A stretch of DNA of 64,000 nucleotides from Chrysomallon squamiferum. Taxonomy: Eukaryota > Animalia > Mollusca. Below the pieces are notes generated by a model. It saw only the letters and a program-made list of their open reading frames with translations, made no database searches and was not told the DNA's origin. Made by a program: the position numbers and the translations under genes. The number at the start of each line of letters is the position of its first letter. Within the stretch, counting starts at the first letter, position 1. Location: positions 2,542,001 to 2,606,000 of the forward strand of contig CM022678.1 in assembly GCA_012295275.1 (NCBI GenBank), read 5' to 3'. This document shows positions 1 through 64,000 of this stretch, in pieces.

Positions 1-100
1 GTAAGTTTGATATTAACATGCTTATTTTTTTACTTTTATTTATTTACACATTCACTTTAATTACAGAAAACTGCACTAATTTAGTTAGTCTAAGGAAATG

Positions 101-380
101 ACAGAAATATTTTACTGGTGAATGAGTTGAAGATTTCTTTAGCTTATTTTTCATTATATTTAGCAAGATTTCTTAACAGATATTTTACTGGTGAATGCGT
201 TGAAGATTTCTTTAGCTTATTTTTCATTATATTTAGCAAGATTTCTTAACAGATATTTTACTGGTGAATGAGTTGAAGATTTCTTTAGGTTGTTGTTCAT
301 TATATTTAGTCTGAATTTCAAAATAAATAACAGAAATATTTCACTGCAGGATGAGTTGAAAATGTCTTTAGGTTATTCTT
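101..380. repeat. Tandem repeat, 73-bp unit, 3 near-identical copies plus a degenerate fourth
   Basis: TATTTTACTGGTGAATG(A/C)GTTGAAGATTTCTTTAG recurs at 108, 181 and 254, with a diverged copy at ~337. Confidence 0.85.
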
Positions 381-1790
381 CTTCTGACAGGTCAGACAAT
401 CTCTTCTCCATGATGACCCCAATGAATAGTTTTCCCATTTCAGTCAAGTGATCAGCAGCAGCAAATCATTATTTTTATTTTGACCTTCCCATAGACTGGA
501 CATCACATACCACAGACATTGTTCATCTGGCTCTGACACACTGACTGAAAGAAAAAAATTGTTCTGTAGGTGTAACACCAATAAGATTTGAACCTGAAAT
601 CTGTCAGGTGTGAGGACTTTCTAACCAGCAAGTCTCAGGTTTAAAATGATGATCATCATCTTCATTATACAGCTCTGATGTAACATTGTTGGGCAAAAGA
701 CTCAGCATGTTGTTTCTGTGTCATCCTAAGTTGAGTAATCATCTTCCAATACTCACCTAGTTCATTCATTCCTCCATCATCTCGCTCATCTTCCTCTAGA
801 TTGCTTCCCTTGGTATGGCTTCGAAATGATGACATGCACTTCTCACTGTTTATCTTTACTTGAAGTTCCCCATCGAAAAAAGCTATATGTTCAGTCTGCA
901 CAATATGTGTATATTTAAATTGTTTTGTATAAATCTAACAAAGAATATAATTCACAGAACAACCAGACAAAACTCACCAGCAACAGATACTTTATTTTAG
1001 TTAATGCATTTGATGCAATTATTTATGAGGATTTTTCACAAACAACTAATTTGAACATCTCTCACAGTACTTGTACTCTGAATATTTTCTGTAACAACCC
1101 TTCATCTAACTTGCAAAAGTTACACCAATTCCTGCTATCCCTTCATAAATGCTGGCGAGTCCACTGATATATATATTTTTTTGGTGTATTTTTTATTTTT
1201 ATTTTAATATCAAAAGGTATATATTTCGTTTTATGGTATGTGTGTAGATATGACTGCATGTCTGTGTGCATGTATGTATGTATGTATGTATGTGTGTATG
1301 TGTGTAAGTATGTATGTTAAACGCTGACTGTTACTAAGAATGCGGCCCAGATCTGATGTAATTATAGAAATCAGTACAAAACAGAAACAAATCTGGCAGT
1401 TGGCAGTGTAAGTGATTCAGACAGAAATCGTGTCTAGTATTTTGTTACAAAATGTTTCAGTAAGTGTGACAGTAATATTTCAAAGTCTGAAATATTCAAA
1501 ACTCTTTATAACCAACTGGAAAGCTATGGTACGGAAACTACAAATAGCCTGAATTAAAGGATATAAATGTATTAGGGCAACAATGTGAAAAAAAAGAGTA
1601 ATCAGTATATTAACCTGAAGAAAATTCAAGCTGAAATGTATACAGACATAATATTATTATTATAAAAATGTTTTACAGAGTCCTGCTTATTTCAGGATAA
1701 AGTTCACTAAATTTATTCATGTTACAACTAAGTAGTTTCTCAAATTTTCCTGTATGTTGTGCTTGAATAACAGCACAATAAATAAACAAT

Positions 1791-3411
1791 TTAACACGTA
1801 TCTGATTCTTCAATGTCAAGTACAGCTTTAAACAGTGATTCTCCATCAGGAAAATCTCTCCCGTTTCTCTGTCTCTCTAGCTGAATTGCCTTCCTTACAC
1901 TTTCTATACTGCATCCAAACTCTAGAACAGCGTCTATCATCGTACTGCGTACACCCGACATGACGTCATCATCGTTACGTATGCCCCCGACTGCGCCTTC
2001 TGGGTCATGGTCGTTGTTAGTTACATCGGTGATAGTTCTTACTTCCACAGAGGAGTCATTCCTGTTTGTGTTCCTCCATTAGAGATCAAGGGTGAGCAGC
2101 CTATGTTGAAGTGGTTGTTTTTTGCATATGTTTAGAAGTCCTGAACATGTCAATTTGATTTTTTTTTCCTCACATGTTGGTTAACAAAACAAATAATTTT
2201 GCTTTCTGTGTTTCTCAATGTCTAGCTATTTGATGACAGAGACTCTGGCTTGTTTTAATCTTCCCGCCTCTGTCTCTGGCAGTCTGGACACCTTCTTTAT
2301 ATTCTCTATACTGCATCAGTGGACTATCATCCTCTTCCCAGTCTCGTGAGTGACACCACACTGGAAACATCTTGATCTGTCCGCCAGATCCCAAGTGATA
2401 AACCCTTGCCTTCCATGGAGGAGTGGACTTTGGTGTTTGTATTTTAAAGATCCATCCAAAGCAACTGTCTAGCCTGGTCTGGTTTCTCTCATATGATGGG
2501 TATTTCGGACGAATTACAGAACGACACAGCTTTGTTTCTACCAGTTCAGATGTTGTTTTCTGTTTCCTCTTGTCCGCTTTGATGACATTCAGTGTGTGTT
2601 TTGTTTTTAGTTACTGAGCAAACTGGCAGTCGGGAGACCATGTGACATGGGCTTCCATGGACAATCATCCTCGTTTGTGTTCAGTATTTCCTCCATTACA
2701 TACTGGAAACATCAAAGGTATTTTCAGATTTCCTTTCAGATTGTTGTTCTTTGATTTTGTTCTCCTCAGTTGCCACCAATGTGTTGCTTTCTGTGTTTCT
2801 CTGTCACTATTTAAAGACACTCTGCATCTGGCTTGTTTTTTTTCCTTTGTCGAGCAAACTGAGGCAGTCGGGAGAGACCACGTGGCGTATTTCAATGGCG
2901 GCGTCTCCAGTGGAAAATCATCCTTTTCCCAGTCTCGTGAGTGATACCACACTGGAAACATCTTGCTCTGTCCACAGATCCCAAATCCAGAAAAACCCTC
3001 TGCCGCCTTGGACGAGGGACTTTGGTGTCACGTGATTTAGAGGCCACTCAAAGTTTGTCTAGCCTGGTCTGGTAGTTCTCATATGACTGGTATTTCCAGG
3101 AATTTCTTGTTTGGTTTTAATACCTGAAACTTCAGATGTCGTCTGGTTTCTCCCGCAAACCACTTATTAATGTAAGAGCAGTTCGTATGTTTGTATGTGT
3201 TTCAATGACGTATGTATGACTGCAAGCATTTTTATTTATTGAATGCCAATATATATTTCATATTTCACTTTGTCACCAATGGTTATGCAGGGTTTTTGAA
3301 TCCAGATATAGCTAGGAAAAACGAGACAATTGTTGATTTTTTGATTCCAATCTCTGTATGTAGCATGGTACCTCTGTTTTTTTTTAGTCTGCTTCTGGAT
3401 AAATGAATCAA
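1791..3411 (-). pseudogene. Degenerate inhibitor-of-apoptosis (IAP/BIRC) paralog: about 4 frameshifted BIR remnants plus an intact UBA-like C-terminus
   Basis: Minus-strand fragments match the intact IAP at 17133-18014. BIR1-like at ~3140-3380 (RYHATYRDWN..LAISGF..GDKVK..VIETH..CSYINKWFAGET). BIR2-like copies at ~2850-3100 (KYQSYENYQTRLD..AAEGF..LGSVDRARCFQCGIT/RDWEKDD), ~2615-2725 (CFQ..EDD..EAHVTWSPDCQFAQ*) and ~2270-2515 (PKYPSYERNQTRLD..ADRSRCFQCGVT/RDWEEDD). All carry frameshifts or stops. The 1791-2048 ORF (EGAVGG..MIDAVLEFGCSIESVRKAI..FPDGESLFKAVLD) aligns with the UBA-like tail of the intact IAP. Confidence 0.85.
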
Positions 3412-3640
3412 CTGAAGGAAAAGAAAAAACTGCTTTCTGCCATCACAGTTTTATTTATTTTAATTTTTTTTAATAACTGAAACTGGAAATGAAACAGTAT
3501 ACATAAACAAAAAGCCAAAAATAACAAATTACTAAAAACATAATTCTATTTGTATGTATGTATGTAAGTTTTGATTGATTCATTTATTTAACTTATTTTA
3601 TATTTAAAAATAAAACAAAATATATATATATATATATATC

Positions 3641-4339
3641 AGTCTCACCTCGTTGATTATGCAAACAATTTAATTAGGTGTTGGTTGTGGCTGGAAAAAC
3701 GGGGTAAACCTGATTGATTTATTTATTTATATATATTCATTCCCGACCGTCTCAGATTTTTATGAAACTTGGTATACTTGTTTACTGGGATCCCACAGCA
3801 CCAAATCTGAAATTTTAGCTCAATCAGACCAGTGGTGTGGGAGATATGGCCCACCGAATTTTGAGATTTTTGGCAAAAATGGATGTGGCCACCAACCTCA
3901 GAACCCTCATATCTCAGGAACTACTGGGCCAATCTTCATAAAATTGGTATTGTTAGAAAGGTAAAATGACAAGAAAATCTGCCATTTTTGTTTAGTTTGG
4001 AAAATATTGGAGTATCTTGACCTTTTGACCTTTGCTATGACCTTGAAATTGACCGTGTAGATCACGTGATCTTGAGATGACCTTTATTGAAATTTAATCT
4101 CCCACATGTTAACTAAAACATATAAAAGTTTCCTGAGTGTAATATTTTTTGTTTAGCCACAATATAGATTTAAAAAATGCACGTACATGAAAATAACACC
4201 TTTTCAGCCATTAACATCTTTTTTCATCTTAAAAATTTGAGACAGTTGGGTGATTTGACACGGAATGCTGAGCAGTTGTTTTATTTCTCACCTTTTTGGT
4301 GAGGCATTCTTCGGTGCAGTAAGCAACTGCCCTATATTT
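3641..4339 (+). mobile_element. Helentron-associated non-autonomous element (HINE/DINE-1-like)
   Basis: Sub-terminal inverted motifs GTCTCACC (3642) and GGTGAGGC (4298). A 3' hairpin GCAGT-aagca-ACTGC is followed by TATATT. Internal GAAACTTGGTAT / ATCTCAGGAACTACTGGGCCAATCTTCATAAAATTGGT and TGACCTT repeats are typical of mollusc HINEs (pattern recognition, not a database hit). Confidence 0.55.
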
Positions 4340-4625
4340 GTGGAAAGACATGCGACCCTAACTGTGACTACAACTGTAAATTAACTAATCTACATAAATA
4401 ATAGTGGCAGTATTTAGAGAGGGTGATCATCTCCTCACCCATCTAACTACGACCAGACATATCAGTGACATGACACTGAGTGCAGGTAAATGTAGGAAAA
4501 AAGAAATAATAAATATAAAGGATTATTTAAAAAAAAAAAAAAAAAAAAAAAATCTGTTTAGAATACAGTTAATTTCAGTAATGTTGTGTTAAACAAACAT
4601 AAAGAAAACAACAAAATTAATGCTC

Positions 4626-4760
4626 ACTTACCGAAGAAGAAGAAAATGGCTGACACTGTGCTGTACACTGCCACCTAACGTCCGTTACGTTGACTGTTTT
4701 GAGCGACATGTAACTTCCGACGTGTAGTTTGGTTACGAAACCACACGAACAAATGGTTTA
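4626..4760 (-). promoter_or_regulatory. Putative promoter and non-coding first exon of the degenerate IAP
   Basis: On the minus strand: ETS-type CGGAAGT (4713-4719), YY1-like GCCATTTT (~4643-4650) and a GTAAGT donor (4631-4626). A strong acceptor TTTTTTCTTTTCCTTCAG ends at 3412, directly before the BIR remnants. AATAAA lies at 1717-1712, after the UBA stop. Confidence 0.55.
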
Positions 4761-5143
4761 CCCTGAAACAAATATACATTTCCTTCTTTCTTTTTTCTCT
4801 TTTTTTTTACATCCCACTTCTGTGCAATACGGAAGTAATTATATTAACCAGTTCAGCATGAGCAACTTTTAATTGTCAAAAGACAAACGCACAGGTGTTA
4901 TTTCATTACAGGTAAATAACCCATTGAACCTGGTAGACTGATATTTTGTTACTGCAGTAATGCAAGCAAATGCTAAAGACATGTTCAAACTAGTTGATTG
5001 TGTGTAACAATATTTTATTACTGAAGTAATGCAAGCAAAACAGTATGTTGGCATATTTCATGTTTATATGAATGGCTGTATATGTACATACATATGTTTG
5101 CATGTATGTAGGATATGTATGTGTGTGTGAGTGTGTGTGCATA

Positions 5144-5353
5144 CAGGGTGGCCCAAAAGTAGGTTTACAGTTATTAAACTATCGTTTATATGCTTGAAGT
5201 TACTTAGTACAATTATCATAAAATACAGTGTTGAAGGAGGACATTTTGAGCACCTGAGAGATCAAACAGTTTCTGATTAATGCTTGAAACATGCTTATAT
5301 TTTAAAATAAATTACCTCCATAATAACTGTAAACCTTCTTTTGGGCCTCTCTG
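5144..5353. mobile_element. Tc1/mariner-type MITE (210 bp)
   Basis: ~33-bp TIRs CAGGGTGGCCCAAAAGTAGGTTTACAGTTATTA ... TAATAACTGTAAACCTTCTTTTGGGCCTCTCTG, flanked by a TA target duplication (5142-43, 5354-55). Confidence 0.85.
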
Positions 5354-8300
5354 TATGTATAAATATCTGTATATCTGTATGTGTATATATATAGACAGAT
5401 AGATAGATAGATGGATAAATAGATATATGTATGTTACTACCAGTTACTACAACTACAACTATTAATGCAGTTAGGATACTGCTTGTCTCTCTGTTGCAGT
5501 TATTAAATAAACCTACTTCAGCTATTACAGATTATGTACACATTTTATGTACTGTGTAATAGCCGATAGAAGAAGTGTAACAGAAATTGCACAGTTTGAA
5601 TGCGTCTTTATTTTTGTGACCAGCTAGAAATAAAAGAACAGTAAATTCTTTTGTTGTCCAATGAATAGATTACAGGTATTATAATATATACAGTAGGCTA
5701 AATATTTACAATCAAAATAACTAAAGGAGATAATTAACATTGCAAATACCAAGGTACTATAAGAGTATATTATAGTAATGTGTGTGCGTGTGTCTGTAGA
5801 ATATAAAATAACAAAAGAAAGATAATTAAAATTTTATTCCTTTGAAATCCCATTTGCAGTCGTATATAAAATAATAAATGTGTATCTGAAAGCAAATTTA
5901 AAAAACGTAAGTGATCAATGGGTTTATTTTCTGATATTACATCACTGACCACTTGTAACTACTTATTTTAAAAAATTTATATAAAAACAAATGTGCACAA
6001 AAATCAATGACAAATTTTTAACATTCTTTAATAAAAAGTTATTAAAAAATAAATAAATACACACGTCTTAACAATAACAATATAACCCTCAGAAATATGA
6101 AAACATATTTTTGATCCCAAAACAGCTTTCAAATGCAATTTAATAATATAATCATAATAAAAAATTAAAAAATAAACAAATACTGTGGAAATAATTACTG
6201 GTGTGTAGATGCATGTGTGTGTATAAAAAATCATAAAACTTCTCAATGAAAGTATTACACAATGTAAAAACACAAAATAAAAATCTAAACAGCTATCAAA
6301 TTTCACGATAACAATTTAAAAACATTGATAAACTTTGAAAATGTCTGGTATAGTTACTGTTCTGGAAATACTTATTTCAGGATGACTGACCAATTGGTTC
6401 CTGTGGTGTCCAGTTTGGTCAAAATGGCCAAAACTTGGTAAACCACATCAACAGTTCCACTTATCCACTAAAAAATGAAAACAAAAAATAACAATTTTCA
6501 ACAAAAATGGAAGGGGGGGAGAAGGGCCTATGAGAGGGTGGGTCCAGCCGGTACTTTGTTCTGGGGCCCAAGAGCTAAAAAGGACCCCACAGCAAGCGTG
6601 CATTAACTGAATATGTATGTTTGTTTATGTTATATCTGATCATGGAAATAAAGAATTTACGAGAGTTTACATGTAGATTTACTGGACATCAAATCCTTAA
6701 TTTTGAGAAAAATCTTTGCCTGCCTTGAGGCCCAAACGGGTCTTGTACCACCTTGCAACAATTCTCTTTGAGGCTCTGGTGGGGTGAAGTTTCATTCATT
6801 GTGTGATTTGATAATAATCCATGATGGATTTTCAGGGAATAATGAGACGATTTCAAGGCAAGATATCAGCTAAAACAACCACAACAATGCCAAAATTAAA
6901 AAAAACATGGTTTAAAGATTCACCATAAATGGTCATTCTGGTGACAAGAAATGATACCGTAAAGCAGAACAGTTTGCATCACTTTTTTTTTTTTAAGTAA
7001 ATGCTAATCTTTATCTCTAATAAAACTTTAGAGAAAATGTCAAATATGTTTTGAAATGAATGAAGTAAAATTTCAAAATAACCACAAATTAAAAAAAATT
7101 GAGGGATGTAAATAAATTTCTGTGGGAATATCAAAAGTAAAAATAATAATCTGAAAAACATTAAAGCTAAAATATATACAAATACATTATTATCAATTGA
7201 TAATTTTTTTAATTTTCCATAGAAAATTGAAATCAGTGAAATGTAATTTCAAATTAATGGAATGTATGTTTTGTTTTACTTAAATAATAAAAACAACAAC
7301 AATAATAATAATAATAACAATAACAATAACAATAATAATACACAGTGGTCTCCCCAGCATTTGTGAAAGGGATGGTGGGAACCAGTGTAACTGGTGCCAG
7401 TTAATCGAAGGGATAACAACAACATCAGCAATACTCAAACATAAATTACCATCATCTGAATATCTTTATGGTTCTGTGGTAGAAAACTAGAAGTTGTCTG
7501 ACTTGTAATTAAATAATTTATCACTGATAAATAAACAACTGTGTGTATGTGTTTATTATTATTATTACTGATTTTAATTTTTTTTTTTTTTTTTTTTTTC
7601 ATGAACAAGACATCAAAAAATAAGGAAAATGAAGCCACAATAAATCAGATGTGTTTCATTATCATGGTACTTCAGTATTCCTTAAGAATAATTACATATA
7701 ATAACAAGAGCCATTGTCAAAAATAAATGTACCCAAAATATTTTTGTCACAATTTTCTTCAATAACAGTCTATATATTTTGTTATTACAATACAACCATT
7801 ATACAGGCACATTTTAACACTAGCTCAATAGTAAAAACAATAAACATATATATATGTATATATATATATCTGTAACATCTATAAAGAAAGTATTGTTAAC
7901 AATGGTATATGGTATAATAAATAAGGTGTAGATATGTAAAACTGTTAAATAAAATGTAGAAAAAATATTAAATATGTAATATCAAAATTCTAGATTAATG
8001 AATTTTTAAGACGAAAATATTTAAAATTGTATTTATTTATTTATTTATACATTTATTTTACTTAATATATATTTTTTTTTTAATGAGATTCGTTAGTTTG
8101 TGGGGTATAATCTTTACTAAAAATAAAGTTTGACAGTCTGAAGAGATCTGTAGTGTTGTTTATCTTTTCGTTTTGGTGTACCTTTGTCATGAATTGTTTA
8201 TAAAAACAAAATTTAATTAACAGATAACTCTGCTTAAGACTTATTTTCTCATCATTAAAGGTTGTTTTGTCATTAAAACATGTAAAAATTCTCCTGTCTC

Positions 8301-8599
8301 ATAAGTACAAACAAAACAAAAATAAACAGAAAGGTTATCTTTGAGGGATCATTACAGTGATATAAATGTTTTTAAATAAGTTCTCTAAAGTCATAAAAGA
8401 AAAATAAATGTGCTCTTAATCATTTTTCTGGATTATTATATCACTGGAATATTTAATTAGTAGAAAAGTTGTCAAAACATCAGAGAACAGTAGATGAATT
8501 TAGGTTAATTGTTTCTATAACCACCAGAGGACATTAACAATGACACATGAAATAACAAATGTTATGTAAGGTAACATCTAGAATACAACTTACAAATCT

Positions 8600-8900
8600 C
8601 TGGTGTTAAGATTTCAGTCAAAAATGTTTAGAAAAGATCTATAAAAGAATTATAAATTATAAATCCATATTTTTTAACTTGTGTTCTAATGCTCATGTTA
8701 ACATTTCAATCAAATGTGTTTAAATGAGATCTGTGTAAGAATTATAAATTATAAATGTCCTTTTTTTTTAACTGGAATACTACCGCTTATGTAAAGATGT
8801 CAATCAAAAATGTTTATGTAAGATCTATGTAAAAAGTATAAATTATGAATTTTCAATTTGTAACTGGACTACAAACTCTAATGTTAAGATTTCTATAAAA
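8600..8900. repeat. Degenerate ~92-bp tandem repeat (3+ copies) just downstream of the epimerase stop codon
   Basis: Recurring TGTTAA(G/C)ATTTCA.TCAAA.ATGTTTA....AGATCT...AAGAATTATAAATTATAAAT units. Confidence 0.7.
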
Positions 8901-9148
8901 AGTAATTAGAAACTTCACCTCCACATTTCTGCTTAAGTATGCACTCAAGACTTTTGTTATAAATAACTGTAAATAAATAATCTGAACTCAAGATTTCTAT
9001 GATAAATGTACAGAAAACAACTGAAAATAACTATCTCTGACATTAAAATTTGTATCAAAGTTATGAGAAAAAAACAAAGAAAAACAACGAAACTAGGTAA
9101 GGTAGGAATGTTCATCTCTAACTAAGACTAGTTTAAAATGGAGGTAGG

Positions 9149-12100
9149 TCACTGCTGAGTTGAATTTGTGATGACCAGAGTCTGGCTACATTCAAACTGC
9201 TGACCGGCGGGCAAGATGACCGGTTTCGACACACAGCCTGCCTCCACACAGAGCATTCTGCGATACTCGTCATCACCAAAATCAGCCATTGATTTGGCCT
9301 TCTCTGCCCAAGGATTCCAAACAACTGAAACAGAAAAATAAGTACTAGAAATACACTTGGATGAGCATCTTAAAATTTTCTTAGAAATTATTTTATGCCG
9401 ATTAATATGTATTTAAAACTGAGATTGGTTAAATTTCTCTCTTGCTGAAAGAAAGTGGAAAATTTTGTTAATGTAGTTAATTTTTTTAGTAAGTTTATTT
9501 TATTTATTTTATGTCTTTCACAAAAACAACTGCTTATAAACATTTAATGACAAGAAAGTCAAAAACTTCTCAAATATAATAATCAAACAAGCATTAAGAT
9601 TGCATTTTTTTAAATAAATAAAATAAATTAATTAAATTTTTTATATAATTTTATAAGATATCTGTAAGGACATTTTGTAATGAAAAATAAAAATCAACTG
9701 TTTATTTTACGAGCACAATTCTTTAATATATTCTTTCCTAATAGTAAAGCATACTTTAGGGTTTCTAAATACAAATGGTTGGAATGGGGAAACCTAATCA
9801 GTACAGAAATAAAGTTGTGTTAATTCAGAAAAAATGCAGTAACATAAATAAACTGACCAACATCAGGAAAATCGAAAATCTTGAGGACAACATCACATGA
9901 TCCATCTCCAACATGGCTGACTCGAATCTGAGAGGGAGAATCTTTGTACACTCTGAAATTATTTCAGTTAAAATTATTTTTAAATACTGTCATCTTTATA
10001 TAAATGAGTAAAAACATTTTCTTATGTATCATGTAATTTATGAAATGAGCATATTAAATTTTTTAAATACTTACAACTCATTAAAATTTGATCAAAAAAA
10101 AATTTTAATTTTCAATTTTTAAGATTTCAGCTTTGTATAAATGATTAAATATAGTTTCAGCTGTATTATTTAATTTGTACAATGAAAATATTAAATCTTT
10201 TAAACTAACAACAACTTTTCAATTAGAACCCCACATATATAGTTTCCAAAAATAGTTTGTACACTCTAAAAATTATTAAATTAACAACATTAAGACAATA
10301 ACACCAAAAATTAGATTTAGTTATAACCAGTAATTTGTGAAACAGAAAATATTAAAGATATTTACATTTTGAAAACAGAAAAATAGGTAAATGAAAACAT
10401 ATTAAATATTTAAAATTCCTGTAATGAAGAGGAAGATGTGAGTGTTTCATTCAGACTTTTACAAATCTGAAAAAGAAATTAAAGTTTATTCTCTTGGTAC
10501 CTGTCATAATTTTCTGCAATTTTTACTTCTTCTTGTTCTTCTATCAGTTCTGCAGAATCTTTCAACTAATACAATATTAAAACATTCTGTTAGCACAAGT
10601 CAGTTGTAATTCAACAAAATAACAGCTAACTCTCTGGATTCCATTTCTCAGTTTTTTAATTCAGACAAGTACAAATACTTTACATCTCACTTTTTTTTCA
10701 TACATTAAGAAGTACATATACTTCATGCCTCAGTTTTCTGGTACATTAAGAAGCACACAGCAAATGCTGAAGTTCACTGGCATTAAGAACACGCTCATTA
10801 CACACATAAGAGCACATAGAAGTATTGACTGTTTGACTAGCTGATTTGTTGTATTCATTTAGAAATAGCCACTGTGTACACAAATATTTTGAGAGAAAAG
10901 TGTTTTCTGGTAATATCAATATTAAAACTTTTCCTCTCATAACAACACAGTTATATTAGTTTACAAAGTGAATAAAGTGATTCTTACTTTATCAACGTAG
11001 GTCAGATTTTTGAGACCAATGATTCTAGCTTTCTCTATGTCGCTGGTACAAAAGTATGTATGCATCAAACAGGTGAAGTCAAAGTTTATCTTATCTGCAA
11101 CAAAGGAAACATAATTCATTTATTTACAACTTTTCTGTAACATACACACTACAAATATGTGTATGTATGTATGTATGTACTGGCCTGGTTTAGATTTGTC
11201 GTTTTTGAAAACCAATAACCACTGGACACTTTAAGGTATTTATTTTTTTCATTAGTCCTTTCATTTTAAAAAGGAAATGGTGAACATCTGTGTGGGTGCT
11301 TTACTGAAAAAGTGCAAAGCTGAGTAAAAAGTTTCAGAGGCTTACCCATGTTGTGAACACAAATATTTAAAACCAGCATCGATTCCTGGAGTTCCAGAGT
11401 GTACACAAGTTTGAACCTTAGAATTTAAATATATATAGATATATATATAATGTTATAAATAAATAAATAAATAAATAAATAACAAAATTAATTAATAAAA
11501 AAAAAAAAAAAAAATGTGTAAATAAGAATAAAAATAAAAACAACCAAGAATTTGTGATAAATATATAGACATTTAATTTATAACATTTCATCCTAAAATA
11601 CCTAATTAAACAAATAAATAATTAATGCAATACGCTGCAGTAACTTCAGTTGACATGGTAACTACATACTGTCAATCAATGAGTGGTATTTAACATTTTG
11701 GCACAGTTTCAAAAGGTGACAGCAAATGATTAAATTTAATTTGTTAACAAAAAAAATAGTATTAATTGTTTCCTTTTTTAATTACTGTAACTTTGCAACA
11801 TAACAAATAACTGTAAAAAGGCAAATATCTATTTTATTATTTATAATAGAGAAAAAAGAGGAAAGAAGGAATGTAATTTTTTCTAAATTGTTTGTGTAGC
11901 TTTGTAAAAGATTATTTTAAAAAAAGTGTAAAAAGACAAACTTCAGATTCCACATGGTGCGTGTTTCTTCATCGTCTTCCAGAGAAAAAGCAGCAATAAC
12001 ATTTCCTTTATGATCCTAAAACAAAAAAAAACATCGAGAAAAAATAATTAAAAAAAATAATAAAATGGAACCAAATTTCACGTAATGCATTTTGTAAACA

Positions 12101-13816
12101 TGACTGTTCTGAAAACAAAACAAAAATAATAATAAATAAATTTAATAAAGATAATAAATAAATAGATTATATTAATTTTTCTCTTTTTGTTTTTAGGTAT
12201 TATAGGTTAGGCCTCAAACTGACTGTTTCTGTTAACATTATTTATAAAGTGAATTGAGCTTCTAGAAGATTCTAAAACTTCACTGGAAAAAGGACTTAAA
12301 CCGAACGTACTAAACGAGACAGGAAGGTGGATATTTTACCTTTGTTGGAGGTATTTCCACTGTCCATCTCTTGATCCGAGCAAAGCCATGTTGAGGTCCA
12401 TGTTTCCATGGTCCAAAATTTGCTGAATTAAATAAAAATTAGACAATAACTAAACAATCAAAAACAAAATGTATACCTGCATTTCCAGTGTGTGTGTGTG
12501 TTATAATAATATTATCAATTATGACTATAACTGTAAGATCAAATTTGATTTGTATTGATCAGCAAAAATAAAGATCCTTTTGGTCTAAGAATTATTCTGT
12601 TGGTAAAATATTTAAATTTTAGTTAATATAAATAAATTTAAGTTCATGAAAATATAATTATTAGTTTTATTTTTTACTTCTTAATTTTCTTAACATTTGT
12701 TTGTTTTTGAATCAAAGTAGGTATATAATATATTTGTTAATAATATAGTTCTTTCTTCATCCACATACATACAGACACACACACACACACACACACACAA
12801 ATGTATGTGCAGTTGCTGATGCAGATGTAGAAACAGCGAGAGTAATATTTAAACAAACTTACGGAATACTATTGGTATTCCACCTCGTATAGCTTTTTTG
12901 TTGTCAAAAACAGCTTTTTCACTGAAATTATAAAATTTGTTTGTTATCCAAAATGCAATTATTCATAATAAGAATGTTTAATGATGTCATTCATTTCTAC
13001 ACATGTAAGCAGTGACTTTAATATCAACACGAACGAAAATGGCCGTCTTAGATCCAGAAATTCAAAAAGTGGTCCAACTATACCCTGAACCTAAAATAAA
13101 AAGTAAAATTTTGAAATGTACAGTAAGTTTGCTAAACTGATTATAAACATTTTATTTGTAGAAAGATGTTAATAAAAATTAACCTCACAAAAAGAACTTC
13201 CTGGCCTTTACATCGCCATGACAAAACAGTAGCACCTGAAAAAAATATAACATTAAACAAACATTTACTTCCATTAATCCTGATGATCATTATTATTGTT
13301 TTGTAATATATTGTAATTATTTTTATATATTTTATTTTTCTTCTTCTTCTTCTTAGTATTATTATTAATTTTGCTACCGAACTGATTTAGGTAAGTGTGG
13401 CAGGTGTCATTAACTAATCAGTAAATGCAAAAGGTGAAAAAATATAAAACAAAAATAAAAACTGTTCCTATAATAATTAACGTAATTATTAAGTCCTGAT
13501 ATTAGAATTATTAATACTGCTTTAGACTTAGAAACTTGGTGAAGATGCGCATCTTGACTTAATCATTAAGTTAATCTTAATCAAGTCAATGCCTTTTTGT
13601 TTTAAGCTAAGCATGTCGTACGATCTTAGGCGTTACTTGCTAAATAACACACTTTAATAAATGACACCTTCAGTCAAAACAAAACTAGTATATATTTTAT
13701 CTGTTAAAACGATCTAAACTCTTACCGTGAAGATGAACAATTACAGAAGTGTCATCGCCGCGATCCAAAAACGAGACATCGCCTGGAGGAAAAGCCGATA
13801 CAACTTGATTCGACAT
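9149..13816 (-). CDS. Glucose-6-phosphate 1-epimerase-like (aldose 1-epimerase/galactose mutarotase fold), 10 exons, 290 aa
   Basis: Exons 13816-13726, 13235-13184, 12921-12863, 12422-12340, 12015-11942, 11416-11346, 11094-10988, 10565-10501, 9952-9858, 9324-9149. All introns are GT-AG with consistent phases (873 nt). Motifs: HGATVLSW, AIRGGIPIVFPNFG, QHGFAR, LMHTYF, YDRVY, VVWNPWAEKAKSMADFGDDEY..MLCVEAG. Confidence 0.93.
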
Positions 13817-14060
13817 TTTGCTGTGCCAAACAACAAAAATACTTCCGGTAATTAGAATTCTTTGGTGCAGTGGCTTTTTCCCAGCGCGCTCCGAGGAAAA
13901 GGAAAACATTTGTACAAAGAACCCCACCTCTCCTGTAAAGCTGGACGACTTCATCTCAAGCAAATAAACTTTACGTAAAATATAATATTGATAAAACTGC
14001 AGGGTAAACCATTTGACAATATATTTATTTTGTTAGTCTTATTATTATTATGAAATTTGT

Positions 14061-14108
<48 letters not shown>

Positions 14109-14903
14109 AACGATATAACAGATGGGTATCAGGTATCAAACTTGGAAATGCTTTCAGCAGTAATGACAAAAGGAAAGAAAAGAAAACTTCGATTAGCTAA
14201 TTAATCATTAAATGCTTTAATCTTATTTTATTTTATTTATATATACTAGGTCTAGTAAAAGTAGTAGCAACAGCAGCAGCCGAAGTAGTAGTAGTTGTAT
14301 AAATGTAGTATAATAGTAGCCGATGTTGGCGGTAGTGGCTTTGTTATTAGTAATTGCTGTTGGTATTGTACTAGTGTGTGTTTGTTTTTTTTTTTTTATG
14401 TTTGTTGTGCTGTTTTTTTATTATTATTATTGTTTTACAATGTTTTTTATTATTCTTTATCATTGTTGTTGGTGTGTAGCTGACGTTGTCTAGCTGGTGT
14501 TGGCAATCGTCTTCACCGTCATTTTTTCTCTCTCTCTTCTTTGTAATTTCGTTTTCTTCCAAACGCAGAAGCTGTCTTTTTATCAAACGTTCAATAACAG
14601 ATTGATTTAAATAAATAAGAAAGATATATGATAAGAAAAACATTTATTCATTCCGTTTGTCTATCCAAATTGATTATCAAAAATAACAATACCATGACAT
14701 CTTGCAAGTTAGCAGTTGGATAAATCTCAGAAAAAAAAAAACAACCTGAGGACAATATAAATAATAATAAATAAATAAATGTTCTGTTATTTATTTTTTA
14801 ATTTTATTTTTTTCCGGATTTTTTTAATTTTTATTATAGGATTTTTTTTTTGTTTGTTTGTTTGTTTGTTTCTTGTTGTTGTTTTTTACGACAATTATTG
14901 GCA

Positions 14904-16105
14904 TTAACCGGAAAACAGTTTACTTAAAAGATTGATAAATTCGGTTTTTCGCTTTTGAGACCAGTTTTGTATTTTCGTGCCAAATCCCTTGGCTTTATCG
15001 CTAGCTTTTTTCGCTGCGTCAGAAATCGTTTTTCCCACATCTTTAGCTTTGTTGACAACGTTGTAGGCGGTGTTTTTCACTTGCTGACTCAGACTGTTTA
15101 GTTTCTGAACAATACTGTCAAATAAACCTCGTCTGCTAGGTCCGCCATTACCACCGCCATTTTGATCCATGTTGTCGTCATTCACAATGATATTCATTTC
15201 CGAAAGTGCTTCTTGTATTTTTTCAATTAAATTCTGATTCCTGTCTTGAAACTCGGTCAACAAATGTTTGATTCCATCGCGCATGGATTTTAGATGTTTT
15301 CTTAGTTTTGAATCTGAAGAGACAAATAAAAAGTTTTATTGATAGATAGACAGATGGATAGATTAGTTAAGTTCATTTTTAAATGTACATAACTAAGCGT
15401 TTCTGCCATATAAACATACAAAGTTGTTTTTATTACTAATATAAGAACACGAAGAAAAAAGTAACATACTGAATGGATTTTAGCCAGCAAAAACAATCAG
15501 GAAAAAAAACAAATAAATAAATAGATAAATGCATTCAAGAATTGGTTCCATTTCTGACATCAATACCGTGGTAATCACAAAAAGGATATTCACTAAATTT
15601 CTTAATTTTCAAAAATTGACATTAGTATTCAAAATAAAGTTTTTTTTTTTTTTTCTTCTGTTGTGTTTGTTTGTTTGTTTGTGTGTCTGTTTGTTTTGGG
15701 GGTGTTGACGCTATAATGATGCTAAGGATAAGCTGAATACTTCGTTGTGAAAAAAAAAAGATTTTCTGAAATTTTGATAATTAAATAGCTCTCATCTTCC
15801 TTATTTTCTTCTAAAACAACAAACAAGATAACGTTACCCGTATCGGCAACTGAAACATCTCCATCGTCAATATCGTCAACGTTTGTTTCAGTACCGTCAG
15901 TGTTTTCATTTATGTCGTCTACCTTCACGGGTTTACCAATTTTATTGTCTTCTGCTGCAGAAATCTGTTCAAGGTTTTTCAACTCTTCCACCAATTTTAC
16001 AGCAGCATCGAAGTCCTTCTGTCTGACATAAAATCCATCTGCCGTAGCAAGAACAGCAGCGACGACAACAACGAAACAAAGCATTCTCACATATAATGAC
16101 AACAT
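14904..16105 (-). CDS. Orphan secreted prepropeptide (225 aa): signal peptide, acidic pro-region, RR and KRK sites, cationic amphipathic C-terminal peptides ending in Gly
   Basis: Exon 1 is 16105-15838 (donor G|GTAACG) and exon 2 is 15313-14904 (acceptor TTTGTCTCTTCAG). Phase 1 joins correctly (678 nt). N-terminal hydrophobic signal MLSLYVRMLCFVVVVAAVLATADG. TATAAATAG at 16170-16162. Confidence 0.85.
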
Positions 16106-17132
16106 AAATATGTTTTCAAATCTTCACTTCAGAGAAAAATGTGAAAGTTTATTTAGTCCTTCTATTTATATCAAGAGCAAGAAGGGCCTATAGGCTTTTC
16201 ATATGAATCATTCAACCTTTTTATATATATATTTCCTGATATTATCGTTTATAATTCCTAGGGGCAAAGACCTAATCACTTCTTAACATCAGTATTATTC
16301 AAATTTATTTTCATAAATAGTTATTACTGTCTTCTTTGCCTCTGCTAAGTTAATAACATGGAAATAACAAACATCAGGCGTTAAAAACCAGATAGATTTC
16401 GGTAATGCAGTGGAAACTTTCTTTGGAATAAATCTTGATGTTGCCCTAGACACAGAGAAATACTGAACATTATACCCTCTTTTCGGCACCTTTTAACACT
16501 GTCAAAAACTATGATTTGAAACAGTAAATACAACGAAAACCAGACAATAACAAAAATCATGTTGTGAAACATCATTTAATAGTTTAAGAGTGGCAAAGTT
16601 ACCTAAAAAAACAACAACAAGTACACAAAATAATCAATATAATTATACACGTATGCATAAGTAAAGAAATGAATCAATAAATCGATAAATCAACAAATCA
16701 ATCAATAAATAAAAAATAAAAATAATAAAAATAAAATATATAAAAACTGCATCTTTCTATCATTACCGAATTACGTTAAGAATCAGTTTATAGGTAATCT
16801 GGTTAACTTATGTTAATATAAAACATCTAAAATTGAACTAAATGTTAAGAAGTAATTGCACTGTCCAAAAATTTGAAAAAATAATGGCAGTGACTGCCTC
16901 CAAACTATGGTCAGGTGTTAAAACCGTCACATTAATAAAACAAACAAAAAGCAAATAATTATGTTGTTTCCTGATTGTGTACAACGGAATGAAACGAGAC
17001 TGTGTTCTCATTAGAATGTTTCAAACAAAGAAAGAAAACAAAAACACCTCTGTGATATTTTAAGTTTATAAGTTCGTGACATTGCATTTCTTTTTGTCTT
17101 ACTGTTCTTTGTCTTTCTTTCTTTTGTCATTC

Positions 17133-18014
17133 TCATCGTTTTTTGTTGTCCAATTCGTCCTGATAATCTAGCAAAGCTTCAACCAACTCCGAAGCGTTGT
17201 TGATTTCTTTTCCGTGTCTTCGTTTTGTTTCGTCTATCACTTTCATTACGAAACCAATTTTATATCCATATTCAAGAACTGCTGCGACCATTGCAGTGTT
17301 CTCGGTGTAGTGAGCGGCGCTGTCAACGTTAATAACACCGCCAACAGCGCCTAACTCTTCATCTTCCTCTTGTTCTTTGAAATGATCTTCAAAACTCTTT
17401 CCTTTCTCGAGCTCGCTGATCGATCCCTTCTGTTTACGTTGTTTTCTTCTGTGTGCGAATTCGCAAGCTGGTGCAAACTGGCGGTGGACATCGGCCGGGA
17501 CGTCGTCATCCTCCCAGTCTCGGAGTGTGAGACCGCAGTGGAAACACCTTGCCCTATCTGCCGACCCCAGGTAAAAAAAACCTTCAGCTGCCATTGCTGG
17601 TGGGCTTTGCAGTTCTGCCTTCCGCGGCCACGAACCGTAGCTGTCTACTCTGTTCTGGAATTCCTTGAATTCGGGGTACTTCGGCGGTACGGAATCATTT
17701 CCCACTTCGTACGCGGCGTCAGCGACAGTTTTCCCGTCAAACCATTTCTTGATGAACGCGCACTGTGGGGAATAAAGTTTGTGCATTTCTACAGCGTCAT
17801 CGTCGTCTCTCCAGTTGTAAAATCGGACGTTGCACGCGGGACACACAACCTTGTCTGCGTCTCCCGTGTAGCAGAACCCGGCTACTGCCAGCTGATACGC
17901 AGTTTTCTTCCCGTTCCAGCCAACAAATGTTTTGTACCTTCGTATGATGTTCTCTGCTTCTTTTGAAGAAGAGTTGATTTTGTAATAATTATTGCAGTTG
18001 ACTAATTCCGCCAT
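17133..18014 (-). CDS. Intronless inhibitor of apoptosis protein (BIR-BIR-UBA-like, no RING), 293 aa
   Basis: Two complete BIR domains with CxxC..H..C zinc ligands (CPAC..H..C; CFHC..H..C) and R..TF/SY..W and GF.Y.G..D motifs. C-terminal UBA-like helices (AAVLEYGYKIGFVMKVI..NNASELVEALLD). First ATG at 18014; the ORF-track start at 18038 is a GTG. Confidence 0.93.
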   Translation of the reverse strand: MAELVNCNNYYKINSSSKEAENIIRRYKTFVGWNGKKTAYQLAVAGFCYTGDADKVVCPACNVRFYNWRDDDDAVEMHKLYSPQCAFIKKWFDGKTVADAAYEVGNDSVPPKYPEFKEFQNRVDSYGSWPRKAELQSPPAMAAEGFFYLGSADRARCFHCGLTLRDWEDDDVPADVHRQFAPACEFAHRRKQRKQKGSISELEKGKSFEDHFKEQEEDEELGAVGGVINVDSAAHYTENTAMVAAVLEYGYKIGFVMKVIDETKRRHGKEINNASELVEALLDYQDELDNKKR

Positions 18015-18063
18015 TGTTTTTCTTAATTGTTTGTGCACACAGAATTTCGATTTGTTTCGACTT

Positions 18064-18109
18064 CCTTATAAAAGCTGCCGAGTTCTAAAAAAAAGAACTG
18101 GGTTTTCCC
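18064..18109 (-). promoter_or_regulatory. IAP core promoter: TATA-like box plus NF-kB/Rel site
   Basis: Minus-strand TTTATAAG at 18072-18065, about 50 nt upstream of the ATG. GGGAAAACCC (plus-strand GGGTTTTCCC) at 18100-18109 fits the GGGRNNYYCC-type kB consensus. Confidence 0.6.
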
Positions 18110-18183
18110 AAAAAATGTTTCCATATATAGCAATTCCTATCCAGGCTATTGCTGTTGAAACGGTTCATTAGTAGCACGCGAGA

Positions 18184-18236
<53 letters not shown>

Positions 18237-18358
18237 TCAGAGAGAGAGAGAGAGAGACGATAATAATAATAATGATCTACTTCACAGAACTCGTCACAGA
18301 TTAAAACTATCCACTAACACTATCAGTCTTTATTTTTACATGAAAGTAGCAACACTGA

Positions 18359-18404
<46 letters not shown>

Positions 18405-18860
18405 GTCAACAACAACAACAATAATAATAATAACAGCAACAACAGTAAAGATAACAGCAAAAACAATAATAACAACCTAAAATATAAATAAATAAATAAA
18501 TAAATAGATTTTTTATTCTTTCGTTAACTAGTTCAGTGTCACAGTAACAACTAAACGTCGCATTCACACACTGAGAAACTCTTACACTGTTGGTTGTCAT
18601 ATTTCCGTTTTGTCTCTTTGACAAACAGGTAAACACAAAAGCTAGAAACCAGGTAAACATAAAACCTAGCAACCACGTCAAACATCTATCCCGTTAACAG
18701 ACTTTTTCTTTTCTATTCTTTTTATTCCTTCGATTTTCTTTCCTAAAAATTATAAAATTAAGTCTGTTCGTCTAGCAGTCTGTCCCAGTTTTTAAAATAA
18801 TTATAATAATAATAATAATCATAAAATGATGTAATCACAGATTATTACACTTTTTAAGTA

Positions 18861-20262
18861 TACTGAAGTACAAAAGAATATTTCTCTTTATTTATACAAT
18901 TTGTACAACGTATTTTAAAACACCATGTAGTCGTAACGAACTAAAGGCAACCCTGTTGATGTCTCCAAAACTCACCAAAAAACGTTATTCAGTGTTTTGT
19001 GAGAATTTAGCGAAAAACCCGATTTTCTGCAACTAGACATGCAATTTTGTTCATGCAGTATAAAACTCATTGGTGATTGTGCGGAAGCATTTAGGTTTTT
19101 ACAGAAAAACACAAGTTAAATGCCCAGATTGTCTGCAGCACAACGAAAGATTTATTGGTGGGGCACAGACTGGGGCTTCGAGCAGTCGTATTGCTCGAAC
19201 CTTTGGCTGCTCAGTGCAAACCATAAATAAACTCTGTAAACGATTTAACCAGTCACGTGATCGACCCAGAAGTGAAAGACCAAGTGTGACCACCCCAGGA
19301 GAAGACCAGTAGCTGCGCGTTCTCCACTTACGTAACAGGTTCATCACGGTGACGTCATCGGCATCAACAGCATCAGCAGGAACACAGTGACGAGGCGACT
19401 ACGTGCTGCCGGTATCCGGGTCTAAAGACCATTTCGCGGGATGTCCTTGACCCGTCAACATCGTATGAATCGTCTACGCTGGGCAAGGACAGTACGTCGC
19501 TGGCAACGTCGTAACTGGGTACGAGTGCCCGTCACTGATGAAAGCCGCTTCAACATGTTTCGTGCAGATGGCAGAGTGAGAATATACAGACGTGGAGGTG
19601 AACGACTGGCTCCACAATGCATTCAAGTAGTCCATCCCTACGGCGGCGGTGGTATCGTGGTTTGGGGAGGCATTTGTGGGGATCAGAGAACCCGCCCAGT
19701 CACCATCCAGGGAAATCTGACAGCTCAGTGATATATAAAGCAAGATTTGCAACCGGTTCTCCTTCCTTGCTTACGGCCGGGGTTCAGATTGCAGCAAGAC
19801 AACGCCAGTCCGCGTACTGCCAGAATCAACATGGACTTCATTAACCTCCATAACGTTCACGTACTGCCAGCACGCTCCCGTTTGAACATCTATGGGACCA
19901 GCTGGGAAGACAACTGAGACGTGGACCACATCAACCAGCCGATCTGCAGTAGCTGGAACAGGCCCTGCAAGAAGTGCGGACACGGATCCCAAATAACGTC
20001 ATCCAACGGCTGAGAAGGAGTGCCAACAGAGGTCATACAAGATCGAACATGTTCCATTCACTACTGTGATAAACTGTCGACTTTGCTTATGGAATTTTCC
20101 ATTTATAAATCGCACATATTTGAATGAATCTCACGCTGTTAATATTGTCGCTGAAGAATGGCACATCGAGTATCAATACACATTTTCAGAGCGTGCAAAT
20201 GTTTTGTTGTTTTTGACTTATAGGAATTATTCTGGGTGGAAACTTTTTTTTGTATTTCATTA
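18861..20262 (+). mobile_element. Defective Tc1/mariner (IS630-Tc1) DNA transposon, ~1.4 kb
   Basis: Imperfect TIRs TACTGAAGTACAAAAGAATATTTC / GAAACTTTTTTTTGTATTTCATTA with TA flanks. Transposase from ATG 19120 (MPRLS..IARTFGCSVQTI..DRPRSERPSVTT..TDESRF..GGGIVVWGGI..QQDNA) is broken by frameshifts and stops, and the SPDLNPIE region is deleted. Confidence 0.92.
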
Positions 20263-20371
20263 TATTTGTTCATGTAATTTTTCCACACTGATTACAAAAT
20301 TAAAAATCGAAAAGTTAAACTGATATTAAGCAGAAGACGTTTTATTTATGTATTTATTTATTTATCTGTTT

Positions 20372-20407
<36 letters not shown>

Positions 20408-21969
20408 ATCTCTGCAAATTGACCGTAAGCAACAACTGGATGGTGCTGTTCGAAGGAGTAGAGGAAATTTCAAGTAACAAATAAGAACGGAAGTCATTCC
20501 TCCATCGTTCGCAACGATGTAAACTAAAATATAAACGAACGATAACTTTGACATGAGGCCTTAAAATATTGGTTAGTATAATATTAAATTATTTAATGAT
20601 AATACTTTTTCATTTAACAATAATTATCAGGAAAACATATTTTCATTGCTTTTACAATGTTGTTAATAAAGATAGGATGCTCAGCCTACGGTAGTGATCA
20701 AATGTAGTTTGTAAAGGTACTCAACTAATCTATAATCTAATAATCATAATGTAATAATATTAATACAAAATATATATATACTAATAATTAATCTGCTGAT
20801 CTTCGTCATAATATTTATTTTGTAATACTAAATGTTACAAAAAAAAAAAAAAAAATCAGAAAAGTTCATTATATTTTACGTTTACGCAAACAAACCTGAC
20901 ATTATTGAGCATTTATATACACATTTATTTATTTATTTAGTAGTAGTAGTAGTAGTAGTATCACAAATTAATTATGTCTGTTTCACATATATGCAGCAAG
21001 TGGTAGTAGTCACAAACAGACATGGACAACATTCCATCTTTAAAAAATTCTAGGAAATGAAATTCTGCAATGCATCATAAGCCTAAGGCCTTCAAAAAAA
21101 ACAACAAACCAAAAAAAACATTGCTAAAGTGTATGTGTACCAGGTAATCATTTTAATATTCTTGCTGACCATATCAAACTGTCATGCAATGAAAAAAATA
21201 TAGTAATTTCCATTCTGCTTGTTTGGGGGAAATTGTGGAAAAGTGTTACTGTTAATAAATATTATTTGTTTAATTATCATTAAAAATTTATTGCTAAAAT
21301 GGGGATTGAGTAAATGAAATCTGGCCAACCCTTTTCTTTTCTTTTTTTTTTAAATCAGTTTCAATTCATTTTGATGTATAAATTACTTGTATTTCTTGTT
21401 TATTGACCGAAAATGTGTCATCAGATTAACGAAGTAAAAATCTAGCATGTACAAAATTCTGTTTAAACTAAAACTGTCTGAGTAGATCTTTACTCAGGCA
21501 AAACTCGGTAACTACCAAACATATTCATATTTCAATTTTCATGAAAATGTGAGTTACTTGATATTTTTTTCCAATGGATGGCAGTACTGAAATAAAATTT
21601 ATTTTCCATGATGTTTTCTTTTTGTGTTATTGTCTTTTTAAAAGAATTATAAAAAATTTAAATTTGTATTTATTAATATTGTTATTGTTATCATCATCAT
21701 TATTATTATTACTTTTATTATTATTATCATTATTTTATTATTATTATTATTTTTTTTATTATTATTATTATTATTTTATCTTTTTATTTTATTTTATTTT
21801 ATTTAAAAAATTTTTTAACAGTACAGTTATCCTAATTATGTCTTGATAAAACACTTATACCATACTATATTTTTAACACCATTGTTAATACCATTCATGA
21901 CATCGTTTTACCTTCCATTAATATTTCCGTCAGTGTTAAATTTTATTCATTTCAGAATGAGCTCACAGT

Positions 21970-22609
21970 ATGAGTGATTTCTCAACCAGTACAAATATAT
22001 ACATTGGAGGTCTGAAACCGGGAGTTGGTAGTGGAAAACTAAAACGTCATTTCATTACCTTGTTCAGACAGATTGGCATCACTGTTAGAAAGAGTCAGAT
22101 TATCATAGTTGATCGAAACCCCGAATACGTCTACGCATTCATCAACCTCGAGGACGAAGAGGCCGTCCACCTTGCGCTTCATCACCTCCAGACGCCAGAG
22201 CGACGCGACAGTGTCACTTTTAATTTCAGTCTGATAAGTGATCAGGTCAGACAGTTGAAATTCGACTATCGCAAGAGCAACAAGAAAAAAGACGAAGGTT
22301 ACATCGTCTCAAATGAGCCGAGCGTCGCGTTTGAAGACTCGCTGTCCAGTTTGATAAAACCAGCACTCTTCAAAAGAACTTACAAATTCAGAGAAAAGCT
22401 GGGCAATGAAACTCGCAATGCCGAATTCAAAGAAGGTAAGTTTATGGAAATGAACAAGAGGCAGATCATTCTCAACACGGTTGGTAAATACGTCTGCAGT
22501 TTTCTCAACAGTGAAGGTGGAACGTTATACATCGGCGTGAATAATGATGGTAAGCACGATGTTTATTTATTTTTTATTTATTTATTTATTTAATTTATTA
22601 TTTGTTAGT

Positions 22610-22640
<31 letters not shown>

Positions 22641-22757
22641 AAGTTTATTTATTTAGTTATTATTTGTTAGTTGATTTATTTATTTATTATTTTTTATTGT
22701 TAGTTTATTTATTTATTTATTTTATTTATTTATTTATTTATTTATTTTTTATTTATT

Positions 22758-22796
<39 letters not shown>

Positions 22797-25040
22797 TATT
22801 TTTTTTTTTTTTTTTTTTTTTCATTCCATTGCATTATATTCTATTCTGTTTTATCTTGTTTTGAAGTACAGAATAACCAGGAAATCTGGAGTAATTTTAT
22901 TTTGGAGATAAGTCGCCAACCTCGAAATATGTCTCATAAAATCCAAACATCAGCTGTTAACACTCTCAGTTGATTAATCAAATACACTGCATGTTCTTCT
23001 CCTGTTAAAATATCATAATAGTAATTTAGAATTGTGTTCTTGTTTCAAAGAAAAGCAGTTTCCATTTTTGTTAATCAAATCTGTTGTTTTTGTTTCTAAG
23101 AAAGAAATTTTAGACTAATGTTGTCGTGTTTTTTAAGAAAAGTGTTTTTGGTGGTTTTTTTCGTATGATTAAAGCTTTTTTCTAAGAAAAGTTTAGTGTT
23201 CTTGATTCTAAGAAAGGCCGAATGTTTTTTTTTTTTTTTTCTTTTTTTGATGAAAATCACAAAACTTAAAAGAGTTATCTTTCTTGTTTCCAGGAAGAGT
23301 TGTGGGTATTTCGTGCAGCCAATCAGAAGAGGACAGATATCGTCTGCAGATAGACGATGCAATAAAGCGAGTGCATCCTCCTCTGTTTCCTAGCAACTAT
23401 AAAGTGGACTTTATTCCTGTTACAGATGCAGATGGCACTTTCATACGTAACTTATTTCAAAAGTTATAGTTTCATTAGGTTTTTAGAAATCTGAGTCTAA
23501 GCACATGTTTGTGTTGCTTATTTATTTTTACACATCTGTATGTATATATAATTGTAATGTAAATATACTAAGTTTGAAGGTGTTTTGAAAGTTACTGATG
23601 AAATATGTTATTTATTTCATCTAAAACTTACATTTTTGTTATCTGAAAGTTAATATATTGCATAAATATCTTGTAAAATATTTATATATATATATATATA
23701 AAAAAAAACTAAATTCTATGACATATAAACCATATATATGACCATATGATAATCTTCAATTTAATTCATATTGAACAAATCATTTAATGAAAAGCTTCTT
23801 TTTATGGACCAAGGCTTAAATACACACACAAAATATTTTTAATAAAACAGTAATAAAAAGTAAAAAAGTAAATTCTATGGCACGTAAACCACACATATGA
23901 CCATACGATAACATTCAATTTAATTCATATTGAACAAATCACTAAATAAAAGCTGAATGACTCTATATTCTAACCGACTGTTTAAGACATGTTCATGCAT
24001 CATCAGAATGGAAGAATCCTCTCGGCGCTTGTTTGATTTGATTTGGTTTACTTCAGATTTGAAAGTCGTCGAGATCACAGTCGACAAGGCGACAGGAAAC
24101 AGCCAGCTGTACGACTTCAATGATGAGGTCTATGTGAGGAGGGACGCCAGCATTCAGTGTCTCAAAGCTCGCGAACTTCAGGAGTGGACACGCAAGGTCT
24201 TTTTTTTTTAAATTTATCTTCTTGTACTGTTACTACAAAGACCATGATAAATAATCAAATGTAAATCTGTGTAGACGATTTTAAAGTTAACCTTTGGTGG
24301 ACACCTAGAAATGGTTTGAATATATTCTGCATATTCCACAGTTACATTTTATTTGTTTCTTGTTATGTTTTACTTCTTGAAGCATAACAGTGAAAAAGAA
24401 AAAGTACAGGTTTAATAAATATCCTGATTGTCACCATTTTACTATGGCTGTGACATCATGGTACAGAGTAAGAACCATTTTGTTCTATGTTATGTTTTTT
24501 TTTTTTCTAATGTTAGGATAAATACAGCTTTAGCTTATCAGTTTGCAGTGTGTTCCAACACCAGCTGTTAAGAGTTAAACCAACAGCTCTGTGATCTTTT
24601 ATAACTGTTTTCTTTTTCTTTTATCAGACTCTGTTACAAGTTGGTCACCCAAAACAGTCAAAATAATAACTTAGAAACCTAAAGAATTTTATTAAACCTT
24701 TTATTAGTACAACCACAGTAACACTTTGAAGTTTTAATCTTATTTTTTCAAGAGGTGACTATGTTTGTTTGGTATCTGATATTTACGTTATGAGTTGACC
24801 TGTTAAAATAATTATTACTACTACTACTACTATCACTATTATCATTATTTATTATTATGATTATAATTATTGTTGTTGTTGTTGTTGTTTTCATTATTGT
24901 TATTATCATGATTATTAGTAGTAGTAATAACAGTACTTATTATTATTATTATTACCACTATTACTCTTACTAGTATTATTATTATTATTATTACTATTGC
25001 TGTTAGTTATTATTATGATTATTATTACTATTACTGTTAC

Positions 25041-25107
<67 letters not shown>

Positions 25108-25398
25108 GTTATTATTATTTTTATGCAGCAAGTTGAGAAGGAACATCAGCAGCAGTTGGAGGTACATGAGCAACTACAACATTTTTCAGCTCAGATGCAG
25201 ATGCTGTCATCTGAAGTAGGTAAACAGAAAACCGTTATTCCTGAAGAAGATCAAGCTTCGGAAGAGGACAGAAGATACAAAAGTCTGCAGACGAAGCTGC
25301 AGCAGATTGAGGAAAAAAACTCTGAACTCGCTGAAGAGTTAGAAAAGTTAAGAAGACGAAAAGAAAAGAAAAAGTCTAAATTGTGCTCCATAATGTAA
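21970..25398 (+). CDS. SLFNL1: Schlafen-like protein 1 (SLFNL1)-like: RRM + Schlafen AlbA_2 domain + coiled coil + polybasic CaaX, 4 coding exons, 380 aa
   Basis: Exons 21970-22549, 23294-23446, 24057-24196, 25129-25398 (1143 nt, phases consistent). RRM motifs IYIGGL and YAFINL. AlbA_2 motifs ETRNAEFK, YVCSFLNSEGGTLYIGVNNDGRVVGI and YVRRDAS. C-terminus is RRRKEKKKSKLCSIM*. A probable non-coding first exon lies near 20488-20572 (CGGAAGT, GTTAGT donor). Confidence 0.85.
23711..23954. repeat. ~85-bp direct duplication inside an SLFNL1-like intron
   Basis: AAATTCTATG...TTCAATTTAATTCATATTGAACAAATCA...AAAAGCT occurs at ~23711 and ~23870. Confidence 0.75.
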
Positions 25399-25820
25399 AT
25401 GTTTGAAAAAAAGAGTATGAAGTTGCTGCACAATATAGCAAAGGGTAAATGTTTGAAAAAGAATATAAAATGCTGCATACTGTTTTTCCAGGGGAAAAAT
25501 GTGCTCCTTAATGTTGTTAAGAGTTCAAAACTTACTGTGCTCAGTAATGTAGTCAAAGGTTGTTAAAAAAAAGAAGTGGAAAAGGAGATTAATGATCGCC
25601 TTAGTGTGGTTGTGTAAACATTTTAGAGCAAAAAATGAATGTGCTTCAAAATGTAGTCAAGGGTGGAAAAATCAGAAAGGAAATCTGTAGTGTCTATAAT
25701 GTAGCTAAGTCTTAGAAAACTGGGGGGAAAAAAAATTAGATATATATGTAAAAATTAACAGTCTCGTTAATGAAGTCAAGAGTAAGAATTAGAAAGGAAA
25801 ATAACATGGCTCTTAATAAC
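25360..25820 (+). repeat. Degenerate tandem copies of the CaaX-stop coding cassette in the 3' UTR
   Basis: Variants of TGCTCCATAATGTAA at 25384, 25427, 25471, 25502, 25538, 25642, ~25690 and ~25761, each preceded by an A-rich Lys-like tract. Confidence 0.65.
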
Positions 25821-27069
25821 CTGATAAAAAATAATGGCATTAACTACCTCCATTCCATGATCATGTGGAAAGACAATTCTAGGAAGTTACTAATGCAGAA
25901 CTTTTTAGTTCTGTGTGTCACATGAATGCTTCTTTTGTTTTTTTATTAAAGCCCAGCCTTATTTGATTTTTTCCACTGCCGTTTTAATTCAGTTTGGCAT
26001 CATGTAACATAAAAATTCACTTTTAATGTTAACTGTTAGTTAATTGTGTCTCTCAGGATGGAGTTATTGTTCTTTGTCTAAAAAGTTGTGTCCCTTTGTA
26101 TGTAGTTGCTGTGCTAGATAAGAAAATGATTTACAACAACAGAAAAAAATGTTTTTAAGAAATGAAAAAAAAGCTGAGAATGTTTTAAGACATACATAAT
26201 TTTGAAATAAGTAGCAGGTTTCAAATTGTCTTGGAAATCTGTTAAGTTTAATTGTTTTAGAATTCTTTTATAAGAAAGAAAATCTTTTATTTTTACTATA
26301 AAATGATAAATAATAAATATCAGAGTTGAACAAAATATATGTATAGTTATATTTATTTTTCTTATTAATTTATTCCAAACATTCCATGATATTTTGTATA
26401 TATTTTGATTTTAATAACATTTGGGATATTGGGGGGGGGGAATAATGATAGGGATAAATTTAGTGATGTCTCAAGGAGAGTAATATTCAGGTTTGGTTAG
26501 GTCATGTCAGAAAAATGTTTATAAAATCTGTTTTTTGTTGTAATTTTCAATTGATTAATTACTGACATACAGTGATAGAGAAATTTTGAGGGTTCAAGAA
26601 AACAATTTAAAATTAGAAATACTTTAGGAAACTGATTATTTTATTGTAAAATTAAAATAAAAAAGATAATTTATATTCATGTATGGTTGATTTAACAACA
26701 GAAATTATATGAATCTAGAGTTTCTATATATAAATATTGTCATTTAAAATATCAAAAACAAAAATTTTGGAGCACTAGTGATACTGATTTTTTTTTTTTT
26801 TTTATCTTGTTACCCATTTTATTTTTCACATCAGTCTTTAACCTTATTTCAGTTATAAAATGCATTATTAATTTTTTTTAATTTTTTTTTTTTTTTAACC
26901 ATACCAAATATATTTTATTGAAATGTGAATTTTAGATGTATTTTTTTTTTTTTTTTTTTATAATCTATTTTTTTTTTATTATTCTTATATTTATTGGTTA
27001 ACTTTCAAATAACTGTTTTATTATTGTAAGATGGAATCAAACCAAAATATGGCTTCTCTCTTTGTGCTT

Positions 27070-27108
<39 letters not shown>

Positions 27109-28290
27109 AGCATTGTGGAATAACTAAGATGTACATAAATGTTCAATTAAAATAAAATAGAAGGAATTTATCATAGAACTATAATATTTATACACATTAG
27201 GTGGTGTTTGTTTTAAAAGAACAAATAATAATTATAATAAAAATAATGATGATAATAATAATAATAATAACAACAAAATGTAAATAAATAAATACAAATA
27301 AGCAGAAAACTTTAAAAGAAAAATTAAATCATGACTAGGTGAATAATATCCAAATGTTTCCAAATAAAAAAGGTAATAATATATATTAATTTATACATGA
27401 AATAACTTCTTACTATGTTAAGAATGTATGAACGTTAAAATGGCAAATGCAGTGAGTCTCTGTAGAGCAGCAATCCCCATTCTAACCTGTGCAAGATAAA
27501 GCTGATGTCTTAAGATAGTAAAAACTAAATGAAATGAGCTTATTTTTTCTCTCAAGATTAATAGATTCATAGGTTTCACTTACCAAAAAAAAAAAATGTA
27601 TATATATATATGAAAACTCGTATTTTTATAAGAAAAATCGTCATATATAGTCATCACATCTTGCAAATTACCTATTAATATTAATTTTAAAAACAAGTAT
27701 TCACTCTTGTAAAAAATAGAAATTAAAAACTAAAAACATGGTCAATTCAAATAATCATCACATCTTCATTTTAATTATAATTTAAATATAATTGAAAAAA
27801 TTACATGAATTACATTTACTGTGTCATTTTAAATTATTTTTTGTGTCTACATGTTTAGATTGTTTTACAATAATTTTAGAATAATTTTATTTTGGATTCT
27901 AAATCTGTGATATTTTTATTTTTAAATTTCAAATAGGTACTGTGATATTTTATTTGTATTACATAATAAATTAAAAAATATATTAACTTTTCACCGCATT
28001 TGTTTTGAATTACTCTATTCATTTTGTCACCTTTAATTTATTGCGATTATTATTATACTTTATTGTGTGTGTGTGTGTCTGAGTGTGTATATGTGTGTGT
28101 GTTTAAAACATGAAAAAGACATTTTGTTACTGTGTAAATTGATTTTTACACACACACACGCACAAACAGAACATATTCTTACATAGCACTTCTCACTGAA
28201 CGTTTTGGTTACAAGAGACGTGTATATATCACATGACAAATATGACAAGAGATGGCAGATTTATACAGTTTTTATAAGACCTTTTTCACT

Positions 28291-28400
28291 TCTGCACTAG
28301 CAGTAGAAAAAAAAAAAATTGTAACCCAATATTGAGTAAAACCTCTGCCAACACTGGGTAAACATAAATTGCAAAACACCCATCATTTTTCTAGCTTCAA
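28291..28400 (+). repeat. Dispersed ~110-bp repeat, copy 1
   Basis: TCTGCACTAGCAGT..AAA..AATATTGA.TAAAA.CTCTGC.AACA is shared with 49656-49762. Confidence 0.6.
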
Positions 28401-28470
28401 AGACTAATATTTGGAGAGATTCAGGACAATAAAAAGTATATTCATTAACCAGAATAAATAGTATATAGGC

Positions 28471-28553
<83 letters not shown>

Positions 28554-28608
28554 ATCAGTAAAAAATGAAAACGGACAGCACCCAAAGAAGTGTAACTATT
28601 TACTGCAG

Positions 28609-28670
28609 TGACGTCAGAATAGATATAAATAAATAAAAGAAGAACAGACGACAACAAAACGTCACTTCCG
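28609..28670 (+). promoter_or_regulatory. CRE-TATA-ETS compact promoter
   Basis: Palindromic TGACGTCA at 28609-28616, TATAAAT at 28624-28630 and ACTTCCG at 28664-28670, immediately upstream of ATG 28684. Confidence 0.55.
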
Positions 28671-28683
28671 ACGACATCAAGTT

Positions 28684-30027
28684 ATGAGTTGTTTCAAGCG
28701 TGAAAACTGCCGGGCTGAAATACGTCCAAAACGAAGCGAAAGCAGAGGTGTTATTGTGCAGCAAGCTTCATATGATAACCTAGTGAGATTCTGGGAAAAG
28801 AAAAATCTCTTATGCTTACCAACAAAGATTTCCAGCGTTGAGGAAATTCAACAAACATGTAAAACCTCTATGCATTTGTTCTACGACCATAGTACTTTTA
28901 GTAGTTCAGCAGATTATTATTATTTATTTATTTATTTTTTTTTTTTTTTTTTTTCTGATAATATTAATTTTGAAATCGATTAATAAAATTCCAAAAGTAC
29001 TGTTAACCGAAATATTAAAACAAAAAGAGTAAACGGTTAATAGCGTTGAATATCGGATGTAGTGAGTAATGTCTGCAAGAAAAATCTGACATTTTTCCTA
29101 AAATGGCCAAATCTTTAACTATTTGTTAATGTTATCCTATTTGCCAATACATAATGGAGTATATTACTATCCGTATCTAGTAAATATGTTTTAATAAATT
29201 AATAGTGCATGATACCGTGCCTTTCATGAATCTCTTTACTTACACCGATGTCAAAATTACTGCATTACTTATTCTTTGACTGAATGCGTACACAACCATA
29301 ATTTTAATACATTTTTCTTGGTCCCATACTTGTGCGGTTTTCAAGGGTTTCTATGAAATTTGGCCAAAATTTGTAAAAAAAAATAATAATAATAATAATA
29401 ATAAATAAATAAATAAAATCGGTGATGAAACCAGATCAATAATTGCTCGATCAGTGATGGTCGACCTGTAGTTAAGTGTATTCTAAGTATATTTAACGAA
29501 CATTCCACAAAACTGCGTCGCGCTATATCTGTACAAGCTCGAGAACACAACTTTAAATTCCTTGTTTGATATTTCAGTGCGTAAACGATCCCCGATAACA
29601 GCACCGAACCCAAACACAGGATCGGACGAAGAGCAGAGTCCAACGTTTAGAGAACTAAAAAGTATCCCATCCAGTCCGTCACAATACCACGACAATCCAT
29701 GTCAGTTCAGTGATGTCAGGTTGAACTGTTCGGCTCTTGACAAGAAATCCGGATCCATACAAGAAAATGTTAAGATGCTGCTGAAAAACAGAGAATTATT
29801 AGCCACAGCTAGGCAACGTCCGTCCACCATTCTGATGAGAAACGACAGGCCCGCCGCGTTCACAGATCCAGCCACCGCCTCGAAGCCCAGTTTACAGAGA
29901 ACCGTTTCGTCACCAGAACCAACGAAGGCAAACTGCAGGACGTCCGGACCGGCGCTAGTTGCCAGAACTAATCCTCAGAAGCGATCTCGAACCACGATAC
30001 CTGCTTCGAAGACTGAGCAGAGGGTCG

Positions 30028-30058
<31 letters not shown>

Positions 30059-30224
30059 GCCTGCAAAAACCGCGGATCACAACGATCAGCTGAACACGCC
30101 TAAAAAAACAGCCGCGCCTGCTTACACCCGGGAGCAGAATACCCAAACGAGGTTTACCTCAGAAGCTGGTTCTGCTACCGTTTCACGGCAGAGCCCACGA
30201 TCTGAGAGGCCGGTGAAAAACTAG
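28684..30224 (+). CDS. Uncharacterised Ser/Thr/Pro/Arg-rich, probably disordered protein with a poly-Ala tract (2 exons, ~273 aa)
   Basis: GC-richer 647-nt open exon 29578-30224 after the acceptor CTTGTTTGATATTTCAG. Putative exon 1 is 28684-28858; its weak donor T|GTAAAA is phase-compatible. No recognisable domain. Confidence 0.55.
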
Positions 30225-31526
30225 CAAGAAAAACCGAGATCAGACCAAAGCTAAGAACTCAGTCGAACCTCGTGGAAGCTTCGGTTCGACAAATGGTTCT
30301 CAATCTCGGGTGGGGCGTAGCCTTTCTTTTTATTGTTCTCCTCCACTTCTTGTTGTTTGTTAACAAAACCAGCATAAGTCGCAAAGAAAAACGCAGATAA
30401 ATCCACCAATAACATAACTGTCCGCAATGTTTGGTTTTTTTGGCAGACGTTTGTAGCTAAATATATATTTACTACGTACGTGTGCGTGTAGATGTGTGCG
30501 ATTTGTGTTTGTGCATCCGCATGCGTTTGTAAATGTATATGATTTGTGTGCGTGTTTATCGGTTCAGGGAGTGTATGTGCACGTATTTTTTAAATATTAT
30601 ACTCTTTCGGAGAAACTTTTTAAAAATATATATTTTCTGCCTTCTGGTTAATATTTCATTATAAAATCATTAAATATAAATTGAACTTTATTACTGTTAT
30701 TTAAAAAAGCATATATATATATATATTATTATTATTATTATTAAATGTTGTTTTATATTTCATTATATATAATAAAAATATTATTGTATGATTTAGATGG
30801 TGTTGTATTATCCCCGCAGTATCTCCGTGTCAAAGAAAACGATAAAAATATTAACAGCAAATAGTAATAACCAAGTACACCATTACGACAGTCTCTGTGT
30901 AATTCAAATTTCAAAGATGATGCAACAAATGACGTTGAAGTGTTTGAAAATGTCATTCAGTTTTGTCTATGGCAGTGACTTCAGGTAGCCTGAAAAATAG
31001 AAGGTGTTAGGTCGCATGATCGATCGTCATTATACCCTGAAAGGGCCTCTTTAGTCAGTTTGTTAAAGGTTGAACGTTTTACCCTGCCTGCAGAAAGGTG
31101 AACGTAAAACATAAAATAATAAAAACGAAAAGAAATTTGTTTTGTGCGTTAACCGGCATAAGTAAATAGTGGAATAGTGTTTACATATGCAAACACATAC
31201 ATAAATATATGAGGGGGGGGGTGATGCAAAAGACCTTTTCACTAAAAAACATTGAAATTTAAACGCCTTTAGATGCATTTTTTTTTTTCTCTTTCTTTCT
31301 AATATTTTCGAGTCGTTATTTTATTTTATTTTTTTTTTTAATCAATATTTTTTTATTTATTTATTTATTTATTTTGCATAAAGGGCGCTATATATATATA
31401 AAACGTTAAAATTTGGGAATTTGGTAAACCAAACTGATAATTTTCACCAATTTTCTCCTTTGCGACGTAAGGAACCGAAACTAAAAGCTACGGAAACGGA
31501 AGTCGCCTTTAGTCGTCATTTCCAAC

Positions 31527-33526
31527 ATGGCCGACAATAATGATTTAACAAACGAACAAACCGAGCAATTACTTCAGTATCAGGTTTTTATCTTACTGAT
31601 ATTGTATAATACAAAACATGACGTATTCTGCAACTTATGCTTATGTTAAAGATAAACTTTGTAAATGTTAACATTTAATATATGTAACACATTTTTACAC
31701 GCAAAATATAAAAATTTATTATATCATTTTTTTTATTGTTTTTTTTTTGGTTATTATTTTTTTTTTTTTCTTCTCTCTTTTCGTTTTTCACTGATAGCGT
31801 TACTTTTAACTCTGTACAGGATTGAATTCAGTGGATTTTCACTTTGTGCATACAATGTAAAATTCACCGAACATTTCTGTTGCACTTATACTGTTTCAGC
31901 CTCTGAATCGAACATTAGATACACAAAAAATTAACTTGATTAAGCCTTAATTCAAAGTAGTTTCGTTACTGTTATTTACATAAAATAAATTAATAATCGC
32001 ATCTTTGTAATGCTAATCTTACAGATAATAAAAGTGTACGTTTAGAAATTCTATAGAAGTAACCATACCTGGTATATTTATTTATATACTTTTTCTATTT
32101 TTATCTTCAGCGTTAACCGTAATGAGCTGAAACATTGTAAACAAGTTAAAACAAATTTCTGCGTGATCTGACACTTCCACAAGAAAATATAAACAGTTGT
32201 ATTATACATCAAAATGCATACAAAAATTAATAAAGAATCGGACAATTCAGTTTTTCAAATTGTTCAGATTTTATTTATTATTGAATTATAAATAGATGGA
32301 AAAAATACAATTCTTTTGAATCTGTTTCACTTCATAATTAATGTAATCTATATATATGTATTTATATATATTATTTTAAAACATGACAAATGTTAAGGTT
32401 ATGGTAATGTAATAAACCATAATGATTTATCACATTTGATTAACATACTAAGACACTAGACGTGACTGAACTTGTTATGCAGAATAAAATGAAAATTACC
32501 ACATCTTTCTGAATTACTCTCCAAATGCCAAAATAGGGGGATGACAAATATTTTTGAGAGTGGTCGAGTCAAAATGGAAAATTTTCTGCCCCCCCCCCAA
32601 TACTGTTTAAAAATTTGATGTTATGCCTAAAATAGCATTAATTAATTTTTTTCTAACAGGATTTGACGGGCATTGATGACATCGCACGATGTCGAGAAGT
32701 ACTCCAGAGACATAACTGGGACATCGAGGTAAACTTCTTCATTTTAAAACTGATCTGGAATTCTGAGATAATGTTCATAAATAAACTGTTTGTTTTTTTT
32801 CATTTCTCCTGTATAGTAATTTAGATACAATATAGTCCATAAATAATATTTTGACGAAATCGGTGAAATGATTAAAAATAGATTTTTGATTTTTTTTGTG
32901 TGTGTTTTCAGACTGCCGTACAAGACACATTCAATGAGCGTGAAGGAGCCCCCCGTGTGTTCAACCAACCGGAACCACGCCAGCCATCCATGAACCTTGA
33001 ACCTTCTGATCAGAGGTAGTGAAATCTGTGAAATGTGTTTTCTTTCCGAAAATTTAAATTCAATAATCTAACCAGTGTATTAAAATACAGGTGATACCAT
33101 TGATCAACGTCTTTCTTGGCTGAAGATGATAATTTCACTTTCTGTCAAATTAAAATGTTCTGTGATGCATGGGACACAGTAAATAAATAAATAAAATAAT
33201 AATAGAAGAATCATTTCATTAAGAAACAGGAAGTCGAATTTTTTGCATGCTAGGCTGTGAGGTGTTATTTAATTAATTGTGCCGTCTCCGAATGTTTATT
33301 TGATTTTATTTTCTTAGACAAAAGGTCAAGAAATTATCTTCTGTAAAGAACACTTTCATTTTTGTTGTCATCCGATTATCAGTGTATGTGCATTACATTC
33401 CTAAAATAGACACACTGTTAAGTTTTTGTTAATATATTATTACTATTTCTGTTATTACTATTATTATTATTACTATTGCTATTATTGTATTACAATTATT
33501 ATTATTAATTTTATTAATTTTATTAA

Positions 33527-33563
<37 letters not shown>

Positions 33564-33987
33564 GAAGATTAATATTTTTAATGAATTCATTACTGTCATT
33601 ATTATTATTCAAAACAATTTTAACTGAATTTAAATTAACCACAGTCTACCTTTATGAATCTCTATATGAACTGTCCATTAAAGTAAGAATGTGTAATAAT
33701 AATAATAATTTTGAATTTTTATTTTCCAGAGTGTACACTGTAGAACGTCGCCAGCCCCAGGGGCTGGTACAGTGGGGGTACTTCCTCATACTCTTCCCCT
33801 TTAGATTTGTTTACATCACTGTCTGGGATATACTCAGATTTATATGTAAGTAAATAAACTCAAATAAACAAGATGTTTGTTTGTTTTCATCTTGAATAAT
33901 TCCACTTGCACAAGACGATCAAAAATTATAAAAAAAAAAAAAAAAAAATGTCATTTTAATTATTTTTTTTGGACATTGCACATTGCT

Positions 33988-34020
<33 letters not shown>

Positions 34021-35305
34021 TACATTTTTTTTTTTTATTACGTTATTTTTTTTTTTGATAATTTATTCTTTATCATAGTAATTTTATAGGTTTTTTTTGA
34101 TAAAGGAAAACCATAAAGTCGGTTAATGAACTGGTTTAAAGGGTAATATTTTTAATCAGGATGTAAAATATTAGTATTCAGAAATGAAGGTACATGTTTA
34201 AAATTGTTTTTTCATAGCTCTTGTTCTTGTTCATGTCAATCATTAAAATATTCAGCTAAGCTAAATAAAATTTACTGATTGCTTTAACATTTCATGCTCT
34301 GTCTCAGTAATGTATTGAACTTTGTTGCTGATTCTGTTTTGTCTGTTTTTTAATTTCAGATAGATTAATACGACCAGACCCGAGGAGAAGTGAGTTTAGA
34401 AATGAATTCATTCATTTATTTATTTATTTATTTATTTCGTTTATTTATTTATTTATTTTTAATTACTTAATTTACCACTTTTTCTTCATTATCACCAAAA
34501 CATTACTCGACAAAAATGCTTTCTGAATTATTATATGAATAATAACATTTTGGAAAAGATATTAATATTACTGAGAGAAATTAAAATTTTATTTGCTGCT
34601 CGTAGAATGTATGTCTGAAATCTAAATACTACAAATATAATAATGTAACAATATGTAAATAAATTCAAGCTTATTTTATAGTTTGGTTTACAAATCCACT
34701 GATACTAAAAATCAAGAAATGTAAATGTTAAATTTTTTATTTTTTGTTTGAGACACTACGTTTATAGAAAAACTCAGATTTTAGAGCACAGAACCATTTT
34801 GAAACATCAGATCTGATAGAACTAGTCTTGTACGTCAGCTTTAAATACTGAAAAAAAATCTGTGAACCAGAAAATATATTAATCACATTTGTTCATTCAA
34901 CACATTGTGTGGTGTAATGGCGGTTCAGTTCTAATTATTATTTCTGTGTGAAATCGAAACTGAGAGACATTTAAAAAAAAAAAAATTAAAATAAATGTCT
35001 TTAACGAACAGATGTCACGGATCCTCTGGGTGATGTTATTAACTTCATACGAAACTTTGAAGAGAAGTACGGCACCAATCATCCAGTTTTTTATCACGGA
35101 ACTTACAGCCAGGTATTTGCTTAATTTATCATCACAAACATCATCATCATCATTATTGTGATCAACATCATCATTAACGTTACCACCACTATCATCATCA
35201 CCATTATTATTATCATCATCATCATCAACATTGTCATCACTAACATTACCACCACTATCATCATCATCACCTTTATTATCATCATCATCATCATTATTAT
35301 CCATT

Positions 35306-35343
<38 letters not shown>

Positions 35344-35842
35344 TATTACTATCCTCATTGTCACTGTTGTTTTTACAACTGTATTATTATTCTTATTATT
35401 GTTACTATATTATTGTTATTTGTGTTATCATTACCATTATTATTGTTGTTAATCATTAAAAAAAAAAAATTACTTTCTAAATTAAAAGTTAATTGAAAAT
35501 TAGTGAGATGTTTTTTAGTTGGTGGTTTTTTTTTTTGGTTTTTTTTTTTAGTCCTTTTTCACTTCCAAGCAGAGAAATTCTTTTAATAATTATTATTTTT
35601 CAGGCTCTGAATGATGCAAAGAGAGAACTAAAATTTCTCCTCGTTTATCTCCATGGTGACGACCACCAGGACACTGATGAATTCTGCAGGTAAAATGTTT
35701 ACTCTGTATTTTGTATTAGTAATATTTAGTTAATTACAACAAATGTTTTTTTAATATTACTGAGCTTGAGAGGACTGACCAAATATTAAACAGAACTAAA
35801 GCATTTTACCGAAAACAGCATTATTTTCATTTTTGTTATATT

Positions 35843-35886
<44 letters not shown>

Positions 35887-38800
35887 AATTTAATTTTTTT
35901 TATTTAAATGCAGCTGAGGAAAATATCTTTAAAATTAATACGTGAATGCTAGATAAAAATGAAAATTCTCCATTTCTTAAAGGTTGTTTTAAATGTTTGT
36001 TCAAGGTAATGTTTATTAATTTTATTTCTAAATTTTAAAACAGGTTCTAATTTTTATTTCATATTAATCATGAAATTAAATTTAAAGGAGTTAATTTAGT
36101 TTTTTTAATTAATTTATGTTGTTATTGTGTTATTATTATTATTATATCATCATAATTATTACTTCTACTACTACTACTGTTATTATTATCATCATCGTCA
36201 TCAGGTATTATTTTTTTTATTTTCAGGAAAACGTTATGCAGTCAACAGATGTGTAATTTCATTGCTACTAGGTTGTTATTTTGGGCATGTAATACAAACA
36301 GTCCAGAGGGGTACAGAGGTAGGGATGAAAACACTGCCCCACGTGTGTGTGTGTGTGTGTGTGTGTGCATATACATAACTATATAGACTAAATTCTAATA
36401 GTTCTATATACTAAATAATGCAACATACAATTTTTTTTTTTTGTCCGTTTGCTAAAATAGATTTTCACTTATACATCTGCAAGAAAAGTGCATTTAAAAT
36501 TAAAATATAATTTTATTTTATTCTGTTTATTAATAAACTATATCAACTTCTGCTTTTTTTTTTTATCCGTTTTATTAATGTTAACAAAATAAATTTTCAT
36601 TTATACATCTGCAAGAAAAATGTATTTAAAATTAAAATATAATTTTATTTTTATTCTGTTAACACTTATTACACTATTGTACCTGTTATTAAAACTTTTA
36701 ACACTAGCGGTACACTATTCTGTTACTGCTTCTTCTTCTAGTACACTGTACCTGTTACCTGTTACTAATGTTAACACTAGCAGTACAATATTGTACCTAT
36801 TACTGTTTGTTATCAATGCTTGTACCTGTTACTGCACCTGTTACTAATGTTAACACTAGCAAAAAATATTTTTATAAATATTATTCTTGATAACATAACA
36901 GAAAAAAACTATTTTTATAAATATTATTCTTGTTTCGAAAACTACGTTATTATTAATCCAACTACAACTATTATTATTTTTATAATTACAATAAAATAAA
37001 ATGTTTTTAAAGATTTTTTTTGTTTTTTTTCTATTTCAGTGTCTCAAGCATTGAGAGAAAACACCTATCCATTTCTGGCTCTTGTCGTCCTCAGAGAAAA
37101 TAAAATGACAGTTGTGGCCAAAGTAGAAGGACTCATAGGTAGGTTTTGATTTTTTTTCTCTCTTTCTTAAAAAAAAATTATCTAATAAAATTCTTTATAG
37201 AGATTTTTATACTTTTAGGTTATACTGTTATCACCAATAAGAATGTCAGTGAAATTGTACTGTTTTAAAACTTTTTTTTTTTTTAAAGTGGGTAGTGATG
37301 TCATTGCATATATGGCATATCGTACACATATTTTGCTTAGGCTACAAGAAGCTTTCAAGTGAAACAATCTGCTATGTATCCATGACAACAGAAAGATGGC
37401 ACCTTGAATCTTTTTTTTTTAAACTCTGTTCTTTTTTTCTGTTTTCTTACTTTGTTATTGATTATGATTATGCTATATAGTTTAGACTATTTTTTGTATC
37501 TCCCTAATTATTAGGTTGTCTCTTGTAATTGCTCTAGAAAATACAGGTTCTTTTTTCTTTTTTTTAAAGATAATTTAATGCAGAGATAATTGATATAAGG
37601 ATATCATTTTTAGTAGGTGATTATTATCACTTTATATGTATATATATTATTTTAATGTAATAACAGGTGCTAATGATTTTTAAATCCTGTGGAAATTTTA
37701 TGTTCTGAGATGGTGGTTTAATATGTAAATTTTAATATTTCCTTTTAATTTCATGCAATGTTCTGTTGATTGATTTTCTGTTGTTGCTGTTATTATTACT
37801 ACTACTATTACTTTAATTATTATTATCATCATCATCATCATTGTTATTGTTATTATGACTGTTATAATTAGTTCTTATGTTACTGTATGATTATTATTAT
37901 TTCTGTTATTATTACTATTACTAGTATTAGTATCACTACTGTTATTATTACTATTACTACTGTTATATTATTATTATTATTATTACTGTTCTTATTATAT
38001 TAAGTATTATTGTTGTTTTAATGTTATTATTGTTGTTATTGTTATTATTGTTGTTATTGTTATTATTGTTGTTATTGTTGTTGTTATTATTATTATTATT
38101 ATTACAGACACAAATGACTTGATACTCAGATTGGAAAATGTGATGAGAGACAACGAGAGTTCTCTGATAGCTGCCCGGGCAGACAGGTAAAACCTCTTAT
38201 TTACATTTAATACTAATTTACTTCTTCAACACTGCCAGAATTACACTTCCCTCACATGGCCATTGTGTCCCTGAAAAAGTGGTCCATGTATTAATAGAAT
38301 GAGTTGGGTGTGTGTTCCCTTCGTCCATTGTTCGTTCATTCTTTCTTTCTCTCCTTCTGTTGATGTGTTTTTGCTGTGTTTCAGGGAAGAGAGAAGTTTT
38401 AATCAGACTCTCAGAGAGCAGCAGGATGCAGCTTATTTGGAATCACTGAAAGCTGACCAAGAAAAAGTAAACAGTTTTATTTACATAAAACAGAACTCTT
38501 TTTTTTTTCATAAAATAAACAATTTTTGACGTAAAATAATTTTTATGCAATTATTTACAAAAACCAATATTTTTTCTTACATAAAATAAACAAATATTTT
38601 TCTAATTTGTTGTTTTACTCATTTATTTAGAAACAGATGAAAATGATCTTAATGGAAAGAAAAACTAATTTTTAATTATTTTTTTTTTTTACTTAATATA
38701 GAAAGAAAATTTTTTTTTCTATAAACCATTGTTAATTATTTGTGAAATGTAAACAGATTTTGTAAAATGTAAAGACAGTTTTGTAAATTGCATACAATTA

Positions 38801-39436
38801 ATAAAATAACAGTAAACACTTCATTTTGATGTATTAATATAAAACAAATAAAATCACATAAAAAACCCCTAAATAGCAGATTTCATTATTAAAGTTGTAA
38901 ATGCTGTTATTCATAAACTATTGACATTTACGTTGTTTGTGGCTCACAGTCACAATCAGAGAGCAGTGTTTACTTAATAAACTGCTTGACATTTTTCTGT
39001 TTTCACTTTTATTCAGGAGAGAAGGAGAAGAGAAGAGAGAGAGAGACAAGAGAGACTGGAACAACAAGTGAGAGATGAAGAATGTGAAAGACTGAGACTT
39101 CTGGAGGTTGGTATTTATAAAAATTATATTTATTTTAAAAAATTAAAGAAAGAAGGAGCAGGAAAGGAACATAAATATTTTAAAAAATGTTTACGAATTT
39201 AAGTAGATGACATAATGTTTATTGTTTACTCGTTTATTTAGAAACCAACAAAAACAAGGAAATTAAAACTATCTTAAAGGAATGAAAAAAAAAAAAAAAA
39301 AAAAAAAAATAAAATAAAAGCTAATAATTTATTTTTCAGATTTTTATAACTTAAAAGACTCTTTTTTTAACATCTTCAATTATTATAACTGTTAATATTT
39401 CATGTTTATTATACTTTATTATTATTTTTTCTATCA

Positions 39437-39483
<47 letters not shown>

Positions 39484-40281
39484 AGCTTAAATCATAAGCT
39501 TGCCCTGTAATTTTATTTTATAATAATTTATTACCATTTTATTAATATTTTTGGTTTTACATTTTATTTTGTAATTTTTTATTTTATTTTTTAAACAGGA
39601 ACGTGAAAGTAGAAAACAAGACTACTTATAAATATTATTTTTTATTTTATTTTTTATTTTATTTTATTTTATAATATATTTTGTGTTTTTTTAAACAGGA
39701 ACGTGAAAGTGGAAAACAAGACTACTTATAAATATTATTTGAGTTTTATTTTATTTTATTTTATAATATTTTTTGTGTTTTTTAAAAAGGAACGTGAAAG
39801 TAGAAAACAAGACTACATATAAATATTATTTGAGTTTTATTTTATTTTATTTTATAATATATTTTGTGTGTTTTAAACAGGAACGTGAAAGTAGAAAACA
39901 AGACTTGCTGAGTGAAATTCCAGAAGAGCCTCCATCTGATCATCCTGACGCAATCCGAGTTTTGTTAAAAGTTCCCAGTGGAATGAGGCTGGAGAGACGA
40001 TTTCTCAAAACTCAGTCTTTAAAGGTTTGTTGTATTAATCACCTAAATAAACTCTGCATTTACCATTCACCTCTTGACTCTTCATGAATCTCCTAGATTT
40101 AACCTTCCCTGTGACACTGAGTTACAACAGAATCTAGTATAGTGTTGTTTTTTGGGGGTATCATCTATATTTATCATTGTTTTCGTTATTGAGGCTAAAA
40201 TGTAGATTCTTACCTCAGATTCTTTCTTTTATTGTTTTAATATTTTAGCTGTTACTTTTATTTTATTTTTATTTATTTATT

Positions 40282-40312
<31 letters not shown>

Positions 40313-40601
40313 TTTTATTTATTTTATTTTATTTTATTTTATTTTATTTTATTTTATTTTATTTTTTTTTTTTTTTTTTTTTTTTTTGGTTTACTTTTCA
40401 TGTTGTGTCTTTATTTTCCAGTATTTATACTACTATGTGTTCTGCCACAAGGAATGCCCAGACAATTTTTCTATTGTGACAAACTACCCACGAAGGACTT
40501 TAGAGTGTGAACCAACCGAGGAATGTCCGGAACCCATGTCCTTCGAAAAGGCCGGATTGGGAAAATCCGAGATGCTTTTTGTTAATGATCACGAGGCGTA
40601 A
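31527..40601 (+). CDS. FAF2: FAS-associated factor 2 / UBXD8 (UBA - hairpin - UAS - coiled coil - UBX), 14 exons, 442 aa
   Basis: Exons 31527-31583, 32660-32728, 32912-33015, 33730-33845, 34360-34389, 35012-35112, 35604-35689, 36227-36318, 37040-37138, 38108-38186, 38385-38466, 39017-39106, 39881-40024, 40422-40601 (1329 nt). Motifs LLQYQDLTGI..HNWDIE, RPDPRRNVTDPLGDV, YSQALNDAKRELKFLLVYLHGDDHQD, LREQQDAAYLESLKADQEK, RLERRF, TNYPRR. CGGAAGT at 31497 upstream. Confidence 0.96.
39560..39905 (+). repeat. Four tandem ~91-100-bp copies spanning the FAF2 exon-13 splice acceptor
   Basis: AAA(C/A)AG|GAACGTGAAAGT(A/G)GAAAACAAGACT, with exon starts at 39599, 39699, 39790 and 39881 (the last is the real one). 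Confidence 0.9.
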
Positions 40602-40606
40602 ATTCT

Positions 40607-40912
40607 TGTTTACAGACAACGCAAGTGTTTGCAACCAACACAAGACTCCGTGTTTACGATTTACAACAAGAATAAATGTTTACAACTTTACCAGTGGCTT
40701 GGATGTTGACATTTTACACAAAACTCAAGTGTTTACATTTTACATAAAACTCAGTGTTTACGATTTACGCAAGACACAGTGTTTACGATTTACCAGTGAC
40801 TTGTGTGTTTACAATTCACAGCATCAATTGTTGACTGTTTTAAGATAACCAGGTGTTTACGATTTACTGTTGACTTGAATGTTTATGTTTCTTGGATGAC
40901 TAAGTGTTTACA
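40607..40912 (+). repeat. Degenerate ~25-bp minisatellite (13 units) with a TGTTTAC core in the FAF2 3' UTR
   Basis: Cores at 40607, 40626, 40651, 40677, 40704, 40730, 40755, 40780, 40806, 40829, 40854, 40880 and 40905. Confidence 0.85.
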
Positions 40913-41355
40913 ATCATCACTGACACATTATGGATTACAAACAATTTACAATCACTGACTGATATTTTTATGGTTTTAAAATCTTATTACAAATTAAATG
41001 AGAAATGGAACATTTTGTTTAATTTGTTCACAGGAAAACAAAATACTGTTTAAGAACATCAGAAAAGAAAGAGATTTTCTAAATGTTTTCCCAGAATCTA
41101 AAACAAAAATGGAGTCAAGTAAAATGATACAAAAGAAAAAGAATTTTTTTAAAATTACATTTTCATTTAATTTTCTCATAGAAAGAGGAAACATTTATTT
41201 TATTTGCTTTGAAAATAAAGCGGTGTATATGTATTTGGCAGTTTGTGAATGATAATACTTTTTTTTTTTTTTTTTTTTTTTTTCTGTATGAAGATTAATT
41301 ATTCGTGGACTATTATAAACTGTGAAATTCATGCTAAGAAAGATGACATTTTCTT

Positions 41356-41393
<38 letters not shown>

Positions 41394-41625
41394 GTTATAG
41401 ATACCAACCAGAGTACTGATATGATAGTTTTGTTTCAAATAGTCTGGAAACCAATTACATATATGTTTATTTTTTCTCTCCTTTCTTTTTATATATATAT
41501 ATATATATGTACTTCTTTTGTTTTTCAAATTTTTTTTATTGATATTTACAAAACATGGGATTGTACTGATATCATTTAAGAAATATCTTATTTTTCAATC
41601 TTTATTTTATTTTTTTTTTTTTTTC

Positions 41626-41674
<49 letters not shown>

Positions 41675-42279
41675 TTATTATTCCATTTATTTATTTATTT
41701 ATTTAATTTTAATTCTGATTAAAATGTATTAATTTGAATAATTACTGAACATACCTCAGGACCTTTTTTTTCAATCATAGTTATTAGTTTTTACATAGTA
41801 TTCAGAGCAGTAGATTTTTATCTTCTCAGTAGTTTGTACAGTAACAATTTAAATAATTGTCATGTAATTTGTGAAATTACAGATTGGACTGAAAATAGTT
41901 GGTAACATTTAAAAACTTTGAAATTTTTTTACAGTTTTTAAATTGGACTTTGAAAGTTGTGTGTGGGGGGAAAAAAAAAAAAAAGTTTTAGGAAGAAGAA
42001 AAGATTTTGAAAAATTATACTGGTATTATACTGAATGTGAAAGATTTATAATTGAAAATTTTTTGAAAAGATGAATGATATTTGAATAATGTGTGAACAG
42101 AGAGGATGATAGTGGGATAAGAAAAAAAATGATGATGTTAGAAATTAGGTGAAATGGATTGCATTGTAAAATGAAAAAAAATCCTTTTTTTTTTTTTTTT
42201 TCTTTTTTATTAAATTGTGCCTCAAAAAGAATCACACTAAAAAGAGAACAATGAAAAATGTTCAAAGGGATTAGATAGT

Positions 42280-42620
42280 GACACTGAAAAGTGTGTTAAA
42301 AGTTACAGCATTTACAAGTGTTTTGAAAAAAAGGTGATATTGATAATTAAGATATGAAAGGTGATATTGGATGTCACTGAAAATTGTGTGAAAAAAGGGT
42401 GATATTGAAAATAGTGTGAAAAGGGTGACATTGAAAATAGTGTGAAAAGGGTGACATTGAAAAAGGATATGATATTGAAAATTGTGTGAAAAGGATGTGA
42501 TATTGAAATTTGTGTGAAAAGGTTGATATTGAAAAAGGATATGATACTGTAAATTGTGAAAAGGGTGACATTGAAAACTGTGAAAAGGGTGATATTGAAA
42601 ATTATGTGAAAAGGGTTGAA
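42280..42620. repeat. Degenerate ~22-25-bp minisatellite (GTGAAAAGGGTGA(C/T)ATTGAAAAT)
   Basis: About a dozen imperfect units visible. Confidence 0.8.
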
Positions 42621-43286
42621 TTTACATATAACCGTGTCACATGTAAATGGTGTGTTTTTAATACTGGATGAAATTTGGGCTAAACTTCACATGGGTATAT
42701 TTGAAAAAAAATATGTTAAAATGCTTTTTATTATTTTTTTTTTCTTCCTCTTATATAATTTAATTTTCAAATGTAGTGTATATAATTTAATTAGTAAATT
42801 TAGTTTTTTTGTAACCATAGAAATATTACAAAATGACTATTACGTTTTGTTTGATTGCATTAACATCATTACTACTACTACTGTTACTACCACTACTACT
42901 ACGCTACTGCAGCTACTACTACTACTACTATGCGGTTAATACTAACACTCCTGTCATTATAATCACCATTTTTCTTATTCCTATTACTGTTTTCATTTGT
43001 TGTTTTCTTTTTTTTTTCTTTTTTTTTTTTTTCTCTTTTTTTGTATTTTATATTTATTTATTTATTTATATTTTTTAATATTTTGTGAAAAGTCAAACAT
43101 AATTCACTGATAATAATAATAACAATAAAATGTTTATTCATGAAACAAACGTGGCATTTACTTCATTGTGTTATTTAAAACATAAGCAGTATCCTTTTCT
43201 TTTTCTGTTGCCTGCTGTTAATGCATTTATAAACTGTAATAAATTAATTTATGAGCTATAATAATAAATCAGAATCATAGTGTGTT

Positions 43287-43384
<98 letters not shown>

Positions 43385-44323
43385 CTTAGCTAATTCAAAT
43401 TATATGTATTTAATGTGTGGGCATGAAAATGTGCTGATATAGGCATTTATGCATTTTTGTACATAGATTTCTTGATGAATGCATGTATAAGTGTATGTAT
43501 GTATGTCTGTGTATATTGTTTCTGTATGTGTGCATATATATATATACACACACACACACATACTGGTGTTTGTTTATTATGTATGTGTTTATTCATACTC
43601 GGTCTTTACAGTTCATTTCTCTCAACAATAACAACTAAGAATTTGCATATTTATCATCATTGCTTATACTAGTCAATTACAGTTTTGGAGATTTAAGGGA
43701 GTTTCTGTTTCTTTTCTTTTTAACTTTTAAAAACGATTGTGCCTGATTTGATTTAAATATCTATACTGTAGAATAAAATTTAACGTTTTTAAGACTGCCC
43801 AGTCTTTAGAGGTTTTTTCTAACAAAAGTAGTGCCAGATTTGCACTAAAAATTCGCAGTTTACGAAGACATTTAGATTTAAGAGTACTCAGTCTTTAACA
43901 CGTTTTATTCACTGTGCTAGAGGCAAACATTACTCAGTTGTTACAGGTTTTTCTAATAACAATGCTGCCTAAATACCAGTAACCCAGTCTTTGCAGATAA
44001 TTTCTAACAATACTGCGATTTTAACTAAATTGTTATATTTTTACCGTTTAATATTAAAATAACATCTTACACAATAAAAACTATAAAAAAAAGTTAATAA
44101 GCGTGGAGATGATAATCATTAAAAACAACAATCTATAAAAGTAGCATTAAGCCTGCCAACAAAAGAGAGAGAGAGAGAATGAGTTATCATTTTTTATTTA
44201 CTGCATTCTGATTAAAAATTGCCAAAGTTTAGTTTTCATCATCAGTTTTTGTACAAATAAAAATGTGTTAATTGAAATTGTTTGTTTCTTACTATCCCTT
44301 GAAAATAAATATCTGTATTTGTA

Positions 44324-44432
<109 letters not shown>

Positions 44433-45812
44433 ACTTTTAATCTGGCTCCTATATATTTATTAATCGCTGCCTGATAAAACACATTTACGTATATATATAT
44501 ATATACACACACACACACATGCATGAAATACGAATATTACTCTTTTTAATTGTTTTAATTTTATATTTCACACGCACACACACACATAATGAAAATCTAA
44601 ATATCTGAACAAAACAAAAAAAAAAAGAAACAGAAACCGACAGAAAGTTAACATCTCAGATATTCAGTTCTGCGCTTTTCCTGGACAGCCAGTACCCCTT
44701 TACTTATTTGTATTGAAAAAATCATAACACGTGCTTCACCGTCTATGTGTGTGTGTGTATTCATAAAATTATCCTTGCTGCTTAAGGAAAACCAACAGCC
44801 CATTGTGCTGGCAAAAACATACTCATTTATTTATTTATTTATTTATCCCCAATTATTATTACGATTATTATTATTATTACCAATTTTTATTTTTATTTTT
44901 ATTCTTTTTTGTTGCTTTATCTACATACAGCCCGAATACAGACGTTGACTTAGAATATGTAAAATGATTTTAAAATAAAAACGTGTCTACTTGTTACGTC
45001 ACCACACCATTTCCCGAAACAAAAATACAGCGAGCAGGAAATCAGTTATCGATTGGTTGGTTCTTCTTGTTTACGACTTGGTCTGCCTTCGTCCATTTTG
45101 TAATTAAACTGTACGGGAAACGTCTGCTGTTTGCACGAGCTGTTTGCGTGCAGAACTAAATATGTACAACGGGAACGCAGAAACGAGAAAGCTGTCTCGA
45201 GTATTACGTGTGTAGTTTTTGTGTCTTCAGCAGTCTCGAAATGTGTGTGTGTGTGTGTCTGTGTGTGTGTGTGTGTCTGTGTGTGTATGTGTGTGTGCGT
45301 GTGTGTATGTCTGTGTGTGTGTATGTCTGTGTGTGTATGTGACTGTGTGTGTCTGTGTCTGTGTGTGTCTGTGTGTGTATATCTCTGTGTGTATGTGTGC
45401 GTATGTGTGTGTCTGTGTGTCTGTGTGTGTGTATGTGTGTGTGTGCGAATGTTTCTCCTTTCTAATACAGACTGCGTGTATATAAGCAAAATTAACTGAT
45501 GACTATAAAATGATACGGCTTAAATCTACGACCGTTTGTCAATCGATTACTTTTAATAATAATAATAATAATAATAATATAATAATGATGATGATGATAG
45601 TAATAATAATAATCATAATCATAATCATAATCATAATAATAATAATCATAATCATAATCATAATAATAATAGTATAATAATAATACTGATGTTAGTCATA
45701 ATAATAATAGTAATAGTAATGATTATGATAATAATAATAATAATAAATTAGCAGCTTGTCGTTAATACGTAAGTACTACAATGAGTTTCTCGTTAATCGC
45801 ACAGAAGAGCAC

Positions 45813-45906
45813 TGACCTGCTGCCCTATGACCTTCCGCCCTCTGACCTGCTGCCCTATGACCTTCCGCCCTCTGACCTTTCTGCATGCAGGATGGTGCGT
45901 ATAAAA
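45813..45906 (+). promoter_or_regulatory. Nuclear-receptor half-site array (alternating DR2/DR1) abutting the TATA box of the acyl-CoA synthetase gene
   Basis: TGACCT-gc-TGCCCT-a-TGACCT-tc-CGCCCT-c-TGACCT-gc-TGCCCT-a-TGACCT-tc-CGCCCT-c-TGACCT (45813-45878; a 30-bp unit duplicated). TATAAAA at 45900-45906. Confidence 0.6.
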
Positions 45907-46442
45907 GATTCGTTACTGTTAATCAGAAAACGTTGTTCATGAATTGCGGTAGTGGGTTTCTTCTAATATAATATATAATATCAATAATAAGTACATAAAT
46001 AAAATGTCCTGCTTTCGTTCTGTATAAAGAAACAAGAGTCATTTTTCAGAATTAACGTTCCCAACTTCACCGGTAAGCTCACAGAAGTCCCGACCACGTA
46101 CGGAAAGTTACGAAGTTCGTTCTCGCTTGAACTGTCGAGGGCAGTGACCCCAAACGGTCATTTCTGTCCGAAGGTAAACTCTTGTTGTTGTTGTTGTGCA
46201 GCTGGTATGTAAACATGCGACCCGTTTGGCAACGTGTATCAGCGGAAAGAACCGTCAAAACAAGATACGTTTATCCCGTTCTCGCCGAGTCCTTAAATCA
46301 GTGTAAACAGACCATTCTAAAGACCGATAAAAACTGGAAGTGATAACAGTGATAATTCAGTTTAGTTTACGTGTGGGTAATTTTCGAGCGAAGGCTTCCT
46401 CACAAAGGAGAAAATTAATTCTTTGTATTAATAATATTAACA

Positions 46443-52696
<6,254 letters not shown>

Positions 52697-53805
52697 AACT
52701 TCGATGAATACTTTTATACAGTTAATCACTTTAAGGTGTATTAAATTTTGAAATCACTTTAAAATTGTAGTTCCAAATGGAAAATGTATTTTGTTAACTG
52801 TAAATCTTCTGGGTTTTTTATTGAATTAAAATGGAAAGATAGATTAGTCTACTGGAAGTGATCGTCAGTAAAATAAAACAAAGATATAAAAATGTGGATA
52901 AGTTTGGTTCTTGCTTAATATATTCATCTCCTAGCTGAGATTAGAAATATTAGAAATTGATTGTAGAATGTTAAAAATTTTGATATATATTTATATTTGT
53001 AATAATGCATTTCACAATACATTTTTTTTATTTTGAATAATGAAACATTCAGAATACATTTTTATATTTGCAGTAATGATACATTCAAAATACATATTTA
53101 TATTTGTAATAATGACACTTGTAGAATACATTTTTATAGTAATTTATTTTGTCGTGGTATTTTCATCGCTTATATTAATTTAATTTTTTTTTTTTCTAGT
53201 AACCGCCTGTATCAACTTTAGTTTTTGAGTTTTGTATCCAGTGTAAAATAAAATATATATTTCAAACACCATGAATGTTCTTTTCTTGATTTTCTTTTGT
53301 TTGTTTCCATGTCAAAACATTAAATAAAAATAATAATAATTATTATTATTGTTTTCAAAAAATCCCGTTCAATAAAAGTAAATAAATAAATAAATAAATA
53401 AGAAGACTTTTCGAAACTGGTTTTGGATGCGTGGACATTTTTCTCAGTACAATTAAGTTAATTAAAAAACCTGAAACAAGTTGACTGACGTTCTCACTAA
53501 ATGATTTCCATAAAACATGGCTTATTTTATTTCGTAAAAAACTTAAACTGAAATAAGTAAATAAAACTGAACGATAAAAAATATGTTATCGTGATGACAT
53601 TATTGTTATTATTACTATTACTACTATCATCATTAGTATAATTATATTTTCATCAGTCGATGTTTAAAACTGAATTTATCAATTCATTTTATTATTCTAT
53701 AACAGTTTCATCTTTCTTTCTTTCTTTCTTTCTTTTTCTGTATGTTTACGTGAATTGATATCCAGAAGGCAAAAAAAAAATAATAATAATAATAATAATA
53801 ATAAC

Positions 53806-53838
<33 letters not shown>

Positions 53839-54515
53839 TAATAATAATAATAAAATAAAATAAAATAAAATAAAATAAAATAAAATAAAAAAAAATAAAA
53901 TAAAATAAATAAATAAATAAAATAAAATAAAATGAAATAAAAATGAAAATGACGGATTAGAAATTACCATAGCCTTGATGTTGTCATACTTTATTATTAA
54001 CAAAGTATGATGGCGAGCAGTAAACAAAACAATGATTATGGAAGCATAAATGTATTAACTATTAGATACTCACAATTATAAACAGATTTTTTAAATACCA
54101 ATTAATAAATGATGATGATGATGATGATGATGATAACAATAATGATAATGTTAATAAATAAATGAATGAATAAATGAATGAATAAATATATTTCGTTCTT
54201 ATTTTATTTTATTTACTTACGTGTTTGTTTATTTATTTATTTTGAAGAAAATAACTGCTGAGTTCAACTTGTGTACACAAACAAATAAAAACATTTTCTT
54301 TTCGGTTGATGTGAGAAGAGAAAAACATAAAAATAAAAGATTTGAAGGATTTTCGTACTGAAAAGAGATGCGGTTTCATTGTTATGGCAACGATAAAAAC
54401 CCTCAGAATAGAAATATTTTGTGATAAAATGTATTAATAGAACAGAGACCTTGACCCGAGTGTGTGTACATACGTTTATGTGCGTACATGTGTGACTGGA
54501 TGTGTATATATGTAG

Positions 54516-54565
<50 letters not shown>

Positions 54566-54626
54566 CGTATGTATATATGTATGTATATATATATATATGT
54601 TGTATGTATGTATGTATGTATGTATG

Positions 54627-54657
<31 letters not shown>

Positions 54658-55419
54658 ATGCATATATGTGTGTACGTTATGTATGTATGTATGTATTTAT
54701 GTATGTATGTAGATAGTTAGATAGGTAGGTATGTAGAAGGTTTCCTATTATCATCGTCATCATTATCACCATTATCATCATCATCATCATCATCATCATT
54801 TTCCATTATCATTAAAATAATCATTTTCCTAAACTAAAGTATCATCATCATTGCTCATTAGTTTTATTTTCATAATTTCGTCATTAAGATTCATGTTTAG
54901 AACAAAAGTCAAAACTTTGTCCAGTACCTGCACTACTACTGTACAACAACGACTACTACTACGACGACGTCGTCACAACTCAGCTGTTAATAAATCTACC
55001 CATGCATTCATTTGAAATCCGCTGCAGTCCAATGCACAGGTGAAAATAACAATCTTTGAGAATTCTTTCAAAAGTGATGAAAATCTATAATCCATGAAAA
55101 AAAAAAAACCTCGACTACATACTTACATTTTAACATTCCAGTGGACAGGTCAACACATTAACGAGGGGGGGTGGTGGTTGCTATAATAAGTATTGTGTAT
55201 AAGTTTGAAGATGAAAGTAGTTTGATAACCAATATACAAAATGGGTGACAAAACTTTTTTTTTAAAAGGGGGAGGTGGAATGGGCGTCCTTTGTACCCCC
55301 CTGGATGCGTCCCTGGCTCGGAAATACAAAGAAGTTGTTTAGACGTGTTGTTGTTGTTGTTGCCCACAAACAGAAATTTTTAATCATATCGAGTCAGAGT
55401 CGACGAAAACAAGTTAGAA

Positions 55420-55457
55420 ATGAGGTAAGATATTCTAGAGTAAATTTCGTTGTTTTT

Positions 55458-55534
<77 letters not shown>

Positions 55535-56219
55535 ACCTATTTCAGTCTTTTGTATCTTTATCTCAAATATTTTAATAATTAAAGACATAGTAGACAATTA
55601 AGTAGACATAAGGAGAGATTCAGATGGAGTACATGTAAAAAATACATCAAATATTCTTATTTCTTTTTCTTTTTTTTCAGCCGTCCTAAAATCGTAGTCC
55701 ATCAGTTAGGGCGTGGCCCACGAGCCCCGAGCCTCGGTCCATTCGTGGTCAAACTGGAAACGTACATGAGAATGGCGAGAATTAATTACACGGTTTGTAA
55801 CGTTCTATTTTTTCGTTATCTTTTTTTACGTTTTGAACGGGGATTTTGGGGTCGTTGTTTTTTTTTTTTTTTTTTTTTTACCTTTTTTTCTTCCATTTCC
55901 TTCGTTTATTCTTTTTCTTTTCTATTTATTCTTTCTTATTTTTCGTAGGGGATATTATTTATTTATTTATTTATTTATTTATGTATTCGGGTGTTTAGGT
56001 ATAAAGAAATGTGAGTTAATACGAAGGAGATTAGTCTCAGCTGGCAAAAATTTGTTATATGTCTATAAACTACCATAATCGTATTAACACCCCGAACCAT
56101 GAATGTGTGTGTGTGAGTGTCCGAGTGTTTATGTGCGTATGTATGCGTGCGTGCGTGTGTGTATTTATGTTTATTTATTTATTCGTATTTTTGTATATAA
56201 CTGTTTGTGTGTTTTCGTG

Positions 56220-56270
<51 letters not shown>

Positions 56271-56358
56271 TTATGTCCACAGTCATATTTAACACTTTCG
56301 AATAAAACGAACGATATGGGTCTAACTGATCTTTCATTATGTACAGTTTTTAAATTAA

Positions 56359-56418
<60 letters not shown>

Positions 56419-56760
56419 GTAACAGTAACAGTAACAATAACAATAATAATAATAAATAAAATTATTTTATTTATTTATAATTTTACTATTTATTAAAAGC
56501 AAGTCAGCTTTTGTGGGAAAGGTCAAATATTTATTTATTTATTTATTTAAATATTTATTAAACAGAGTGAATTTGGATGGAAAATGTCTTCAAAGGGTAA
56601 AATACCCTGGATCACGTTTAATGGCAAGTCTATCGACGACTCCCAGCACTGCATCGAGTTCCTCAACAAAAACCTCGGAGTTGACCTCAACAGACAGCTG
56701 ACGTCAGAACAGCGTGCAGTGGCGCGTGCGTTTCAGAAAATGATAGAAGAAAATACATAC

Positions 56761-56826
<66 letters not shown>

Positions 56827-58224
56827 CATATCGTTAAATATACTACTGCTATTATTACTTAGTGTGGACCAAAAACAACAAAAACCAGTATACTACTGTC
56901 ACTACTACTTCTCCTTCCGTTACTACTACTATTACTAAACACTACTACATATTATTTCAACTACTAGTATTATTACTTCTACTACTATCATGGCTACTAC
57001 AACACCATTATTACAGCTGTTACTATCACTTCTACTACTACCACAGCTACTGCTACTACTACTACTGCTGCTATTAATAATAATAGCATTATCATTGCTG
57101 CTATTACCACCACCAACAACATTACTACTGCTATTACTATTACCACCACCACCATCACCACAACCACTACTGTTACAACTACTACTACTGCTACTACTAT
57201 TACTACAGCTACAACTTCTACAACTACTACTACAACATCAACGAAGTCGACCGTCACTGTTATAACCACATTTATTTTTAGGTTACTGGTACTCAGTCGG
57301 TTTATATACGACAACAAGGAATTCATGAACAAAGTTTGTGGCTTTCCAAAACTCCTGATCTGGGTGCTCTCGAGAAAGTGCAAGAAAATGGCCGACGCGC
57401 ATGGAATCGGTCGACACAACCAGAACGAACTGGTAGACATCCTCCACGGCGATCTCGAAGCGCTGTCCGTATTTTTAGGTACTAAGACTAAAATATAAAT
57501 TAACTTTAGTGTTCAAAATATATAAGTGTTTTTATTTTGTAATAATAATTATCATATTTTTTTGTTTCCTTTTATGTCGCCAGTTTGGGCAGTTCCACAT
57601 TCCAAACAGTGCTTTTGTGTTTAGTTTATCGACACCCGTGGTTTGTGTTTCCCTGTTTGAAGAAAGGTCACCCATTACCACTGTTTGGTTTGATATCGAT
57701 AAAACAAGTCTAGATAATACCGCTGCGGACTTCCCCTCTCAAATCGTTGTTAACAGAAAACAGTTCATTTACATTTGACATCCGAGAATTAATTGCACGT
57801 AATAAAATAATGTTTAATAATTGTATAATAATTCTGTATATTAATTATTACTCCTATGTAATAACACAAAAAATATATTTAGCCACAGAATTCTGTGTCT
57901 GTCGTGCTATTTATTCAGCATTCTCTACTATTTTTCCCTTGTCGCTAAAAACATTTACGAGAAAAGACGAACACGGAACAGGAAGTAAAACGCATTGCTC
58001 TGATCGCTTTAAGCAGGGTAGAGTTATTTCCCTTAAGTACTTTGTTCGAATCTTGTTCGAAAATCTTCCTATTTTATAAAGAAGAAAGAAAAAGAAAATC
58101 ATATTTTTAGTTAGTTAATTAATTAATTAATAATAATAATAATCAATAATTATATTTATTACATTTATTATTATTATTATTTTTATTATTATTATTATTT
58201 TATTATTATTATTATATTTATTAC

Positions 58225-58274
<50 letters not shown>

Positions 58275-58428
58275 TGACAAAATGTTCTTATTTGGTGATG
58301 AACCGTGTGAAACTGATGCTGCAATATTTGGTATGTTGTCTCAGTTCCGCTGGCAAAACCCAGGAGCTCCCGGGGAAAAATTTGTCACAGGTAATACTTC
58401 CTGTTTTTACGTAAAACGTTCGGGAAAT

Positions 58429-58467
<39 letters not shown>

Positions 58468-58910
58468 TGTATTTATGTATTTATGTATTTATTTATTTCA
58501 TAGTTTTTATTTTATTTTATTTAAAATGATTTTATTTTATTTTGTTATTGTTCTTATATAAATATACTGTAAATATAATGTACATGTTATAATATGAATA
58601 AATTGCTGATATAATTAATGTGGCATCTGAAGGATTAATTAATTAGTTATAAAAGCGAATCAACTTCACATTTATTATTATTGATGTTGTTGTTATTGTT
58701 GTTGTTGTTGCTGCTGCTGTTGTTATTGTTGTTGCTGCTGCTGTTGTTATTGTTGTTATTATGTGGTTGTGTTGTTATTATTGTCGTTGTTTTTTTCCCC
58801 TAGAAACATTCGTGAATCTCCGTAATTACTGCGACCGAATGAAAACGAGATTCTGGCCGGACTGGGACGAATGCATTACGCATGACGGAAAAACCAAACC
58901 ACCAAAATAA
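55420..58910 (+). CDS. FAXC: Failed axon connections homolog (FAXC)-like, metaxin-like GST-fold protein, 6 exons, 244 aa
   Basis: Exons 55420-55424 (ATGAG|GTAAGA), 55681-55792, 56566-56762, 57282-57478, 58274-58390, 58804-58910 (735 nt). Motifs PSLGPFVVKLETYMRMA, SSKGKIPWITFNG..DSQ.CIEFL, ARAFQKMIEENTYW, HGIGRH, DLEALSVFLGDK.FLFGDEP..DAAIFG, YCDRMK.RFWPDW. Confidence 0.9.
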
Positions 58911-59482
58911 AAAAAAAAAAATAATAATAAAAAAAAAATGATATAACGATATTAACTTTAAAAAAGCAAAAAATAAGATATTATTACTCAGTTTTGTTAG
59001 TGTGTTGTAATTATGTAATCAGACGTATTAATTAGTCATAGCATACAGAATGTGAAGAATTACTTTGAAGTTATGTAACTCCATTTCATTTTTTTACGCT
59101 GTAACAAGTGTAATTTTGTCGAAACGTATAAAGATTATTTTTATTGTTTATTTTTTTATTTATGTTTATTAGTACTTGGAAATCCACATATCAAAAGAGA
59201 AAAAACAAAATAATAATATATATTACTTATTATTATTATTATTATATAAATATGTTGTAATTTATAATGTACATGTAATGATGTGAATAAACAGCTCAAA
59301 GAACGTGTTTCTGGAGGATTAATTAATTACAGGTATGAATGCTTTATTTGTCCGTTCTCGCGGGAATCTGTAACAGGTGTAGGAAACAGCGACAGCCGAT
59401 TGTTATCAGTATGATCATTACACAGAACGTGTCTCATTATGATAAATATTTTAATACTAGAAAGTGTTAAACATTCGATTTT

Positions 59483-59542
<60 letters not shown>

Positions 59543-60233
59543 ATTATTTACAGTACGTAAAGAAATGAGCATATATATACTTTATAAAAATAAATAAATA
59601 AACAAAACGAGAAAGAATGAATAACACACACACACACACACACACACAAACAAATGAAGTAATGATACCGAAATTCTTGTTCTGTTCTGTTTTGTTTTCT
59701 TGTTTCCTTTCCTCGTTTCATTTTAGTTATTATTATTATTATTATTTTTATTTTTTTTTAAATCACACCTATGTTTGATCAGCTACGTAAGAGGTAAAAT
59801 CATAACTTAAAACGTAATTTCCTCTTATCCTAGAGTACAAAAATAGTTTTTATCTGTTATCCTATTAACCAATTAAACCCACATCAACAGTCATCGTTTA
59901 ATCCTTTTCTTTTTTTTTTTCTAATTATTCTTTTTTCTTCTTCTTCTTTTTTTTTTTTTTTTCTCCTAAGCCAGTTGAAAGTTATTATATTACGTATGAC
60001 ATACACTTCCGTAAAAAACCTTTTTGTCATAAACAGATACAATAGGCTGATCCTATATTTAGATTTCTGACACTCCCAAAAGAAGTGGGGAATCCGTCGA
60101 AGCGAGTTACTGACGTAATATGAAACTATCTTCCAAAACGTCTTTCTGGTTATTTTGATTATCAGGGTGTACGACATTTGAATGAGAGAAACTGTTATTA
60201 AGGTAAATAACTGTTAAAGCTATTCTTCTTCTT

Positions 60234-60266
<33 letters not shown>

Positions 60267-61420
60267 ACTGCTACTACTACGTCTACTACTACAAGCACCA
60301 CCATCACCACTACTACTGCTGCTGTTATTACTACTGCTACGTTTTTGTTGTTAAAAAATCAGATTAAAATAAGAACAACAATAATAATAATAAAATAGTA
60401 TTAGTGCTAGTAGAAGTAGTATAATAAATGAATGAAGTAGAACGTAAATAATAATTAATACACACACACACACACAACACACACATCTTCTGAAACTGAG
60501 CAAGACCAGAACGAGACTCTAGATGTTGAATAATATAAATAGTGAAGACGAAAACGAGAAAATTTAATCATTTTATTTCCGAAGCACAACCGAAATGTAC
60601 CTTCTTCCCCTTCTCATCTTCCTCATTCTCCTATACCCCTTCCTCCACATAGTATTCCCTCCCTCTGCTACGTTTTTCCTCCTTCCCCGTTCCTTTTTTA
60701 CGGTTGTTGTTTTTTTATTTCATTTGTTGAATGAGGATGAAGGACCACTTACAGCTTTCGCTACACACTGCAGAATGTACATATGAATATGTATTTTTTA
60801 AATGTATATACACGTATGTGTGTATAATTGTATGTCTGTATGTGTGTTTGTACGTATGTATGTATGTTTGTATGTATATGTGACTGATGTGATGTTATTG
60901 CACCTCCTGCTATTCTGCTACCACTGCTGCTTTTGTTGCTGCGAATAGTATTGTGGTAGTTGTGATGGTGGTCGTGGTGATGTCGTAACATTAATATAAT
61001 TACAACATCACCTGTTGTATACGTATTTTTATTTTGTTTGTGGATATATATATATATATATTGTTTATAATTTCATTTAAAAGAAAGACAATTTTAATAA
61101 TACCAGATTCAAAAAATATAAAACTGAATAATAAATAAAAATAAATAAAATAAAGTGGAATGAAATAAAATAAAATAAAAAAAAATTTTTTTAAAAAAAA
61201 AAAAAAAAAAAAAGAGGAAAAAGAGTTACATTTCGAATTATTTTTATTTTAGAATTTATACAGTTAGAAACAATCATGTTTATAATTTAGAATTATTGTT
61301 ATATATTTACCATTACATCTATTAAAAATAAGTAACTAAATAATAATTCATCAATTAATTCATAAGATGAACAGAAAAGTTTAATGCCAGTTTCTAAATA
61401 TTAAAAAAGTAAAAGAGGTA

Positions 61421-61454
<34 letters not shown>

Positions 61455-61589
61455 TTAATTTAAACGACGAAAAATGAAAGAAGGAAAATAAAACGTCCCT
61501 TTTTTCACCAAACTTTACGAAACCTATTCATTCTGCTTTGTTAAAATGTTTTTATGTTGAATGGCATTCCCCCGAAATAAATTTATAAC

Positions 61590-62093
61590 AGGAAGTGACG
61601 TACGGGTACCTGCTCTGTGTAATATAGTTCGCAAAATTAGGACTGAAATATTTGATTAGTAACATTTAAAGTGGTCATACGTATTATCAGCCGTTCTACA
61701 AAATGTAAGTAAATATAATTTTATTTTATAATTGTAATTATATTTTAAAGTAATTGTTCACAGCGCGTATTAATATGCGGAAGTATATTGACACAGAAGC
61801 AATTTGTTCTGAGGCATGAAATAGATGTAAACTTTGATCGTTTAATTTTGGTGAATTATTGTGCCTATTTTTTTGGATTTACGTTTAGACAAGGATACCA
61901 TTCGACAGGAGAGTGTGTCCTGTGATGTTTCGGAGATCTTTCATAATTCTTCTCGCGCTGCTGGCCCTATGCAGTTGCACAGAAGCAAAACTAAAGGCAG
62001 AGAACGAGGTAGGTCAATCTTCAGTGTTTGTCGTTTCGGCTCCATTTTATCTCTGTGTACACACACCGTGTCTTTAGATTACTGAAGGTAAGT
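61590..62093 (+). promoter_or_regulatory. Possible promoter and 5' exon(s) of a downstream gene extending beyond the window
   Basis: GGAAGTGACGT at 61591 and CGGAAGT at 61778. GTAAGT donors at 61705 and 62088. GC-richer exon-like segment at ~61888-62087. No coding homology recognised. Confidence 0.3.
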
Positions 62094-64000
62094 GTCATCT
62101 CATACAAACAGCACAGCTTGTTATCATAAATGAACGCAACAACAAAGATGTCTACTACATAGATTTATAATTTTAAGTAATCACACTGTTATGGAGACAA
62201 TAACATCATATTAATTCTTTATCCCTTTCTGTGTTGCTGTTGGATTAAAAAGGCACGTTTGATTCCCCCATTACCGCCTCAGATGACCAAAATTAGTGTC
62301 AAAACATTGTTTTAAAATTCATTAAAAAGAAAACGATGAATTAATTTTGATATAATACGCAAATTAAGTTACTGTAACCACTATCATTGATTTATTGTAC
62401 AAATCAAAGATGTAGTTTCAGTTTGAACGACACTGTGACTGTCACTGTGTCAGAATACCAACAAGTCTAAATCTGAGGAATCGTCAAGTTTGCCATTTTT
62501 TTTTGTTCTTTTTTTTCTTCTTTTTTCTCATTAAAAATTAAATAATGTTTTAATTTTATTTATTTAACTGGGTTTGTTTGTTTTATGCTTAGATATCTGT
62601 AACACGTAGAACTTAAAGTGGCTTTATTATCTATTATAAAAAAATAAAAAATCATAATCATCGCACTTCAAAAAGCCCATTGTTTTATATTTCCGCTTTA
62701 TGGTTAAAGCAGGACAGAAATTACTTCAGGGATTGTGTGTAGTTGATATGTAATGGATATTTGCTTCTTCCTGTCAATATGTGGGAACACTGTATCGTAT
62801 TTCGCTCTGGTGGATATTTTGTTTTTGTGTGTGAATCAGAGACCAGGTTGTCTGGGTTGACATGTTTAAATGTTACCTTAATGTCACCTTATCATGTTTT
62901 TTGTCATCTTAACAAAGAACCAAGTTTTGACTATGTCATTCTCAGATAGTAAACAGGAGTCTGTTGACTTACTATATATAATTGTAAATAACTATACCTA
63001 ATAATAATAATCTCAGTATATCTTTAATAGTTCTATCTTCCAAGTTACATTTATTAGGGTTTGGGTTTTATGGACATTATTTATTTTTTCTTTGTTTCTT
63101 CAGGGGTTCTTTGAAAAAAAACAAAAAAACAACAACATCATTTAATTGATTTTTAATGAACTGTGAACACTTCAATTATTAATAAATGATTAATAAATGT
63201 TTTTGAAAATAAAGAACACATTAAAATTTAAATGATACCGGTTTTATTGAAGTAATTCAAGACAAAATAATTCCCATAATATATTTCAGTAAATAAATAA
63301 GAATAATAATAATATCTTGTAGCTTCTTTTTATAATATTTTATTTTCTAGATATCCGTATTTTGAAAGCAAAAAAAAAATATTGAGGAAGAATTGTTGAA
63401 CCCATAGACTTTTTATTCACACCTTTTAAATTAAATAATAATAAAATTAAAAAATAATAATAATAATAAAGTTATAAATCTGTCTGACATTTAAAAGGCT
63501 ATTTGAGTACAAAATAATTCATTTCCAGAACGTTTTAGTTTACAGTTTAATGGATGACATTATTTTACAAAAATATATAAAAACTAAAAATAAAAAAAAT
63601 AATTGCTAAAGCTGAGAAAACCTAATGCGTTGTTAAATATATTTAACACAGGTTAAAAACTAATAACATTAATTATTTTTTTAAATGAGTAAATTATACA
63701 TGACACTGCATCCACATGCACACACATACTTATGCATGGACACACATATACAGACTCACACCACACAAAAAAAGCAGACTACTGAGTTAACAAAAAATCT
63801 CCAAGATGAACTTAATGAGTGAGAAAAATCTGGCAGACGTGTTTCTTTGAAGTGAGTGACAGCCATACCCAGGTGTTTCCTTGTGTACGCAGAAAAACCA
63901 AACCTGGTTTTTAACGAGAACTAAAACCCTTCAACTACAGCGTTTTACCAGCTGTCTTCCCCAACCAGACTTGGTTACAGTTTAAAAAACAGACGTGTGT

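What the first reader, a model, noticed from the sequence alone, without database searches (positions are those of the whole stretch)
14904..16105. Orphan secreted precursor with the architecture of a multi-peptide antimicrobial/cytolytic prepropeptide
Seen: splicing the two ORFs gives signal peptide (..VLATADG) - acidic pro-region (DDINENTDGTETNVDDIDDGDVSVADTD) - helical linker - GGGNGGPSRR|GLFDSIVQKLNSLSQQVKNTAYNVVNKAKDVGKTISDAAKKASDKAKGFGTKIQNWSQ|KRK|TEFINLLSKLFSG*. The 58-aa segment after RR has 10 Lys and 4 Asp (net about +6), no Cys, and helical amphipathic periodicity. The final 13-mer ends in Gly. The gene has a TATA box and lies ~1 kb from a kB-bearing IAP. Established: signal + acidic pro-piece + dibasic convertase site + cationic helix + C-terminal Gly amidation donor is the layout of frog-skin AMP and venom cytolysin precursors; aurein/citropin peptides begin GLFD, and temporin/mastoparan-type peptides are short amidated helices. 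Inference: this may be an undescribed cysteine-free invertebrate AMP/toxin family releasing two peptides, with resemblance to frog peptides arising by convergence. An alternative is a secreted LEA/apolipoprotein-like lipid-binding protein (the KAKDVGKTISD/AAKKASDKAKG 11-mers).
Basis: partly seen in the sequence, partly recalled or inferred. Interest (0 to 1): 0.82.

Follow-up and report, generated by a model that had tools for sequence, protein, structure and literature searches.

The report
Vent-snail long amidated helix precursor
A spliced snail gene, shared with the deep-sea vent snail Gigantopelta and with no other clear relative in the databases searched, encodes a predicted secreted precursor that likely releases one long, positively charged, membrane-binding helix (not two peptides, as first proposed), most likely as a defence against bacteria, though no activity has been shown.

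Summary
The gene is real. One RNA contig supports the 15838/15313 splice. A full-length ortholog exists in the vent snail Gigantopelta aegis, so it is lineage-restricted, not an orphan. The ortholog keeps the signal peptide, two helical pro-segments (18 of 23 and 23 of 44 identical), RR|GxF, a gap-free 73-residue Cys-free cationic helix (net +9 here, +15 there) and the terminal Gly (SG versus SGK). It does not keep KRK (RQR), and the predicted helix runs through that site. The two-peptide, temporin-like reading is therefore not supported; one ~8.1-kDa amidated helix is likely. Its charge layout is apolipoprotein-like with a cationic excess, and its middle is weakly hydrophobic. Best reading: a membrane-active host-defence peptide (0.5); the main rival is a lipid-binding secretion protein (0.22). 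No Pfam family passes its cut-off, and six accession or motif terms found no paper. The TATA box and the kB/IAP link are weak. The scan had not noted this on other DNA. Activity, processing and tissue are untested.

The parts
16163..16170 (-). TATA-like box 64 nt upstream of the ATG (weak evidence)
   Evidence: the consensus occurs 1.5 times per kb per strand in this window
15838..16105 (-). coding exon 1 (268 nt)
   Evidence: homologous to the N-terminal part of the ortholog, E 5e-9
16034..16105 (-). predicted signal peptide, residues 1-24; likely cut after Gly24
   Evidence: 11-residue hydropathy 3.4; A-x-[G/A]|F shared with the ortholog; no SignalP was available
15965..16033 (-). pro-helix A, residues 25-47, the most conserved segment
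   Evidence: 18 of 23 identical to the ortholog
15839..15964 (-). acidic, poorly conserved spacer (net -11 in its last 28 residues)
15314..15837 (-). 524-nt GT..AG phase-1 intron, 27% GC
   Evidence: junction supported by one RNA contig
14904..15313 (-). coding exon 2 (410 nt with stop codon)
   Evidence: covered by contigs of RNA runs X1 and X2
15180..15311 (-). pro-helix B, 44 residues, amphipathic and near neutral
   Evidence: 23 of 44 identical; moment 0.48, reached by 0 of 2000 shuffles; predicted helix 2-44
15135..15179 (-). Gly/Asn-rich flexible spacer
   Evidence: coil in the model; 15-residue indel against the ortholog
15129..15134 (-). RR, predicted convertase site (precursor residues 150-151)
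   Evidence: the only dibasic pair shared in position with the ortholog
14910..15128 (-). predicted mature peptide: 73 residues, ~8.1 kDa, pI 10.1, net +9, one amphipathic helix
   Evidence: same length and no gap in the ortholog, 30 of 74 identical counting the Gly; predicted helix 60-133; mass and pI
14946..14954 (-).
   Evidence: RQR in the ortholog, 0 of 3 identical
14907..14909 (-). terminal Gly, predicted amide donor
   Evidence: the ortholog ends in SGK; Gly plus a basic residue is a CPE/PAM signal (PMC5577615 section 2.1)
14790..14835 (-). three AATAAA hexamers in an A-rich 3' flank (candidate poly-A signals)
   Evidence: weak in such AT-rich DNA

Best explanation
This spliced two-exon snail gene encodes a 225-residue precursor that is predicted to be secreted and likely cut once, at RR, to release a single 73-residue, likely C-terminally amidated, cationic amphipathic helix that most likely binds and disturbs anionic (bacterial) membranes as a host-defence peptide. 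Shown: the gene, the splice junction (one contig), RNA cover of exon 2, the ortholog, and conservation of RR|GxF, length, charge sign, amphipathic register and terminal Gly. Inferred: signal cleavage after Gly24; convertase cleavage at RR; amidation; helix formation on a membrane. In that helix two hydrophobic ends (about residues 1-18 and the last 12) would anchor in the bilayer, while a Lys/Ala-rich, weakly hydrophobic middle lies on the head groups, carpet-like. The acidic, helical pro-domain likely keeps the peptide inactive or sorts it into secretory granules. Control of surface or symbiotic bacteria is a guess from the lineage.
For: The layout (signal, acidic pro-part, basic site, one long cationic peptide) is that of spider simple precursors and cytoinsectotoxins (PMC8290080 passages). 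In two snails the mature part keeps length (73, no gap), net charge (+9, +15), no Cys or Pro, and whole-length amphipathicity (0 of 2000 shuffles each), but only 30 of 74 residues. This suggests selection on physical properties rather than on a receptor-binding motif. The pro-part carries the opposite charge (-23 in the ortholog, -12 here). Conserved flanks with a more variable cationic core also mark myticalins (PMC5577615 section 2.1). The terminal Gly or Gly-Lys is kept. The only clear relative is from a chemosymbiotic peltospirid with expanded immune gene families (bioRxiv 10.1101/2020.09.23.308304 section 7).
Against: The charge layout is class A (apolipoprotein-like), not class L. 10 of 11 acidic residues lie 120-180 degrees from the apolar face; of 35 Lys/Arg, 19 lie at the boundary (60-120) and 15 on the polar face (class definitions from PMC8000854 passages). 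The middle 37 residues have mean hydrophobicity -0.01 and -0.08, low for a lytic peptide. The best Pfam matches of the mature part are ApoLp-III and ApoC-I, all below cut-off, and none of the 6 listed is an AMP family. One copy was found in the window and one clear relative in the databases, whereas AMP genes are often multigene (recalled); no genome was held to count copies. The allele differences, 8 of 10 non-silent, match the neutral expectation and show no sign of positive selection. Contig depth is low (2-16), and no kB-like site lies at this gene.
Confidence: 0.5

Rival explanations
1. A secreted exchangeable lipid-binding protein. The released helix (or the whole helical precursor) coats lipid particles, mucus or granule lipids, or LPS, like an apolipoprotein, perilipin or LEA-type 11-mer helix, without lysing cells.
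For: Class A charge layout in both the mature helix and pro-helix B. Sub-threshold Pfam matches to ApoLp-III (E 2.6e-5, 24.8 bits against a cut-off of 36.3), Apolipoprotein, Phasin and ApoC-I. The middle part is Ala-rich and weakly hydrophobic.
Against: No family reaches its cut-off. Strong cationic excess (+9, +15) in the released part against an acidic pro-part. A conserved RR site and amide donor are not needed by a plain apolipoprotein (established knowledge). No LEA family among the 6 listed for the mature part.
Confidence: 0.22
2. One reading: cuts at both RR and KRK release a 58-mer and an amidated 12-mer of temporin or mastoparan type.
For: KRK is in the window's sequence and unchanged in RNA runs X1 and X2. 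The last 12 residues are strongly amphipathic (moment 0.65; 67 of 5000 shuffles). The ortholog keeps two single Arg there (RQR), so a monobasic cut is not excluded.
Against: 0 of 3 residues identical at the site, and no dibasic pair there in the ortholog. The helix is predicted through it with the highest confidence of the model (pLDDT 91-93 over residues 111-130). The 12-mer would have net charge 0 here and +1 in the ortholog.
Confidence: 0.1
3. A lineage-specific peptide hormone or pheromone of the long amidated helix kind (ELH/CRH/DH44-like) acting on a receptor.
For: Prohormone layout with a dibasic site and amide donor. The conserved helix right after the signal could be a granule-sorting helix (recalled idea). 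ELH peptides are amidated and partly helical (PMC4200219 passages).
Against: Oyster ELHs are 38-42 residues against 73 here. The C-terminal 38 residues match 0 Pfam families at E up to 10. The mature part is less conserved than the pro-helices, the reverse of the usual hormone pattern (established knowledge).
Confidence: 0.1
4. A gamete or gland secretion protein that fuses or cross-links membranes with its two hydrophobic ends, as the cationic amphipathic sperm proteins of abalones do (recalled).
For: Long cationic helix with hydrophobic ends and a hydrophilic middle; lineage-restricted; many amino-acid differences among alleles (7 of 9 variant codons).
Against: No match to a lysin family among the rows shown or in PDB sequences. 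The allele pattern equals the neutral expectation. No tissue data.
Confidence: 0.08

Closest known systems
Gigantopelta aegis uncharacterized protein LOC121377702 (XP_041361716.1; P0005)
   Same: Ortholog by sequence (E 3e-21, 47% identity): signal, helix A, acidic spacer, helix B, Gly spacer, RR|GxF, 73-residue cationic helix, terminal Gly.
   Different: 253 against 225 aa (longer spacers); net +15 against +9; RQR in place of KRK; ends in SGK. It has no assigned function and was found in 0 papers by accession.
Spider simple-precursor linear peptides and cytoinsectotoxins (PMC8290080, passages)
   Same: Signal, acidic propeptide, one long (over 60 aa) cationic linear peptide, often amidated. 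The closest match in how it would work.
   Different: The propeptides of simple precursors are 27-57 aa in that paper; the pro-domain here is about 125-150 aa with two conserved helices and ends in a dibasic RR. No sequence link was found, and no venom is known for this lineage (recalled).
Myticalins and modiocalins of mussels (PMC5577615, abstract and section 2.1)
   Same: Molluscan, linear, cationic, lineage-restricted; conserved flanks, dibasic site, Gly-based amidation, variation between individuals.
   Different: There the mature part is 23-42 aa, Arg-rich and mostly Pro-rich, lacks predicted structure and precedes the acidic extension, in a multigene family. Here it is 73 aa, Lys-rich, helical and follows the acidic part.
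Frog-skin AMP precursors
   Same: Order of parts, and a GLF start after a basic site.
   Different: No Pfam match to such a family; much longer pro-domain and mature part. The ortholog starts GFFS, so the fourth residue D is not kept. The likeness is convergence or chance.
Exchangeable apolipoproteins and apolipophorin-III (Pfam PF07464, PF01442, PF04691)
   Same: Long class-A-like amphipathic helix; sub-threshold profile matches.
   Different: Below the curated cut-offs; strongly cationic; released from a pro-domain and likely amidated.
Lingula anatina LOC106178393 and LOC106159799 (P0006-P0008)
   Same: Predicted precursors of tandem 80-aa helical units separated by RKGR, most followed by GLFD; weak likeness to helix B, the Gly spacer and the cut site (E 1.9e-4).
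   Different: The 80-aa units are slightly acidic (net -2) and end in a basic site with no terminal amide Gly. The likeness is borderline (alignment score 61, reversed query 48, shuffle maximum 54), so homology is not established.

Membership tests
Frog-skin AMP precursors | signal + acidic pro-piece + dibasic site + cationic amphipathic helix (layout) | tested here: met
Frog-skin AMP precursors | sequence homology of the prepro part or mature peptide to the family | tested here: not met
   The exon-1 protein gave 1 unrelated Pfam row at E up to 10; the mature part gave 6 rows, none an AMP family. HMMER filters drop weak matches.
Frog-skin AMP precursors | short mature peptide (roughly 10-35 aa, recalled) | tested here: not met
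   73 aa conserved without gaps; the internal KRK is not conserved
Linear cationic helical AMPs or cytolysins (functional class) | measured killing or membrane permeabilisation | not testable with these tools
   needs a bench assay
Linear cationic helical AMPs or cytolysins (functional class) | class L layout: no acidic residues, basic residues clustered at the centre of the polar face | tested here: not met
   11 acidic residues in the two peptides, 10 of them at the polar centre; 15 of 35 basic residues there. No control set of real AMPs was scored.
Spider simple-precursor long linear peptides | one cationic peptide of over 60 aa after an acidic propeptide | tested here: met
   predicted from conservation; processing not shown
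Spider simple-precursor long linear peptides | processing quadruplet motif (Arg with a nearby Glu; definition recalled) | tested here: not met
   the sites read G-P-S-R-R and G-L-A-R-R
Myticalins | mature cationic region of 23-42 aa, over 10% Arg, before an anionic C-terminal extension | tested here: not met
   order reversed; 73 aa; 1 Arg and 13 Lys; 0 Pro
Molluscidins | repeated dibasic residues, non-amphipathic (PMC11767717 passage) | tested here: not met
   strongly amphipathic, 0 of 2000 shuffles
Exchangeable apolipoproteins / ApoLp-III | class A helix: acidic centre of the polar face, basic residues at the boundary | tested here: met
   with a large excess of Lys
Exchangeable apolipoproteins / ApoLp-III | Pfam gathering score | tested here: not met
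   24.8 against 36.3 bits (ApoLp-III) and 19.7 against 90 (Apolipoprotein); 19.6 and 14.7 for the ortholog
Exchangeable apolipoproteins / ApoLp-III | helix-bundle fold | tested here: inconclusive
   The exon-2 model is a two-helix hairpin with pTM 0.42 and only generic matches, best Z 9.3; the whole-precursor model has pLDDT 39.
LEA proteins | match to an LEA profile | tested here: not met
   none among the 6 families listed for the mature part; two searches showed only the best 25 of 31 and of 29 rows
ELH/CRH/DH44 hormones | 38-42 aa amidated peptide with family similarity | tested here: not met
   73 aa; the C-terminal 38 aa match 0 Pfam families

The most novel reading that the evidence does not exclude
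An undescribed effector family of chemosymbiotic vent snails: a 73-residue amidated 'cationic apolipoprotein-like' helix, held by its own conserved helical pro-domain and used to police surface or symbiotic bacteria. It would descend from an old lophotrochozoan precursor type that survives in the brachiopod Lingula as tandem convertase-cut helical units.
Probability: 0.1. Interest if true: 0.8.

Novelty: new variant of a known kind. Interest (0 to 1): 0.5.

Why it matters
A 2025 review lists only a handful of gastropod AMPs, and none of this layout (PMC11767717 section 4.7.4). Linear cationic peptides over 60 residues are rare even in spider venoms (PMC8290080 passage). The section on symbiont control in the Gigantopelta preprint names recognition receptors and lectins but no effector peptide. 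A defined 8-kDa candidate, conserved in two related snails and open to synthesis, makes that question testable. It would also be an example of an apolipoprotein-type helix turned cationic and released by a convertase. If it proves to be a lipid-coating secretion protein, it is a modest lineage-specific gene.

Tried and rejected
Homolog searches. The word-indexed search with the exon-2 protein found nothing among 14 candidates, because the 253-aa ortholog lay outside its length window. The profile search returned only the ortholog among 7994 scored candidates. Two metagenome scans gave 0 of 365 and 0 of 523 pattern hits confirmed. ESM Atlas feature hits were all under 0.8, and the structure hits were generic. 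PDB sequence searches gave mostly designed coiled coils. Foldseek found 0 matches at E up to 0.001; VIA-align's best Z was 9.3, ordinary for helical hairpins.

Structure. The whole-precursor model was unusable (pLDDT 39). The complex job of pro-domain against mature helix returned no verdict (score 0.01).

RNA. Run X4 laid 0 contigs, which is no proof of absence. The small word shares of X1 and X2 say nothing of tissue or habitat. No whole genome was held, so copy number is unknown.

Rejected ideas. Co-regulation with the IAP: the kB-like site is upstream of the IAP only, and in G. aegis the best IAP hit and the ortholog lie on contigs of different length, 91.7 and 47.5 Mb; the IAP hit may be a paralog. 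Positive selection from alleles: 2 silent of 10 changes equals the 0.20 expected. Internal duplication of helix B and the mature helix: 543 of 1000 shuffles scored as high. Homology to the Lingula precursors is left open: helix A against the last unit was reached by 2 of 1000 shuffles for this protein but 63 of 1000 for the ortholog.

Literature. Accessions and two motifs gave 0 papers. The listings showed no paper on this gene (listings and abstract starts only, except the papers named as read). Supplements of the Gigantopelta preprint were not seen and may hold tissue expression of the ortholog.

Full report
Observation. The window is 30% GC animal DNA. On the minus strand, exon 1 (16105-15838) and exon 2 (15313-14904) flank a 524-nt GT..AG phase-1 intron with a pyrimidine tract, and give 225 residues. 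Four public runs were laid on 14890-15345. RNA run X2 has one 468-nt contig (depth 3) that follows exon 2 to the acceptor and then carries nine letters equal to the end of exon 1, a 9-mer found once in the window; the chance is about 0.002. RNA run X1 covers exon 2 with 5 contigs, one of which runs on into the intron. X3 (kind not on record) covers part of it and X4 nothing. The junction is thus supported, by one contig. The TATA box is present, but its consensus occurs 198 times in the window. The kB-like site is 1 of 4 in the window and sits upstream of the IAP.

Lineage. The neighbouring IAP's best named relative is from Gigantopelta aegis at 40% identity, a peltospirid gastropod. A full HMMER search of 1.84 billion representatives with the exon-2 protein gave 2 hits at E up to 0.001. 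The first, at E 3e-21, is G. aegis LOC121377702, uncharacterized, which also matches exon 1 (E 5e-9). The window therefore likely comes from a related but different snail: G. aegis averages 37% GC (preprint 10.1101/2020.09.23.308304, figure-legend passage). Earlier unreviewed notes on this genome suggest the scaly-foot snail; I did not test the species. A profile search found no third clear member.

What the ortholog shows. Identity by region: signal 10 of 23; helix A just after it 18 of 23; helix B 23 of 44; Gly spacer 6 of 15, with a 15-residue indel; RR 2 of 2; the part after RR 30 of 74 with no gap; KRK 0 of 3; last 13 residues 7 of 13. The ortholog ends in SGK. Gly followed by a basic residue is a standard signal for carboxypeptidase E and PAM amidation (PMC5577615 section 2.1), so both products would end in Ser-amide. 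Of 5 dibasic pairs in this protein and 6 in the ortholog, only RR coincides. AlphaFold2 on the exon-2 protein predicts one helix from residue 60 to 133, with its best confidence (91-93) around KRK. The hydrophobic face stays on one side through the tail in both species, with whole-length moments of 0.42 and 0.45 reached by 0 of 2000 shuffles. The likely product is one 73-residue peptide of about 8.1 kDa, pI 10.1 and 10.5, net +9 and +15. A monobasic cut at the ortholog's RQR is not excluded.

Anatomy of the helix. The first and last 18 residues are moderately hydrophobic (0.39 and 0.41 here; 0.31 and 0.21 in the ortholog). The middle 37 are not (-0.01, -0.08) and are rich in Lys and Ala. Acidic residues sit at the centre of the polar face (10 of 11). 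Of 35 basic residues, 19 are at the boundary, 15 on the polar face and 1 near the apolar face. This is the class A layout of apolipoproteins, not the class L layout, as defined in PMC8000854 (passages), but with about three basic residues per acidic one. It explains the sub-threshold Pfam matches to ApoLp-III, Apolipoprotein, Phasin and ApoC-I. I scored no control set of real AMPs, so the layout lowers the AMP reading but does not exclude it.

Variation. The runs show 10 differing sites in 9 codons; 7 codons change the residue, and none touches RR|GLF, KRK or the terminal Gly. Two silent changes of 10 equal the neutral share of 0.20, so this shows neither positive nor purifying selection.

Mechanism. 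Shown: gene, splice, ortholog, and the conserved site, length, charge and amide donor. Inferred: secretion, a single convertase cut, amidation, and binding to anionic membranes by a long surface-lying helix with two anchors. Selection appears to keep physical properties rather than sequence in the released part, while the pro-helices keep more sequence. That fits a membrane- or lipid-directed effector with a chaperoning or sorting pro-domain better than a receptor ligand. The cationic excess, the opposite charge of the pro-part and the amide donor favour bacterial membranes as the target (0.5) over neutral lipid handling (0.22). Two-peptide release (0.1), a hormone (0.1) and a gamete or gland fusogen (0.08) remain. 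The whole-precursor fold could not be modelled.

Comparison with known systems. It would work like spider simple-precursor long linear peptides (PMC8290080 passages) and shares broad traits with mussel myticalins, but fails their defining features. It is not a frog-type AMP, molluscidin, LEA, ApoLp-III or ELH family member by the tests listed. The second HMMER hit is a Lingula anatina precursor with tandem 80-residue helical units split by RKGR, most followed by GLFD. It resembles helix B, the spacer and the cut site, but only marginally above reversed and shuffled controls (61 against 48 and a maximum of 54), so it is a lead only.

Novelty. The ortholog is deposited but uncharacterized. Six accession or motif terms found 0 papers; other searches are listed under Tried and rejected. 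A review's section on gastropod AMPs names nothing similar (PMC11767717 section 4.7.4). The scan's look-up by sequence returned only an unrelated phage note, and nothing nearby. Verdict: a real, lineage-restricted, undescribed precursor with a known general layout and unusual specifics (a long single helix, a conserved helical pro-domain, a class A layout with cationic excess). Function is untested; interest 0.5.

Noticed in passing
window 17133-18014 (-): Intronless IAP-like ORF of 293 aa with two BIR domains (Pfam E 5e-38) and a short C-terminal domain but no RING match; 40% identical to a G. aegis BIRC3-like protein. A kB-like site lies 95 nt upstream of its ATG.
   Followed up: partly
window 1794-3030 (-): Degenerate paralog of that IAP: its C-terminal part matches at E 4e-10, and the BIR-like parts lie in shifted frames and give no Pfam hit. 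Likely a pseudogene.
   Followed up: partly
window 21961-22590 (+): Exon with a Schlafen AlbA_2 domain (Pfam E 3.8e-10) behind an RRM-looking stretch (by eye); possibly SLFNL1-like (label recalled).
   Followed up: partly
window 19064-19917 (+): Broken reading frames that look like a Tc1/mariner transposase remnant (by eye); the one piece scanned gave no Pfam hit at E up to 0.01.
   Followed up: partly
window 46400-52600 (+) and 55583-58500 (+): Exons of an AMP-binding (acyl-CoA ligase-like) gene and of a GST C-terminal-domain gene.
   Followed up: partly
P0006-P0008 (Lingula anatina LOC106178393, LOC106159799): Uncharacterized brachiopod precursors made of near-identical 80-aa amphipathic, slightly acidic units separated by RKGR, most starting GLFD; 0 papers found by accession. 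A candidate multi-copy peptide precursor in its own right.
   Followed up: partly
window 15324 (run X3): A 7-base deletion in the intron's 3' end just before the acceptor in a contig of run X3; it may be an allele that shortens the pyrimidine tract.
   Followed up: no
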